Shown here in pieces: positions 1 to 64,000 of a stretch of 64,000 nucleotides of DNA (its first letter is position 1; the number at the start of each line of letters is the position of its first letter). Below the pieces are notes generated by a model. It was not told the origin of the DNA, searched no databases, and was given only the letters and a program-made list of their open reading frames with translations. Location: contig JBHLJY010000002.1 of NCBI GenBank assembly GCA_048887225.1, positions 347,773-411,772 of the forward strand, written 5' to 3'. Made by a program: the position numbers and the translations under genes. Source of the stretch: Candidatus Hodarchaeota archaeon. Lineage in GTDB: Archaea; Asgardarchaeota; Lokiarchaeia; Sigyniarchaeales; SOKP01.

Positions 1-1
1 A

Positions 2-1009
2 TTTTCTATATTTTGTATGATTCAAGTTCATATATTCTATTATTGGACAAATATGAATTATGATAATGCAAATTTGGTTATATTATATTTTGGACAATTA
101 GCGGCTCCCATTTTCCTTATCGTTTCAGGATGTAGTTTTTATTTGTATATATCTAAAAAAGTGAATGAAAATATTGCCAGATTAGAGATTTTTAAAGAAA
201 TATCTAAAAGAGCTGTTTTTATTTTTAGCATATCCCTCGTATTTCAAATTCTCTTTGGTTTTATAATGGAATTGAAGATATCTTTTATTATTTATTGGAG
301 TATATTTCAAGTAATTGCCTTTTCAATGATTATCTATTTTTTTATCCCATTTTTAAAAAGAGAACTCAGAATCTTTACTTTGTTTTTAATCTTCTTTTTA
401 CTTTATCTAATATATTTTTTAATTCAATTTTATAATATTGAGTATCTTGCTATTTTAGTTAGTGGAGGGGATTATACGTTTCTTCCTTGGGCAAGTCTTT
501 TTATATTTGGTATTTTAATAGGTGATTTGATAATAAACATGCCAACCTATTACTTTAAAATATGCTTTATAATTTTTTTTCCGATTGGGATAATAATTCT
601 TATTATATGGTGGCTTTGGTTTAAGGATTTACGAATTGATTGGTGGATAGTAAGTTTTATATCTGCATTTTCGACATTTTTTATAGTTTTTCCTTTATTG
701 TATTATTTTGCTGATATTAAAGAATATCAATCAAAACTTCTTACTAGGGGCACTCAGTGGGGTAGGTTTTCATTTTCTATTTATTATCTTCACTTTGGGG
801 TTATAGCTATTGGTATTCTTATCTTCCCTTTTATTATACCTGATCTTTTTTCAAGGGGTTTTCTTTTATATCAATTTATCATCATCGTAATTATGTTTTA
901 CATAGGGATTGAATTATTTCTTAGAGTTTGGAAAAAATTGAATTATATCTTTGGTATAGAGTGGTTTTTGAACTTCATTAGTAAAAAGGAATTGTTTTCA
1001 AATGATTAA
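2..1009 (+). CDS. HGSNAT/DUF1624-like membrane acyltransferase, 5'-truncated by the window edge
   Basis: Frame is open from nt 2 (FSIFCMIQVH, matching ALAIIEMITGH of the downstream paralog). Multi-TM; shares ISFIIYWSIFQVIAFSM and FGIEW with 1069..2151. Confidence 0.7.
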   Translation, partial: FSIFCMIQVHIFYYWTNMNYDNANLVILYFGQLAAPIFLIVSGCSFYLYISKKVNENIARLEIFKEISKRAVFIFSISLVFQILFGFIMELKISFIIYWSIFQVIAFSMIIYFFIPFLKRELRIFTLFLIFFLLYLIYFLIQFYNIEYLAILVSGGDYTFLPWASLFIFGILIGDLIINMPTYYFKICFIIFFPIGIIILIIWWLWFKDLRIDWWIVSFISAFSTFFIVFPLLYYFADIKEYQSKLLTRGTQWGRFSFSIYYLHFGVIAIGILIFPFIIPDLFSRGFLLYQFIIIVIMFYIGIELFLRVWKKLNYIFGIEWFLNFISKKELFSND

Positions 1010-1068
1010 TTTATAATTTATGTTGAATTCTACAAAATAACTTCATTTTAAATGAAATATAATAGAAG

Positions 1069-2151
1069 TTGATAATTAAAATGGATCGTAGGTATAATTC
1101 GATTGATATATTGCGAGCTCTCGCAATAATCGAAATGATTACAGGACATATTTATATGTTAATGACAAATCAGAATTATTGGATAATAGGATTTCTTTTT
1201 GTTTTACTCTTTGGAACTTGGGCTGAAGCTATTTTTCTTGGATGTGCAGGAACAGGTTTTTTTTTATATATTAATAAGAGAATTAAGAATGATTGGTCGA
1301 AACGAAAAATTTTTATTGAAATTTTAAAAAGAGCGGCATTCCTTTTTTTTATAACCCTTATAATACTGCTAAGTTTTGGTTTTATTTTTGATATGCATAT
1401 TTCATTTATTATTTACTGGAGTATTTTTCAAGTTATCGCGTTTTCCATGTTATTGTTCTTTTTTATACCCTTTTTTAAAAAAATTTATAGAAGAATTATA
1501 ATAATAACTTTAATATTTACTATTTATTTTGGGTACGTGATCATTAAGTATAATAATATTGAGATTCTTTTTATTTTAGTGTCCGGTGGAGCCTTTACAT
1601 ATTTACCCTGGGCAAGCTTTTATTTAATTGGGATATTAATTGGGGATTTAATATTAAATACTGAAATTGAAGTATTTAAAAAAATTTTGACAATGCCTCT
1701 ATTATCAGGAATAATCCTTCTTGTTCTCTCTCTTTTTTGGCTTAATAATAATACATTCAATATTGATAATTTAATAATATTACATATCACAGCATATGCA
1801 GGATATTTTATACTGTTCTCATTAATCTTTTTTTTAACTGATGTCAAAGAAATTAAATCTCCTTTACAAGTATCTTTAGTCAGGTGGGGAAAAGTATCAT
1901 TTTCACTTTATTATATACATTTTATTGTTATAATTGCAGGTTTAATCATTGCTCCTTTAATTATTAGTAATTTCACCACGAAAGGTTTACAAATATATCA
2001 GTATTTTATATTTGTTGCAATCACCATATTAATTATTGAAATCTTTTCAAGGATATGGGAGAAATATGATTTTATTTTTGGAATTGAATGGATAATGAAC
2101 CTAATTTCTAAAAGATCTCCAATTAATAAACAAATTAATGAAGAAGGTTAG
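1069..2151 (+). CDS. HGSNAT/DUF1624-like membrane acyltransferase
   Basis: N-terminal RYNSIDILRALAIIEMITGH motif (R..sIDxLRG.A...M...H family), about 10 TM segments. Confidence 0.75.
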   Translation: MIIKMDRRYNSIDILRALAIIEMITGHIYMLMTNQNYWIIGFLFVLLFGTWAEAIFLGCAGTGFFLYINKRIKNDWSKRKIFIEILKRAAFLFFITLIILLSFGFIFDMHISFIIYWSIFQVIAFSMLLFFFIPFFKKIYRRIIIITLIFTIYFGYVIIKYNNIEILFILVSGGAFTYLPWASFYLIGILIGDLILNTEIEVFKKILTMPLLSGIILLVLSLFWLNNNTFNIDNLIILHITAYAGYFILFSLIFFLTDVKEIKSPLQVSLVRWGKVSFSLYYIHFIVIIAGLIIAPLIISNFTTKGLQIYQYFIFVAITILIIEIFSRIWEKYDFIFGIEWIMNLISKRSPINKQINEEG

Positions 2152-2178
2152 TATTTTATTATTTAAAAAAGGGAATAA

Positions 2179-3318
2179 TTGATGAAAATACTTTTTTTTT
2201 CAGCTTTTTTTTATGCAAAAGGACATGAAACTTACTTAGCTGATGAAATATTTACATTGGCAAATAATTACTCTAATATTCAAATTATTGTATACACCAC
2301 AAATTCTGAGATAGCTTCAATAACAAAATTAAAAAAAAATATTCTCTGGATTCAGCGTAAGAATTTAAAGAACATTAGGGTTCTCTTCCAATTTATAAAA
2401 GATATGGCAAATATATTCATAAAATTCAAACCTGACATCGTTCACTCCACATATATTATTGAATCATTAATTATGGGTCTTTTGGGAAGAATTTTTAGAG
2501 TTCCTACAATCCTTCATGGGAGAGGAACAGATATCAACTATTTCCCCTTCTTAAGCTTTAGAAAGAATATATTAGCAAGGATCAGCTGTAAATTAAATAA
2601 AAAAATCATAACAGTCTCAAAAACCATGAAAAAAGAAATTATGAGATTGAATGTTCAAGAGAAAAAAGTCCAATATATTTACAATGGTGTTAACAATAAA
2701 TTATTTCAACCAAAAGTGAAAAGAAATTATTCTAATATTGACGTATTTGAACTCATTCATATAGGAAGATATTCACCTGAAAAGTGTCAAGATTTAATCG
2801 TAAAAGTTGTAAAAGACTTAAAAGATAATGGTTTTGATATCCATTTCAACTTAATTGGATTCGGTCATAAAATTTTAAGGGATAATAAGATTGGATATGA
2901 AGTGAAAAAAGAACTTGTAGAATTAATTAAGAGCTATAAATTAGAATCTTCTATTTCTCTATTAGGATTTGTAGATCATAAAAAAATACCACGCTATTTA
3001 GAAAAGGCTCATATTTATATTCAAACCTCTTTAACAGAAGGGTTACCTAATTCAGTTTTAGAAGCAATGAGTATGGAATTGCCAATAATAATGACTAAAG
3101 CCGGGGGGATGCTTGAATTGAATATCAAACCAGGAACAATTTTAATTGAAAAAAACAATAGGAAGCAATTATATGACGCAATAATTTACTTCATTAAAAA
3201 TCCTGATATAATGAAAGTGGGTGGTAAAAAGAATAGAGAATTTATTGTGAATAATTTCAATTGGGACATTCATACAGAGAAATTATATAATGTTTATAAT
3301 GAAATAGTGAAAAATTGA
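2179..3318 (+). CDS. GT4 glycosyltransferase
   Basis: HGRGTD, IGRYSPEK, EGLPNSVLEAMS (E-x7-E). Confidence 0.9.
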   Translation: MMKILFFSAFFYAKGHETYLADEIFTLANNYSNIQIIVYTTNSEIASITKLKKNILWIQRKNLKNIRVLFQFIKDMANIFIKFKPDIVHSTYIIESLIMGLLGRIFRVPTILHGRGTDINYFPFLSFRKNILARISCKLNKKIITVSKTMKKEIMRLNVQEKKVQYIYNGVNNKLFQPKVKRNYSNIDVFELIHIGRYSPEKCQDLIVKVVKDLKDNGFDIHFNLIGFGHKILRDNKIGYEVKKELVELIKSYKLESSISLLGFVDHKKIPRYLEKAHIYIQTSLTEGLPNSVLEAMSMELPIIMTKAGGMLELNIKPGTILIEKNNRKQLYDAIIYFIKNPDIMKVGGKKNREFIVNNFNWDIHTEKLYNVYNEIVKN

Positions 3319-4064
3319 AAAATATGTTAAAATTTATTATAAAGCTTTTAAGATTTCGGATTGAAAATCTTACTATCTTCTTTGGTTTTCATTCATTAAA
3401 AATATATGAATTTAAAGAGCTCTTTAGAGATGTTGAAATTAAAAATAGTGATATAATTCTAGATTTTGGATGTGGAAATGGTTTTGAAACGTTGTTAGTG
3501 GGAAAAAAATGTAAAAAAATCTATGGAATTGACATTTTTAAGGAAAATTTGGATAAAGCAAAAGAAAGATCTTTTTTTTTACGTGGAAAAATAAATAGTT
3601 ATTTTAAATTGACGAGACTAGAAGACGCTAAATTTAAATCTGAAACATTTGATAAAATAATTAGTATATGCGTGTTAGAACATATTAAAAACTATATTGA
3701 TGTTTTAAAAGAAATATATAGAATTCTGAAGAAAGGAGGGCAAATATTTTTTTCAGTGGATTCCTTGGAGACAATTGATGATTTGAATTTTCTTAAATTC
3801 CATAAAAGAAGCCAAAATGTTGAACAATATTTTAATGAGCAAAAGTTGAGAGATTTGCTTATGAAAATTGGGTTTAAGAATATTAAAATATATCCTATCT
3901 GTAGAAGCGAATTTATTAAAAAGAGATTTATTAAAATAATAAAAAATATGACAAGATTAGATAATATCATCTCTATAATGGAATATTTCAAATTGAGAAA
4001 AGTAGAATCAAGATATAAAAATTATAATAAAGGTTTATTTTTAATATTTGAAGGTAATAAATAA
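3315..4064 (+). CDS. class I SAM-dependent methyltransferase
   Basis: ILDFGCGNG, FDKIISICVLEH, RILKKGG. Confidence 0.85.
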   Translation: MKNMLKFIIKLLRFRIENLTIFFGFHSLKIYEFKELFRDVEIKNSDIILDFGCGNGFETLLVGKKCKKIYGIDIFKENLDKAKERSFFLRGKINSYFKLTRLEDAKFKSETFDKIISICVLEHIKNYIDVLKEIYRILKKGGQIFFSVDSLETIDDLNFLKFHKRSQNVEQYFNEQKLRDLLMKIGFKNIKIYPICRSEFIKKRFIKIIKNMTRLDNIISIMEYFKLRKVESRYKNYNKGLFLIFEGNK

Positions 4065-4107
4065 ATCTAAATTATGGTTAAATTCCTCAAAATATTAATA
4101 TTTAATA

Positions 4108-4800
4108 TTAGATTTTTCGAATCAGAGCTGATCCCCATTTATCTGGGAGTTCAATAATCTTTTCTAGTTTGCCAATAAAAAACTTATTTACTGCTTTATA
4201 AACTCCTCGCTCCGATTCATGTGGATTATTATAATCATGAATAAAAATATATCCACCAGGATTTATTCGCGAGTAGAAGAACTCTAGGGCCGCTAAAGTT
4301 GGTTCATAGAGATCTAAATCAATCAAAACAAACGAAAATTTTTCATTTTCTAAACCTTTTGTAGTTTCTGGAAAAATTCCTTTTTTAATAACAATATTTT
4401 CTAAATCACCAATCGTTTTTTTTAATACTGTTTCATTAGTATCCTGGAATCTTTTGTCTTCAGTTTTTAGGAATTTTAAAGGAAATCCTTCGAAAGTATC
4501 AAAAAGATACAAAGTTTTATATGGGGCAATCGAATGGATAATTTTACTTGCATGACCTTTATAAACACCAATTTCAGCAAAACTACCGTTAATTTTTTTT
4601 TTAATTATTTTAGTAATAGCTAGAGCAATTGTGGCATATCTGATTGGATCTTCATGTGAAATTAAAAATTTATGGATATTATAATCATAAGTAGGATTTT
4701 GAATTAAATTCTTTGATAACGAATTAGAAATATATCTTATTTTATTAATTATGAATTTAATAATTTTATTTTCTTTAAGATTATCAAATAATTTTGGCAT
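4108..4800 (-). CDS. TylF/MycF (macrocin-type) sugar O-methyltransferase
   Basis: AEIGVYKG, FDTFEGFP, IDLDLYE, IHDY. Confidence 0.9.
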   Translation of the reverse strand: MPKLFDNLKENKIIKFIINKIRYISNSLSKNLIQNPTYDYNIHKFLISHEDPIRYATIALAITKIIKKKINGSFAEIGVYKGHASKIIHSIAPYKTLYLFDTFEGFPLKFLKTEDKRFQDTNETVLKKTIGDLENIVIKKGIFPETTKGLENEKFSFVLIDLDLYEPTLAALEFFYSRINPGGYIFIHDYNNPHESERGVYKAVNKFFIGKLEKIIELPDKWGSALIRKI

Positions 4801-5032
4801 CTAAAATCTAGTTTGTTTTTTTAATATTTCAATTAAATGGCTGTTTTATATGCCATATTTCTCATAAACTATTCAATAAATTAAAATTTAAATTTAAATT
4901 TTAGTAGATATCATTTTATAGAATTAATTAGTCTAATATTTAATTATCAAAAATTTCAAAGTATTTTTGAATGATCTTTTTTAAAAACCTAATATAAAAA
5001 TTAAATTTTACAAATTATTTTACTTAAATGAA

Positions 5033-6202
5033 ATGAATGTTTTAATTATTTATCCTAATGGTAATGCTTTAAATCCTCATTCTGGTGCAGAAACAAGAAT
5101 ATGGACTCTCAACTATGCTTTAATAAATCGCAATTTTGAAGTTTTAGTATTACATTCATTGAATTCAAAAGGTTTTGAAGATAATGAATTAAAAAAAAAG
5201 TGTAAAGTATTTTACAATAAACCATTAGGGAATTTCAGCTTTTATCTTTCAGATTTAAATCCTTTCTATATTATTAAATTATTTCAAATAATTCATAAAT
5301 ATAATGTTGAGATTATCCAATTGGAGTTTCCATGGGGTTTTATTACGGCTAAATTTTTAGCAAAAAAAAAAACAAAGTTAATTTATGATTCACAAGGGAT
5401 TGAAAGTGAATTTATGAAAAATGCTGTGAAAAATCCGAAATTTCCTAAGATTCTCAAACCATTGGCAAAAATATTTGGGTATTTTTACGAAAAACTAGTT
5501 TGTAAATTAGCAGATGTGATCATAAATGTTAGCATGGTCGATAGAGATTATTACATTAAAAATTATAAAATCCCTAAAAGTAAGACGTTTCTGATTCAAA
5601 CACCTTCTACTTTAAATTTTGAAGGTTCTAAAAGAACAGAAGCTAATAAAATACAATGTAGAAAAAAATTAAGCTTACCTTTGGATAAAACAATTGTTAT
5701 ATTTCATGGTGGTTTACCACATCCTCCAAACCAAGAAGCATTTAATCTTATCAATAATTATATATCTCCTAATATAGAAAATCCTGATATTTTATTTGTA
5801 TTAGCGGGACATAATCTCTCGAAATTTCGGAAAAATAATATAATAAGTTTAGGATTTGTTGAAAATCTAAAAGATTTTTTGTATATGGCAGATTTCGCTA
5901 TTGTTCCTTTGCTTAGTGGCAGTGGGATGAGAATTAAAATAATGGATTACATAATAACAGCATTACCTTTTATAACAACAAAGAATGGGATTGAAGGTAT
6001 TGATTTTGTTAAAAGAGATAGAGATTTTTTATTATATGACACTGTAAATGAAAGTTTTTTAGAAGGAATTAGATTATTGCATAATGATAAAAAATTAAGA
6101 CAAAAATTGCATGAAAATCTATTAAAAGAAGGAAATACACTAAATCGCAGCAAATTTGAGTATAAATTTTTCAAATTATATTCAAGGATTAAAGAACTCT
6201 AG
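5033..6202 (+). CDS. GT4 glycosyltransferase
   Basis: SGAETR, HPPNQEA, VPLLSGSGMRIKIMDY subfamily motif. Confidence 0.85.
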   Translation: MNVLIIYPNGNALNPHSGAETRIWTLNYALINRNFEVLVLHSLNSKGFEDNELKKKCKVFYNKPLGNFSFYLSDLNPFYIIKLFQIIHKYNVEIIQLEFPWGFITAKFLAKKKTKLIYDSQGIESEFMKNAVKNPKFPKILKPLAKIFGYFYEKLVCKLADVIINVSMVDRDYYIKNYKIPKSKTFLIQTPSTLNFEGSKRTEANKIQCRKKLSLPLDKTIVIFHGGLPHPPNQEAFNLINNYISPNIENPDILFVLAGHNLSKFRKNNIISLGFVENLKDFLYMADFAIVPLLSGSGMRIKIMDYIITALPFITTKNGIEGIDFVKRDRDFLLYDTVNESFLEGIRLLHNDKKLRQKLHENLLKEGNTLNRSKFEYKFFKLYSRIKEL

Positions 6203-6226
6203 AAAACGACCCGGAACTAGCTTAAC

Positions 6227-7006
6227 TCACCGTTTTTTAAAAAGAACTTCAATCGAAGAAACTATTAGATTATCGAAATTCGTTGTTTTACTTTTAAAAC
6301 ATGACGGATATTGACTTATTAACTTAATGTGCGATATATCGTAATTTTCATTATATTTCATTATCCTTAATTTGTCTAAGTGTTTTTTCCATAAAGAGCG
6401 AAAATCCTCCGTGGACCATTCATTTAAGGAGAGATCTTCAGGAAGAGGTCTCATTCCTTTTAATGTATGTGAAAATCTTCTCATTAAATCAATAGGAAAA
6501 AGATATTGACAATAAGGAACTGTAATTGATTTAATAGCATGCATTCCATAAGGTGATGTAAAAGGCAATGAGAAAGCAATATATATGTAGCCTCCTTTTC
6601 TAACAACTCGAACAGACTCCTCTAAAACTTTATTAGGTTTTGGGAAATGTTCAAAGCAGTCAAAGGTAAACACAAAATCAAAACTTTCATCCTCAAATCT
6701 GAGATTTGATGCGTCCATTTTAATTAAAGTTCCTTCCTCTTTTAATGCTCTCTTATCGAAGTACTTATCATTAATGTCTATGCCAATTGCTTTTTTACCC
6801 ATAGAATTTAAATAATAACACACCATACCATCATTGCATCCTAATTCTAAGAACTTTTTATATTTTAGATTATCTTTTTTTATCATTTTCATTATCTTTA
6901 TTGCTTTATCCCTTCCTTTCTTGATTAAGGCATTTGTTTTCTTACTCTTTTTCTTTCTAATCAATGGTCGAGGATATTTATTCTGAAGTCTTATCAAGTC
7001 ATCCAA
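6227..7006 (-). CDS. class I SAM-dependent methyltransferase (frame open a further ~64+ codons upstream, to about 7198)
   Basis: FLELGCNDG, FDFVFTFDCFEH, RVVRKGG. Confidence 0.85.
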   Translation of the reverse strand: MDDLIRLQNKYPRPLIRKKKSKKTNALIKKGRDKAIKIMKMIKKDNLKYKKFLELGCNDGMVCYYLNSMGKKAIGIDINDKYFDKRALKEEGTLIKMDASNLRFEDESFDFVFTFDCFEHFPKPNKVLEESVRVVRKGGYIYIAFSLPFTSPYGMHAIKSITVPYCQYLFPIDLMRRFSHTLKGMRPLPEDLSLNEWSTEDFRSLWKKHLDKLRIMKYNENYDISHIKLISQYPSCFKSKTTNFDNLIVSSIEVLFKKR

Positions 7007-7233
7007 TTCAAGCCACTGAGGTGTTGATGGAGCATTGTTAAAAATTTTTTTAGTTTTTTTCAGCTTTGATGCTGAGAAAATAATTGATAGGTGTGAATAA
7101 GTTTTTAGAAATTTGAATATAATCTGATCAGAAAAAATACTGTATATAATGTATCTTAATCTGGGAAATAATTGCTCCGTTTTTAGAGGCCTCTTTATTT
7201 TATTTTGATCTTTTACGAATAAATAATAATCTT

Positions 7234-7950
7234 TTAAGTTTTTGATAAAAAGTAAAGTAATCCATAAGAAAAAGTTAAGGGAAAACCTGAAAAAGGATAG
7301 GTTCTATAATATTCGACTTTAAATTTTTTTTTAATTAATTTATCAAACATTTGCACTGAAGATATTGCCCCTTTCCAATGATCATTACAGACTAAACGTT
7401 TTGAAACTCTCGCATATATCATTCTCGCATATTGCAATATGATTGATTCTACTGGAATTGTGATGATAAATTTACCATTTTTTTTTAATACTCTCTCAAT
7501 CTCATCAAGTGCTGGCTTTAAGTTTCTTACATGTTCCATCACATCCAACGCAACGATTAAATCGAAAAAATCATCTGGAAAACCTGATTTTGTTTCTATA
7601 TTATGCGTTATTATTTCAAAATTTTGATTAAATTTTTTGAAAATTCTTTTTATATAATCATTTTGCCACTCTTCCAATATATCTATGCCATTAATTCTTA
7701 CGCCAGGATTATTTATCCCAATATTTAATGAAAAAAATCCTATCCCACATCCAATATCTAAAATATTGTCCAGCTTAATCCTATGATTTGCTTTTAGTTT
7801 CAAGATTAACTTAATTATTTTTTTTAGTCTATTCCAAAAAAATTTTCCAAATAATGGGACATAATATGGACTTATACTCGACCAAAAATAATACTCTTTT
7901 GGGATATATCTATTCAGTTCTTTTGGTGTGATAAATTTAATAGATCTCAT
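7234..7950 (-). CDS. class I SAM-dependent methyltransferase
   Basis: ILDIGCGIG, FDLIVALDVMEH, RVLKKNG. Confidence 0.88.
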   Translation of the reverse strand: MRSIKFITPKELNRYIPKEYYFWSSISPYYVPLFGKFFWNRLKKIIKLILKLKANHRIKLDNILDIGCGIGFFSLNIGINNPGVRINGIDILEEWQNDYIKRIFKKFNQNFEIITHNIETKSGFPDDFFDLIVALDVMEHVRNLKPALDEIERVLKKNGKFIITIPVESIILQYARMIYARVSKRLVCNDHWKGAISSVQMFDKLIKKKFKVEYYRTYPFSGFPLTFSYGLLYFLSKT

Positions 7951-7971
7951 CTCTAAAATTAAAATTCAAAA

Positions 7972-9399
7972 CTAAATTAAGCTTATTGACTCTGATTTTT
8001 TCAAAAAAGTATAAAAAACTGGCAGTAGTAATCTCAAATTTCTAATTAAGGTTTTAAGTGAATAAAACCACCATTTAGGGTAAAATCGTAGCATTTTCAT
8101 AAAATTTTCTCTTACCTGCCAAAGATCAAGATCATATGGTTCATAGTTAATAAGCTTTCTATGAGGTCTTGTTAGCTTTTTTTTCCAATCTAAATCCTCT
8201 ATTATCCAATTGTTTTCCATAGCAATTTTTACAAATTTAGTGTTTTCTAAAGGTTGCAATACGCTTACTTGAACAAAATCTGGAATTGTCTCTCTTATAA
8301 AAATCTCGGTCTCTTTTAACGTTTTATAAGTTTCTCCTATATAACCTAAGAGTAAATTTAATTGAACGGGAATATTTGCTTTTCGAGTCAATTTTAAAGT
8401 CTGTTTTGCTTTTTCAAGTGATATGTTTTTGTTCATCAATTTTAATATCTTTTCACTTCCAGTTTCAACACCGTAAGATATTCCAATACAACCTGCCTTT
8501 CTCATTAACTTTAAAAGGTCCATATCAACTAAATCAACTCTTGAATCACAGAACCATTTGATCTTCAAATTTCCCTCAATTAAATTTTTACAAATCTTAA
8601 TTGTTCTCTTACGATTAATAGTAAAAATTTCATCAAAAAACCAAATATATTTTACATTAGCCAGACTTTTTAGTAGTCTTAATTCTTCTATTATTTTTTC
8701 TCCTGATTTTCCACTATATTTTGTATTGGCAGCGGGACAATATGTACAACCAAAAGGACAACCTTTTCCAGCATAGACTAAAGCATAAGGGCCAAAAAAA
8801 GGAGAATAAATATAATAAGGCTTGAACGATTTCAATAAATCGTATGCTGGTAATGGTAAATCATTAATTTTTTTTCTTTTATTCAAATCTTCTGTAACGA
8901 TAGGGAGATTATTTTTATCCCTAAATACTATTCCCCTTAGATTAGATAAATCATTATTATTGCTTATACAGTCTATTAAGTCCTCTATTATGGAAAATGG
9001 GTCATCAATCATTAAAATATCCAAATTTTTATATTCCCGAATAATTTCTTTTCCATAATTTCTTCCATACCATGAATAACCAATAGTAATACATTTTGGA
9101 TTTAACTCCTTAATTATATTACATAGTTCTAAATCATAATCGATTATTTGAGAGTTAAATGTAAAGATTAAACAATCAAAATTTCGAGTTTTTAATAAAT
9201 TTGAAAGCATTTCATAATTAATATTTATTCCATTTGCATCAATAAACTTAATTTGATAATTTTTTTCTCTCAATAATGAAGCTATTATTAACAGAGTTGC
9301 GGGGGTATCAACGCGATAATTCATAATTAATTCGCAACGTTGTTCTCTTGTAACTGAAGAATTGTCGTATCTGGGAGGATTAATAATCAGTATTCTCAT
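7972..9399 (-). CDS. B12-binding-domain radical SAM protein
   Basis: N-terminal RILIINPP cobalamin-binding-like domain; GCPFGCTYC (CxxxCxxC), FFDEIF, GVETG. Confidence 0.9.
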   Translation of the reverse strand: MRILIINPPRYDNSSVTREQRCELIMNYRVDTPATLLIIASLLREKNYQIKFIDANGININYEMLSNLLKTRNFDCLIFTFNSQIIDYDLELCNIIKELNPKCITIGYSWYGRNYGKEIIREYKNLDILMIDDPFSIIEDLIDCISNNNDLSNLRGIVFRDKNNLPIVTEDLNKRKKINDLPLPAYDLLKSFKPYYIYSPFFGPYALVYAGKGCPFGCTYCPAANTKYSGKSGEKIIEELRLLKSLANVKYIWFFDEIFTINRKRTIKICKNLIEGNLKIKWFCDSRVDLVDMDLLKLMRKAGCIGISYGVETGSEKILKLMNKNISLEKAKQTLKLTRKANIPVQLNLLLGYIGETYKTLKETEIFIRETIPDFVQVSVLQPLENTKFVKIAMENNWIIEDLDWKKKLTRPHRKLINYEPYDLDLWQVRENFMKMLRFYPKWWFYSLKTLIRNLRLLLPVFYTFLKKSESISLI

Positions 9400-9674
9400 T
9401 TTATTAAAAAAACATCATTAAATTTTTGATTTTGTCTATATCACGTATATTATTTAAAATTGAAAATTCTCTAAAATAAAAAGATTTAATTATTTTAATG
9501 TATCTCTTAAATTTTTAAATTATTTTTGAAGTTTATTTTAAAGGAGGATTAATAATTAAGAGATTAAGAGATAAAGATTTTAGCCATAAACAACAAAGCT
9601 CTAAAAATAAGATTTAAAAAAAAATAAAAGATTTAAAATAAACATAAGGATTAAATTTAATTTGGTGAGATAAA

Positions 9675-10421
9675 GTTAAAGGTGTGATTTTAGCTGGGGG
9701 GACGGGTTCTAGGTTATCACCACTTACTAGAGTTACAAATAAACATTTATTACCTGTATATGATGAACCAATGATATATAAAGTTATAAAAACGCTTACT
9801 AATTCAGGAATAATAGATATAACTATTGTTCTAGGAGGAGAAAGTGTAGGGGATTTTATAAAATTACTTGGAGATGGTTCTGAATTCGGAGCTAACTTTA
9901 ATTATGTGTATCAACAAAGAGCAGGAGGGATTGCAGAGGCATTATATTTAACGAGAAAAATTGTTAAAGGACATAAAGTAGCAGTCATATTAGGTGATAA
10001 TATATTTGAAAATAATTTTAAGTCAGAAATTGAAGAATTTGATTCATCTGATAAATATGATTGTTGCTTATTTTTAAAAGAAGTTGATGATCCTGTAAGA
10101 TTTGGTGTTGCTGAGTTAAATGATGACGGAACTATAAAAAGAATTGAGGAAAAACCAGTAAAACCGAAAAGCAAATATGCTGTAACTGGTTTATATCTAT
10201 ATGATAAAAAAATTTTTGCAATAATTAAGAAAGTAATAGATGAAATAGGATATTCAAAGAGGAATGAATTAGAAATTACGGATGTGAATAATTATTATGT
10301 TAAAAATGCTATAACCAAGGCTATTTTTGTTAAAGGGTTTTGGTCTGATGCGGGTAAATTCGATACTCTATTGAAATCTAGTAATTTTATTAAATCTCAA
10401 ATTGACAAAATAAATTTATGA
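9675..10421 (+). CDS. rfbA: glucose-1-phosphate thymidylyltransferase (short RmlA/SpsI type); the start may be GTT at 9675 rather than GTG at 9684
   Basis: (V)KGVILAGGTGSRLSPLTRVTNKHLLPVYD, RNELEITD, WSDAG. Confidence 0.9.
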   Translation, partial: VKGVILAGGTGSRLSPLTRVTNKHLLPVYDEPMIYKVIKTLTNSGIIDITIVLGGESVGDFIKLLGDGSEFGANFNYVYQQRAGGIAEALYLTRKIVKGHKVAVILGDNIFENNFKSEIEEFDSSDKYDCCLFLKEVDDPVRFGVAELNDDGTIKRIEEKPVKPKSKYAVTGLYLYDKKIFAIIKKVIDEIGYSKRNELEITDVNNYYVKNAITKAIFVKGFWSDAGKFDTLLKSSNFIKSQIDKINL

Positions 10422-10455
10422 TTTCTAAAGATAGTACTTACATTTTTGAGTTTAT

Positions 10456-11478
10456 ATGAAAATTGTAATGGTTACGGGTGGTATGGGCTTTATTGGAAGT
10501 AATTTTATTAGATACATCCTTAAATTAAATCAAGATTTTAAAGTAATTAATGTAGATAAACTAACGTATGCCGGAAATCCAGAAAATTTAGAAAATTTTG
10601 ATACAAGGTATAAAGACACTTATAAATTCTATAAAACCGATATTTGTGATTTTGATCCAATAGATAACATTGTAAATAAAGAATCTGTTAATTATATCAT
10701 AAATTTTGCTGCAGAATCACACGTTGATAGATCTATTGACAATCCTACAATATTTTGTGAGACAAATATTTTTGGAACTCAAACTTTGTTAAATATAGCA
10801 AAAAAAAACATGATAAAGAAATATATTCAAATATCTACGGATGAGGTATATGGTTCCTTAAATTTTAACGAACCTCCATTTACTGAAAAAACACCATTGT
10901 CTCCTAATAGCCCTTACTCCGCGAGTAAAGCCTCCGCTGATTTAATAGTAAATGCTTATTATGAAACATTTGAACTCCCTATTAACATTACACGATGTTC
11001 TAATAATTATGGACCTTTTCAATTTCCTGAAAAAATGATACCATTAATGCTTAATAATGCAATAAATAATAAAGAACTCCCTATTTATGGAGAGGGCATT
11101 AATGTTAGAGACTGGATTTATGTGGAAGATCACTGTGCTGCTATTTTAAAAGTTTTATTAGAAGGAAAAGTCGGTGAAATATATAATATTGGCGGAGATT
11201 CTGAAATGAAAAATATTGACTTAGTTAAGAAATTGCTAAATCTATTAAATAAACCAGAGTCATTAATAACATTTGTAAAAGATCGACTTGGTCATGATCT
11301 CAGATATGCCATTAATCACGATAAAATCACTAAAGAATTAAAATGGAGACCTACAGTAAAATTTGAAGAGGGTTTGAAAGCAACTGTCCAATGGTATTTA
11401 GACAATAAAGATTGGTTAAATAATGTCATAACAAAAGAGTATTTAAAATATTACGAGAAGCACTATAGCAATAAATAA
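10456..11478 (+). CDS. rfbB: dTDP-glucose 4,6-dehydratase
   Basis: TGGMGFIGSN, DKLTYAGN, AAESHVDRS, STDEVYG, PYSASK, DRLGHDLRY. Confidence 0.95.
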   Translation: MKIVMVTGGMGFIGSNFIRYILKLNQDFKVINVDKLTYAGNPENLENFDTRYKDTYKFYKTDICDFDPIDNIVNKESVNYIINFAAESHVDRSIDNPTIFCETNIFGTQTLLNIAKKNMIKKYIQISTDEVYGSLNFNEPPFTEKTPLSPNSPYSASKASADLIVNAYYETFELPINITRCSNNYGPFQFPEKMIPLMLNNAINNKELPIYGEGINVRDWIYVEDHCAAILKVLLEGKVGEIYNIGGDSEMKNIDLVKKLLNLLNKPESLITFVKDRLGHDLRYAINHDKITKELKWRPTVKFEEGLKATVQWYLDNKDWLNNVITKEYLKYYEKHYSNK

Positions 11479-11528
11479 TAACTCTAAAAATTAAGAAATT
11501 AGAAATAAATACTGTCTAAGATAAGAAG

Positions 11529-12434
11529 TTGAAATCAGTTTTAGTTATTGGGGCAAACGGCTTTTTGGGGTCAAATTTTTTACGTCTTAATATTGAAAAG
11601 GAAATTCAGAGTAAAAATTTATTTTTTATCGCGGCAGATTTATATAATAAGAATATAGACAAATATATTCCATTTTACTTTATAGACATTACAAATCCCG
11701 AAGATTGCTTCAAAAAAATTATAAAAATTGATCCAGATATAATTTTACTCACAGCAGCGTTAACCGATGTTGACAAAAATGAAACTGAGAAGGATCTTGC
11801 TACTAAAATAAACACAGAGGGTCCCAAAAATGTTTTAAAAGCTTGTGAGAAAATAAATTCAAAATTAATTTTCATGTCCTCTGATTTTGTTTTTGATGGA
11901 ACTAAAAAAAAAGGATTATATACAGAAGATGATATTCCAAATCCTATTTGCCATTATGGAAAAACAAAATATGATGCGGAATTGGCTTTATTGAAATCTA
12001 ACATTGATTATCTCATTTGTAGAACTGCTGTATTATATGGATGGAATAAAAACAAGTTGAATTTCATTACCTGGGTGTTAGATAAATTGGATCGCCAAGA
12101 GAAGATTTCAATTGTAGCTAATCAAACAAATAATGCAACTTTTGTAAGAAATCTTGCAGAAATAATAATAAAACTCATAGAAAAAAACGCTAAAGGCATC
12201 TATCATACTGCCGGTGATGGTACACTAAGTAGATACGAAATGGCTTTAAAATGTGCAGAGATTTTCAATTATAACAAAGATTTAATATATCCAATTGATA
12301 ATTTAAATCAAATTGCAATTAGGCCTAAAAATACTGGATTAGATATAAGTAAATTGAAAAAGCTATTAGCATCAGACTTAAAAATCTATAGTTTAGAAGA
12401 TGGATTAAAATACATGAGAGAATTTAGAATTTAA
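11529..12434 (+). CDS. rfbD: dTDP-4-dehydrorhamnose reductase
   Basis: GANGFLG, AALTDVD, SSDFVFDG, YGKTK. Confidence 0.9.
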   Translation: MKSVLVIGANGFLGSNFLRLNIEKEIQSKNLFFIAADLYNKNIDKYIPFYFIDITNPEDCFKKIIKIDPDIILLTAALTDVDKNETEKDLATKINTEGPKNVLKACEKINSKLIFMSSDFVFDGTKKKGLYTEDDIPNPICHYGKTKYDAELALLKSNIDYLICRTAVLYGWNKNKLNFITWVLDKLDRQEKISIVANQTNNATFVRNLAEIIIKLIEKNAKGIYHTAGDGTLSRYEMALKCAEIFNYNKDLIYPIDNLNQIAIRPKNTGLDISKLKKLLASDLKIYSLEDGLKYMREFRI

Positions 12435-12476
12435 ATCAAGTTCTTATATCTTAATGGTTAAAAAATTACCTTAATC

Positions 12477-13181
12477 TCACTTTTTCTTTATAAAATAGAT
12501 AAAAATAACTTTTATCATGATAAAAAGCGCTACTATGATTAGAGGTGTTCCTAAAAGATAGAATATAATATCTATCTTAATAAATCCCATAATAACGTCA
12601 ATTGTTCCTAATGTTAGGAGCCATAGTGCCATAATAAATAACACAAATCTTTTATTTATTTTATTTGATGGATTTAATCTTTGCTTATGTCTAAATGTCC
12701 AGAATCTATTTCCTAAAAAATTGATTAAGAATGCACCGAATATAGCGAAAATTTCTGCTAATAAATAAAATATGCCAAAATACTCTACTAAAATAAAGAG
12801 AATAGTTAGATTAACTAATAAAGCAATGATACATATAATAGCAAATTTAATTCCTTTCCCCATAACTTTTTCCTGAATATCTTCCTCAAATGTTTCAACC
12901 TTATTTAATATATAATTATTTAAGAGTGCGATCACAAAAGCGAATGTTTCTGAAATAAGATATAATATTCCAAAAATATCTGTTAAAAGATATAAGATCG
13001 AAAGGTTAACAAATGTTCCAATTGCCCCAACGAATGCAAATTTAATTCCTTGTTTAATGAAGGCTTTAGATGTGAATAATTCAAAAGCTCTTTTTAATAG
13101 GCTTTCAGATCCTTTCTGATCGTTTTTATTTATAGATAATCGTTTTTTCGGGCTTAAATCAATCTGAGTTCTTTCCTTCAT
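12477..13181 (-). CDS. GtrA-family flippase-like membrane protein with two extra C-terminal TM helices
   Basis: KFAFVGAIGTFVN ... NFLGNRFWTF GtrA signature. Confidence 0.85.
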   Translation of the reverse strand: MKERTQIDLSPKKRLSINKNDQKGSESLLKRAFELFTSKAFIKQGIKFAFVGAIGTFVNLSILYLLTDIFGILYLISETFAFVIALLNNYILNKVETFEEDIQEKVMGKGIKFAIICIIALLVNLTILFILVEYFGIFYLLAEIFAIFGAFLINFLGNRFWTFRHKQRLNPSNKINKRFVLFIMALWLLTLGTIDVIMGFIKIDIIFYLLGTPLIIVALFIMIKVIFIYFIKKK

Positions 13182-13377
13182 ATCCTTCTGTCATTAGTAA
13201 ATTCAAAAATATCAAGATATTTTATATTTTAATATATAATTTTTATATTTTATGATGGAAAATCCTTTTCCTTTATAATTAAAGAAGATCTAAAATCAGA
13301 TATTTATCAAATTTTTAAAAATATTTTTAAGAGGATAATTTAATCTTAATAATGTAGAAAACTCTAGAATAAATCAA

Positions 13378-15078
13378 GTGAATTTGATGGATAAACAAAG
13401 AATTTTAAGAGAAGCTCAAAAAATCGCAGCCAAATTTTCCTTTTGGATGGTTTCTGAAAATATTGCTCATTTATATGGTTATGTGTATGAAACACCAGAG
13501 AAAAAATATGAATTAGAGATAAAATTTGATGATAAGTTTCCTGACTCTCAGCCTCATTTTATATATCATAATAACATTAAAGAGTTATTAGGGGATATAC
13601 AATTAAATCAATTAAGAATGTGGACTACTGAATCCTCTGTTGTGGATATTATCAATGAACTTAAAATGAAAATTCAAGATGCATTAATTGGACCTTCTGT
13701 TCCTGAAAAAAAACAACCTGAACCTACTGTACCTTCTATAGATAATGAGGAGTACGAAACAACAAAGCAAGAAGAATTATCAAATTCAGATGAATATATA
13801 ACACCTGATCTTGATGCATACCCTCCTGATTTTGATATAGAAAGTGTTCAACCTAAATTAGTATCTGATACAAACCTAATTTACACAGATCAGCCTGCCA
13901 CTTCTATTACGTCGACAAAAGATATTCAAGAAACAAACCAAGAAGAGACTATAGAAGAACCAGAACATATAAGTGTCGATGTTAACACAGAATTAAGCCT
14001 TATTCAACAATACTACACTTACGATCAAAAGGTGGAAAATCAAGCAGATATAAATGTATATATGACAATAACCATTTCAAAAACATTTATTATTGGAATC
14101 AACTTCATAGATTATCCAAAAAAACCAATCTTTTCATTTCCAGAAGAGATTAAAAATATTTTAGGGGATCCTTATAAATCCTTAGAGCCTCTGAGAAAAT
14201 GGAATGCTAAAAAGCCTCCTCATATTGTAGATGTCCTACAAGAAATGGAAAATAAACTTTTTTTCATAAAAGACATTGAACTAGAATCTAAAAAAATTCT
14301 TGGTGAATATAAAGCTGAAATGATCGGAAACAGTGCGACTCAATTAAGAGTACATTTATTAACATATGGCTTCAAAGAATATACATTAGATCTTGACTTA
14401 GGATCATACCCTCAGATTCCAGAAATAGTCTTGACTCCAGAATTGCAACAAATTATTTCAGATCCAAAGAAATCTTTGACTAGTTATATAAATTGGAAAG
14501 AAAAAGAATCTGAACCTATTGAAATTGTAAGGGAAATTGCTTGGCTTGTTGATAAAAATTCAAGAATTAGTTTTGAGATTGATTTATTAAAAAAGGATTA
14601 TAAGAACCTTAAATATGATTCTTTAACAGAGATTTTAAATTTAGACATGAAGGGAAAAATGAAGACACAAGATTTAATATTCAAATTTCAAATAAATCTA
14701 CCAAGAGATTATCCAATGAAAATGCCTGAAGTGAAAGTCTTAAACGAATTTGAATTAGAATCCCATGAAAAAATTAAAGATGATCTTCATTCTTCATTTA
14801 AGGATTTTTTCAGTAAATGGACTCCATTTAGTTATCTTATTGATTTGTTTAATTTAATTTCAGAAAAAATATTCGAAATTTCTGCCGTATCATGCGTAAT
14901 TTGTCATAATCTCCAATGCCCTACTTGCTCTTCAAAAATAGCTGGACCAGATTCATGCCATGTTTTATGTCCTCATTGTGAACGCGCATATCATAAACAT
15001 TGTTGGCAGCAGACAATTAACTCTTTTGGAAAGTGTGGATTCTGTCTGAAAGCTCCTCCTCCAGATATGATGTATTGA
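13378..15078 (+). CDS. tandem UBC-fold/RWD-like domain protein with C-terminal C4HC3 RING-variant zinc finger (putative E3 ligase)
   Basis: Four (F/Y)P..P repeats (KFPDSQP, DYPKKP, SYPQIP, DYPMKMP), each followed by a W...(I/L).(D/E)(I/V/L) helix. Acidic Pro-rich linker. C-terminal CVIC/CPTC/CPHC/HKHCW/CGFC. Confidence 0.7.
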   Translation: MNLMDKQRILREAQKIAAKFSFWMVSENIAHLYGYVYETPEKKYELEIKFDDKFPDSQPHFIYHNNIKELLGDIQLNQLRMWTTESSVVDIINELKMKIQDALIGPSVPEKKQPEPTVPSIDNEEYETTKQEELSNSDEYITPDLDAYPPDFDIESVQPKLVSDTNLIYTDQPATSITSTKDIQETNQEETIEEPEHISVDVNTELSLIQQYYTYDQKVENQADINVYMTITISKTFIIGINFIDYPKKPIFSFPEEIKNILGDPYKSLEPLRKWNAKKPPHIVDVLQEMENKLFFIKDIELESKKILGEYKAEMIGNSATQLRVHLLTYGFKEYTLDLDLGSYPQIPEIVLTPELQQIISDPKKSLTSYINWKEKESEPIEIVREIAWLVDKNSRISFEIDLLKKDYKNLKYDSLTEILNLDMKGKMKTQDLIFKFQINLPRDYPMKMPEVKVLNEFELESHEKIKDDLHSSFKDFFSKWTPFSYLIDLFNLISEKIFEISAVSCVICHNLQCPTCSSKIAGPDSCHVLCPHCERAYHKHCWQQTINSFGKCGFCLKAPPPDMMY

Positions 15079-15179
15079 ACAATTTTACTCATTCTTAATT
15101 GCCTTTATTCTAACTTTTTCGCGCTTTTTACAAGTTAAACCGAAAAATTGTTATTATAAATAATATTTTAAGTAGGAAT

Positions 15180-16553
15180 ATGGATATTGTTTTCATTATA
15201 GTTATTATTATCTTTTCTTTAGTAATTTCCTGTTTGAGTTTATTTTGCTTACATCGAAATTATTTCCGTAAAGAAAATTTGTATTTAATTATACCCCTAT
15301 TATTTTTTACCTTCTGGGCATTTCATTGCTTTTACTATCTTAATACTATAAAATATAAAGAATTAGGGGAATTTTGGGATCCTGATTTTTCTGTTTTTTA
15401 TGATGCTGGACAACAAATTTTGAAAAACCCGGCTGATTTGTATAAAGTCTCACGTTTCCTATACATGCCAAGTTTTGCCATTTTTTTTGCTTTTACATTC
15501 TCACTACTTCCGTTACAAATTTCATATAACGCATTTTATTTTGTAAATTATCTTTCGGGAATGTTTGCGATATTAGAATTTAATCGAATTTTAATTTTGA
15601 TGGGTGTAAAGAAAAAAGCACATAGATTTATTTTTTTAATTATTATTTCAAATGGTTTTCTATTATGGATTATCTTCTATTTTAACCACTTTAAATTTAT
15701 TGTTTTTTTAATTCTACTATTCATTATTAGAAGAGAAATTCAATATAGAAAGGAAGGTAGGAAAAAAAACGGAAAATATTATATATTAACATATGGTTTA
15801 TTCATTTTTATTTTAGGAATGGCTCCTTATTTCATTTTTATTTTATTTATTTATGTTTTTCAAGAAATTAAATTGAAGGATCTGATTAAAAAGGAAAGCT
15901 TGAAAATATATTTAATAATAGTAGCATGGTTTATAATTCAAAATATCACCTTTATATTATATCCCTCACAATTTTTTGAGTTCCTTAAAGGATTTAATCG
16001 TCCAACTAAAGAAATTAGAGGTGCTTACCCACTTTATTTAAAAGATTTTATAAAAATAAAACCTTCTCAAATAACGGTTATTAGTTTTGTTTTTACAGTG
16101 ATATTAGTAATAATCACAGTGATATTAGTTTTAATTAGAAATCAAAATATTGAAAATAAGTTTAGCTTATTTCTACTTGCATATTTATTTTTTGGGATTA
16201 TTTCACATCCTCCTTTAATTGCTTACTTATGTTTTTCATTTGTCTTATTCTTATTTGTTCAATTTTTAGAACAAGATGTAAAAGGGTTTGACTTTTTGAA
16301 GAAAAATACAATTTTTTTAATTGGTTTAATTTCAATTTTGGGAATTTATTTATTTACAAATAATTTTTTCTTCTGGGTTATTTCTCCTTTAATTAAAGAA
16401 CAAGATTTTGGTATATTTTACACCTATAGATTGCTTGTTCTTCATGTCATTATGTTAACTTGTATTCTTATTTTATATGCGAAAAGATACAATTTATTAC
16501 CAAGAATTAAAAATCGAATTTTTAAATCAAACTTAAACCTAAATGAATTATAA
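15180..16553 (+). CDS. GT87/DUF2029-like GT-C membrane glycosyltransferase
   Basis: DFSVFYDAG ... FLYMPSFA motif, about 11 TM segments. Confidence 0.65.
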   Translation: MDIVFIIVIIIFSLVISCLSLFCLHRNYFRKENLYLIIPLLFFTFWAFHCFYYLNTIKYKELGEFWDPDFSVFYDAGQQILKNPADLYKVSRFLYMPSFAIFFAFTFSLLPLQISYNAFYFVNYLSGMFAILEFNRILILMGVKKKAHRFIFLIIISNGFLLWIIFYFNHFKFIVFLILLFIIRREIQYRKEGRKKNGKYYILTYGLFIFILGMAPYFIFILFIYVFQEIKLKDLIKKESLKIYLIIVAWFIIQNITFILYPSQFFEFLKGFNRPTKEIRGAYPLYLKDFIKIKPSQITVISFVFTVILVIITVILVLIRNQNIENKFSLFLLAYLFFGIISHPPLIAYLCFSFVLFLFVQFLEQDVKGFDFLKKNTIFLIGLISILGIYLFTNNFFFWVISPLIKEQDFGIFYTYRLLVLHVIMLTCILILYAKRYNLLPRIKNRIFKSNLNLNEL

Positions 16554-16650
16554 GTTAATAAAATTTAAGATAATATTTCCAATCGGATTTCACAATTTAT
16601 TTAAAAATTAACTAATTTGAAATTTAAAGATTTAGAGTCTTCTTGTCTTT

Positions 16651-17196
16651 TTAATTTTGTAGATATCCCATTTTCTCTAAAGTATCTAAAATAATTTCTT
16701 TACCTTCCTGAATTGTCTGTTTATCTGTTTCAACAATAATATCAGCGGTATCAGGTTCTTCAAAAGGGTGATCAATCCCAGTAAAATTCTTAATTATACC
16801 TGCCCTTGCCTTAGCATACATACCTTTTACATCTCTCTCTTCGCAAACATTAATAGGACACTTTACGTATACTAAAATATAATTTCCTATTTCTTTTCGG
16901 GAATAAGCTCGTATTTTATTGTATGGACTGACGAAGGAGGCAAGAACTGCAACACCATTACGAGTTAATAACTTTGCGACAAATGTTACTCTCTCAATAT
17001 TCATATTGCGATCTTCTTCTGTAAAACCGAGATCTCTTGTTAAACTTTTTCTGACAATATCTCCATCAAGGCGCTCGACCTTCATTCCTCTATTTTTTAA
17101 GTCTTCTGCTACTGCATCAGCAAGAACAGATTTCCCCGAACAAGGAAGTCCAGTAAACCATAAGGTAAATCCTTTTTGTTCTATTTTCTCTCTCAT
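16651..17196 (-). CDS. cysC: adenylyl-sulfate (APS) kinase
   Basis: LWFTGLPCSGKS, LDGDIVR, RDVKGMY, FTGID. Confidence 0.95.
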   Translation of the reverse strand: MREKIEQKGFTLWFTGLPCSGKSVLADAVAEDLKNRGMKVERLDGDIVRKSLTRDLGFTEEDRNMNIERVTFVAKLLTRNGVAVLASFVSPYNKIRAYSRKEIGNYILVYVKCPINVCEERDVKGMYAKARAGIIKNFTGIDHPFEEPDTADIIVETDKQTIQEGKEIILDTLEKMGYLQN

Positions 17197-17202
17197 TTTT
17201 AT

Positions 17203-18588
17203 TTAAAAATCTATTAATTTTCCTTCTGTATCTCTTGGAATGGCAATTCCAAATATGTTTAAAACAGTAGGAGCAATATCAAGAATATTTCTTGGTTCCA
17301 ATTGTTTACCTATTTTCTTTTTTGGGTCGTAAATAATGAAGATCCCATAGTAGTCGTGAACAGCATCATCAGGTCCAGTATCATTCTCATCAAGATACAT
17401 TGAATCATAACCTACGGTACCAGCAGATCTCCAATTTAAATCATCAAAATAAACCATTAAATCGGGCGCATCTCCTCGAATTTTACTGTATAATCTCTCA
17501 GGTTTGAATACTTTAGTTTTCATGGGATTTCCATTGTTATCAGGGATCTCTTTAAGCAATTTGCTTATCTTCTCCCGCCAATTTTCATAATCTTTTTGTT
17601 CAATTATACCCATTTTTTCTCTTCCCTTTAAATTAAGAAAAATTCTTGCATAATATCCACCCCACCCCCAAGCATAAGTATTCTGCCAATCAATATCAGC
17701 ATTTAGAAGTCTTGTTCCAGGTTCATGTTTTTTTTTAAACTTTAACAAGCCTAATTTTTCTAACGCCATATTAACACAAATACATCCCTTCATTGCTTTT
17801 GCTCCATGATCAGAAATGATAAAAATTATTGTATCTTTATCCAGTAAATCTAATATTTCACCAATCTCCTTATCTAACTTCCTATAATAATTCTTTATAG
17901 CCGATTCAAAGATATTTCCTGACTCATATTTATGATGGCTTTTGTCGTAAAATTTCCAGAATCCATGGTGAAGTCTGTCTAATCCAATTATAACAAATTG
18001 GCAATAATCCCATTCTTTGTTTTTGATTAAATATTTTATCGTCTTAAATTGAATATTTGTCATTTTATGTATATCGATTAACAATTGTTCCTTTGCATTA
18101 GTTCTAAATGGGACATCTAAGAGATAATCACCTATTTTCTCGCTAATCTCCATCTTTAAATCTGATGGGTATGTATAATTCGATAGAGTATCAGGAGTAA
18201 TAAAACCTGTTATTAAATTTCCGTTTATAGAATGTGCTGGAAATGTCGGAGGGACACCTAATATTATTGATTTTAGCCCTTTTTTGCCAATAATATCCCA
18301 GATTTTAGGTTCCTTAATAGTTTGTGAATTAACAACCCAAAAATCGGTATAAGAATTTTTTTTCCTATGGCGAAAACCATAAATACCAAGAGTTCCCGCT
18401 TTTTTGCCTGTAGACATAACCATCCAAGCTGGGACAGTAATTGGAGGATCTGAGCTCCTAAGTTTTCCATAAATCCCTTTATCCATTAATTTTTTAATGT
18501 TAGGGCAATCATCCAAGAAATCTTCGAATAAAGTTTTTGGTGTCGCACAATCTAATCCTATTACTATAATTTTCTTTCTGTTTTTCAC
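17203..18588 (-). CDS. alkaline-phosphatase-superfamily (phosphodiesterase/nucleotide pyrophosphatase, COG3379-like) protein
   Basis: IGLDCA, PPITVPAW (Thr nucleophile), DRLHH, SDHG, DDAVH, DIAPT. Confidence 0.85.
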   Translation of the reverse strand: MKNRKKIIVIGLDCATPKTLFEDFLDDCPNIKKLMDKGIYGKLRSSDPPITVPAWMVMSTGKKAGTLGIYGFRHRKKNSYTDFWVVNSQTIKEPKIWDIIGKKGLKSIILGVPPTFPAHSINGNLITGFITPDTLSNYTYPSDLKMEISEKIGDYLLDVPFRTNAKEQLLIDIHKMTNIQFKTIKYLIKNKEWDYCQFVIIGLDRLHHGFWKFYDKSHHKYESGNIFESAIKNYYRKLDKEIGEILDLLDKDTIIFIISDHGAKAMKGCICVNMALEKLGLLKFKKKHEPGTRLLNADIDWQNTYAWGWGGYYARIFLNLKGREKMGIIEQKDYENWREKISKLLKEIPDNNGNPMKTKVFKPERLYSKIRGDAPDLMVYFDDLNWRSAGTVGYDSMYLDENDTGPDDAVHDYYGIFIIYDPKKKIGKQLEPRNILDIAPTVLNIFGIAIPRDTEGKLIDF

Positions 18589-18634
18589 TAAACGCTCCTC
18601 ATACCATTTTTTTTATTGAGTGTATATTTGAATT

Positions 18635-19783
18635 CTAAACTACAAATGGATTATCGTACTTCAATATAACTTTTGCTACTTCAGGACGCATGACTTCGGG
18701 ATCAGGGGCCCTCCCCTCTTGTAATGTTGCTCTAATAGATCTTCCAGCAAAATAAATCTGCATTTCTGGAGGATGTGGACATATTTTGTCATTTATTACA
18801 GCATCGCATTTACTGCATCTTGAGAATGACCTAAATTTTATTGGTTCAATTCCTAAATCTGGAAATTGATCGAATATGTAATGCGCATCATACGGGCCAT
18901 AGTAATCACCAACACCAGCATGATCTCTGCCAATAATGATATGGTCACATCCAAAATTTTTACGAGCAATTGCGTGAAATATAGCCTCTTTTGGTCCAGC
19001 ATACCTCATTTCGGTTTCAAACGTACTTAATATAACTCGATCTTTAGGGTAATACTCATTGATTAATACTTTATAGGCTTCAATGATTACTTCATCCATA
19101 AAATCTCCTTTCTTCTTTTTACCAATCACAGGATTGATAAATAATCCATCTACATATGTAAGCCCTGCCTTTTGGACATACTCATGCCCTAAATGTGGTG
19201 GATTACGCGTTTGAAACGCAACAACACGATCCCATTTCTTTTCCTTAAAAAGGACTCTAGTTTCAATTGGTTTTAGGTCTAAATCTGGATATGCTGGTTT
19301 AGGCTCATTTAAAAGAAAGATCTCTCCTCCTATCAGTTTTTCTTTATAATTAAATACGCTATCGACACCAGGGTGGTTTCTGTCTAATGTTCCATAAGTT
19401 TTTTTAGCATATTCTTTTTTATCGTATCCATAAATGTCTTCTATATTCATTAATGCTATTGGCGCATCAGTTGGATCTGTTAAAATAATATTATCGTCTA
19501 GTTCAAGATCCCTTATCTCATCTTCGGAAGCATCAAGTGTTATCGGGATTGGCCAAGCCACATTATTTTCCAAGTACATATGTTCAAGAACATAGCGATA
19601 ATTGTTATAGTGCATAAAACCTTCTAATGGGCTAAACACTCCGAAAGCAATATTTTTAATCACTTTAAGAGTTTCAGAACTAACCCGTATCTTTTTGAAC
19701 TCATCAATTTCTGATAAAATCCGTTCTTTCTCAATATTAGGCAATTCTTTATTTATTAAAGTTCCTCCATGAGGTTGAATCAT
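18635..19783 (-). CDS. sat: sulfate adenylyltransferase (ATP sulfurylase)
   Basis: PHGG, FSPLEGF, AFQTRNPPHLGH, RYAGPKEA, GRDHAGVG. Confidence 0.95.
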   Translation of the reverse strand: MIQPHGGTLINKELPNIEKERILSEIDEFKKIRVSSETLKVIKNIAFGVFSPLEGFMHYNNYRYVLEHMYLENNVAWPIPITLDASEDEIRDLELDDNIILTDPTDAPIALMNIEDIYGYDKKEYAKKTYGTLDRNHPGVDSVFNYKEKLIGGEIFLLNEPKPAYPDLDLKPIETRVLFKEKKWDRVVAFQTRNPPHLGHEYVQKAGLTYVDGLFINPVIGKKKKGDFMDEVIIEAYKVLINEYYPKDRVILSTFETEMRYAGPKEAIFHAIARKNFGCDHIIIGRDHAGVGDYYGPYDAHYIFDQFPDLGIEPIKFRSFSRCSKCDAVINDKICPHPPEMQIYFAGRSIRATLQEGRAPDPEVMRPEVAKVILKYDNPFVV

Positions 19784-19833
19784 ACTTATTTCCTCGTTTA
19801 TTTCTTTCTATGATTTTTTGAAATATCAACTCT

Positions 19834-20073
19834 TTAATCGATATATCCTAAATCTCTTAATCGTTGTTTGACTTTTTCTTCTTCTTCTTTAGTAAATGCT
19901 TCCTTTGAACTTTCTTCCTCTTCAATTGAGGATATTACCTGTCTAAGTACATAGGTTACATAACTAGAAACGGATGGAAAACCAGTGCCCTTCATCCTTT
20001 CTTTTATCTTTTCTACAAGAGGTTTTGGAATCGAGACTGTCGTATAATCAACCTTATGTTCTTCTTCTGACAT
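19834..20073 (-). CDS. ribbon-helix-helix (CopG-like) protein with RLRDLGY tail, first gene of the sat-AlkP-cysC operon
   Basis: YTTVSIP...L...I...GF.SVS.YV...LR RHH pattern. Confidence 0.8.
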   Translation of the reverse strand: MSEEEHKVDYTTVSIPKPLVEKIKERMKGTGFPSVSSYVTYVLRQVISSIEEEESSKEAFTKEEEEKVKQRLRDLGYID

Positions 20074-20303
20074 AATTGTTGTCTACCATTTTAAGATCTT
20101 TTTAATTATATATAATGATAGATAATTACTATTTATAAATTTTAATTAAACATAATTAAATAATACAAATTTTACCTTTAGAATTTAAGGTACTTTTAGT
20201 TTTCTTAATTTGTTTTTTGAAAAAATTCTTAACAAATTCTTTTTTATATTTTATATAATTAAGCTATGAATTTTTGAAATCAAATTTATACTTAAGAGAT
20301 AAT

Positions 20304-23300
20304 ATGTCCTTAGCAGAAGAAGAAGAGAAGATACTTGAATACTGGGATTCTATCAATATCATAAAATTAATAATTGAAGCGAAAAAACCTCTTGGCAGAT
20401 ATGAATTTACAGAAGGGCCGCCAACTGCTAATGGTTTACCAGGAGTCCATCACGTGTATGCTCGATCGATAAAGGACATCATTCTGCGTTTTAAATTTAT
20501 GGAGGGATATTGGGTTCCTAGAAAAGCGGGGTGGGACACTCACGGATTACCAGTAGAACTTGAAGTTGAGAAAGAGCTCGGGCTCAAAATTAAGAAAGAT
20601 ATACTTGATTATGGTATTGATAAATTTAACGATAAATGCCGTGAAAGTGTTTTTAGATATATAACTGAATGGGAAGATTTAACAAAAAGAATGGCTTTTT
20701 GGCTTGATATGGATAATCCTTATATCACTTGCGAAAACTATTTTATGGAGTCTATATGGTGGTCATTAAAAAATATGTTTGATAGGGATTTAATTTATAA
20801 AGGTAGAAAAGTAGTACCGTTTTGTCCTCGCTGTGAAACTCCTTTATCGTCTCACGAAATTGCCTTAGGATACGAAAATATTAAAGAGGAATCTATATAT
20901 ATTACCTTTAAACTGGTAGATCCTAAATTTGAGGGTGCAAAAATAGTTGCCTGGACCACAACTCCTTGGACTTTATTAAGCAATGTCGCTATTGCCGCTA
21001 ATCCAGATAGTCGTTATTCTCTTGTTGAATATAAAGGAGAGAGATTAATCATTGCCAGTTCTTTAATACATAACATTTTAGAAGAAGGTACTTACAAAAG
21101 AATAAGGGAATTCTTCGGTTCAGATCTATTATATGAAAAATATGAACCATTATTTCCATATTTTGAACATTTATCTGAGGAAAATGGATTTATTATAATA
21201 ACAGGAGATTTTGTTAATACCGATCCAACTTCGGATAATATCTCAACTGGATTTGTACATATTGCTCCTGCATTTGGAGAAGACGATTTTAATGTCGGGC
21301 AGGAATTTGAACTACCATTTGTTCAGCCAATAGATGAAAAAGGATATTTTGACGATTCTGTATTACCGCTAGCTGGTAAATATTTTAAAATTCATAGAGA
21401 GGATATTGGTAAAGAAGGTGTATGGGATACTGATAAATGGGTTGTTGATGAGTTAAAGAAAAAGGGAAAGTTATTTGCTACTAAGGATTACGCTCATGAT
21501 TATCCTTTTTGTTGGAGATGTAAACGAGCTTTATTATATTATGCAAGAGAATCATGGTTTATTGCGATGTCTCGATTTAGAGATGATTTATTAGAAACTA
21601 ATTCAAAAGTGAATTGGGTTCCTAAATCTGTTGGCGTGGGTCGTTTTGATAATTTTTTAGACAATGTTCGAGACTGGGCAATATCACGAGAAAGATTTTG
21701 GGGCACACCACTACCTATTTGGGTTTGTTCAAATGAAGAATGCGACAATATGTTAGCGATTGGATCTTATAATGAATTAAAGAATTTGTCTAAAGGGAAT
21801 ATAGTTCTAAAAGATTATCATAAACCAATGATTGATAATGTCATTATTCCTTGCCCCAAATGTAAAAGTGATATGAATCGAACTCCAGAAGTTATTGATG
21901 TTTGGTATGATTCTGGTGCAGCGCCTTTTGCTCAATATCATTATCCGTTTGAAAATAAAGAATTAGTAGAGAATAAAGAAACTTATCCCGTAGCTTTTGT
22001 TGCTGAAGGAATGGATCAAACAAGAGGTTGGTTTTATACATTACACGCAATAGCAACTGTAGTTTTTGGTCATAACGCATTTAATAATGTGGTTGTAAAT
22101 GGTATCGTACTTGATGGCGAAGGCCGAAAGATGAGTAAAAGTTTAGGTAATACTATTGATCCATGGACAATTTTTAATTTACAGGGATCAGATGCTTTAA
22201 GATGGCTCTATTTTGTTTCTGGCCCTCCTCATAAAGAAAAGCGTTTAAGTATAGATTATGTTAAATATGCTGTTTCTCAATTTATTGATAAATATTGGAA
22301 TTCATATCTATTATTTTCAAATAATTTAAAAAACTATCAAATAAAGCCAGACTTAGAATTTAAACCTCAAGAATTAAAAGATCCATTAGATAAATGGGCA
22401 ATTGCTACAATTAATTCCTTAGCTAAAGAAGTTAAAGAACTTCTTGATGATTACCTGATTTTTAAAGCAGCAGAGAAAATTCAAAATTTTATAAATAATC
22501 ATTTAAGTAATTGGTATTTAAGATTGGCAAGAAAAAGATTTCTTGATAAAGATCAGAATGTATATAATGTAGTATATTATATTTTTGATATATTAAATCG
22601 ATTGATAGCGCCGTTTGTACCGTTTTTATCAGAAAGAGTTTTTTTAGAAATGCAAGAAAATTATGAATATATGAAAAATATGAAATCTGTGCATTTAATG
22701 GATTTTCCAGTAGCAGTAGATAATTTAATTGATCAGAATGATTTACAAGAAATGGAATTTTTAATTAATTTAACTCAAGATTTACGTGCTTTAAGAGAGC
22801 AAGTGAAAATAAAAGTTAGACAACCAATAAAAGAATATCTATTATATTTTAAGGATAAAAAACAAGAAAACATTATTAAGAAATTTAATTCATTACTAAA
22901 ATCTGAACTCAATGTCAAAGAATTTGGTTTCATTAATCAAAAAAAGGCAAAATCGTTATATACTGAAGAACTAATTTTAAACAAAGGAACAATTGGAAAA
23001 GATTTCAAAGTCAATCGTGATGATGTAGAAAAGTATTTGAAATCAATGAATTTAGACGATCTTAAACAGAATATAATTAAAGGAAAATTTAAGGTAAAGA
23101 TCAAGAATAATGAATTTGAGATTATGAAAGAACACTTTCAAATAGTGCAAAAAGCTAAAGTTCCTTTTGGAGTAAAAGTTTCAAATTATGGTACAATATT
23201 AATTAATACAGAAATGAATAAGGAATTGCTAATTGAGGGTTTTGCTCGAGATTTCATTAGGAATGTTCAAAATATTCGAAAAAAATTAAATTTATCACGA

Positions 23301-23489
23301 TTTAAAGAAAAAATTATTATAAATGTTAAAAATGACATTGACCTCAAGAAAGAATTAGGAGATTTTATTGATATTGTGAAAGAAGAAACTGGTTGTGAAA
23401 AAATCGGTAAAACCAATAAAGGAACGCCATTTTCATTTGAAATACAAAGAAAAAAAATAAATCTTCTGATTGAAGTTATACAATCTTAA
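20304..23489 (+). CDS. ileS: isoleucine--tRNA ligase (IleRS type 2, GxHH motif); ATG at 20304 is more likely than TTG at 20274
   Basis: EGPPTANG, GWDTHGLPVE, WTTTPWTL, GFVHIAPAFG, DWAISRERFWG, DQTRGWF, KMSKS. Confidence 0.97.
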   Translation: MSLAEEEEKILEYWDSINIIKLIIEAKKPLGRYEFTEGPPTANGLPGVHHVYARSIKDIILRFKFMEGYWVPRKAGWDTHGLPVELEVEKELGLKIKKDILDYGIDKFNDKCRESVFRYITEWEDLTKRMAFWLDMDNPYITCENYFMESIWWSLKNMFDRDLIYKGRKVVPFCPRCETPLSSHEIALGYENIKEESIYITFKLVDPKFEGAKIVAWTTTPWTLLSNVAIAANPDSRYSLVEYKGERLIIASSLIHNILEEGTYKRIREFFGSDLLYEKYEPLFPYFEHLSEENGFIIITGDFVNTDPTSDNISTGFVHIAPAFGEDDFNVGQEFELPFVQPIDEKGYFDDSVLPLAGKYFKIHREDIGKEGVWDTDKWVVDELKKKGKLFATKDYAHDYPFCWRCKRALLYYARESWFIAMSRFRDDLLETNSKVNWVPKSVGVGRFDNFLDNVRDWAISRERFWGTPLPIWVCSNEECDNMLAIGSYNELKNLSKGNIVLKDYHKPMIDNVIIPCPKCKSDMNRTPEVIDVWYDSGAAPFAQYHYPFENKELVENKETYPVAFVAEGMDQTRGWFYTLHAIATVVFGHNAFNNVVVNGIVLDGEGRKMSKSLGNTIDPWTIFNLQGSDALRWLYFVSGPPHKEKRLSIDYVKYAVSQFIDKYWNSYLLFSNNLKNYQIKPDLEFKPQELKDPLDKWAIATINSLAKEVKELLDDYLIFKAAEKIQNFINNHLSNWYLRLARKRFLDKDQNVYNVVYYIFDILNRLIAPFVPFLSERVFLEMQENYEYMKNMKSVHLMDFPVAVDNLIDQNDLQEMEFLINLTQDLRALREQVKIKVRQPIKEYLLYFKDKKQENIIKKFNSLLKSELNVKEFGFINQKKAKSLYTEELILNKGTIGKDFKVNRDDVEKYLKSMNLDDLKQNIIKGKFKVKIKNNEFEIMKEHFQIVQKAKVPFGVKVSNYGTILINTEMNKELLIEGFARDFIRNVQNIRKKLNLSRFKEKIIINVKNDIDLKKELGDFIDIVKEETGCEKIGKTNKGTPFSFEIQRKKINLLIEVIQS

Positions 23490-23634
23490 TTTAAATCAAA
23501 TGGTTAAAAAAGAATGCTTTTTCATTACTACCTAGTGGAGGAAACAAGATGCATTGAGTTTGGAACTGAAAAAAATGGAAAAGAAGTTATTTTTAAGATT
23601 CTAGGTATAGAAAATAAACCTTTGTTGATCTATT

Positions 23635-24600
23635 ATGACCTATAACTTTTATGAGAAAACTGAGAAAAATCATCTTGATAATTTAGACGTAGATGTTAAA
23701 AAAATTTATGAAGAACATCCAATAAATTTTAAGGTAAATCCAAAACCAAATAAAACCGATTTTAATAAGAGCATATTTAATAAAATTTATCGAAATCAGT
23801 TGATTCCATTAAAGATTAGAAAATTTCTTTGGTATTATTTTAGAAAGAATTCTATTGATAACATTTGGCTTGATGAATTTAATAAGTATTGGACAAATAT
23901 CTTAAAAGGACTTTCACTTCCAACAATATATGATTTATTTTTTATAAAAAACATTTATAGACTTAAATTTCAATATAATTTAGTTCCTGATACTACTGAT
24001 CCTTATGTACATCTTGAGGCCTGGCAAAGACCAGAAGTTATTTATCAATTACTTCAGATGGTATGCAAATCAATTTTTCATAACGAATGTCAACTATTAA
24101 CTCTTTTAAAAAAAAATAATAAAGGATTTAAATCTTTTCTAGAATTTGGCTGTGCAACAGCACCTATAACAACAACCTTTTTTGAATTTTTTGGGAAACC
24201 AAAAAATATAAATATTTATATCTCAGATATCCAGACTCTTGCCTTTCACTACGCTTCTTATAGATATAGAAAATGCTCTAATGTAATACCAAAACTATTG
24301 AAACCTGAAAATGATTTTATGCTTGAAACGGACGAGAAATTTGATGCAATCTTTTGTATGACTGTATTTGAACATCTAAATAAACCATTGGAAATTATAA
24401 AAACTTTTGATAAATGTCTTAACGATCAAGGATTATTATTTTTTGATTACACAATAACATCTGGAGCTGGGCTTGATACTCTTCATGGATTTAGAGAACG
24501 AAATAATGTTTTGGATTATATAATTAATAATTTCAAGCTGATATATGGTAAAATATCAAAAGAGAAGGATATGAGTCTAACAATCGTTAAGAAAATATGA
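23635..24600 (+). CDS. class I SAM-dependent methyltransferase
   Basis: FLEFGCA, FDAIFCMTVFEH. Confidence 0.75.
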   Translation: MTYNFYEKTEKNHLDNLDVDVKKIYEEHPINFKVNPKPNKTDFNKSIFNKIYRNQLIPLKIRKFLWYYFRKNSIDNIWLDEFNKYWTNILKGLSLPTIYDLFFIKNIYRLKFQYNLVPDTTDPYVHLEAWQRPEVIYQLLQMVCKSIFHNECQLLTLLKKNNKGFKSFLEFGCATAPITTTFFEFFGKPKNINIYISDIQTLAFHYASYRYRKCSNVIPKLLKPENDFMLETDEKFDAIFCMTVFEHLNKPLEIIKTFDKCLNDQGLLFFDYTITSGAGLDTLHGFRERNNVLDYIINNFKLIYGKISKEKDMSLTIVKKI

Positions 24601-24635
24601 CAATATCTAATTTCACATCTATTAACTTGGTCTTT

Positions 24636-25676
24636 TCAAGTTTCTTTAAGTGTTTTTAACCAATATTCATACATATTTTTTAATATAACTTCAATAGGTT
24701 GGGTGATTTCAAATCCTAATTCACTTTTAATTTTTGCATTATCTCCTAATATCATATCTTCATCGGTTTTTCTAAGTTTTTTAGGAATGTTTTCAATAAC
24801 TTTTATTTTCTTTGAAGAAAAACTAATTATAATATTTAAAATATCTCGAATCTTAGATTTTCTCCCTGAACATACATTATATGTTTCTCCAGGCTTACCT
24901 TTCGTAGCTACTAACCATATCGCTTGAAGTGTATCTTTAATGCCAGTAATATCTCTAAAAGTATCTAAATTTCCTACTTCAATAATAGGTTCTGATATTC
25001 CCAATTCGATTTGAGCAATTTTAGAAACAAATTCGGAACAAGCATCATTTTGCTTACGTGGTCCTGTTTGATTAAAAAATCGAAGAATAATCCCTTCAAT
25101 TCCAAAGTTTAAAAAATATTGGCGAGCAAGAAGTTCAGATGCAATTTTACTAATCCCATAAGGATGAACCGCTAATAAGGGATCATCCTCCTTCAGTGGG
25201 CGATTTATCTCATTCGCAGTTGTGCCAAATTCAGCACTGGTGCAAGCTAATATAACTCGTGGTTTGAGTTTATATTTCTTGATAGGTTCAAAAATATTTA
25301 TTGTTCCAATAACGTTTGTTTCAATTGTATCAACTGGATCCTTCCAAGAAGGTAATATATAAGGTTGAGCCGCGAAATGAAAAATAAGTTCAGGTTTGAC
25401 TTCAGCAATAATCCTATCTAATAAATTCGCATTTTTTATATCACACTCAATAAATATTAAATTTTCATTATTGCTTGGTAATTGAATACGTTCTCCAAAG
25501 ATTATTAATTTATCTTCATTACTGAAATATTTTCTTCCCCTAGTATAATGTGTTAGATTTTTAAAGGAGGCGGAGGGACGGTCTAAAGCATATATCACGC
25601 ATTTTTTTTTTAGACAAAAATCGATTAAGTGAGATCCTAAAAACCCATTTGATCCAGTTATAATTATATTTTTCAA
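24636..25676 (-). CDS. GDP-sugar SDR (RMD/GDP-4-keto-6-deoxy-sugar reductase or dehydratase)
   Basis: TGSNGFLGSHL, HFAAQ, TSAEFG, PYGISK, FFNQTGP, GNLDTFRD. Confidence 0.85.
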   Translation of the reverse strand: MKNIIITGSNGFLGSHLIDFCLKKKCVIYALDRPSASFKNLTHYTRGRKYFSNEDKLIIFGERIQLPSNNENLIFIECDIKNANLLDRIIAEVKPELIFHFAAQPYILPSWKDPVDTIETNVIGTINIFEPIKKYKLKPRVILACTSAEFGTTANEINRPLKEDDPLLAVHPYGISKIASELLARQYFLNFGIEGIILRFFNQTGPRKQNDACSEFVSKIAQIELGISEPIIEVGNLDTFRDITGIKDTLQAIWLVATKGKPGETYNVCSGRKSKIRDILNIIISFSSKKIKVIENIPKKLRKTDEDMILGDNAKIKSELGFEITQPIEVILKNMYEYWLKTLKET

Positions 25677-25740
25677 TTTAATTTTCCATAATTTTTGTTT
25701 AAATAATTTAGAAGCTTCTGTTTGGGCTTCGTATATAAAT

Positions 25741-26952
25741 TTATCTCGCTAAAGAAGTTATTACTTTTTTAAATTTAGTATAAATATATTCTAAATCTTC
25801 TTCATTTAAATATTGATGACATCCAATATAGAATCCCCGATTACCGATATATTCTGCATTTGGCAACTTTCCTTCATATTGATTTTTTAAATAATTAAAA
25901 GCTAGCTGATGAGGTATATATCCAAATAAAGGTCTCGTTTCAACTCCTTCTTTTTCAAGACTATGTGTTAATTTATTAATAGATATTTTTGCATCTTTTA
26001 GCACAAGTGGATAAGCTAAATAACTAACATCCTCCGAATATTTTGGTATTTGTAGGATATCTGAAAATTCGTTTAGGTATTCATTTAACATTTTAACATT
26101 TTTTTGGCGACTCTTAATTATCTCATCTACTTCTTCTAATTGAGCCAAAGCAATAGCTGCTTGAAATTCCATAGTTTTAAAATTATATCCAATTAAATTA
26201 TGAGTAAATCTTGGATCAAATTCAGCATTATTATAAGGACATTTTCCTTGAGCACGAGTACAGATCTCACATACACACATTCTCCCATTAGATTTAATTT
26301 GTTTAATTAAATTTATTATCGCTTTATCATCAGAAACAACAGCTCCTAGCTGTCCTGCCTGAATATTATGTGCAATATAGAAAGAATATGCCGATAATAA
26401 TGAAAAAGTTCCGACTTTTTGACCTTTAAAAATTGTTCCATGAGCCTGCGCTGAATCTTCAAGTATTATAAGGCCATATTCGTTGGCTATTTTTATAATT
26501 TTATCCATCTCAACAGGATAACCAATTAAATGAACTGGTAAGATAATTGAATATTCTTCAGGATTCTTGATTCTTTTTAAATGCTCTTCAACAGCTTGGG
26601 GTGTTATACCAAAAGTATGGGGATCGATATCAACGAAAACTGGTGTAAATCTAGTTAAAACTATAGCATTTATGGTTGCTATATAAGTCAAAGGTGTAGT
26701 AATTATTTTTAAGTTTTCTTTAAGAGAGTGTTTATTTTTTATTGCTTCTAATCCTGCTATTAAAGCAGAAGTTCCTGAATTCAATGCTATTGCGTATTTA
26801 GTCCCAATAAACTCTGCCATTTTTTTTTCAAATAAACTTACTTTAGAGAACTCAGAGATTCTTTCGCTTTCTAAAACTTCTAAAAGATATTTTTTAATTT
26901 TTTCAGTAGTTTTAAACTCTCCCACGTGAATTCTTCTTATATTTTTCGACAT
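25741..26952 (-). CDS. DegT/DnrJ-fold PLP enzyme, E1(RfbH/AscC)/ColD-like C3-dehydratase
   Basis: NSGTSAL, EDSAQAHG, SFYIAH (His at the usual Schiff-base Lys position), GRMCVCEIC..C cluster, GYNFK. Confidence 0.8.
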   Translation of the reverse strand: MSKNIRRIHVGEFKTTEKIKKYLLEVLESERISEFSKVSLFEKKMAEFIGTKYAIALNSGTSALIAGLEAIKNKHSLKENLKIITTPLTYIATINAIVLTRFTPVFVDIDPHTFGITPQAVEEHLKRIKNPEEYSIILPVHLIGYPVEMDKIIKIANEYGLIILEDSAQAHGTIFKGQKVGTFSLLSAYSFYIAHNIQAGQLGAVVSDDKAIINLIKQIKSNGRMCVCEICTRAQGKCPYNNAEFDPRFTHNLIGYNFKTMEFQAAIALAQLEEVDEIIKSRQKNVKMLNEYLNEFSDILQIPKYSEDVSYLAYPLVLKDAKISINKLTHSLEKEGVETRPLFGYIPHQLAFNYLKNQYEGKLPNAEYIGNRGFYIGCHQYLNEEDLEYIYTKFKKVITSLAR

Positions 26953-27211
26953 TTCCGCAGCTTTATCTTTTTTAATTAGAATAACTAGATATTTAATTAA
27001 AATTATTTTGTTTCAAAATAATTTCATTAGAATTTTAAAAAAATATCTTATCACCAAACATTTCTAATTTTATCCTTTAAATTATCTCAATATTAAACCA
27101 TATGTTCCAGAGATTAATTAAATTCATAATTTTTAATTTAAATATATTTTTAATAATTATTACTAACAACTTGAATCGAATTTTAATAAAAGCCAATAAA
27201 AATTTTCAATT

Positions 27212-27928
27212 ATGTATGTTAGTTTTATTATTCCAACGTTAAATGAGCATGGTAATATAACCAGATTAATTAAAAGAATTAACTCAATTACTAAGAAAAA
27301 TAACATCAATAATGAAATAATAATTATTGATGATAATAGCACAGATGGAACGATAGATGATATTAAAAATTTACAAAAATCTCAAAAAAATCTTAAATTA
27401 ATAGTTAGAAAAAGAGCGTTAGGAATCGGAAGTGCACATATAGCAGGTTATAATATAGCTAAAGGTGACCTTATAATCTCGATGGATGCTGATCTCTCTC
27501 ATCCCCCTGAAAAAATCCCTGAACTTATCAAAGCAATCAAAAAAGGCTATGATATTTGTATTGGTTCAAGATATGTTAAAGGAGCAGGATCCGATAAACA
27601 TATGATTAATCAATTTATTAGTAAATTTGGAAGTTTTTTTCATTCTTTGATGTTTCGAATAAAAATTCGAGATTTCTCAAATGGTTATCGTGCAATTAAG
27701 AAAGATCTATGGGAAGAAATTAATAATTATAAATACACTCATAGAAATAATTTTTTAATTGAGAGCTTATATTATGCTTATTTACATGGCGCAAAAATTA
27801 CAGAAATTCCAGCATTCTTTAAAGAAAGAGAAATTGGAGAATCAAAAACACCCTTGGTTCAAGAAACTTTAAGAGGTCTAATTTTACCCTTTAAAATGAA
27901 ACTCAAATCTCGAAAAAAAAAGATATAA
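27212..27928 (+). CDS. GT2 dolichol/polyprenol-phosphate glycosyltransferase (DPM1-like)
   Basis: PTLNE, DDNSTDGT, MDADLSHPP, GSRY, FKEREIGESK. Confidence 0.9.
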   Translation: MYVSFIIPTLNEHGNITRLIKRINSITKKNNINNEIIIIDDNSTDGTIDDIKNLQKSQKNLKLIVRKRALGIGSAHIAGYNIAKGDLIISMDADLSHPPEKIPELIKAIKKGYDICIGSRYVKGAGSDKHMINQFISKFGSFFHSLMFRIKIRDFSNGYRAIKKDLWEEINNYKYTHRNNFLIESLYYAYLHGAKITEIPAFFKEREIGESKTPLVQETLRGLILPFKMKLKSRKKKI

Positions 27929-27938
27929 TAGTATAGTT

Positions 27939-29072
27939 TTATTTTAATAATCCTTTTTCTCTTAACTTATCCATTGCTAATTGGGACTTATCTTGAAATT
28001 TATCAATTTGAGGCTTAATCCATGTTATTAATTCATCAATTCCTTCCTTAAAATTGATTGTTGGATAATACCCTAATTTACTTTTAATTTTTGAAATGTC
28101 TGCCAGACAATGCCTTATATCTCCAATTCGATATTGCTGATTATAGATTGGTTTTAAGTTAGGATTAATTTTTTCTGTTATAATTTCTGCTACTTCTTTT
28201 ATTGTAATGGGCATTCCCGATCCAACATTAAATATTTCACCATTGGCAGCTTCTTTTTCGATTGCGAGGATTAAAGCTTGACAAATATCATTGACATTTA
28301 CGAAATCTCTTGATTGCAATCCATCTTCATATACAATTGCGGGCTTTCCTTGGAATAATCTTGTGCAAAAAATTGCACATACTCCTGTATAAGGATTGGA
28401 AAGCGCTTGTCTAGATCCATAAACTAAAAAAAATCGTAAAATTGTAGTATTTATACCATATGTATCTCCTATTAATAAACAGATTTGTTCTTGTGCTTGT
28501 TTAGAATAAGCATAAATAGAACTGGGATCCAAAGGCGCAGTCTCGTCTGTTAAAAGGGGATCAACTTTCATGCCACATATGTGGCATTTATTTTCCCAAT
28601 CTTTATCTTTCAATTGAGTTTTTGTTCTTAATTTAGGAAAGATAATTCCACATTTGGTACATTTAGATTTTCCTTCTCCATAAACAGTATTCGATGAAGC
28701 TATAACAAGCTTTTGGACATTATGCTCGCTATTAGCAATTATCTCAAGTAAATTAGCTGTACCAAGTATATTATGTTTAATATATTTCTTGATTTGATAC
28801 ATAGACTGTCCAACACCAACCATGGCAGCCAAATGGAAAATTATTTCATTGTCTTTAACTAATTCTTTCAATGTTTTGATATCTGTTATTGAGCCATGAA
28901 TGAACAAAGCATCCTTGTTTAGATAATCTGGTGGTTTATTAGTTTTTCCATGGACCTGCTCTTCTAAAATATCTATTACAGTTACTTGATGTCCCATTTC
29001 ATTAATCAGTTTATCAACTAAATGGGATCCTATAAATCCAGCACCACCTGTAACTAATATTTTTTTAGTCAT
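27939..29072 (-). CDS. NAD-dependent epimerase/dehydratase with CxxC...CxxC zinc-ribbon insert
   Basis: TGGAGFIGSH, VGVGQSMY, CTKC...CHIC, YAYSK, ALSNPYTGV, RIGDIRHC. Confidence 0.88.
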   Translation of the reverse strand: MTKKILVTGGAGFIGSHLVDKLINEMGHQVTVIDILEEQVHGKTNKPPDYLNKDALFIHGSITDIKTLKELVKDNEIIFHLAAMVGVGQSMYQIKKYIKHNILGTANLLEIIANSEHNVQKLVIASSNTVYGEGKSKCTKCGIIFPKLRTKTQLKDKDWENKCHICGMKVDPLLTDETAPLDPSSIYAYSKQAQEQICLLIGDTYGINTTILRFFLVYGSRQALSNPYTGVCAIFCTRLFQGKPAIVYEDGLQSRDFVNVNDICQALILAIEKEAANGEIFNVGSGMPITIKEVAEIITEKINPNLKPIYNQQYRIGDIRHCLADISKIKSKLGYYPTINFKEGIDELITWIKPQIDKFQDKSQLAMDKLREKGLLK

Positions 29073-29189
29073 GAACTAATTTATCATTTATAGTTTAATA
29101 TTAACTCATAATACTCAATTTTTATTAAAGAATCTTAATAAGTAATAAAATGAATATAATATATCTTTATTAGAAAAATTGGTGGTTAA

Positions 29190-30197
29190 GTGATAATTCG
29201 TTCAAAAGCACCGTTTCGGGTTAGTTTTGGAGGGGGTGGAACTGATATGGAACCATATTGCATTGAACATGGAGGGTGTGTCATAAACACTACGATTGAT
29301 CGTCATGTGTATATTACTTTAAAACCCAGGAAAGATAAAAAAATTCGTGTTTATTCTGTAAACTATGAAAAGGAGATGATTTTTAATATTGGAGATAAGG
29401 ATTATAGTGAAGAATTTGAAATTTTTAAAGGAATTGTAAATGTGCTTGGTGTTAAAGATGGTTTTGACATCACTGTTTTTTCAGAATTACCATCTGGGTC
29501 TGGAATGGGAGGCTCATCATCTTTAAGTGTCGCTTTAATTGGAGCTTTCAACAAATTTTACAAATTAAATCTTCCTATTCATGAGATTGCGAAGAAAGCT
29601 TATAATATTGAACGAATAGAATTAGGACAAAAAGGTGGCTATCAAGATCAATTCGCAGCGGCATATGGTGGTTTTAATTTTATTGAATTCACTAATGAAG
29701 TAAAAATTACACCAATTCAAACAAGCGTGGATATAATAAATGAATTACAATATAGGATAATTTTATGTTATGTTGGGGGGTCTCATTTTTCTTCTGATAT
29801 TCAAAAGAAAGTTCTTAAGGGGTATGAAATAGAAAAAAAGTCTTTCTTGGAAGCGATGCAGGATTTAAAAAATGTCGCTTACTCCATGAAGAATATTGTG
29901 GAATCTAAGGATATAAATAAACTTAATAAATTTGGAAAACTTCTCCATAAAGGCTGGTTAGCAAAAAAAAGTCTAAGTTCTAAAATATCTAATAAAAAAA
30001 TCGAAGATTTTTATTTAACTTCAAGAAAATTTGGAGTTCTTGGTGGAAAATTATTAGGCGCTGGAGGTGGAGGACATTTATTGCTTTTTTCTGAACCAAA
30101 TAAGAAATTTAGAGTAATCCATGAATTAGAAAAAAAAGGTGGCAAAATAATTAATTTTCACTTTTATCCAAAAGGTCTTGAAGTATGGGAAATATAA
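29190..30197 (+). CDS. hddA: D-glycero-alpha-D-manno-heptose-7-phosphate kinase (GHMP family)
   Basis: APFRVSFGGGGTD, PSGSGMGGSS, GGYQDQFAAAYGG, GGKLLGAGGGG. Confidence 0.88.
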   Translation: MIIRSKAPFRVSFGGGGTDMEPYCIEHGGCVINTTIDRHVYITLKPRKDKKIRVYSVNYEKEMIFNIGDKDYSEEFEIFKGIVNVLGVKDGFDITVFSELPSGSGMGGSSSLSVALIGAFNKFYKLNLPIHEIAKKAYNIERIELGQKGGYQDQFAAAYGGFNFIEFTNEVKITPIQTSVDIINELQYRIILCYVGGSHFSSDIQKKVLKGYEIEKKSFLEAMQDLKNVAYSMKNIVESKDINKLNKFGKLLHKGWLAKKSLSSKISNKKIEDFYLTSRKFGVLGGKLLGAGGGGHLLLFSEPNKKFRVIHELEKKGGKIINFHFYPKGLEVWEI

Positions 30198-30243
30198 AAT
30201 TAAATTCAAAAAATATAATTAAAAAAAAAATGGTAATATTACT

Positions 30244-30810
30244 ATGGAGAATGAGATAATATCAATATTGAATGAAAGCATTAGAATGAAAGAGAAAATT
30301 AAGGATTTAACTCCTCAGATTATTCAGATTTCTGAGGAGATCATAAATGCCTATAAGAATAAAAAGAAAGTTGTTCTTTTTGGAAATGGTGGAAGCGCCG
30401 CTGATGCTCAGCATATCGCTGCTGAATTTGTGGGAAAATTTTATAAAGATCGTGAATCCCTTCCTTCTTTAGCATTTAATACAAACACCTCAGTAGTTAC
30501 AGCTACTGCTAATGACTTTGGGTATGATTTAATTTTTGAGAGACAGGTAGCTTCATTTGTTGGAGAAGGCGACGTGGTAATTGGCATTAGTACTTCTGGA
30601 AATTCTCCTAATGTATTAAAAGGTATTAAAAAAGCAAAACAGAAAGGCGCTATTACTGTAGGCTTTACAGGTCAAAAAGAAAATAAACTTGAAAAGATGG
30701 TAGATTATTGTTTAAAAATACCCTCTACCGATACGCCCCGTATACAGGAAGGTCATATTACTGTGGGGCATATTATTTGCTATTTAGTTGAAAAAGAACT
30801 TTTTGGATAG
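30244..30810 (+). CDS. gmhA: phosphoheptose (sedoheptulose-7-phosphate) isomerase
   Basis: FGNGGSAADAQH, STSGNSPNV, TPRIQEGH. Confidence 0.95.
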   Translation: MENEIISILNESIRMKEKIKDLTPQIIQISEEIINAYKNKKKVVLFGNGGSAADAQHIAAEFVGKFYKDRESLPSLAFNTNTSVVTATANDFGYDLIFERQVASFVGEGDVVIGISTSGNSPNVLKGIKKAKQKGAITVGFTGQKENKLEKMVDYCLKIPSTDTPRIQEGHITVGHIICYLVEKELFG

Positions 30811-30820
30811 TCGAGTTTAT

Positions 30821-31459
30821 ATGAAGAAAGTTGCAGTTTCTTTACATGCAACGGATAATTTCGACCCTATGACTATTAAAGATTTAAAAGGGCTTGATTA
30901 TATTCATGTAGATGTAATGGATGGAGAATTCGTTGAAAATAAACAAAATAACTTAAATATTTTCAAATTATTGAAAGAGAACTATGATATACCAATAATA
31001 AGTCATTTGATGGTAAATAATCCCCTTGTTTATATTGATAAAGTCATTGATGATATTAATGTCTTTATTTTCCATTATGAGTCAAAAGGGGATAAAGAGG
31101 TAATTATAAATAAAATAAAAAAGCATAATAAAAAAGTTGGAATTGCTATAAATCCTGATACAAATCTTCCGAAAATATTACCTTACTTAAATAAAATAGA
31201 TATTATTTTAATAATGTCCGTATATCCTGGGTGGTCAGGACAAAAATTTATATGGGAAATCCCTGATAAAATTAATTTATTATTAGCTTATAGGCAAAAA
31301 AATAAATTAAAATTTAAAATTGACGTCGATGGGGGAGTGAATCCTGAAAATGCAAAATTAATAAATGCAGATATTTTAACGAGCGCAAGCGCTATTTTAA
31401 ATGCGAAAGATCCTAATTCAGTAATTCACTTATTAAAGGTTTCCGAGGAATTTGATTAA
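30821..31459 (+). CDS. rpe: ribulose-phosphate 3-epimerase
   Basis: HVDVMDG, HLMV, MSVYPGWSGQKF, VDGGVN; ATG at 30821. Confidence 0.9.
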   Translation: MKKVAVSLHATDNFDPMTIKDLKGLDYIHVDVMDGEFVENKQNNLNIFKLLKENYDIPIISHLMVNNPLVYIDKVIDDINVFIFHYESKGDKEVIINKIKKHNKKVGIAINPDTNLPKILPYLNKIDIILIMSVYPGWSGQKFIWEIPDKINLLLAYRQKNKLKFKIDVDGGVNPENAKLINADILTSASAILNAKDPNSVIHLLKVSEEFD

Positions 31460-31997
31460 TAAAAAAAAAAAGGCAATTTTTTTAGATAGAGATGGTGTTA
31501 TTAACAAAGAAATAAGTTATATCTCTAATCCAGACGATTTTGAATTTATTGAAGGCTCAATAGAAGCTCTTAAAATTTTAAAAGAAAAAAATTTCTTATT
31601 AATCGTTATTACAAATCAAGCGGGTATTGCCCGTGGGTATTATACTGAAGAAATGCTTAAAAAAATTCATAATAAAATGACTCGTATACTAAAACAAAAT
31701 AATATCGTATTAGATGATATTTTCTATTGTCCTCATCATCCAGACATCACGGGAATATGTGATTGTAGAAAACCTAAACCAGGGATGATCATTAAAGCTA
31801 AAAATAAATATAATATAGATCTACAGAGTTCTTTCATGGTGGGAGATACTTTAAATGATATCGAAGCTGGTTTGAACGCTAAATGTAAAACTATTTTAGT
31901 TTTGACTGGTTATGGTTCTGAAGAAGAAAAAAAAATTGGTCCTATAAAACCAGATTTAATTTTTAAAAATTTATTAGACTTTGCTCAAAATGTATAA
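31452..31997 (+). CDS. gmhB: heptose-1,7-bisphosphate phosphatase (HAD)
   Basis: FLDRDGVIN, TNQAGI, CPHHP..CDCRKPKPGM, MVGD. Confidence 0.92.
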   Translation: MINKKKKAIFLDRDGVINKEISYISNPDDFEFIEGSIEALKILKEKNFLLIVITNQAGIARGYYTEEMLKKIHNKMTRILKQNNIVLDDIFYCPHHPDITGICDCRKPKPGMIIKAKNKYNIDLQSSFMVGDTLNDIEAGLNAKCKTILVLTGYGSEEEKKIGPIKPDLIFKNLLDFAQNV

Positions 31998-32043
31998 TTA
32001 TAATCATAATTTATAATCAAATAAAAAGCAAGTTATTAAGAAA

Positions 32044-32703
32044 ATGAAATTTTTTATAGATACAGCAAATTTGGACCAAATTAAAGAAATGCAAGAATTA
32101 GGAATTATTGATGGTGTAACTACAAATCCAACGTTACTTTCAAAGGAGGGCACCGAACCAAGAGAACAATTGAGGAAGATTTGTGAGATTGTTGATGGAC
32201 CAGTCAGTGCTGAAGTAATAGGATTAAAAACAGAAGAAATGGTAAGAGAAGCTAGAGAGCTAGCGAAGCTTGCACCAAATATTGTAATTAAAATTCCTAT
32301 GACAAAAGAAGGGATTAAAGCAGTAAAAATTCTTGAGCCTGAAGGTATAAAAACCAATGTAACACTCGTTTTCTCTCAAAATCAAATTTTAATTGCAGCT
32401 AAAGCAGGTGCTTCTTATATTAGTCCTTTTATTGGTAGATTGATGGATAACGGACAAAATGAACTCGATATGTTATGGGAATCAATGGAAATTATGGATG
32501 CATATGATTTCAAATCAGAAATAATTGTCGCATCAGTAAGAAACTCACGACATGTAATAGAAGCGGCAAAAATGGGGGCCCATATTGCTACTATTCCATT
32601 TGACGTATTAGAGAAAATGTTTAAGCATCCTAACACAGATCAAGGATTAGAAGCATTTCTAAAAGATTGGGAAAAATTACAAAGTGAATTGAAAAACAAA
32701 TAA
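32044..32703 (+). CDS. tal: transaldolase (TalC/FSA family, transaldolase-type E/F residues)
   Basis: FIDTAN, GVTTNP, SAEV, VIKIP, NVTLVF, SPFIGR, ASVR. Confidence 0.92.
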
Positions 32704-32715
32704 TTTATCCTAAAA

Positions 32716-33711
32716 ATGACGCTTGTTGAAAAAATAGATTTCAAAAACAGGAAGGTATTAATTATTGGAGAGGCCTCAATTGATAAGTATGTTGTGGGCT
32801 CTGCCAATAGAATTAGTCCTGATGCACCAGTTCCTAATATTAAGATAGAAGAAAATTTAAACTATATTGGCGGGATTGGTTTAGCAGTACAATATATTAA
32901 ATCGCTAGGTGGCATTCCAGAAGTTTGTACAATTGTAGGAAATGATTTTGAAGGAGACTTTTTTTTAAAGAAAATTAAAGCACTTAATATTGATTCTTCT
33001 GGGATAATTATAGATGATAATATTTACACTCCACAAATTACTCGAATAAGGGCAATGAATCAACAATTACTTCGACTAGAAACTGATTACTCAAGTGTTA
33101 TTCCAGAATCTCTAATTAAAAAATTTTTTAATATTGTTGAGACGAGATCTTCAGATTTGGAATCAATTTTAATATTAAATTATGGGATAGGAGGATTATT
33201 TGAAGATATTTTTATTCAAAAATTATTGAGTAAATTAAAAGAGATATATAAAGAAATTCCAATTATTGCTCGTCCAGATTTGTCTAATTATTATATTTAT
33301 GAGAATATTGATTTGATAAAGATGAATCTTCAAAAAGCACTTCAAACTTTTTCAATTGATTGTTGCACTGAAACCAGCATTTCTATCATAGGAAATAAAA
33401 TTCTAAACTCAGCAAAATGTAAAAATGTTCTATTAAGCTATTTAGATTCTAATTCTTTCCTTATATCTAAAGATACTGAAAAATTAATAACATTTAATCC
33501 TATTATAAAAGGACCAGTTAGAAGTTATGTGTCTGTAGGAAGCATTATTATGGCAATTTTAAGTCTAAGTTATGCTTCAGGAATTTCAGTTACAGAAGGG
33601 GTTAGAATAGCCCTATTTGGTGCAGCGCTCTCTGCTACTTTACCTCCAATTGAGTTTTTTAATTCAAAAAAGCTTTGTGACTATATTTTAGCACAATCAA
33701 ATAAAACTTAA
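32716..33711 (+). CDS. HldE/RfaE kinase-domain homolog (ribokinase fold) with degenerate active-site motif
   Basis: RISPDAPVP, QQLLRL. The DVTGAGD motif is replaced by SYVSVGS. Confidence 0.75.
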   Translation: MTLVEKIDFKNRKVLIIGEASIDKYVVGSANRISPDAPVPNIKIEENLNYIGGIGLAVQYIKSLGGIPEVCTIVGNDFEGDFFLKKIKALNIDSSGIIIDDNIYTPQITRIRAMNQQLLRLETDYSSVIPESLIKKFFNIVETRSSDLESILILNYGIGGLFEDIFIQKLLSKLKEIYKEIPIIARPDLSNYYIYENIDLIKMNLQKALQTFSIDCCTETSISIIGNKILNSAKCKNVLLSYLDSNSFLISKDTEKLITFNPIIKGPVRSYVSVGSIIMAILSLSYASGISVTEGVRIALFGAALSATLPPIEFFNSKKLCDYILAQSNKT

Positions 33712-33735
33712 TCAAAAAATATTGAATTTAATAGA

Positions 33736-34590
33736 ATGAGCTTAGATAAAGCTGAAGAAAAGCGAGTTTTAATTGAAATCTTGGAAATTAAAAAAGATAT
33801 TTTAAAAATGATATATCTTGCCCAATCTGGGCATCCAGGAGGCTCATTATCATGTGTTAATATCTTATATGTGCTATATAATAAGATTATGAGAATAAAT
33901 AGAAGTGATCCTCTATGGAAAGACAGAGATATATTTATTTTAAGTAAAGGGCATGCAGCACCCGCTTTATATGCTGTTTTATCAAATTTTGGTTATATCA
34001 ATAGAGAAGAATTATTTACTCTTAGAAAATTTGGCTCCAATTTACAAGGGCATCCTGTTAAAAATAAAAATCTTGGGATTGAAATTACGACAGGTTCTTT
34101 AGGAATGGGGCTTTCAATTGGAGTTGGATGTGCATTAGCAACAAAATTAGATAAAAACGAAGAGAAATATATTTATGTTTTATTAGGTGATGGTGAGTTA
34201 AACGAGGGAGCTGTATGGGAAGCTGCAATGGCTGCTTGCCATTATAAATTAGATAATTTAATCGCTATAATTGATCGAAATGGGATTCAATTAGATGGTT
34301 CAACAGAAGAAATCATGGCTTTAGAACCCTTAGCCGAAAAGTGGAGAGCTTTTGGTTGGGAAGTTATAGAAATCGATGGTTCAAATATAAACGATATGAT
34401 TCAGGGATTTAATAAGTCTAAAAGTATTATTAAAAAACCTAAAGTTATTATTTCATATCTTATTAAGGGTGCTGATGTTTCATTTATGGAACATACTCGT
34501 AAATATCATGGGAGGGCATTAACTAAACAAGAATATGACGCGGCAATAAAAGAAATTGAAATCATTAAGAAAAATTTTAGCGGAGGATAA
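33736..34590 (+). CDS. transketolase N-terminal subunit
   Basis: SGHPGGSLS, LSKGHA, LQGHP, TGSLGMG, GDGELNEG. Confidence 0.93.
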   Translation: MSLDKAEEKRVLIEILEIKKDILKMIYLAQSGHPGGSLSCVNILYVLYNKIMRINRSDPLWKDRDIFILSKGHAAPALYAVLSNFGYINREELFTLRKFGSNLQGHPVKNKNLGIEITTGSLGMGLSIGVGCALATKLDKNEEKYIYVLLGDGELNEGAVWEAAMAACHYKLDNLIAIIDRNGIQLDGSTEEIMALEPLAEKWRAFGWEVIEIDGSNINDMIQGFNKSKSIIKKPKVIISYLIKGADVSFMEHTRKYHGRALTKQEYDAAIKEIEIIKKNFSGG

Positions 34591-34597
34591 TCGTGTA

Positions 34598-35536
34598 ATG
34601 TCTGAAACTGCTTTAAGGGATACTTTTGGAAATTATATGATAGAAATCGGGAAAAAATATAAAGACGTTGTAGTCTTGGATGCAGATTTATCTAGTTCCA
34701 CTAGGACTTTTAAATTTGCAGAGGTTTTTCCTAATAGATTCTTTAATATGGGTGTCGCTGAGCAGAATATGTTAGGAACAGCTTTAGGATTTGCTATCTC
34801 TGGAAAAATTCCCGTTGTAAGCGGTTTTTCTATTTTTACGACTGGTCGAGCATGGGAGTTTATTAGATTAGCTTGTCATGACAACTTAAATGTTAAAATT
34901 GTGACGACCCATGGAGGATTTGTAGGGGAAGATGGAAGTACTCATCATGCATTAGAAGATTTAAGTTTAATGTCAACTCTCCCAAATTTAACAGTTTTAA
35001 TCCCCGCAGATAATAATGACCTTGTTCAAATGCTTAAATATGCTTTAGATGAGAATGGACCATTTTATATAAGATTACCTAGAGGCTCTTTTCCAGCGAT
35101 TCATGATAAAAATTATAAATTTAAATTTGGGAAACCAGATATATTGATGGAAGGAAGAGATATTTGTTTGATCGGAACCGGATACGGAAGTATATTAGCT
35201 TATAATTCTATTCAAGAAATTCAAAATTCTTTAAAAATATCTATTAAAGTAATAAATCTCTCTACTATCAAGCCGATTGACGAAAAGGAATTGATTAAAG
35301 AAATTTCTAATGTAAAAGCAATAGTTATAATTGAAGAACATAATATTTATTGTGGTGTAGGGAGTATTTTAGCTAGAATAATCTCTAAAAACTGTCCAAA
35401 ACCAATGAGATTTATTGGAATAGATAATTATTTTGGAGAATCAGGAGAAAGAGAAGCATTGATTGATGCATATGGTTTAAATATTAAAAGTATTAAAAGA
35501 GAAATAAAAAATTTGTTAAAGCATTCAAATAAATAA
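34598..35536 (+). CDS. transketolase C-terminal subunit
   Basis: DADLSSST, GVAEQNM, GEDGSTH, EEH, FGESG. Confidence 0.92.
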   Translation: MSETALRDTFGNYMIEIGKKYKDVVVLDADLSSSTRTFKFAEVFPNRFFNMGVAEQNMLGTALGFAISGKIPVVSGFSIFTTGRAWEFIRLACHDNLNVKIVTTHGGFVGEDGSTHHALEDLSLMSTLPNLTVLIPADNNDLVQMLKYALDENGPFYIRLPRGSFPAIHDKNYKFKFGKPDILMEGRDICLIGTGYGSILAYNSIQEIQNSLKISIKVINLSTIKPIDEKELIKEISNVKAIVIIEEHNIYCGVGSILARIISKNCPKPMRFIGIDNYFGESGEREALIDAYGLNIKSIKREIKNLLKHSNK

Positions 35537-35559
35537 AAATAATTTATCTAATTTTAAAT

Positions 35560-36495
35560 TTAAGTTGTTAATTTTATAAAAACATCATCTAGACTAGGTT
35601 TTAACTCGCTTAAATGTGTTATCGGGTACCTTTTTAAAAAATCAAGTAATTTTGGAAAGCATTTCCTACTATCAATCATAAAAAGAACATTATCGTTATC
35701 AGTACTTAATCCACTAACATACTCTAATTGATTTAAGGATTTAATGATATCAGTATTACTATTTGCTAAGCTTATTTCTATTTTTATTTTATCAGCAATT
35801 ATCTTTTTAAAATTTTCTTGAGTATCAATTTTTAAAATTTTTCCTTCTCGAAGAAATGCTATTCTATCACATATTCTTGATACTACATCCATTTGATGAG
35901 ATGTCAAAAAAATAGTTACCTTGAGGTTCTTCAAAATATTAATAACATCTTTCACAGTTATTGGATCTAATCCTAACATAGGCTCATCTAAGAATAGTAT
36001 TTTTGGTTCTATTAATAATACTCTTGCTAGAGCTAATTTTAATTTCATACCTCGAGAGTACTTTTCAACATATTGATTTATCCAGTTTGATAAATTTAAT
36101 TTCTCAGCTAAAATTTGTATTTTTGTTTTAAAATCTTTTATACCATAAAGTCTACAATAAAATTTTAAATTTTTATATCCTGTTAATCTATGATAAATCA
36201 TTTCACCACCAAGCATTAAACCAACATTTTCTCGTACTATCCAAGCATCTTTTAAAATATTATGACCCAAGATTGTAGCGTATCCACTACTCGGTTGGAG
36301 AAGAGTAGATAAAATTGATATTAAAGTTGTTTTACCAGCACCATTAGGACCAAGCAAACCAAATATTTCTTTATTTTTAACTTTTAAATTAATATTATCT
36401 AAGGCTTGTATTGATTTCCCTTTTCCTTTAAGAGTATATATTTTAGATATATTAAATATCTCGATATCATACTTATAGGATTGTTTTATACTCAT
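35560..36495 (-). CDS. ABC-2 transporter ATP-binding protein
   Basis: GPNGAGKT, YSRGM, LFLDEP, SH. Confidence 0.92.
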   Translation of the reverse strand: MSIKQSYKYDIEIFNISKIYTLKGKGKSIQALDNINLKVKNKEIFGLLGPNGAGKTTLISILSTLLQPSSGYATILGHNILKDAWIVRENVGLMLGGEMIYHRLTGYKNLKFYCRLYGIKDFKTKIQILAEKLNLSNWINQYVEKYSRGMKLKLALARVLLIEPKILFLDEPMLGLDPITVKDVINILKNLKVTIFLTSHQMDVVSRICDRIAFLREGKILKIDTQENFKKIIADKIKIEISLANSNTDIIKSLNQLEYVSGLSTDNDNVLFMIDSRKCFPKLLDFLKRYPITHLSELKPSLDDVFIKLTT

Positions 36496-36511
36496 TTTTT
36501 CATAAATTCAT

Positions 36512-37345
36512 TTAATATCCTGTTATACCATACTTTTTATATATTCTATTAAATAAATATAAAGAAATTACTGGAGCTAAAATCGTCATCAGAAGAATCA
36601 TTATTATATGAAGTGGAGTTATAAGTTTTATCGCCGCATCATAACTAATACCTAAATACCATATTAGGCGTAATAAATCAAAAATGTAATAAATAGGATT
36701 TAAGAGGATAATATATTGAACTATTTCGGGGAAAATCTCCTTAGGATAATTTGTGCAGCTAAAAAGAAAAGTAGCTTTTAAGAATAAATTCATATAAGTA
36801 ATATATTCTTCATTGGAAATAGCAAAAACTCCAATTATTAATCCAATCGATCCAAATATCAAATATATTGCAAACAAGATTAAAAGGATTAAAAATAAAT
36901 TAATTAAAGATATAGGATAAAGAATATAAGCTATAATTAAAAGTATTGAAACGGGTATCATAATAACAATTAATTCCGAAATTAGAACTCCAAATAGTAG
37001 TATAAAGCGATTTACTGGAGCGACCATAATAGCACTTAATGTTTTCCAATATTTTTCTTGTGTAAATAAATTTTGATATCTGGGAATTAATGGTTTTGAA
37101 AATTGTATAAAGTAAGCAATTAATAAGAATAGGATATAATTACTTGAATTCCAATATCCTAAACTATATCCTTTTTTAATATTAAAAATTGTACCAAATA
37201 TAATTAGAAATACAAAAAAATTAAATATTGGATTTAAAAAACGATTAAAAAATTCAGTTCTTATACGTAATTGAAGATAAAGGTTTTTCTCTATAAATGC
37301 CAATATTTGTCTAAAGTATCTTTTTATAGATTCTTTGCTAAACAT
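36512..37345 (-). CDS. ABC-2 transporter permease
   Basis: Six TM segments, EKYWKTL...AP, YP..IFP...LNP; adjacent to the ATPase. Confidence 0.85.
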   Translation of the reverse strand: MFSKESIKRYFRQILAFIEKNLYLQLRIRTEFFNRFLNPIFNFFVFLIIFGTIFNIKKGYSLGYWNSSNYILFLLIAYFIQFSKPLIPRYQNLFTQEKYWKTLSAIMVAPVNRFILLFGVLISELIVIMIPVSILLIIAYILYPISLINLFLILLILFAIYLIFGSIGLIIGVFAISNEEYITYMNLFLKATFLFSCTNYPKEIFPEIVQYIILLNPIYYIFDLLRLIWYLGISYDAAIKLITPLHIIMILLMTILAPVISLYLFNRIYKKYGITGY

Positions 37346-37720
37346 TTTTTCAATAATTATAAATTTATTTGTTATATTTCTATTTTTCCAAAATTAGAAT
37401 AATAATATATTTCTTGGAACTTTTTCATGTTTTTTATTTAATTTCAAATAATTAACAAATCTAATGATACTAACAAATTTTTTATAAATTTATCTATATT
37501 TCGATTCATCTATATTAATTCAGAACTATAAAAATTGAGATGAAAATAATATGTGGTATTTAAAAATTCTAAAATTATTTTTCAATTAAAAATAAAATAA
37601 AGAATTAATTTAAAATTGCATTTATTTTAAACAAATTACTGATTTTATGATACTTATATAAATTCTTGAATAAAATTTAATACAATAATAATTATCTGAT
37701 TGTTTTTTGGAGTGTTATCT

Positions 37721-38395
37721 ATGTGCAATGTATCTGGAATGTTGTTTTTTATAAATAACGCAAATATAGATGAATTTCAAGGAAAAAGGGTTATTGAGAT
37801 TGGTTCTAAATATGTAAATGGAACAGTAAGACCATTCATTGAGAAATACCTTAAACCAAAAGAGTATATTGGGGTAGATATAGAACCAGGTAGGTCAGTT
37901 GATATAATTTTACCAGCTGAGAATATTGTAGAATATTTTGGCAAGGAATCGTTTGATATTTTAATTTCAACAGAATTAATGGAACATGTAAAGGATTGGA
38001 AGCTTATAGTGAAAAACTTTAAAGATATTCTTATAAAAGATGGACTCATTTACATAACTACTCGATCTAGAGGATTTCCATTTCATGGTCACCCATTTGA
38101 TTTTTGGAGATACGAATTAGAAGATATCAGAGAAATTTTCTCTGATTTTGAGATAATTTTACTTAATAAAGATCATTCTTCTCCAGGGGTATTTTTTAAA
38201 GCTAAAAAACCAAAAGATTATACTCCAAATAATATAGATCATATTGAATTATATTCTATTTTATTGAGAAAAAGAATAAAATTTATTCCGAATAATTTAT
38301 CAATAAAAAAAGATCAAAATTTTAAAAAAATAAGGCATTTTATATTAAGAATTATAAGATATTTAGATAAAAAAATAAATCCTCCAAAATGTTAA
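37721..38395 (+). CDS. class I SAM-dependent methyltransferase
   Basis: VIEIGS..VNG, GVDIEPG, TELMEH, HGHPFDFWRY. Confidence 0.8.
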   Translation: MCNVSGMLFFINNANIDEFQGKRVIEIGSKYVNGTVRPFIEKYLKPKEYIGVDIEPGRSVDIILPAENIVEYFGKESFDILISTELMEHVKDWKLIVKNFKDILIKDGLIYITTRSRGFPFHGHPFDFWRYELEDIREIFSDFEIILLNKDHSSPGVFFKAKKPKDYTPNNIDHIELYSILLRKRIKFIPNNLSIKKDQNFKKIRHFILRIIRYLDKKINPPKC

Positions 38396-38712
38396 ATTTA
38401 AAAAAATAAAATCATATCTTTTAGAATTTTATAGCAATAAGATTATTTATATCTTATAAAACCTTTTTTGAGATTTATTTTAATTTCCATAATTTACTTG
38501 AATTAAAATTAAGTATTTTTAAATAGATGAAAATAATAAAGAATCTTATTTAACACTACTAAAACAAAAGATTTGATTGAAAGAATTATATAAATTAGAA
38601 TTAATTAAAAATTATTTAAAAGTGAAGTTTGAAATTTAATTTATTATAAACAATATCAACGATATATTATATTTTTAATTATTAGAAATAACATAAGCTT
38701 AATGGAAATACC

Positions 38713-39876
38713 TTGGTAAAATTATTAATTATTTTTACATTTAATATTTCTTTGAATAATGTAGAAAAATCGGGATATTTAGCGCGTGCTATAAATTACT
38801 ATAAAAAACTTACAAATCAAGATATTGAATTAACACTTCTTACTTATGGAAATTATAATGATTTAAAGTATTCTAAATTACTATCCAATGTAAAAATTCT
38901 TCCTTGTTTGAAATATATTTATTCTAAAAATTCTAAATTAAAATTCATAAAATCCTTACTCATACCATTTAAATTGAAAAGTCTTTTTAAAGATATTGAC
39001 ATTATTACAACAACTCAGATAAGAGGTAGTTGGGTTGGTATCATTGCTAAAATTCTCTATAATAAAAAAATAATTTTACGTGGAGGGTATGAGTGGTATC
39101 GAAATGTTAGGCAACGTTTTTATTTTATGGATAAGAAAAATTATTTGAATTTTTTATATAATCTTATAAAAATTTACACAATCGAATTCATTGCCTATAA
39201 ATTAGCTGACGCAATTATTTTGACAAATGAATCAGATATAGATTTTATTATTAAAGCTTTTAAACTAAAAGGAAAAAGAAAGAAAATTCAATATATCCCA
39301 AATTTTATTGATGTTAATCAATTTAAACCAAATAATCTTAAAAAAAAAGTAAATCATATATTATTTATTGGAAGATTAAGTCCAGAAAAAAATTTATTCA
39401 ATTTATTAAATGCTATTAAAAATTTACGATTTATTTCTTTAGATATAATTGGTTCTGGACCAGATGAAAATAAATTAAAAATTAAGGCTAAAGAACTCGG
39501 TATTAATATCAATTTTTTAGGGATGATCCCTAATGACCAGTTACCTAAAATAATTAATCAATACTCAATTTTTGTTTTACCCTCATTCTATGAAGGAAAT
39601 CCAAAAGTTTTATTGGAGGCAATGAGCTGTGGTTTAGCTTGTATTGGTACGAATGTAAGAGGAATAAATAATATCATAAAACATGAAAAGAATGGATATC
39701 TATGTGAAACAAATTCAACATCAATAAGTAATGCGATCTCGAAAGTATATAATAATAGAGAGTTGAGAGAAAAAATAGGAAAAGCTGCAAGAAGTTATAT
39801 AGTTAATAATTGCTCCCTAAATTCAATTATTGATAAAGAATATTCTCTATATAAATCGATTCTTAAAAAATTTTAA
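38713..39876 (+). CDS. GT4 glycosyltransferase
   Basis: IGRLSPEKN, EGNPKVLLEAMS. Confidence 0.9.
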   Translation: MVKLLIIFTFNISLNNVEKSGYLARAINYYKKLTNQDIELTLLTYGNYNDLKYSKLLSNVKILPCLKYIYSKNSKLKFIKSLLIPFKLKSLFKDIDIITTTQIRGSWVGIIAKILYNKKIILRGGYEWYRNVRQRFYFMDKKNYLNFLYNLIKIYTIEFIAYKLADAIILTNESDIDFIIKAFKLKGKRKKIQYIPNFIDVNQFKPNNLKKKVNHILFIGRLSPEKNLFNLLNAIKNLRFISLDIIGSGPDENKLKIKAKELGININFLGMIPNDQLPKIINQYSIFVLPSFYEGNPKVLLEAMSCGLACIGTNVRGINNIIKHEKNGYLCETNSTSISNAISKVYNNRELREKIGKAARSYIVNNCSLNSIIDKEYSLYKSILKKF

Positions 39877-40100
39877 TGTTATTTTCTTTTCAACTTTTTA
39901 TTCAATTCTAATAAAATAAGTGTTCTAATTATATATTTTAAATTATTTTAATTTCTTAAAAATAGCGAGAACAAGATAAATCAGTAAAAGTAGTAAAGCT
40001 CAATAAATTAATATAATCAGTATTATCATCTTAATGATCAAAATTATAAAATTTTCTTAGATTACTTATTACCTAATAGTTAATTTATTTTTTTCTTATC

Positions 40101-41237
40101 TTAATTTTTTAAATTTTTATCTAAATAATTATTAATAATACCGAGTAATCTTTTTCCAATCACTTCAATTGAACAATTTTCTTTAAATAATACGTAACCA
40201 TTCTCTTTTATATTTTCTCTTAGAACATCATCATTTTTTAATTTTAAAATGGCTCTTGCTAGCGATCCTGGATTTGCACGCTCACATAAAATAATATTAT
40301 GATTATTTGTAAATAATTCCCTAATTGCAGGTGTATCACTAGATATTACAGGTATTTTCATTGCAATACATCCAACTATTTTATTTGGAATGACATGTAA
40401 AGCTTTTATAGTATTTCCAAAAATTCCTAAACCAATATCAAATTTCGACATTAATTCGGGTAATCTTTCCATTGGTACAGGATCAATAAATTCTATATTC
40501 TTAATTTTCAAAATCCTTGCTAATTTTCTATTTTTTTCATATGTTTGTCCTTTTCCGATTATAATAAAAGTTAAATCTTTATACTTTTCAAGTAAATTTG
40601 CAGATTTTATAATATATTCAATACCCTGCAATGGGATAAAAGTTCCATAAAATCCAACAATAAAACTATTGCCTTCATTTTCTTTTTTGTCTATAGGATA
40701 AAAAATTTTATCTATAGCTCCTACAAATACTCTTCTAAGCTTTTTTAAGGATACTTTAAACTTTTCATGAAAATATTTTATGTGAGAATAAGTATCTAAT
40801 ATGATATAATTCGATAAGCAACATTCTAAGAAATCCAAAAGATAATAATATAACCAATAGAATTGCTTTGGAATGATTTTTATTTTATCTGTTTTTTTTA
40901 ATTTGCGATCATAATAAAAAGTTAATAATTTAGATATATATATATCATGAATAAGAGGTACATTTTTTACTAAAGCAATTATTTTAGCGAAAATAAATGG
41001 AATAGGCGCTTTTTCTGAATAAAAAAGTATTATATCGATATCTAAATTTTTTAATTTTTTAAAATTCTTTATGAAATATTTTAATTCATTAATTTTTCCA
41101 TATTTGTAATCATTAGCATTGAATTCATAAACATTAATGTTTTGTTTTCTTAAGCCATTAATAAAAATATAATTTCGCGCATAATTCCTACTATATTTTC
41201 CAATATATAATACATTTTTAATTTTTTTAACTTTCAT
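40101..41237 (-). CDS. GT4 glycosyltransferase
   Basis: FYGTFIPLQG, LGIFG...K...VIPNK subfamily motif. Confidence 0.85.
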   Translation of the reverse strand: MKVKKIKNVLYIGKYSRNYARNYIFINGLRKQNINVYEFNANDYKYGKINELKYFIKNFKKLKNLDIDIILFYSEKAPIPFIFAKIIALVKNVPLIHDIYISKLLTFYYDRKLKKTDKIKIIPKQFYWLYYYLLDFLECCLSNYIILDTYSHIKYFHEKFKVSLKKLRRVFVGAIDKIFYPIDKKENEGNSFIVGFYGTFIPLQGIEYIIKSANLLEKYKDLTFIIIGKGQTYEKNRKLARILKIKNIEFIDPVPMERLPELMSKFDIGLGIFGNTIKALHVIPNKIVGCIAMKIPVISSDTPAIRELFTNNHNIILCERANPGSLARAILKLKNDDVLRENIKENGYVLFKENCSIEVIGKRLLGIINNYLDKNLKN

Positions 41238-41263
41238 ATTATAGTAAATTGAAAGATTAATAA

Positions 41264-42025
41264 TTATTTAATTAATGAGAGATAATAAGCGCTCTGTCCG
41301 TCAGTTTCATTTCTATATTCGAAATAATCGATATTAAAATCATTATTATTAATAATAGATTCAAAATATTTTTTATCATAACATACACAATGTAATGGGC
41401 CTGACCAATTCTTATCAAAATATTTAGGATTTATCATCATATCAGGAATATTTTCTTCAATAAATGCAGTTAAGAAGATTTTACCAGATTTAACTAAAAT
41501 CCTTTTAAATTCCTTTAAATAAGTATCAATATCCTCTATAGTCATATGAGAGAATACTGAATATAAATAAATTAAATCGAATTCTTTATTTTTAAACGGA
41601 AATGAAAACTTATTATTAATATTTTTTCCATTAGGATTATATCGCAAATTTTTGACATTAATATAAATAAAATGAAAATTCGGATGTTTTTTAGTTATAT
41701 GATATTTACACCAGTTAATCGATTTCCGATCTACATCAATTCCAGTATAATTTTGAATATCACCAATTTTACTCAAAATTCCAATTGGTAAACGTCCTAC
41801 ACCACAACCAACATCTAAAATTCGAGTATTAATATCAAAATTAAAAAATTTTTTTAGCCGTTCTATTTCTAATTGCGCAGAATTCACAAAATAGTTATTG
41901 TCTCTAAATTCAACTCCACAAAATCGAAGACTTTCTTTAGGAAGAATTAAATTATTATAAACTAAATGATCGGATATAAAAAACGATTTTAATTTATTTT
42001 TTAGTTTATTAATGGCTGAGAACAT
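41264..42025 (-). CDS. class I SAM-dependent methyltransferase
   Basis: ILDVGCGVGRL, YNPNG, SVFSHM. Confidence 0.85.
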   Translation of the reverse strand: MFSAINKLKNKLKSFFISDHLVYNNLILPKESLRFCGVEFRDNNYFVNSAQLEIERLKKFFNFDINTRILDVGCGVGRLPIGILSKIGDIQNYTGIDVDRKSINWCKYHITKKHPNFHFIYINVKNLRYNPNGKNINNKFSFPFKNKEFDLIYLYSVFSHMTIEDIDTYLKEFKRILVKSGKIFLTAFIEENIPDMMINPKYFDKNWSGPLHCVCYDKKYFESIINNNDFNIDYFEYRNETDGQSAYYLSLIK

Positions 42026-42199
42026 TAATCTTTTTCCTAACTAGTAGCAAATGAAAATAAATTTTAAATAGGCAATTAGCTTTGCGGATATTATTTAATT
42101 TAGATAATATTAAAAGAATTAATAATTTTTTGACCATTTTAAAACTTTAAAGGATCTGGCATATAAATCTTAAATTTTTCAAAGCTAAGTTGTAAGAAT

Positions 42200-43054
42200 T
42201 TATTCAATATCATTTACGATTTTCCTACAAATTTTAAGCCATTTTTTTTTATCAAATTTACCTTTAAACCTCGCTATTTTATACAAAGCCTTATTTAAAA
42301 GAGTTAATTTCAACAATGATTTTCCAATAATGGGTGCTCTATTTATCATTTTTCTATATTTAACAAAATATTTCCAAGCTCCATAAGAAGATCCTCTCCA
42401 AAAATGAGATGCGAAAATATTATCATAACCTTTTAAATAGAATTCTTGACAATTAATATTTCTAAACGGTCCAGACTTATAATCTCCTGTATATTTATTA
42501 ACCAATAGTTTTCCTTTATACCCCCTTGCTAAATAATTTTCTCGTACTCTAAATCCCGTATCCTGAGTTGCATCATTGAATACATCTCCAGGACGAAGAT
42601 CAATATTTAATTTTTTAAAAATATCCGTGTAAAAAAATAATGCAAAAACATAGGGAAAATCTTGATATTTAAAAGAAGGACCCTGGGTTCCTATTATGGG
42701 GCATTTTTCATCTAACTCATTAATTAAAATTTCATCCCAATTTTTATGCAAAAATGTAAAATCAGCGTCTATTATAGCACCATATCTTGTATTTATTTTA
42801 TTATATAAATCATTTAATGACGTTCCATGAGCCATACTACCGTTTAAATTAAGATTTTCTACTCTATACAAATAGACATTCTTATATTTTTTAGTATTCT
42901 TTCTTAGATATTCAGCATGTCCAAGGTCAGAATCATTATCTCTGATAATTACTTTAAAATTGTTTTTAGTAATTTTTTCTAAGCAGAGGAGTGTATTTAA
43001 AACAAAATCAGAATCATTATGAGTAGAAATGCAAATGGTTAGTACTGGCTCCAT
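42200..43054 (-). CDS. GT2-family glycosyltransferase
   Basis: IIRDNDS, HG.SL, IIDAD (DxD), QDTG. Confidence 0.75.
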   Translation of the reverse strand: MEPVLTICISTHNDSDFVLNTLLCLEKITKNNFKVIIRDNDSDLGHAEYLRKNTKKYKNVYLYRVENLNLNGSMAHGTSLNDLYNKINTRYGAIIDADFTFLHKNWDEILINELDEKCPIIGTQGPSFKYQDFPYVFALFFYTDIFKKLNIDLRPGDVFNDATQDTGFRVRENYLARGYKGKLLVNKYTGDYKSGPFRNINCQEFYLKGYDNIFASHFWRGSSYGAWKYFVKYRKMINRAPIIGKSLLKLTLLNKALYKIARFKGKFDKKKWLKICRKIVNDIE

Positions 43055-43099
43055 GATTTAGATAAAATGCTAATATAAATAAAAATTATGATTAATTTA

Positions 43100-43290
43100 T
43101 CTAATTGTAATCTTTCCAGAACCTTTAAGAGTGTTTTTTTTTTCTATCTCTCTTATACTTTTTATCTTCTAAATACTTTTCTTTATTAAATAAAGCCCAA
43201 ATATACCAATTTTTTGTAAAAATATGAAATCAACATCCATCAATAATTCCATATTTAGTATTTATTTAACTATGCATTTAATAAATAGAC
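43100..43290 (-). pseudogene. decayed fragment of a paralog of the adjacent GT2
   Basis: 43206..43267 on the minus strand reads INTKYGII/MDVDFIFLQK/NW with frameshifts, versus INTRYGAIIDADFTFLHKNW in 42200..43054. Confidence 0.55.
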
Positions 43291-43401
43291 TACTAAGTCT
43301 CCTATTTTTTATAATAATTTTTAACTTATATTAATACCTTACTTAGAAAATGTTTTATATTTTTAAAAAAAAATAGAAAGGAATTAGTAATTTTATTATA
43401 A

Positions 43402-44127
43402 TCAATTTGAAATAATCTTAAATTTTTTCAGTAATTTCTTTATTTTCGTTTTTCTTTTGATTCTTCTTGATATTTTTCGGATTTTTTTATTAGGTAAAAT
43501 AAATTTTAGACTCTCCTTATATTGTTTATCCGTAATTTCAATATTTAGAAAATCACCAATTTTTTTAAGCGATTCCATTGGATTTTCAATAATTTTATTA
43601 TAGTAAAGATCAATTCTTTTTAATTCAGGAAATTTTGAAAAGAAATTTTCAATTCGCAAATCATAAATCTTTTTTATTTTAAGGGATTTTTCAAAATCCA
43701 TCTTATACTTTCTATAAAGTGACTCTGCAACTTCTTCAGGTTTTCGGTGACACACTATGAAATAAGCATTGGTTAAATAAGGTAAATACAATTCAATTGT
43801 AAGACTTGTTCTGGGATCTTTCCATCCCCATAATTCTGGTTTATTCTTCAATATTTTTTCAATTTCTTCTTTAAATTTTTCTGCTTGGATTAAGATTGAT
43901 TTTTCATCAGGAGGATCAAAAGGATGACCCCCAGCACTTTTCAATATTTCATTATTTAATTTTAGAAAATTTTGATCCTCAAAATAACCAAATGGATTAT
44001 ATTCATATCTACCTTTTATAATATCTCCTATATTTAATCCTAATATGGATAAAACTCCACTTATCATTGAAGTTCCACTTCTATGCATTCCTAAAACTAT
44101 TACGGTTTTGGTCAATTTTGTTATCAC
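43402..44127 (-). CDS. PAPS-dependent sulfotransferase
   Basis: VIVLGMHRSGTS (5'-PSB loop), NPFGYFED, WGWKDPR, HRKPEEVAESL (3'-PB). Confidence 0.88.
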   Translation of the reverse strand: MITKLTKTVIVLGMHRSGTSMISGVLSILGLNIGDIIKGRYEYNPFGYFEDQNFLKLNNEILKSAGGHPFDPPDEKSILIQAEKFKEEIEKILKNKPELWGWKDPRTSLTIELYLPYLTNAYFIVCHRKPEEVAESLYRKYKMDFEKSLKIKKIYDLRIENFFSKFPELKRIDLYYNKIIENPMESLKKIGDFLNIEITDKQYKESLKFILPNKKIRKISRRIKRKTKIKKLLKKFKIISN

Positions 44128-44434
44128 ATTTTATTTTTATGCTTATTAGTGGATAGGAATTTTCTTCCTAATAAAAAATCCTTCCTAAAAAAGTATATAT
44201 TTCTCTATTCTATATCCTATAAAATTCTTCTAGATAATAATTTTTTGTGCATCAATGAGTTAGGGTCTTAAATTCAATAAAAAAGTTAAGTAATAAAATA
44301 TTTAATAAATTCTCTCTAAGTCAAAATAGAATGATTGATAAATTAATTTTTCTAAAATTGATTTTTTAAAAAAAGAAAATATATAATTTTCTTGAGTTAT
44401 ATTTTAACAATTAAATAAATCAGAGGAATAAAAA

Positions 44435-45235
44435 TTGAGAAATATTTCAAACTATTTGAAAAAGAAAATAATTGAACATCTAAAACAATCAGCTAAAAAA
44501 AAGTTGATATTAAGAATAGCTAATGATACTGAGTTTGATTTGAATACCATTAAGAACTTGATTAATAGATTTGAAACAATTCAGACTAATATACCATGTG
44601 CTCATAATGAATTTGAATTTTTTCTGATGTATATCATGTTACTTAAACTCCCAATTGAGGGCCCTATAGTAGAATTAGGTTGTTATAAAGGAGGTTCATC
44701 CGCAAAATTATCTCTAATTTGTGAACTTACTAATAGAACACTTTTTATATTCGATAGTTTTGAAGGTTTACCACTCCCTAATAGTGAGGATGAATTGCAT
44801 CGAGTGGTTCCTTGGACTAAAAATAGAAAGGAAAAAAAATATAAGAAAGGGGATTATTCAGGATCAATAAAAGAAGTAAAAAGAAATATTTCGAATTACG
44901 GATGTATTGAAGTATGTAAATTTAAAAAAGGTTTATTTAAAGACACGCTCCCAGTATTTAATGAAAAACCTGCCTCAATTCTTATGGATGTTGATTTGAT
45001 TGCATCTGCTTATACTGTTCTTAAATATTTGTGGCCTAAATTATTATCTGGAGGTATATTTTTTACCCATGAAGCGTGCGATATAGATCTCGTAAATGCA
45101 ATAACTGATTATTCTTGGTGGGAGAAAAATCTTTATCAAAAACCCCCCTTATTATATGGTGCCGGATATGGAATATCTTGGAGGTGGTATGATTTTTCAT
45201 TTCCCTCAAATTTAGCCTATTTAAAGAAAGATTAA
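44435..45235 (+). CDS. TylF/MycF-family O-methyltransferase
   Basis: VELGCYKGGS, FDSFEGLP, GLFKDTL, MDVDL. Confidence 0.88.
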   Translation: MRNISNYLKKKIIEHLKQSAKKKLILRIANDTEFDLNTIKNLINRFETIQTNIPCAHNEFEFFLMYIMLLKLPIEGPIVELGCYKGGSSAKLSLICELTNRTLFIFDSFEGLPLPNSEDELHRVVPWTKNRKEKKYKKGDYSGSIKEVKRNISNYGCIEVCKFKKGLFKDTLPVFNEKPASILMDVDLIASAYTVLKYLWPKLLSGGIFFTHEACDIDLVNAITDYSWWEKNLYQKPPLLYGAGYGISWRWYDFSFPSNLAYLKKD

Positions 45236-45619
45236 AAAAATCCATAGTTCCAAATTTCTATACGAACATTAGAATAAAAATACTCCATTACTCATAGTTT
45301 TTAGACACCTTTCAGAGGTAGAAATTTCTTTAAAAAAATTTAAAGACAATTTTCAATAAAAATATTAAATTTAAAGAATATTATGAAGTAAAATTATGTT
45401 AATTTTTCCCCTGTTGTGGTGTTAGAATAATTTTTACACTTATTAAATAAAATTAAATAAATTTTCATCCAATTAAAATATTACAGTAATCAGATCAGTT
45501 CTTTTATATCATAATTTTATAATTTTTAACTAAATAATTCCATCTTCAATAAAACTTATTTCAAAAAAACATTTTAATAATTTAATTAGAAGGCTATATT
45601 ATTATTTTAATTTAAAACT

Positions 45620-46537
45620 ATGAGAAATTCTCAGAAAACAGAAAAACTTTCATTTTCAATTATAATGGCAAATTATAATAACGCTAAATACATTGAGGAA
45701 TCAATCCAAAGTGTTATCAATCAAACATACTCAAATTGGGAATTAATTATTGTGGACGATTGCTCTACGGATGACTCTTTAAAAAAAATAAAGCCTTTTT
45801 TAAAAGATCAGCGAATTAAATTAATACAAAACAAGAAGAATTTAGGAGTTGGCTATACTAAAAAGACCGCAGCCGATAATGCGTCAAATGATGTTTTAGG
45901 AGTACTTGACTCAGATGATAAACTTCAAGAAAAAGCTTTAGAAACTATTGCCAAAGCTTATTATAATAATCCTGAATGTGGATTAATATACAGCACAATG
46001 TGGTTCTGTGATGCTGAATTTAAAAATTGTGTAATAAGTAAAAAATTGGGACCAACTATTCCAGATTGTACAAATATTTTTAATCCTAAAATATCGCATT
46101 TCAAAACATTTCGAAAAAAAATTTATAAAAAGACATCAGGTTATGATCCGAATCTAAAAGCGAGTGTAGATAAGGATATCATTTATAAGTTAGAAGAAGT
46201 CGCAAAATTAAAATATATAGATGTACCTCTATACTATTACCGTCACCATGGTGCTGGAATATCTCAAGAAAAAAACAAATTTAGAGCAAGAGTTTATAAT
46301 TATATTGCTAAATGTAATACTTATCGAAGAAGATTAAAGAGAAATCTTCCAAATTTCACAAAAAAAGAATTGTATAATGAATATATTAAGATCACTTTTA
46401 ATAAATTATTTAATTTCGCAAAAAATTTCTATAATTTATTCAAAATTCATAAAATTATTGAATTTTTCTTAAAACATACAGATTATATGCCAAGATTTGT
46501 AAAAAAAGGATTAGAGTTCACAAAAAAGAAATTATGA
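45620..46537 (+). CDS. GT2 glycosyltransferase
   Basis: SIIMANYN, VDDCSTDDS, LDSDD, YYYRHH. Confidence 0.9.
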   Translation: MRNSQKTEKLSFSIIMANYNNAKYIEESIQSVINQTYSNWELIIVDDCSTDDSLKKIKPFLKDQRIKLIQNKKNLGVGYTKKTAADNASNDVLGVLDSDDKLQEKALETIAKAYYNNPECGLIYSTMWFCDAEFKNCVISKKLGPTIPDCTNIFNPKISHFKTFRKKIYKKTSGYDPNLKASVDKDIIYKLEEVAKLKYIDVPLYYYRHHGAGISQEKNKFRARVYNYIAKCNTYRRRLKRNLPNFTKKELYNEYIKITFNKLFNFAKNFYNLFKIHKIIEFFLKHTDYMPRFVKKGLEFTKKKL

Positions 46538-46538
46538 T

Positions 46539-46850
46539 TTATAAAATCTTCTCAATCATTTTTATTAAATCATCTTTAGATAATGCGCCAATTATGGATT
46601 CAATAATCTCGCCATTTTTAAATGTCATGAAAGTTGGTATGCCAGTTAATTCAAGTTTTTTAGGAATTGTTTTATTCCTATCTACATTCATTTTAGCAAT
46701 TTTAACTTTACCATTATATACATGCTCTAAATCATTTAGGATATAATCCATAGTTTTGCAAGGAACACACCAAGATGCCCAAAATTCAATTAGAACTGGT
46801 AATTCAGAATTTACTATTTCATCCTCAAAGTTTTTATCCGTCACATTCAT
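46539..46850 (-). CDS. trxA: thioredoxin
   Basis: FWASWCVPC, GIPT; ATG at 46850 immediately after the SQD1-like stop. Confidence 0.88.
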   Translation of the reverse strand: MNVTDKNFEDEIVNSELPVLIEFWASWCVPCKTMDYILNDLEHVYNGKVKIAKMNVDRNKTIPKKLELTGIPTFMTFKNGEIIESIIGALSKDDLIKMIEKIL

Positions 46851-46851
46851 A

Positions 46852-48381
46852 TTATGTATCAAAAATTGGTTTATGACCTGCAATTTTTTTAGTTCCAGGA
46901 TCGTACTTCTCTAATGTTTTCATCTCACGTTTTTCTCCTTGCCAAGTGGTAACGGGCATTATAGTATGCTTTTTCATTTCAATTCGGTTTTTTACTTCGG
47001 GTTCTAACAAGACTTCGAACATCCTTTCTATTTCTTCTTCTAACTTAACTTGAGGAGTAAATCCAAAACTCCTTGGCAACTTTCTAGATACAACTTCAAA
47101 AGGATGAGCATCAGCCTCAACTCGGGGATTTTCTAACCTTTGTATTTTAACATCTAACTCAAATTTGTTAATTCCTACTTTAGCAACAGATTCCGCTAAA
47201 TCGCTTAATTTATGTAAGCCAGATACTTGGTTAACAACGTCATATTGTCCTGGTTCGGGTGGTGAAATAATTAATCTAATCATGCATTGCATAGCATCGT
47301 TTAATGCTATGAACCCCCTAATTTGCTCTCCTTTACCATATATTGTTAGAGGTATTTCGATGACTGCTTGAGCAACAAATCTATTAATAACAGTACCAAA
47401 CCATTCGTCAATATCAAAACGCGTTCTTAATCTCTTATCCATATCTAATTCTTCTGTATATACTCCGAATATAACTCCTTGCATGACATCATACGATCTT
47501 AACCACCAATATTTACAAGCTTCTAATATGTTAAATGTGTCTTGAACTTTACTTACGTGATAAAAACTTACAGGATCTCTAGGAGTTGTTTCTCCACCTA
47601 AACTCCATTTTCTTCCCTCCCATTTAATAGTAGCATCAGCAGGAAACAAACCTTCGAATAATGGTCTACCTGTTAAAGGAGTTCCAAATTCCCCGAGAGT
47701 TCCTAGCTTTATTAAACTTGATTCGGGGAGTACTTCTTTAATTATCCATAATAACTTTAATGTTGCTAAAACATTATTTTGCTGAACTCTTACGGCATGC
47801 TCCATATCTGCCATACTATAAGGAGCACTAGGTATTTCTGCATAATGGACAATCGCTTCTGGTTTGACTTCCTCAAAAAATTCTTTTACTTTAGCAGTGT
47901 CATTTAAATCTATTCTTCGGAAATTAATATTTTTTCCGAATATTTCTTTAGCGACTTTTAATCTTTCTGTCATTCTTGATATAGGAATTACCGTATGAGA
48001 TCCTTTTTCCATAACGCAATCTCTGCGCGTATAATTATCAATACCACTTACTTGAAATCCAAGATTAGCTAACTTTAATGCTAATGTCCAACCTAAATAT
48101 CCATCAATGCCTAGAATCATTAATCGCATGTTCTTTAAGACATACCCAAAATCAGCGGGAACCCATTCAGAACATTGCTTAAAAGTAATATTTGGTTCAA
48201 AATAACCCAAATCTGGGCGTCTTCTACATTCTATTAAAATTTCCTCCTCATCACTTATTACTCCTTCTACACCTCTCGCTTGACCACATGCTCTAAAATC
48301 AACGTTACCCATTAATTTAGCAGCCGGACAATTCCAGCATGTTTTATTTTCATTATGTAATTTTACCACTACTATTTTCAC
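46852..48381 (-). CDS. sqdB: UDP-sulfoquinovose synthase (SQD1/SqdB/Agl3) with extra N-terminal Cys-rich domain
   Basis: GIDGYLGW, SAPYSM, KLGTLGEFGTP, SFYHVSK, FGTVINRF, PLTIYGKG, NPRVEA. Confidence 0.88.
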   Translation of the reverse strand: MKIVVVKLHNENKTCWNCPAAKLMGNVDFRACGQARGVEGVISDEEEILIECRRRPDLGYFEPNITFKQCSEWVPADFGYVLKNMRLMILGIDGYLGWTLALKLANLGFQVSGIDNYTRRDCVMEKGSHTVIPISRMTERLKVAKEIFGKNINFRRIDLNDTAKVKEFFEEVKPEAIVHYAEIPSAPYSMADMEHAVRVQQNNVLATLKLLWIIKEVLPESSLIKLGTLGEFGTPLTGRPLFEGLFPADATIKWEGRKWSLGGETTPRDPVSFYHVSKVQDTFNILEACKYWWLRSYDVMQGVIFGVYTEELDMDKRLRTRFDIDEWFGTVINRFVAQAVIEIPLTIYGKGEQIRGFIALNDAMQCMIRLIISPPEPGQYDVVNQVSGLHKLSDLAESVAKVGINKFELDVKIQRLENPRVEADAHPFEVVSRKLPRSFGFTPQVKLEEEIERMFEVLLEPEVKNRIEMKKHTIMPVTTWQGEKREMKTLEKYDPGTKKIAGHKPIFDT

Positions 48382-49628
48382 CCCATTAACCCAACGATAT
48401 CTTCTACTGTCGGTTCTTTTAAATCTATATCCCGATTTATAAGGAGAAATGCGTTTTCATTATGTTTACCAGAAAAAATTTTCTCTTTTTCAAAGATTTT
48501 AGCTTTTCCAATTGCACCTTTAAGATTAAATCCTTTATTTTCAATTAACACTAAATCTGGAGCAGCTTCAATCATTTTTCCAGAATAAATTTCTTGTTTC
48601 TCATAAATTTTTTTTATTACTTTTTGATTTTTAAATTTTAAATCATCAAATAACTTTTTTAAATCTTCGATAATCTCCTTTTCATTTTCCTTTCGTACCG
48701 TTCCATTAGGATAACGATTTTTTTTGTTTAAGTAAACTCTACCGGGATCTAGAACAAATGCCTTTGAACCGTTTGTAATACGATTATATTTTTTAAAATT
48801 TTCCGATAAGCTAAGATATCCTTGATTCTCTAAATAAGTATTTAAATTCACATTTTGCGTTATTCGTTCCATACCATGATCAGATAATATTATAAAAGTA
48901 TCTTCTTCTTTTAATTTGCTCTTTATATTCCCAATAATATCATCAATTTCATGAAAATACTCTATAAATCTATAATGATATTGATTTGTATCATCTTCAT
49001 AAACATGCCATAAAAAATGATTAATTCTATCGCTTCCAGTTATTACAGCTAGAAAATTATCCCAATTACATTCATTCCATAAAAAATTAAAAGTTTTTTC
49101 TCTTATTTTTAAAATTCTGAATAATTCCTTAAAAAAAAAATCTTTAGATTGCTGTTTCGCCAATTTTACATCGATGTCAATTTCATATTTTATTTCTTTC
49201 AATTTTGGAATTAAATTTTTTGGATAAATTCCCTTTTCTAGATCTAACGCAACAAATCCAGCGATATGAATTCCATTTAATTCTTTCACTGGATAAGTGG
49301 ATGGTACATTTATAATAACACTTTTTTTTTCAGGTTTCTTATGCCAAAATGATTTACTTTTTAAAGCATTGAAATTAGGAAAACTCATCGAATAAGTATT
49401 TTTAATTATCTCAGTAAATCCATAGATCCCATGTTCACCAGGATTTTCTCCCGTTATTATTGAACTCCAAGAAACGGAGGATACGTGCGGTATTGATGAT
49501 TTCATTACTTTAAACGTAGCCTCATTTTTTAATTGTTTAAAATTAGGCATTACACCCTTATCTGATAAATTGTTGATTAAATCGAATGGAACTCCATCAA
49601 TTCCTAATATTATATTTCTATTTTTCAC
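48378..49628 (-). CDS. alkaline-phosphatase-superfamily (COG3379-like) protein
   Basis: LGIDGVP, PHVSSVSW (Ser nucleophile), DRINH, SDHG, SGKH. Stop overlaps the SQD1-like GTG start. Confidence 0.85.
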   Translation of the reverse strand: MKNRNIILGIDGVPFDLINNLSDKGVMPNFKQLKNEATFKVMKSSIPHVSSVSWSSIITGENPGEHGIYGFTEIIKNTYSMSFPNFNALKSKSFWHKKPEKKSVIINVPSTYPVKELNGIHIAGFVALDLEKGIYPKNLIPKLKEIKYEIDIDVKLAKQQSKDFFFKELFRILKIREKTFNFLWNECNWDNFLAVITGSDRINHFLWHVYEDDTNQYHYRFIEYFHEIDDIIGNIKSKLKEEDTFIILSDHGMERITQNVNLNTYLENQGYLSLSENFKKYNRITNGSKAFVLDPGRVYLNKKNRYPNGTVRKENEKEIIEDLKKLFDDLKFKNQKVIKKIYEKQEIYSGKMIEAAPDLVLIENKGFNLKGAIGKAKIFEKEKIFSGKHNENAFLLINRDIDLKEPTVEDIVGLMG

Positions 49629-49662
49629 TTTAATTTTAAAATTACTTGATTTTTTTCAAGAA

Positions 49663-50595
49663 TCAATTTTTAATAGCAAATATTATGGGTAAATACTTTT
49701 TTAAATATCTGAAATTTCTTTTTTCTAAATATGGAATTAAATATTCAAATGATTCTATACCAAAAGAATCCTTATGATAAGCAGATATTATTAGTTTCAA
49801 ATCTTTTGAATTTGTTATCGTATCATTAGCTCCTTTAATTACTTCTACTTCTGCACCTTCGACATCCATTTTAATAAGATTAACTTTTTTTAATTTTAAG
49901 CTCATTAGAATATTATCAATTGTATCAACCTCAATAGTAGATGGGGCTTTTTTTTTTTCTATTTTTTGATTATTATTAAAAGATGAGGTATATTTTTCTA
50001 ATACAAAATTCTTTCTGCCCTTCGAAGACCATACTCCTAAATTAAGCATTTTAACATTATTTATGTTATTTATCTCTATATTTCTTTTCAAATAATTAAA
50101 ATTTATGATATCCGGTTCGATAGAAATGATATTTCCTTTCTCTCCAACCAATTTTGAAATTTTACATGTATACCATCCAATGCTTGCTCCTATATCTAAA
50201 ACGGTATCACCTTCACTAACGTAAAATTCTTTATCGTACAATTTTTCAATAAATATCTCATGGAAAACGATTAAATCATCCCAAAATAGAAGATAATATT
50301 TAGGAATGTCAAAATAACTAATTAACGCAGCATATAAATACTTTTGATGCAAAGGAATTGATTTCAAATTGTTTTTTGGTAAGATAAATTTAAATTTTTC
50401 ATATTTCAAAATTCCTTCTTTTTTATTTAATATTGAAATTTCTATATCCTTTAACCAATTGTAATTATTTTTCTTTATATGTTTTTTCCGATATAAAACA
50501 GAAGAAAAATACTTTTTATATAAAAATTCATTAAAGTTTGAACCTGCAGTTATGATTTTTTTAAAAAACTTTAAAAAAAATTTTAGGGCAATCAT
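49663..50595 (-). CDS. FkbM-family methyltransferase
   Basis: VLDIGASIG, IEP...N, KMDVEGAE, AYH. Confidence 0.9.
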   Translation of the reverse strand: MIALKFFLKFFKKIITAGSNFNEFLYKKYFSSVLYRKKHIKKNNYNWLKDIEISILNKKEGILKYEKFKFILPKNNLKSIPLHQKYLYAALISYFDIPKYYLLFWDDLIVFHEIFIEKLYDKEFYVSEGDTVLDIGASIGWYTCKISKLVGEKGNIISIEPDIINFNYLKRNIEINNINNVKMLNLGVWSSKGRKNFVLEKYTSSFNNNQKIEKKKAPSTIEVDTIDNILMSLKLKKVNLIKMDVEGAEVEVIKGANDTITNSKDLKLIISAYHKDSFGIESFEYLIPYLEKRNFRYLKKYLPIIFAIKN

Positions 50596-50732
50596 ATATC
50601 CAAATCTATAGATTTAGATTTTTATCAAGGTAAATTATATATATAGTGCTTATTATATTTTGAAATTAAAGTAACTTTATAGCTTTTATAAAAAATTGAA
50701 AATTATATAATTTAAAGTATTTATATAATTTT

Positions 50733-51965
50733 ATGAACATATTGAATTATATTTTTGATAGAATTATAATTTTCTTAAATTTTATTGGCTCGATATATAT
50801 TGTTTTCTTGTTTTTTTTATTGATAATTTCATATCATTTCATTTTATTTATAATTAGAGATTTGAAATATGCAAAACCATTTAAAACAATTAAAGACATT
50901 GAAAATGTTTCAATTAATGATTTAAGATATATCCCATTAGTAAATATTATCGTACCTGCTTGGAATGAGGGTGAAATCTTCAGAAAATGTTTAAAATCAA
51001 TTACAGAATTAAAATATCCCAAATTAAATGTTATTGTAAATGCTGGTGGGAGTATAAAAACAATTAATATAGCAAATTCTTTTAAAGAATATGATTATTT
51101 CACAATCCTAGCTCAAGAGGGAGGAGGTAAAATTAAAGCTTTAAATGAATGTTTGTCGTATATTACAGAGGGAGTGTTGTACTTAGTAGACGCTGATGTC
51201 TGTTTTACTGATGAAATCTTATTAAGAATGTTAATTCCAATAACAAATTATAATGAAAATGTTGTTGTCGGAGGGATTAGACCATTTAAGGATCAAGAAA
51301 ATAAAGTTTTACTGAAATATTTGCTAAGAAATCGAAATTTTGATTATCGTCAAAGATTTTCAAGATATATTCAGACTCAAATATCTGGTGCTAATACTTG
51401 TATAACCTATAAAGTAATGAAAGCAATCGGGAAATTTTCAGAAAATACGATATGGGCTGAGGATGTATCTAGAGGCGCTGATATTCTCTCAAAAGATTTT
51501 AAAATCTACAGATTAATTGATTACAGAGCTAGAATTTATTCAAAATTTCCAGATACGATTAAAGAATGGGCAAAACAGAAAATTCGCTGGAACCAAAATT
51601 ATTTCATATTTTCTTTTCATAATAAAAAAGTAAATTTGATTAAAATAATGATACTCTTTCTCATGTCACTTTATCTAATAATCTTTCCTATTCTATTTCT
51701 TTTTCATTTAGCTCTTGTACTTTTTGGTATATATCTTATTTTTAGTTTATATCTCAAGAAATTAAGGAAAATTTTATTTTACAAAATGACTATAGAAAAG
51801 CAATACTTACAGAAATTAAACGCGTTATTTTTCCTTAAAATTATAATTTATATGTACATTGAAGCATTATTTTATATTTATATTGTATTTGAATCAATTT
51901 TCATTAAAAGTAAATTTAACAAAAGAAAAAATCTAAATTTACCTAGCAAACTTGACAAATTTTAA
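50733..51965 (+). CDS. membrane GT2 glycosyltransferase of the cellulose/hyaluronan-synthase-like (QxxRW) type
   Basis: N-terminal TM, VPAWNE, GKIKALN, DAD, SGAN, AED, QKIRW, C-terminal TMs. Confidence 0.82.
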   Translation: MNILNYIFDRIIIFLNFIGSIYIVFLFFLLIISYHFILFIIRDLKYAKPFKTIKDIENVSINDLRYIPLVNIIVPAWNEGEIFRKCLKSITELKYPKLNVIVNAGGSIKTINIANSFKEYDYFTILAQEGGGKIKALNECLSYITEGVLYLVDADVCFTDEILLRMLIPITNYNENVVVGGIRPFKDQENKVLLKYLLRNRNFDYRQRFSRYIQTQISGANTCITYKVMKAIGKFSENTIWAEDVSRGADILSKDFKIYRLIDYRARIYSKFPDTIKEWAKQKIRWNQNYFIFSFHNKKVNLIKIMILFLMSLYLIIFPILFLFHLALVLFGIYLIFSLYLKKLRKILFYKMTIEKQYLQKLNALFFLKIIIYMYIEALFYIYIVFESIFIKSKFNKRKNLNLPSKLDKF

Positions 51966-52141
51966 AGACAAAACAATTCTATTTCTTTTTCCCTTTTTGA
52001 CTTTAATAGCATTAATAGATAGATAAAAATCCTTAATCATAACCTTCATATTTCTCCTTTATTAAATCTGTAATTTCATCTTTAAAATTAGTTTTTGTTC
52101 GAATTTCAATTTTAATAAAATCAATTTGTCTATAGTCTAAT

Positions 52142-53431
52142 CTAAGATTTAAAAATATCTAAAGAATCTCTCATCATATGATTTTTTTTGTGAATTCCAT
52201 ATAATTTCAAAATGGTTGGGGCAATTTCGTCATAATTTACAATTTCTGATTTTCCCTTTTTAATATCTTTACCGTATGCAATAAAAAATCCATATTGTGA
52301 ATGATTTATTGAATTCCTGCCTCTAATTACAAAATAGGAAGAATTATGATTAAATATATATTTCTCATTTAAAACAATAAATAAATCTGGAAATCCTTCT
52401 AATTCATAAGATAATACTTCTTTGATTTTTTTATCTTTTTCAAGCTCTCTTTTAATTTTCTCCTTTTTAAACTTATCCTCTGATTTTAGGTATAATCCTC
52501 CTACATTACCATAAAAATGTAAGACTCTAGTTTCATTCTTTTTCTCTTGAGTAGAAGAAGGTTCTTTAACTATTTTACTTAATATCGATTTTTTTAAAAG
52601 ATTATATTTTCTGTAATCAATTCTTATAAACGGACGAAAAATATCAAAGATCTTAGCTATTATACTATAAATTTTGTTTGCTTTAGATTGATTAATGAAT
52701 AAGAGACCCTTCTTCTCTAGCCATCGACGCATATTGAACTCATGTCTATAAATTTTAATTCCGTGATCGCTGAAAATTAAAATATTATCAAAAATTTTGC
52801 TATTTAATACATCACCTAAAAATTTATCAATATTTTTGTATCCTAAATTAATATAGTTAAAAACTTCTTCACTACTAAGATGAGTAGTATGTGTTAATCC
52901 ATCTGGCACTCTTATTACATATACAAGTAAATTAAAATTTTCTTTCAACTTTGCCAAAAATAACCTATTTTTAATCTCAAAAGCTTTAAAAATATCATTA
53001 GGATTTTTCCCATCAATAATCCAGTCTTTTTTTATGAAAAATTTTAATTCTGGGGGAAAACAACTTATAGCGGGAGACAACATCCCTGATATCATCTCGC
53101 CATTTATTTTCCAAGCAGGGTAAGTACCAGGAACATTTAAAGCGAAAATTTTTAGATCAAGATTTGAAAATATTGAAAAATCTCTCCATTTAATTGAATT
53201 AAAAAGCCCTTTTTGAGGATGGTCAAACCAATAATACCCTAATTGTTCGGGGGTCATTCCTGAAAATAAGCATGGCCATGATGGGATAGTAACAGGTGGA
53301 ATTGAAACTTTCAATATAGATGAAAATCCATTTTGAATTATTTTATGAAAAGTTGGCAATAATCTTCTTTTTAACAAAGGATTTATACTCTCAAAACATC
53401 CTCCATCAATACCAATAATTAAATTTTTTAT
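52142..53431 (-). CDS. alkaline-phosphatase-superfamily (COG3379-like) protein; likely ATA start at 53431
   Basis: In-frame IKNLIIGIDGG upstream of the ORF-track TTG; PPVTIPSW, NVPGTYP, SDHG, IAPT. Confidence 0.82.
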   Translation of the reverse strand: MKNLIIGIDGGCFESINPLLKRRLLPTFHKIIQNGFSSILKVSIPPVTIPSWPCLFSGMTPEQLGYYWFDHPQKGLFNSIKWRDFSIFSNLDLKIFALNVPGTYPAWKINGEMISGMLSPAISCFPPELKFFIKKDWIIDGKNPNDIFKAFEIKNRLFLAKLKENFNLLVYVIRVPDGLTHTTHLSSEEVFNYINLGYKNIDKFLGDVLNSKIFDNILIFSDHGIKIYRHEFNMRRWLEKKGLLFINQSKANKIYSIIAKIFDIFRPFIRIDYRKYNLLKKSILSKIVKEPSSTQEKKNETRVLHFYGNVGGLYLKSEDKFKKEKIKRELEKDKKIKEVLSYELEGFPDLFIVLNEKYIFNHNSSYFVIRGRNSINHSQYGFFIAYGKDIKKGKSEIVNYDEIAPTILKLYGIHKKNHMMRDSLDIFKS

Positions 53432-53554
53432 TAAGGTACACCAAATTAAAAGATTTTTGATATTTAAGGAAAGATTGAATGCTAAAAAAAATTTTTTTAA
53501 TTAATTCAATGTGAGATATTTATAAATAACTGGATTAAGCTTTTTAAATTAATT

Positions 53555-54865
53555 CTAATTATTATTTCTAAAAATTTTTAAAGCTTCTCCTTTCATGTAG
53601 TCAGGTTTTTTAATTTCACATAATTTTGAAATTGTTGGAGCAATATCTTGATAGTTAATTATATTCGTATGTCCTCTTTTGATATCTTTTCCATAAGCCA
53701 TAAAAAATCCAATTTCATGATGACCATATGTATCTCGTCTTCTTTTTAAATACATTGAAGGAAGTGCACTAAATAAATATTTATCTTTAAGAATTACGAA
53801 TATATCAGGAAAATTTTCTTTATTATGAATAACAAGCCGGTCTATATTTTTGTCATATTCAAGAATTTCTTTTATTTCTTTTTTTTTTTTTTTAAGATTC
53901 CCATATAAATAAATAGCACCTACATTAGATGTAAAAGGACCAAAAATTATTTTATTTTGTATAAGCGATTTTTCTTTTGAATTTGAAGGTGATCTTCTGT
54001 TTATCCTCTTTTTTTGATAATTAATTAATTTTTTAAAGTAATTAACGAATTTAGTTGATCTAACAAAGATTCTAAAAATGGCGTAGATCTTCAACATTAT
54101 ATTTATTAAAAAAAAACCTCTACGTTGATTTATAAATATTAATTTTTTTTTCTCGAGCCATCTTTTAAAAAAAAATTCGTGTTTGAAATGTATAATCCCA
54201 TGATCACTAAAAATCAGAATGTTTTCAACTGAATTATTATTCAAAATTTGGTTCAAAAATTTATCTATTTTTAAATATGAGAGATGAATCAGTTTAAGCG
54301 TTTTAGTTTTACCAAGTCGGGAGAGATGTGTAACATTATCTGGGATTTTAATGACATAAACCATAAGTTCAAAATCTTCATTCATTTTCCGTAAAAATAA
54401 ATTCTTTTTCATCTCAAATGCTTGAAATGATTCTGCAATATGAGTTCCATTTATAATCCAATTTTTACCAATAAAAAATTTTAATTCTGGAGGAAAACAA
54501 CTTATTGAAGGAGACATAAATCCAGTAATCATCTCTCCATTGATCCTCCATGCTGGATAAGTTGCTGGAACATTCAGAACAAAAATTCTTTTATTAAATA
54601 ATGAGAATAATGATTTATCTCGCCATATATGGGAGGTTAAAACACTACCATCTGGATTTAAAAACCAATAACGACCTAATTGTTCTGGGGTTAAACCAGT
54701 AAATAAACAAGGCCAAGAAGGAAATGTTACGGGAGGGATAGTCACCTGTAAGTCGGCATAAAAACCATTCTCTATTATCTTTTTAAAATTAGGGAGTAAA
54801 TTTTTTTCTAATAGAGGTTTAATATGCTCAAAACAACCCCCATCAATCCCTAAAACTATATTTAT
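53555..54865 (-). CDS. alkaline-phosphatase-superfamily (COG3379-like) protein, tandem paralog; likely ATA start at 54865
   Basis: In-frame INIVLGIDGG 40 codons upstream of the ORF-track GTG; PPVTFPSW, NVPATYP, SDHG, DIAPT. Confidence 0.82.
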   Translation of the reverse strand: MNIVLGIDGGCFEHIKPLLEKNLLPNFKKIIENGFYADLQVTIPPVTFPSWPCLFTGLTPEQLGRYWFLNPDGSVLTSHIWRDKSLFSLFNKRIFVLNVPATYPAWRINGEMITGFMSPSISCFPPELKFFIGKNWIINGTHIAESFQAFEMKKNLFLRKMNEDFELMVYVIKIPDNVTHLSRLGKTKTLKLIHLSYLKIDKFLNQILNNNSVENILIFSDHGIIHFKHEFFFKRWLEKKKLIFINQRRGFFLINIMLKIYAIFRIFVRSTKFVNYFKKLINYQKKRINRRSPSNSKEKSLIQNKIIFGPFTSNVGAIYLYGNLKKKKKEIKEILEYDKNIDRLVIHNKENFPDIFVILKDKYLFSALPSMYLKRRRDTYGHHEIGFFMAYGKDIKRGHTNIINYQDIAPTISKLCEIKKPDYMKGEALKIFRNNN

Positions 54866-54967
54866 TAAGCTACACCAAATTTAATTATTTTCTTTAAAAG
54901 GATATTAAAAAAAAAATTAATTATTATAAAAGTTTTTAGTTAGAAATAAATTGTGGTAAGAAATTAA

Positions 54968-56044
54968 TTAATTTTCGAGTACATATTTAATCATTCGATA
55001 ATATTTTTCGGCAGAATTTTTCCACGAATAATTCTTTACAACTTTTAAACCCTTAATTGTCAATTCTTTTTTTAAATCCTCATTTTCTATATTCTCAATA
55101 ACAATTTTCGCAAGTTCCTTATAATTTTTAGGAGGAAAATATATGGGAAAATCTTGAAATATCTCTTTTAATACAGGAATATCTGAACATATTACTGGTG
55201 TTCCGCAGGCTGCAGATTCTAATCCTGGAAACCCGAATCCTTCATATAAAGAAGGAAATACATAAAAATCACATAAATTATGAATTTCTCTTAATCTTTT
55301 ATTACTGATATTTTTTAAATAAAGGATATCTTTCTGTAAGCCTAATTTTTTAATGAAACTGGAATATCTGGGTTCTCCAACTCTTATAAGTTTAATTTTT
55401 TTAAGTTTTTTTTTAATTATATAAAATGCTTTCAACAAAGTAATAAAATTTTTCCTTTCATCTTCATTTCCAACATAAATAAGTTTTTTATGGTTAGGAT
55501 ATAAGGGTTCTATTTCGTAAATTTTACTTTTGGGGATTGGTTTAAACATTTCAAGGTTTATCCCGCTTTTAATAACAATGATTTTTTCTGAAGGGATATG
55601 TAATTTAGTAATTAATTCATTTTTGGTAAATTCCGAAATTGCAACAATAAAATTACATTTTCTAAGCCCAAGTAGCGCATATTTTTGAGTAAAAATTGGA
55701 TTTTTTATATTTCCTTTTTGTAGGAAATTAAATATATCATGACAAGTAATAATAGTTTTTCTCTTATCTAAAAAAAGTGCCAAATCTGCTAAAAATTGAA
55801 AATGAATTTGAAATACTACATTTTTATTTAAATTTTTAGTATTTAAATGGCTATAATATGGATAAAGAAAATATCTTTTAGAGATAAAATCTAAAATGTT
55901 TTTAGGACGAGTATAAAATTCGTATTTAAGATTGACATTATAATGTTTTTTTAAATATTTGTCAATCTCAATTTGTCGTCTGAAGTCTTTCCACATTTCA
56001 TTGGGTTTATTCAGTTTTCTACCAACGAAATTTATAATTTCCAT
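54968..56044 (-). CDS. GT4 glycosyltransferase (MtfB/WbdA-like)
   Basis: TCHD, ISEFTK, RKN, FPSLYEGFGFPGLESAACG. Confidence 0.9.
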   Translation of the reverse strand: MEIINFVGRKLNKPNEMWKDFRRQIEIDKYLKKHYNVNLKYEFYTRPKNILDFISKRYFLYPYYSHLNTKNLNKNVVFQIHFQFLADLALFLDKRKTIITCHDIFNFLQKGNIKNPIFTQKYALLGLRKCNFIVAISEFTKNELITKLHIPSEKIIVIKSGINLEMFKPIPKSKIYEIEPLYPNHKKLIYVGNEDERKNFITLLKAFYIIKKKLKKIKLIRVGEPRYSSFIKKLGLQKDILYLKNISNKRLREIHNLCDFYVFPSLYEGFGFPGLESAACGTPVICSDIPVLKEIFQDFPIYFPPKNYKELAKIVIENIENEDLKKELTIKGLKVVKNYSWKNSAEKYYRMIKYVLEN

Positions 56045-56219
56045 TGTTTTATAACGATTTTATATAGTATAACAAAATAAATAATGAAAAGATAATTAAA
56101 ATCTTAAAGAATTAACACAATTCTTATTTATTAAGAAATATTTAGACTTTTATTAAAAATTTTTTAAAAAATTTATAAAAAAATTAAATTTAAATCATCT
56201 ATTAAATTCTTGTCTTATT

Positions 56220-57371
56220 ATGAGTAATCTTATCCCAATTGAGAATGTGTTGGAAGAAAATCCACGTGTAATAGAACTTGAAAAACAAGGATTTATAATT
56301 AAGCCTGAAAAAATTGATGAATACTTAGAAGAATTTAAAGGCCGAAGAACAACCTTTCCAGAAGAGGATGTATGGCGTAATATGCGCTGTTTGATTACAG
56401 GAATAAGTGGATTTGCTGGAAGCCATTTAGCTGAACAATTGATGGATTTAGGGGCGGAGGTTCATGGAACTATCCGTAGACATTCTGTTCCAATGCACGA
56501 AAATATAGAACACTTAAGAGGTAGAATTATTCTTCATGAAGCAGATATAACTAGCGCAGAAAGAATTTTCGAAATTTTTGATAAAGTTCGACCTAATGCT
56601 GTATTCCACTTAGCAGCGGAATCTTTTGTTCCCACATCTTTTAGAGAACCTGCTAGAGTGGCCCATAATAATGTAGTTGGAACACTTAAAATTTTTGAAG
56701 CAGCTAGAAGGTATGATCATGAATTAGAAAGTGTTCACGTAGCCTGTAGTAGTGAGCAATATGGTTTGGTAAATCCCGTAGAAGTTCCAGTAATAGAAGA
56801 TTTAAAAAGAAATCCATTCCGTCCTAGAAGTGTATATGGCATAACGAAAGTCGCTACTGAGCAAATTGCTTGGTTGTATCAGAATTCTTATAATGTTCCA
56901 AGTATTATAACGCGTGGATTTAATCACGAAGGGCCGCGAAGAGGAATTCAATTCGTGACAAGTGTAATTCATCGACAAATAGTAGAAATTCTAACTAAAA
57001 AAAGGGAAAATTTGGTCATTGGAAATCCAAATGCCATTCGCGATTTTACTCATGTTAAAGATACTGTAAATGCCTACATCTTAGCTTCTGAAAAATGTGA
57101 ACATGGTGAACCATATAATGTCTGTTCTGATATGGGAATCAGCATATCAGATTACATAAAATTAGCTCTAAAAAATTATAATCTCAATGTTAAAGTTTTT
57201 GTAGATCCTAAGAGATTACGACCAACCGAGGTTCCTTTATTAATTGGTAAAAATGATAAATTTGTAAATAAAACTGGATGGCAACCAATCAGATCGATAA
57301 TTGATATTATTAAAGATGGCGTTCAGTACTTTCAAGATCATCCAGAGCAATTAGGTATTGAAGCCCATTAA
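56220..57371 (+). CDS. GDP-mannose/GDP-heptose 4,6-dehydratase-like SDR with N-terminal extension
   Basis: TGISGFAGSHL, HLAAESFV, SSEQYG, YGITK, FNHEGPRR, RLRPTEV. Confidence 0.88.
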   Translation: MSNLIPIENVLEENPRVIELEKQGFIIKPEKIDEYLEEFKGRRTTFPEEDVWRNMRCLITGISGFAGSHLAEQLMDLGAEVHGTIRRHSVPMHENIEHLRGRIILHEADITSAERIFEIFDKVRPNAVFHLAAESFVPTSFREPARVAHNNVVGTLKIFEAARRYDHELESVHVACSSEQYGLVNPVEVPVIEDLKRNPFRPRSVYGITKVATEQIAWLYQNSYNVPSIITRGFNHEGPRRGIQFVTSVIHRQIVEILTKKRENLVIGNPNAIRDFTHVKDTVNAYILASEKCEHGEPYNVCSDMGISISDYIKLALKNYNLNVKVFVDPKRLRPTEVPLLIGKNDKFVNKTGWQPIRSIIDIIKDGVQYFQDHPEQLGIEAH

Positions 57372-57452
57372 GCTTAATAATTTTATATCTAACTTTTTGT
57401 TTCAAATTAAATTTTAATTATACTAAATGTCTCATGGGACCATTATTTCTAA

Positions 57453-58178
57453 TTATAATAAATTAAGCACTTTTTTTTGTATTTGGATTAATTCTAAAAT
57501 ACCCTTCTCTCCTATTTCTAATATTTCATTTAATTTCTGTTTTTTGAAAGTAGATCCTTCAGCAGTTCCTTGTATTTCAATGTACTCTAGAGTATCGTTG
57601 ACTTCACTCATTATTAGATTAATGTCAACATCTACATTAGAATCTTCATTATAGTCCAAATCTAATAATATATCATTATTTTTTATCCCTAATGAGATTG
57701 CAGCAGTCACATTATAATCTGGAAAATTATAAATTAACTGTTCGTCGTAAAGATACCTAATAGCATCAAAAACAGCTACAAACGAACCTGTAATAGAAGC
57801 ACATCTAGTACCTCCATCAGCTTGAATAACATCACAATCAATACGGATAGTGCGCTCTCCCAATTTTTCATAATTAAACGCAGCACGCATACTTCGTCCA
57901 ATTAATCTTTGTATCTCGTATGTTCTTCCTTTTACTCTTTCTCTTTCTCTGGAATTTCGAATTTGAGTAGCTCTTGGTAGCATACTATATTCTGCTGTAA
58001 TCCAACCAGTGCCAGTATCAGCTAAGAAGCGAGGCACAGTCTCTAAAACTGAAGCTGCTACAATTATTTTTGTATTTCCTTGAGAAATTAAAACTGAGCC
58101 TTCTGGATACTTAAGATAATTCCTTTGTATCGTTGTTTTCCTTATCTCATCTGATTTTCTTCCATCAAGTCTTAGCAT
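57453..58178 (-). CDS. rph: ribonuclease PH (bacterial type)
   Basis: GWITAEYSMLPRAT, GRTYEIQRLIGRS, DCDVIQADGGTR, EIQGTAEG. Confidence 0.93.
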   Translation of the reverse strand: MLRLDGRKSDEIRKTTIQRNYLKYPEGSVLISQGNTKIIVAASVLETVPRFLADTGTGWITAEYSMLPRATQIRNSRERERVKGRTYEIQRLIGRSMRAAFNYEKLGERTIRIDCDVIQADGGTRCASITGSFVAVFDAIRYLYDEQLIYNFPDYNVTAAISLGIKNNDILLDLDYNEDSNVDVDINLIMSEVNDTLEYIEIQGTAEGSTFKKQKLNEILEIGEKGILELIQIQKKVLNLL

Positions 58179-58288
58179 CTAAACCAAACTTTTCTCAAAT
58201 TTGTAATTTAATTAAAAGAAATATTATAAATATAATATTATTAGTTAAGTTTAAAGATTTTTAACTTAAGAAATTTTAACAATAAATT

Positions 58289-59389
58289 TCAAGTTAATGG
58301 ATATGATCCTAATATTTTATGCCAAATAACATGGTCTTTTATAGTTTCAAGTACTTTTTTGATTTTTGGATCATCCTTATCGCCTTCAAAATCCATAAGG
58401 AAAATATATTCCCATCTACCCTTTCTCCTTGGACGAGATTCAATTTTAGTAAGATTAATATCAGCTTCAGCGAAAATTCTTAAAACTCGATATAACGCAC
58501 CAGGGACGTGTTTAGTGACATATACTATTGATGTCTTAATTTTTCCCTCTTTCAATTCATTCTCCTTCTTAGAAATGACAAGAAATCTAGTGAAATTATC
58601 AGGGATATCATCTATCTTAGAACTTAATATTTTTAACTCATATATATTACTAGCAATTACAGTGCCTATTGCAGCTTTAGTTTCATCATTTAATTCTTTT
58701 ATTCGTTGGACAGCAGCAGAAGTTGACGTCGTAGAATGCAGTTCAGCTGTAGGTAAATTAGCTTTTATCCAACCTCTTGTCTGAGCAAAGGCTTGTGGAT
58801 GCGAATATACAGATTTTATTTTCTTTAAACTTGCCTCATTTAAAGAAATTAAATTTTGGCTAATTCTTAATTCAATTTCACCATATATAATTAAATTTTT
58901 CTCGATTAAATAATCCAAAGTTTCTCGAACAGTCCCTTGAAGACTATTTTCTATAGGGATTACTCCATACTCTATAATATCTTTTTCAATATTTTCAAAT
59001 ATATCTAAAATACTTTTACAAGGGATAAATTCTGAACTAGCTTTAGGAAAAAATTCTAATGCAGCTTGATGTGTAAACGTTCCTTGAGGGCCTAAATATC
59101 CAACTTTAAAGATTGAGCCTTGGATAGCCTTACTTGCTCCCATAATTTCCTTCCATATTTCCTCAACACTTTCTGGCTTAAAAACTGTTGATTTTTCTTT
59201 AACTCTGTTAATGATTTCTTTTTCTCTTTGAGGTTGATATACCTCTAAATCTAATAATTTCTTATTATTCGCTATTCTTAATACTATTTCTCCCCGCATA
59301 TTAAGAAGCTCAATAATACTATCATCAATTTTATTAATTTCTTTTCTCAAATCCTCCAATTCTTTCTCGAATCTTTCATTTTCACTCAT
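58289..59389 (-). CDS. pheA: bifunctional chorismate mutase/prephenate dehydratase (P-protein)
   Basis: LRKEINKID..I..LL..R (CM), YLGPQGTF, PIENS, SHPQA, NFTRF, LTKIESRP (ACT). Confidence 0.95.
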   Translation of the reverse strand: MSENERFEKELEDLRKEINKIDDSIIELLNMRGEIVLRIANNKKLLDLEVYQPQREKEIINRVKEKSTVFKPESVEEIWKEIMGASKAIQGSIFKVGYLGPQGTFTHQAALEFFPKASSEFIPCKSILDIFENIEKDIIEYGVIPIENSLQGTVRETLDYLIEKNLIIYGEIELRISQNLISLNEASLKKIKSVYSHPQAFAQTRGWIKANLPTAELHSTTSTSAAVQRIKELNDETKAAIGTVIASNIYELKILSSKIDDIPDNFTRFLVISKKENELKEGKIKTSIVYVTKHVPGALYRVLRIFAEADINLTKIESRPRRKGRWEYIFLMDFEGDKDDPKIKKVLETIKDHVIWHKILGSYPLT

Positions 59390-59432
59390 TTTAAGATACC
59401 TTATTATTTATTTAAAAATTTATAACTTCTAA

Positions 59433-61109
59433 TTAAAGAAATTTCTGTAAATCTAATTCTAAAGCTGCGACCGGAAACTCTAATTTAAAGTTCAATAATA
59501 CTTCAGGATGGATTTCCCCTATTTCACCAATATTATCTCCATTAATATAAATTTCTCCATAACGCCCCTCCAAATATGAAGCGTTTTTACTTGGCTTTAC
59601 TTTTAAGCCATCATAATAACCTAATGATGTCATAATAAAATCTAATGTAGATCTTATTTCTGTAAAATCTGCATTTTCGTGGTAAGTTACAGCAGATAAG
59701 TGTAATTCCCTTGTTGCGCCTGTTTCTGCTTTAGGTGCTAATAAAATAATATCACCTACTTCAAAAATTCTTATTGGTTTCTCTTCTGACCTGTTAAAAA
59801 GAAGAGTTTCCATTAATTTAGGTAATATTGAAGTTCTTGTTGTGTCATATTCTTTTGAAACTGGATTTGCTATTTGTACTAACTCATTCTCATTATATTC
59901 CTGTTTCATATAATTATAATGTCGTTCAGAATTAGTTAAAATGAAATTAATAACTTCCAAATAGCCAGCACCAATCATAATTGTCCTTATTTTATTAGCA
60001 AATGTTTGAGTGGGATGATATTCTCCAATACAACCTTCTCTCATCGTTAATGGTAAATTAAAATACCCGTATCCAATTGCGCACTCTTCTGTAAAATCTA
60101 CGGGATGCATTATATCACCTCGATATGCTGGAACCCATATATCTATATACCCTCGTTTTTTGGATCTTTTAGCATCCATTCTTATTTTCTTAAAACAATT
60201 TATCATTTCATCTATCGATAAATTTAGGCCAATATAATCGTTAATATAATCAATTTCTACTTCCCATTTTCTAGGATCTAAATTTGGTGTTATAATATTC
60301 TCTCCTTCTTTATAATTGACTTTAACATTTTCTATTTTCGCACCGGTATCTGCCAGCATAGTACATAAAATATTTAACGCTAAATTTACAGCATTTAATT
60401 CAGTTCCAGTTAAATCTAAAAATAAATTTTTTGTCTCATCTGTGACAGTTGTGAGTACCCCATTAATTATTGGAGGGAATGAAATGACTTCATCTTTACT
60501 ATCTAATATTACTGGATATACATCTTTTCCCTCTAATATATGGGCATATTCAATCCCTTTCTCATGATATTTTAAAATATCTTCAAGAGTCATTGTTCCT
60601 CCATCTCCGTGTAAAGGAATAAAACTTATTGAATTTGGCTTTACAGCAAGATATCTATACGGAGGGATTATTTTATCAAGATCGTGGACGCCAATAGCAA
60701 CTTTCTTTCTATCTCTTCCAACAGCCCAATGTAAGTGTTCTTGAATATTCATTAATGTTGCAACCTCGTCTTCATCTAAATCAATATCTCTAATGACTCC
60801 ACAGACTATATAGGGTCTGACTTTCTTTACACTAGGATCAACATTCATTACAATTTCTCCAGATGCTATATTATAAGAGGGGAGTCCTAATTCTACTTCA
60901 TAATAACCCTTTAAAGCTCTTGCAATCCCCTCTGGACTTGAAAAATCAGGTCTGTTTGGGTTATATTCTACTTTAATTGTTTTTTCTTTCTCATTAAGAT
61001 CTTCTAAATCTAAACTTATCCACTGTAAATCATATTCTAACTCTTTAATGTTAAGTTTTTTTCCAACTAAACGTTCTAATCTACCAAGTTTTAAATCTAA
61101 AGTAGGCAT
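59433..61109 (-). CDS. pheT: phenylalanine--tRNA ligase beta subunit (archaeal/eukaryotic type)
   Basis: PNRPD, GRDRKKVAIGVHD, SFPPIIN, R.DIMH..D..E, GEIHPEVL. Confidence 0.95.
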   Translation of the reverse strand: MPTLDLKLGRLERLVGKKLNIKELEYDLQWISLDLEDLNEKEKTIKVEYNPNRPDFSSPEGIARALKGYYEVELGLPSYNIASGEIVMNVDPSVKKVRPYIVCGVIRDIDLDEDEVATLMNIQEHLHWAVGRDRKKVAIGVHDLDKIIPPYRYLAVKPNSISFIPLHGDGGTMTLEDILKYHEKGIEYAHILEGKDVYPVILDSKDEVISFPPIINGVLTTVTDETKNLFLDLTGTELNAVNLALNILCTMLADTGAKIENVKVNYKEGENIITPNLDPRKWEVEIDYINDYIGLNLSIDEMINCFKKIRMDAKRSKKRGYIDIWVPAYRGDIMHPVDFTEECAIGYGYFNLPLTMREGCIGEYHPTQTFANKIRTIMIGAGYLEVINFILTNSERHYNYMKQEYNENELVQIANPVSKEYDTTRTSILPKLMETLLFNRSEEKPIRIFEVGDIILLAPKAETGATRELHLSAVTYHENADFTEIRSTLDFIMTSLGYYDGLKVKPSKNASYLEGRYGEIYINGDNIGEIGEIHPEVLLNFKLEFPVAALELDLQKFL

Positions 61110-61127
61110 TTTTATAATACACCCTCA

Positions 61128-62663
61128 TTAATATGATTCTTGTCTCAACCATTTAATTGGATTAATATATAAATCTCTTATATCGCTTCTGCCGAATTTC
61201 AGCATAGCTAATCTTTCGAGGCCTAAACCCCAAGCGAGAACTCTAATTGGATTTTTAATACCCCAGGGATATGTTACTTCCGGTCTGAATATTCCAGATC
61301 CTCCCATTTCCAACCATTCTGCTAATTTATCATAATAGACTGCGATTTCCATACTCGGTTCGGTATATGGAAAAAATCCTGGTCTAGTTATAACTTTTTC
61401 AAATCCTATCTTTTTGTAGAATTTTGTTATTACACCAATTAAATCACATAATGTTACGCCTTCTCCTATTACAATTCCTTCAATTTGAGTAAATTCAGCT
61501 AGATGTGACTTATCAACTTTTTCATTTCGAAAAACTCTATCAATTGAAAATACTTTTATTGGTGGGATTTCATTATTCCTATAATATTGAGCTAGCCTTC
61601 TAATAGTGGTAGCAGTTGTATGAGTTCTTAATATTGTTTTTTTTGCAATATTTTCATCCCATTTATAATCCCACCCCAATGAGCCTGAATCACCACCATT
61701 TTCATGTGTTTCTTTTACAGCTTTAACGCGATCTTTTTCAGGTAATTTTGAAACCTTAGGATTGTTTAAGTAGAAGGTATCATGCAACTCTCGAGCAGGG
61801 TGGTCTTGCGGCTGGAATAAGGCGTCAAAGTTGAAAAAAGCACTTTCAATTATTGGCCCTCTTATTTCAGTAAAACCAAGCGAAATAAATATTTCTCTTA
61901 TTTCATTGATAAGATTTATCATAGGGTGTATTTTTCCTGCTTTTAACAACGGACCTGGCTTTGTAACGTCAAAAGGCTTCAAATTAACATTTTTCCATTC
62001 TTCAGAACTTAACATCTCCGAAGTAATTTTACTTACTTGCTCTAATTCTTCAATATCCGAAATTTTGATCTTTTTACCCTTTTCGGTTAAGAATATTAAT
62101 CTCTGAGTTTTTCTTATTTTATTTATTATTTTTCTCTTATTTAATATTTCAAATTGAATTATATCATTTTTTGATAAATCTGAATAAACAATTTCATTAT
62201 TTTGCTTAAATTTATTTAAAAACTTTTCCAATTCAGTTTCAGGAAAATCTTTAGCAATCAGGAAGATTTTTTCCTCTCCAGTTGCTTTACTTTGAGCAAT
62301 CCAACGATTTTTTTTCATATTAGAAATGCCAATATAAAATATTTTCTTATCAATTTTAGCTTTTTTTGAAAAATCCTCAATGCTTATTTCTGTAATGTTA
62401 TCTTTTAATAATATTTGAAGTAATTGACGTTCTGGTAACCCCTTTTTTAAATAATTTAATCCTTCTTCATTAAGGGAGATTTGATACATATCTTTCTCTT
62501 TAAAACCTCCTAAATCTTGGTCTATTAGATCATTTACAGCAGACATAAGTACAATATAATCGATCGATAATTCTTCTGCAAGATCTGTTGCTTCACATTC
62601 AGTTCTTTTTTCTTTAAGAACTTTAAGAATATTTATTACTAGTGTTTTTAGTTTAATTGTCAT
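61128..62663 (-). CDS. pheS: phenylalanine--tRNA ligase alpha subunit (archaeal long form)
   Basis: FNFDALFQPQDHPARE, LRTHTT, FRNE, FFPYTEPS, GIFRPEV, AWGLGLERLAM. Confidence 0.96.
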   Translation of the reverse strand: MTIKLKTLVINILKVLKEKRTECEATDLAEELSIDYIVLMSAVNDLIDQDLGGFKEKDMYQISLNEEGLNYLKKGLPERQLLQILLKDNITEISIEDFSKKAKIDKKIFYIGISNMKKNRWIAQSKATGEEKIFLIAKDFPETELEKFLNKFKQNNEIVYSDLSKNDIIQFEILNKRKIINKIRKTQRLIFLTEKGKKIKISDIEELEQVSKITSEMLSSEEWKNVNLKPFDVTKPGPLLKAGKIHPMINLINEIREIFISLGFTEIRGPIIESAFFNFDALFQPQDHPARELHDTFYLNNPKVSKLPEKDRVKAVKETHENGGDSGSLGWDYKWDENIAKKTILRTHTTATTIRRLAQYYRNNEIPPIKVFSIDRVFRNEKVDKSHLAEFTQIEGIVIGEGVTLCDLIGVITKFYKKIGFEKVITRPGFFPYTEPSMEIAVYYDKLAEWLEMGGSGIFRPEVTYPWGIKNPIRVLAWGLGLERLAMLKFGRSDIRDLYINPIKWLRQESY

Positions 62664-62762
62664 TTATCATAAAATCCTTTTTTTATTTGTTATATATTTT
62701 CTTAATCTTTAATTTATTTAAAAAAATTATTTTTAATGAGTAAATAATTAATTCAATCCGCA

Positions 62763-62808
62763 GCCAAGGGAACAAAATAAAAAATGGATTATAGCTTATT
62801 CCCTTGGC
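62763..62808 (-). promoter_or_regulatory. GC-rich hairpin in the pheS leader (putative attenuator structure)
   Basis: Perfect 10-bp inverted repeat GCCAAGGGAA/TTCCCTTGGC (62799-62808 and 62763-62772), extendable by 4 bp with G-U pairs. The 26-nt spacer contains UUUUUUAUUUUG. Confidence 0.7.
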
Positions 62809-62891
62809 AGAATAAAAAAATCAAAGAAAAATGAATCTTGAATAAGAACCTTTAGTAAATGACAAATATTAATCCTAATAATATTGTTCAA
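62796..62891 (-). CDS. putative Phe-rich leader peptide MNNIIRINICHLLKVLIQDSFFFDFFILPRE
   Basis: TTG at 62891 preceded by GTAGGATG and a TTTATTAA TATA-like box (62922-62929). Five Phe in codons 21-26. TAA at 62796-62798. Confidence 0.55.
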   Translation of the reverse strand: MNNIIRINICHLLKVLIQDSFFFDFFILPRE

Positions 62892-62948
62892 ATTACATCC
62901 TACTCAAGAATTCACTTAAGCTTAATAAATCATATCTAAAAAAGTTTT

Positions 62949-63395
62949 CTATGATAGATTCTCTCTAATTGATGTGGAACTAATTCTTTTTTTGTTTTTA
63001 TCCTTTAAAATTGGAATAACAATTATAATCATAGGATTAAATCCTTTGTTTTCTCTGATTTCGTTCATTTTTAACGCAACTGGATAAGTTTCTTGGCTTA
63101 CTATTAAGCCTTCATATTCGGGTTCATTAATAGGAGGACCGTATGGCTCATTTAGCTCAATTATTTCAACTCTTTTCAAATCAGTAAAAGTACTCACGAA
63201 ATTTTTAATATTTCTCTCTCTGATTTTATATTCTTCTATTTTTGATGCATATTCCTTATTTTTGAGTAATTCTTGGGTAGTTAAGCCTATTACGACCTTA
63301 TTTGAAATGGATAAGGCTGTTTTGATTAAAAACTTATGTCCTTCATGGAGATGATCGAAAGTTCCTCCCATACCTATTAAATTTAAAATTGGAAT
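62949..63395 (-). CDS. coaD: phosphopantetheine adenylyltransferase (archaeal type); probable ATT start at about 63395
   Basis: GGTFDHLHEGH, IGLT, PYGP, VSQET, RISSTSIR. Confidence 0.9.
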   Translation of the reverse strand: MPILNLIGMGGTFDHLHEGHKFLIKTALSISNKVVIGLTTQELLKNKEYASKIEEYKIRERNIKNFVSTFTDLKRVEIIELNEPYGPPINEPEYEGLIVSQETYPVALKMNEIRENKGFNPMIIIVIPILKDKNKKRISSTSIRENLS

Positions 63396-63434
63396 TACAC
63401 CTCATATAACAATAAGTAAATTTCTTAATTTTTA

Positions 63435-63869
63435 TTAGGGATTCTTTATTTTTGTAGTTTCTTGCTTCTTAATTTGAGCGACTGGTTTTTTTAATTTTAC
63501 TGAGTAAATTTGATTTATCTTCATCAATCCATGGCATTTTTTACACTTCCCTTTCTCCATGAAAATAAAATCTCCTGATTCAAAATTTCTAACATGCGTC
63601 ATTCCGCATAAATTACACGTTAATATCGTTAGTGTTTGCCGTAATGGGTCTGGTTTTTCCTTTTGCATCTGCATGAGCGTAGTACCTAAACATAAAAACA
63701 AAATACCTAAAAAAAAGTTTGACCACTGATCAGGGCCAAATCCAAGATACATGAAATAAGCCCCTATCATGATTAAAAAAATTACAAGAAGAGTTTTTAA
63801 TGCGTTTTTAAAGCTAATTCCTTTTTTTAATATTTCTTCATCCTCGTCGTCTTCATCAATCATAAGCAT
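63435..63869 (-). CDS. two-TM membrane protein with C-terminal zinc ribbon
   Basis: Two hydrophobic helices, then CNLCG...RNFESGDFIF...CKKC. Confidence 0.7.
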   Translation of the reverse strand: MLMIDEDDEDEEILKKGISFKNALKTLLVIFLIMIGAYFMYLGFGPDQWSNFFLGILFLCLGTTLMQMQKEKPDPLRQTLTILTCNLCGMTHVRNFESGDFIFMEKGKCKKCHGLMKINQIYSVKLKKPVAQIKKQETTKIKNP

Positions 63870-64000
63870 TTATCATTTTTAGAAAAATAGTAATATTATC
63901 TAATCTTTATAATAGAAAAGGATAAATAAGTTTTATTATTATCAAGTTTAGATAACTAAATAGAAAGCTTTAACGTTTAAACTAAAATGTATAATATATT

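What the first reader, a model, noticed from the sequence alone, without database searches (positions are those of the whole stretch)
62664..62948. Candidate phenylalanine-sensing leader-peptide attenuator upstream of an archaeal pheS-pheT-pheA operon
Seen: the 285-bp gap before pheS contains a TATA-like TTTATTAA (62922-62929) and a purine-rich GTAGGATG. A 31-codon ORF (TTG 62891 to TAA 62796) follows, with no Phe in codons 1-20 and then TTT TTC TTT GAT TTT TTT (FFFDFF). Its last codons (L-P-R-E) form the 5' arm of a perfect GC-rich 10-bp stem, GCCAAGGGAA/TTCCCTTGGC. The arm starts 5 nt after the last Phe codon, and a U-tract lies between the arms about 110 nt before the pheS ATG. The downstream genes are exactly the Phe-responsive ones (PheRS alpha, PheRS beta, PheA). 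Established: E. coli pheST and pheA are attenuated by the Phe-rich leaders pheM and pheL; archaea couple transcription and translation and terminate at U-tracts. Inference: a ribosome reaching the leader stop melts the stem and exposes the U-tract (termination or aCPSF1/FttA cleavage), while stalling on Phe codons lets the stem form (read-through), or the reverse. Leader-peptide attenuation is poorly documented in archaea. Caveats: TTT codons are common by chance at this AT content, the start is TTG, and a minimal ATG-TAA lies just upstream.
Basis: partly seen in the sequence, partly recalled or inferred. Interest (0 to 1): 0.88.

Follow-up and report, generated by a model that had tools for sequence, protein, structure and literature searches.

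The report
Phenylalanine-sensing leader mini-gene before archaeal pheS
A tiny, conserved, phenylalanine-rich reading frame whose end is folded into an RNA hairpin sits in front of the phenylalanyl-tRNA synthetase genes in over 100 Asgard archaeal genomes. It looks like the ribosome-read "leader peptide" amino-acid gauges of bacteria, and I found no published report of these in archaea.

Summary
On the minus strand there is a 31-codon ORF (TTG 62891 to TAA 62796, ending FFFDFFILPRE) and a perfect 10-bp stem (62808-62799 with 62772-62763), upstream of pheS-pheT-pheA.

In this genome alone the Phe cluster is weak evidence: 35 of 5101 upstream small ORFs are as Phe-rich. Conservation carries the case.
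- A covariance model finds exactly one copy per genome in 105 of 135 genomes of the family (Promethearchaeia).
- Wherever pheS lay in the fetched locus (40 loci), the copy sits 100-196 nt before it, even where the upstream gene differs.
- 38 of 40 loci keep an in-frame ORF of 20-37 codons.
- The N-terminus is hypervariable, five Phe positions are fixed, and all three stop codons occur at the same site inside the hairpin.
- The same genome has a Trp-rich leader before trpDCF and an Ile-rich one before a LeuA/CimA-family synthase. Sister genomes have LLLLL leaders before leuS.

A ribosome-read Phe sensor is therefore likely. The output mechanism is unproven: U-runs near the hairpin occur in only 24 of 40 loci, and a conserved BRE/TATA-like promoter lies between the hairpin and pheS. 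No RNA data could be obtained.

This scan had already noted the same element in other genomes of the family.

The parts
62936..62948 (-). AAAACTTTTTTAG block directly after the stop of the cytidylyltransferase-like gene. It gives an oligo-T run on this strand and an oligo-A/T palindrome in relatives. It is probably a terminator or insulator, or an alternative TATA.
   Evidence: Sequence. The block AAAAWTTTTTTAG is kept in relatives even where the upstream gene is divergent.
62922..62929 (-). TATA-like TTTATTAA, 38 nt before the leader start codon. It is the candidate promoter of the leader ORF and would give a 5' UTR of about 8 nt.
   Evidence: An A/T-rich ATTATAA-like block sits at the same aligned position in 29 relatives (A4). 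The assignment as promoter is an inference.
62903..62913 (-). S1, GAATTCTTGAG: conserved block, the 5' strand of the candidate long-range helix P1. It is in the RNA only if transcription starts upstream of it.
   Evidence: Duplex with S2 of -16.2 kcal/mol, z = -5.8. P1 is paired in 85.7% of cells, and 3 pairs show changes on both sides.
62796..62891 (-). Leader ORF: TTG start, 31 codons, TAA stop; peptide MNNIIRINICHLLKVLIQDSFFFDFFILPRE.
   Evidence: The homologous ORF is present in 38 of 40 loci (32 ATG, 6 TTG). The frame is open for 20 or more codons in 37 of 39 loci, against 14 and 4 of 39 in the other two frames. Codon table.
62833..62841 (-). S2, TCAAGATTC (codons Q-D-S just before the Phe run): the 3' strand of candidate helix P1.
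62814..62831 (-). Sensing codons TTT TTC TTT GAT TTT TTT (F F F D F F) in the single-stranded linker between S2 and the hairpin.
   Evidence: Phe occurs at 25, 25, 33, 31 and 36 of 36 distinct sequences at the five positions, with both TTT and TTC in use. The position between them takes 11 different residues.
62763..62808 (-). Hairpin P2. The 5' arm GCCAAGGGAA (62808-62799) covers codons L-P-R-E. The stop TAA (62798-62796) lies at the top of the arm. The loop is 26 nt with a T6 run at 62784-62779. The 3' arm is TTCCCTTGGC (62772-62763).
   Evidence: Consensus structure. 93.3% of cells are paired against at most 58% when the partner is slid. Pair 7 is G-C 24, G-U 9, A-U 7. 12 cells have changes on both sides, and 0 of 500 shuffles reach that.
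62754..62762 (-). Conserved CTGCGGATT tail directly 3' of P2. GGA can extend P2 across a 3-nt bulge by pairing with (A)UUC(U/C) upstream of the 5' arm.
   Evidence: Alignments. The pairing was read from the sequences and is an inference.
62691..62722 (-). Candidate pheS promoter: TTTAAATA (62722-62715), a TTTAGAAA-like block and ATATATAAC, about 59 nt before the pheS ATG.
   Evidence: (CCACG)AAAGATTTAAATA ... TTTAGAAA ... ATATAAC is conserved in relatives, including G016 where the leader has decayed. TTTAWATA is enriched at -90 to -30 of genes in this genome. The function is inferred.
58289..62663 (-). Downstream genes: pheS (61128-62663), pheT (59433-61109), pheA encoding chorismate mutase, prephenate dehydratase and an ACT domain (58289-59389).
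   Evidence: Pfam.

Best explanation
The gap holds a cis-acting, ribosome-read sensor of Phe-tRNA(Phe) supply for pheS-pheT-pheA. A short transcript unit with its own TATA-like element encodes a roughly 30-codon leader peptide. Only the C-terminal part of that peptide matters: five Phe codons, followed by I-L-P-R-E and the stop.

The last two Phe codons are nearly or fully invariant and abut the 5' strand of a conserved hairpin (P2). That strand is itself made of the last codons and the stop.

Proposed working (inferred):
- When charged tRNA-Phe is scarce, the ribosome parks on these Phe codons. Its footprint, about 12 nt beyond the A site, covers the 5' strand, so P2 cannot fold. Transcription from the leader promoter then runs on into pheS.
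- When Phe-tRNA is plentiful, the ribosome reaches the stop and leaves. P2 folds and, helped by nearby U-runs, most leader transcripts end or are processed before pheS.
- A separate promoter about 60 nt before pheS supplies the basal level of this essential enzyme.

Shown here: the conservation, reading frame, codon pattern, hairpin and linkage to pheS.

Inferred: translation, stalling, what the hairpin does, and the direction of control.

My odds: translated Phe-sensing leader about 0.8; acts in cis on pheS about 0.7; this particular hairpin-masking anti-termination scheme about 0.35-0.4.
For: (1) Distribution. Model R1 finds one copy per genome in 105 of 135 family genomes, in 11 of 13 genera and in 30 of 36 high-quality genomes. 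In the 40 distinct loci that hold both pheS and the hairpin, the hairpin ends 100-196 nt before the pheS ATG, and at 174-178 nt in most.

(2) Linkage is to pheS, not to the upstream gene. The element is kept where the neighbour is divergent or different (L002, L016, L018, L019).

(3) Coding signature.
- 38 of 40 loci have a start codon (32 ATG, 6 TTG) and an ORF of 20-37 codons.
- The frame is open for 20 or more codons in 37 of 39 loci, against 14 of 39 and 4 of 39 in the other frames.
- The N-terminus is hypervariable.
- The stop sits at one aligned position as TAA 24, TAG 5, TGA 3.
- Phe is at five fixed positions with TTT/TTC variation, and the position between them is free (11 residues).

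(4) Hairpin. 93.3% of cells are paired, with G-C, G-U and A-U exchange at pair 7, and 0 of 500 shuffles reach the observed number of cells changed on both sides.

(5) T5+ runs within 30 nt after the hairpin occur in 18 of 40 loci, against 16 of 120 control windows.

(6) Cognate twins.
- The only small ORF in the genome with 4 Trp in 7 residues precedes trpD-trpC-trpF. Trp-rich leaders precede trpD in 13 of the 14 loci where upstream sequence is present and no other gene abuts trpD, across four families, mostly with a different-sequence hairpin over the stop.
- A 19-codon ORF with 9 Ile precedes a LeuA/CimA-family gene.
- Leaders ending in LLLLL precede leuS in sister genomes.

(7) In all of these, the regulatory codons lie 0-4 codons from the stop and next to a hairpin arm.
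Against:
- A conserved BRE/TATA/PPE/INR-like block lies between the hairpin and pheS, and it persists where the leader has decayed (G016). Most pheS mRNA may therefore not contain the leader.
- U-runs near the hairpin are not universal: 24 of 40 loci have one in the loop or just after it. In this window there is none within 30 nt after the stem.
- Archaeal intrinsic termination is known to depend on oligo-U, not on hairpins (my own knowledge).
- No conserved mutually exclusive antiterminator was found.
- A ribosome at the stop codon also masks the stem, so the scheme needs fast release.
- Covariation in the stem rests mainly on one pair, and six base pairs never vary.
- The genomes are relatives, so the counts overstate independence.
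- In this genome the start is TTG.
Confidence: 0.55

Rival explanations
1. The ribosome senses Phe in the same way, but the output is different. The stalled ribosome changes RNA processing or decay, or a long-range fold (P1, P2, the downstream TCAAGA box). This alters the use of the pheS promoter or the translation or stability of read-through mRNA, rather than transcription termination at the hairpin.
For: - U-runs are absent near P2 in 16 of 40 loci.
- There is a second conserved helix candidate, P1.
- The motif TCAAGA/TCTTGA recurs in S1, S2, both P2 arms and a conserved box upstream of the pheS TATA.
- The hairpin-to-ATG distance is strikingly constant at 174-178 nt, although the sequence between varies.
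Against: - No specific alternative pairing is supported. By inspection of the sequences, S1:S3 shows no covariation.
- A hairpin after P2 exists only in part of one genus.
- This genome lacks the box altogether, through a deletion of about 75 nt, yet keeps the leader.
Confidence: 0.15
2. It is an independent micro-gene or small RNA with its own promoter and terminator hairpin. Its product (peptide or RNA) acts in trans or has another role, and pheS is driven only by its own promoter.
For: - There are TATA-like elements before the small ORF, and a BRE/TATA-like block after the hairpin.
- The hairpin plus U-run in many loci looks like the end of a transcript.
- Attenuator RNAs and leader peptides acting in trans are described in Sinorhizobium (titles and abstracts of PMC7298713 and PMC7968998, listed).
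Against: - A protein with a hypervariable N-terminus and a free residue between fixed Phe codons is atypical for a folded or binding peptide.
- Strict single-copy linkage to pheS at a fixed distance.
- Cognate amino-acid matches at three or four other gene sets are hard to explain without sensing.
Confidence: 0.12
3. It is a nascent-peptide arrest sensor like TnaC. The conserved C-terminal peptide (FFxFFILPRE) stalls the ribosome at or near the stop in response to free phenylalanine, not to tRNA charging.
For: The C-terminus is nearly invariant, including Pro 36 of 36, Arg 33 of 36 and the stop position. The stop lies inside the structure.
Against: - Conservation of I-L-P-R-E is fully explained by its being the 5' strand of P2.
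- The Trp, Ile and Leu leaders share only runs of the cognate codon, not a peptide motif.
- Induction by excess Phe is the wrong physiological sign for PheRS and PheA.
Confidence: 0.07
4. The conserved blocks are DNA operators of a transcription factor (repeated TCAAGA/CCAAG half-sites at both promoters), and the ORF is incidental.
For: With TTTATTAA as the TATA box, S1 falls between TATA and the start site and would not be transcribed (inference). The same core recurs upstream of the pheS TATA.
Against: - The P2 loop length varies (15-28 nt between the inner ends of the arms), which does not fit a dimer site.
- Open frame, start codon and three interchangeable stop codons are conserved.
- S1:S2 complementarity has lineage-specific extensions.
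Confidence: 0.06
5. It is a chance ORF next to the terminator hairpin of the upstream cytidylyltransferase-like gene.
For: Phe-rich small ORFs are common in this 30.5% G+C genome (35 of 5101). The hairpin lies downstream of that gene.
Against: - The element follows pheS where the upstream gene is divergent or different.
- An oligo-T block already follows the upstream stop.
- Conservation in 105 genomes with a coding signature.
Confidence: 0.02

Closest known systems
E. coli pheM-pheST and pheL-pheA leader-peptide transcription attenuators (Rfam Phe_leader class)
   Same: A short ORF with clustered Phe codons near its C-terminus (pheL ends FFFAFFFTFP; from my own knowledge). It lies upstream of the same genes (PheRS alpha/beta, chorismate mutase-prephenate dehydratase), and the end of the ORF is embedded in RNA structure.
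   Different: - Archaeal (Asgard) host.
- No sequence or structure match to any Rfam family at E up to 10.
- Only one strongly conserved hairpin, with a long 15-28 nt loop.
- No conserved antiterminator.
- The U-run is not universal.
- A promoter-like block lies between leader and gene.
- The leader is twice as long, with a hypervariable N-terminus.
E. coli pyrBI (and pyrE) attenuation, in which a translating ribosome sterically prevents the terminator hairpin (my own knowledge)
   Same: The leader ORF runs into the hairpin, so ribosome occupancy of the 5' strand, rather than an alternative RNA fold, would decide whether the hairpin forms. This is the mechanism I propose here.
   Different: pyrBI senses UTP through RNA polymerase pausing, not an amino acid through hungry codons. 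It is bacterial, with a canonical intrinsic terminator.
Leaderless polycysteine short-ORF attenuators of mycobacteria (bioRxiv 10.1101/834739; title and abstract seen)
   Same: Short ORFs with runs of one amino acid at the head of cognate operons. They have very short or absent 5' UTRs, as the TATA-to-start distances suggest here (38 nt for Phe; 31 nt for the Ile leader).
   Different: Bacterial, a different amino acid, and the mechanism there was studied experimentally.
Trp-, Ile- and Leu-rich leaders in the same archaeal lineage
   Same: Same architecture: cognate codon run, stop within or next to a hairpin arm, and 147-264 nt to the structural gene.
   Different: Different sequences and hairpins. 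The Trp leader spans the whole order, while the Phe leader was found only in this family (0 of 7 loci of other families).

Membership tests
Rfam Phe_leader (bacterial pheL/pheM RNA) | Match to the family covariance model | tested here: not met
   cmscan of 62300-63300 on both strands at E up to 10 lists only four chance miRNA- or plastid-type hits, with no Phe_leader, T-box or other leader family.
Ribosome-mediated leader-peptide attenuator (functional class) | Short translated ORF with clustered codons of the cognate amino acid, upstream of cognate genes | tested here: met
   Five conserved Phe positions, a conserved frame, start and stop, upstream of pheS-pheT-pheA. Translation itself is inferred.
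Ribosome-mediated leader-peptide attenuator (functional class) | Regulatory codons or stop overlap an RNA structure whose folding depends on ribosome position | tested here: met
   The last four codons and the stop form the 5' strand of conserved hairpin P2. The invariant Phe codon lies 5 nt from the 10-bp stem and abuts its extension.
Ribosome-mediated leader-peptide attenuator (functional class) | Mutually exclusive terminator and antiterminator folds | tested here: inconclusive
   A second helix, P1, is moderately supported, but no conserved fold competing with P2 was found. Interleaved stems were seen only in the Leu leader of sister genomes.
Ribosome-mediated leader-peptide attenuator (functional class) | Terminator (hairpin plus U-run) between leader and structural gene | tested here: inconclusive
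   T5+ within 30 nt after P2 in 18 of 40 loci against 13% of control windows. In the loop or after it in 24 of 40. In this window only in the loop.
Ribosome-mediated leader-peptide attenuator (functional class) | Leader and structural gene on one transcript, with no promoter in between | tested here: inconclusive
   A conserved BRE/TATA-like block sits at about -60 of pheS. Transcript ends could not be examined.
Ribosome-mediated leader-peptide attenuator (functional class) | Downstream expression responds to supply of the amino acid or charged tRNA | not testable with these tools
   Needs culture or reporter experiments.
T-box riboswitch | Specifier loop, T-box sequence, match to the Rfam model | tested here: not met
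   No hit. The P2 loops are not conserved in sequence.
TnaC-type arrest peptide | Conserved peptide motif needed for arrest, independent of the RNA | tested here: inconclusive
   The conserved ILPRE coincides with the stem strand, so the peptide and RNA constraints cannot be separated.

The most novel reading that the evidence does not exclude
Asgard archaea (Promethearchaeia) run a whole set of ribosome-mediated amino-acid sensors: leader peptides for Phe, Trp, Ile and Leu in front of cognate synthetase and biosynthesis genes. This would make leader-peptide attenuation, so far a bacterial mechanism, a working part of archaeal gene control. Its architecture would be its own: the stop codon inside a long-looped hairpin, a near-leaderless small ORF, and a second basal promoter.
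Probability: 0.6. Interest if true: 0.9.

Novelty: new variant of a known kind. Interest (0 to 1): 0.82.

Why it matters
Leader-peptide attenuation is a textbook bacterial mechanism that depends on coupled transcription and translation. I found no paper describing it in archaea in the library searched.

A conserved set of cognate leaders in the archaeal lineage closest to eukaryotes would have three consequences.
- It would show that ribosome position is read out for gene control in archaea.
- It would give a natural handle on archaeal transcription-translation coupling and termination, including the roles of oligo-U, hairpins and FttA/aCPSF1.
- It would provide small, portable amino-acid-responsive parts for archaeal genetics.

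It also explains a conserved gap of about 285-400 nt, and an unannotated gene, in over 100 genomes.

Tried and rejected
- Rfam: nothing relevant.
- Repeat or mobile-element idea: the arm 10-mer occurs only 4 times in the genome, and the model hits once per genome. Rejected.
- coaD-terminator idea: rejected, because the element follows pheS in other contexts.
- Antiterminator search. By inspection of the aligned sequences, S1:S3 and S2:S4 pairings are only 5-6 bp and show no covariation. A GGAUUUU/AAAAUCC hairpin after P2 exists only in part of one genus. Neither is claimed.
- Genome-wide promoter consensus around TTTAWATA was uninformative beyond a weak A at -3/-4. It cannot confirm the pheS promoter.
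- Phe leaders in other families of the order: none convincing in 7 loci.
- His-, Thr- and Cys-rich small ORFs from my scan precede unrelated genes (FTR, Ras-like GTPase, YhhN, zinc-ribbon protein). Dismissed as chance.
- Literature: three searches found no archaeal leader-peptide attenuator. The library is incomplete.

Full report
**What is there**

The finding lies on the minus strand, in the 285-nt gap between a cytidylyltransferase-like gene (62949-63371) and pheS (61128-62663). pheS is followed by pheT (59433-61109) and a chorismate mutase / prephenate dehydratase / ACT gene (58289-59389). All four identities are confirmed by Pfam.

- TTTATTAA at 62929-62922;
- a 31-codon ORF from TTG 62891 to TAA 62798-62796 (MNNIIRINICHLLKVLIQDSFFFDFFILPRE);
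- a perfect 10-bp stem, GCCAAGGGAA 62808-62799 with TTCCCTTGGC 62772-62763;
- a 26-nt loop that carries a T6 run.

The gap folds better than shuffled sequence (z = -3.3). No Rfam family matches it. The stem is not a dispersed repeat.

**Chance in one genome**

The genome has 30.5% G+C. I scanned 1730 upstream regions and found 5101 small ORFs. Of these, 35 have at least 5 Phe in a window of 7 residues.

**Conservation**

pheS orthologues were fetched from 40 relatives. All 18 same-family loci with upstream sequence keep the hairpin and the T-rich flank before it. None of 7 loci from other families of the order does.

I built a covariance model from these 18 sequences (A2, R1). It finds exactly one copy per genome in 105 of 135 genomes of the family: 11 of 13 genera, and 30 of 36 high-quality genomes. 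Record titles of close relatives name them Promethearchaeota / Promethearchaeia MAGs, that is, Asgard archaea.

In the 40 distinct loci that I could read, the hairpin ends 100-196 nt before the pheS ATG, and at 174-178 nt in most. The element stays with pheS where the upstream gene is on the other strand or is a different gene (L002, L016, L018, L019). It is therefore not the terminator of the neighbouring gene.

**Evidence that the ORF is read**

- 38 of 40 loci have an in-frame ORF of 20-37 codons with a start codon (32 ATG, 6 TTG). The TTG of this window aligns with the ATG of its nearest relatives.
- Counted backwards from the stem without assuming an ORF, the frame is open for at least 20 codons in 37 of 39 loci. 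The other two frames reach that in 14 and 4 of 39.
- The N-terminal two thirds differ almost completely between genera. The C-terminus is conserved as (Q)DSFFFxFFILPRE.
- In 36 distinct sequences, Phe occupies five positions in 25, 25, 33, 31 and 36 cases, with both TTT and TTC.
- The residue between the two Phe groups takes 11 different identities.
- The stop falls at one aligned position as TAA (24), TAG (5) or TGA (3).

A functional stop kept through changes of its letters, together with a free spacer between fixed Phe codons, is what a sensing leader peptide predicts. A non-coding U-rich tract or a folded micro-protein would not predict it.

**RNA structure**

Hairpin P2 is paired in 93.3% of cells over 42 distinct sequences, against at most 58% when the partner is slid. 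Pair 7, which is the third position of the Arg/Ser codon AGN, occurs as G-C 24, G-U 9 and A-U 7. Twelve cells carry changes on both sides, and none of 500 shuffles reaches that. The six basal pairs never vary, so the covariation support is moderate.

The conserved tail UGCGGA can extend the helix across a 3-nt bulge by pairing with UUC(U/C) just after the last Phe codon. I read this from the alignments; it is an inference.

A second helix, P1, may join GAAU(W)CUUGA (62913-62903) to UCAAGAUUC (62841-62833, codons Q-D-S just before the Phe run). In this genome the duplex is -16.2 kcal/mol (z = -5.8). Across 29 sequences it is paired in 85.7% of cells, and three pairs show changes on both sides. 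Whether the 5' strand is transcribed at all depends on the start site. If TTTATTAA is the TATA box, the start falls about 8 nt before the start codon and the 5' strand lies outside the RNA. I leave P1 as tentative.

**What argues against a simple bacterial-type attenuator**

A T5+ run within 30 nt after the stem occurs in 18 of 40, against 13% of control windows. One or the other occurs in 24 of 40.
- I found no conserved fold that competes with P2 (inspection).
- Between the hairpin and pheS lies a strongly conserved block: (CCACG)AAAGATTTAAATA, then TTTAGAAA, then ATATAAC. Its spacing is that of an archaeal BRE/TATA, proximal element and initiator, about 60 nt before the ATG. TTTAWATA is enriched at -90 to -30 of genes in this genome.
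- That block is retained in G016, where the leader has lost its start codon and the model no longer scores (0 of 5 genomes in that genus).

pheS therefore very probably has its own basal promoter downstream of the hairpin. No sequencing runs could be obtained to settle this.

**Independent support from cognate twins**

- *Trp.* In my unbiased scan, the only small ORF in the genome with 4 Trp in 7 residues (MFRKNLNLKVPSSTWFWVWCWHA) lies 174 nt before trpD, which is followed by trpC and trpF. Its last codons and stop sit in the hairpin GCACGC-AUAGA-GCGUGC. Trp-rich leaders precede trpD in 13 of the 14 loci where upstream sequence is present and no other gene abuts trpD, across four families of the order, including G+C-rich genomes. 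Most have a hairpin of different sequence over the stop.
- *Ile.* A 19-codon ORF with 9 Ile (MKKIIPINVIGIIAIIGII) precedes a LeuA/CimA-family synthase.
- *Leu.* Leaders ending in LLLLL lie about 195 nt before leuS in sister genomes, though not in this one.

Earlier notes of this scan describe the same Phe element in other genomes of the family, and the Trp and Ile leaders in this genome. I treated them as leads and re-derived what I use here.

**Most likely working**

In all these leaders the cognate codons lie 0-4 codons before the stop and next to the 5' strand of a stable hairpin. A ribosome waiting with the invariant last Phe codon in its A site would cover about 12 nt downstream, which is the lower part of that strand.

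The simplest reading is that the stalled ribosome itself keeps the hairpin from folding, as in E. coli pyrBI. Transcripts from the leader promoter then continue into pheS-pheT-pheA when Phe-tRNA is scarce. When it is plentiful, the ribosome terminates and leaves, the hairpin folds, and the transcript ends or is processed nearby. The promoter at -60 keeps the essential synthetase expressed.

The unusually long loops (15-28 nt between the inner ends of the arms) would give a terminating ribosome room and time to leave before the 3' strand appears.

This scheme is inference. The sign of regulation, the role of the hairpin in archaeal termination, and the use of the two promoters are all untested.

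**Verdict**

The interpretation as a Phe-sensing leader peptide is well supported by comparative evidence.

The element works like the bacterial pheM and pheL leaders but is not a member of that RNA family. It is a new archaeal variant of a known kind of control.

Noticed in passing
L065:156-227 (+), equal to G000:C1:374997-375068; trpD at L065:402-1466: Trp-rich leader ORF (23 codons, 4 Trp alternating) with its stop inside a GC hairpin, 174 nt before trpD-trpC-trpF. Trp-rich leaders recur before trpD across four families of the order. An Lrp/AsnC-type regulator gene lies just upstream.
   Followed up: partly
L130:1724-1783 (-), G000 contig C3: A 19-codon ORF with 9 Ile codons, its ATG 31 nt after an ATATAAATA box (which would fit a leaderless mRNA). 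An AU hairpin over the stop and U-runs follow. It lies upstream of a LeuA/CimA-family synthase (HMGL-like + LeuA_dimer).
   Followed up: partly
L071, about 1204-1294 (-), G000 contig C4: A 30-codon ORF ending in DAAAAAVVL (6 Ala in 7) upstream of a class IV aminotransferase (IlvE-like). It is a possible further leader. Its conservation was not checked.
   Followed up: no
L107, L108, L109 (about -270 to -198 before leuS); L110 (about -193): Sister genomes carry leaders ending in LLLLL before leuS. In three of them, two interleaved 12-bp stems follow (mutually exclusive folds). In G016 a UCAAGAGAGAA/UUCUCUCUUGA hairpin follows. This genome has no such leader before leuS.
   Followed up: partly
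relatives, about -115 to -95 before the pheS ATG (e.g. L035, L006, L020); absent from window 62664-62762: Conserved box TTCTAATTCAAGAT(A/C)GAGC about 25 nt upstream of the pheS BRE/TATA. Its core repeats the TCAAGA of S2. This genome and its two nearest relatives have lost it through a deletion of about 50-75 nt. It may be a regulator site or an RNA partner.
   Followed up: no
window 62903-62913, 62833-62841, 62799-62808, 62763-62772; L065:136-141 and 196-201: The tetramer CAAG/CTTG recurs in every conserved strand of the Phe leader, in the Trp leader (AUCAAGU before the start, ACUUGGU at the first Trp codon) and in the G016 Leu hairpin. This is unexplained.
   Followed up: no
window 62904-62915 and the aligned block in relatives (A4 columns 34-46): The conserved S1 block reads as a three-codon mini-ORF in most relatives (AUG AAU WCU UGA) and as GUG AAU UCU UGA here. 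In four loci the UGA is changed and the leader ORF starts at that AUG (37 codons).
   Followed up: no
window 57453-58178 (-): An RNase PH-like (exosome Rrp41/42-type) gene directly follows pheA on the same strand.
   Followed up: no
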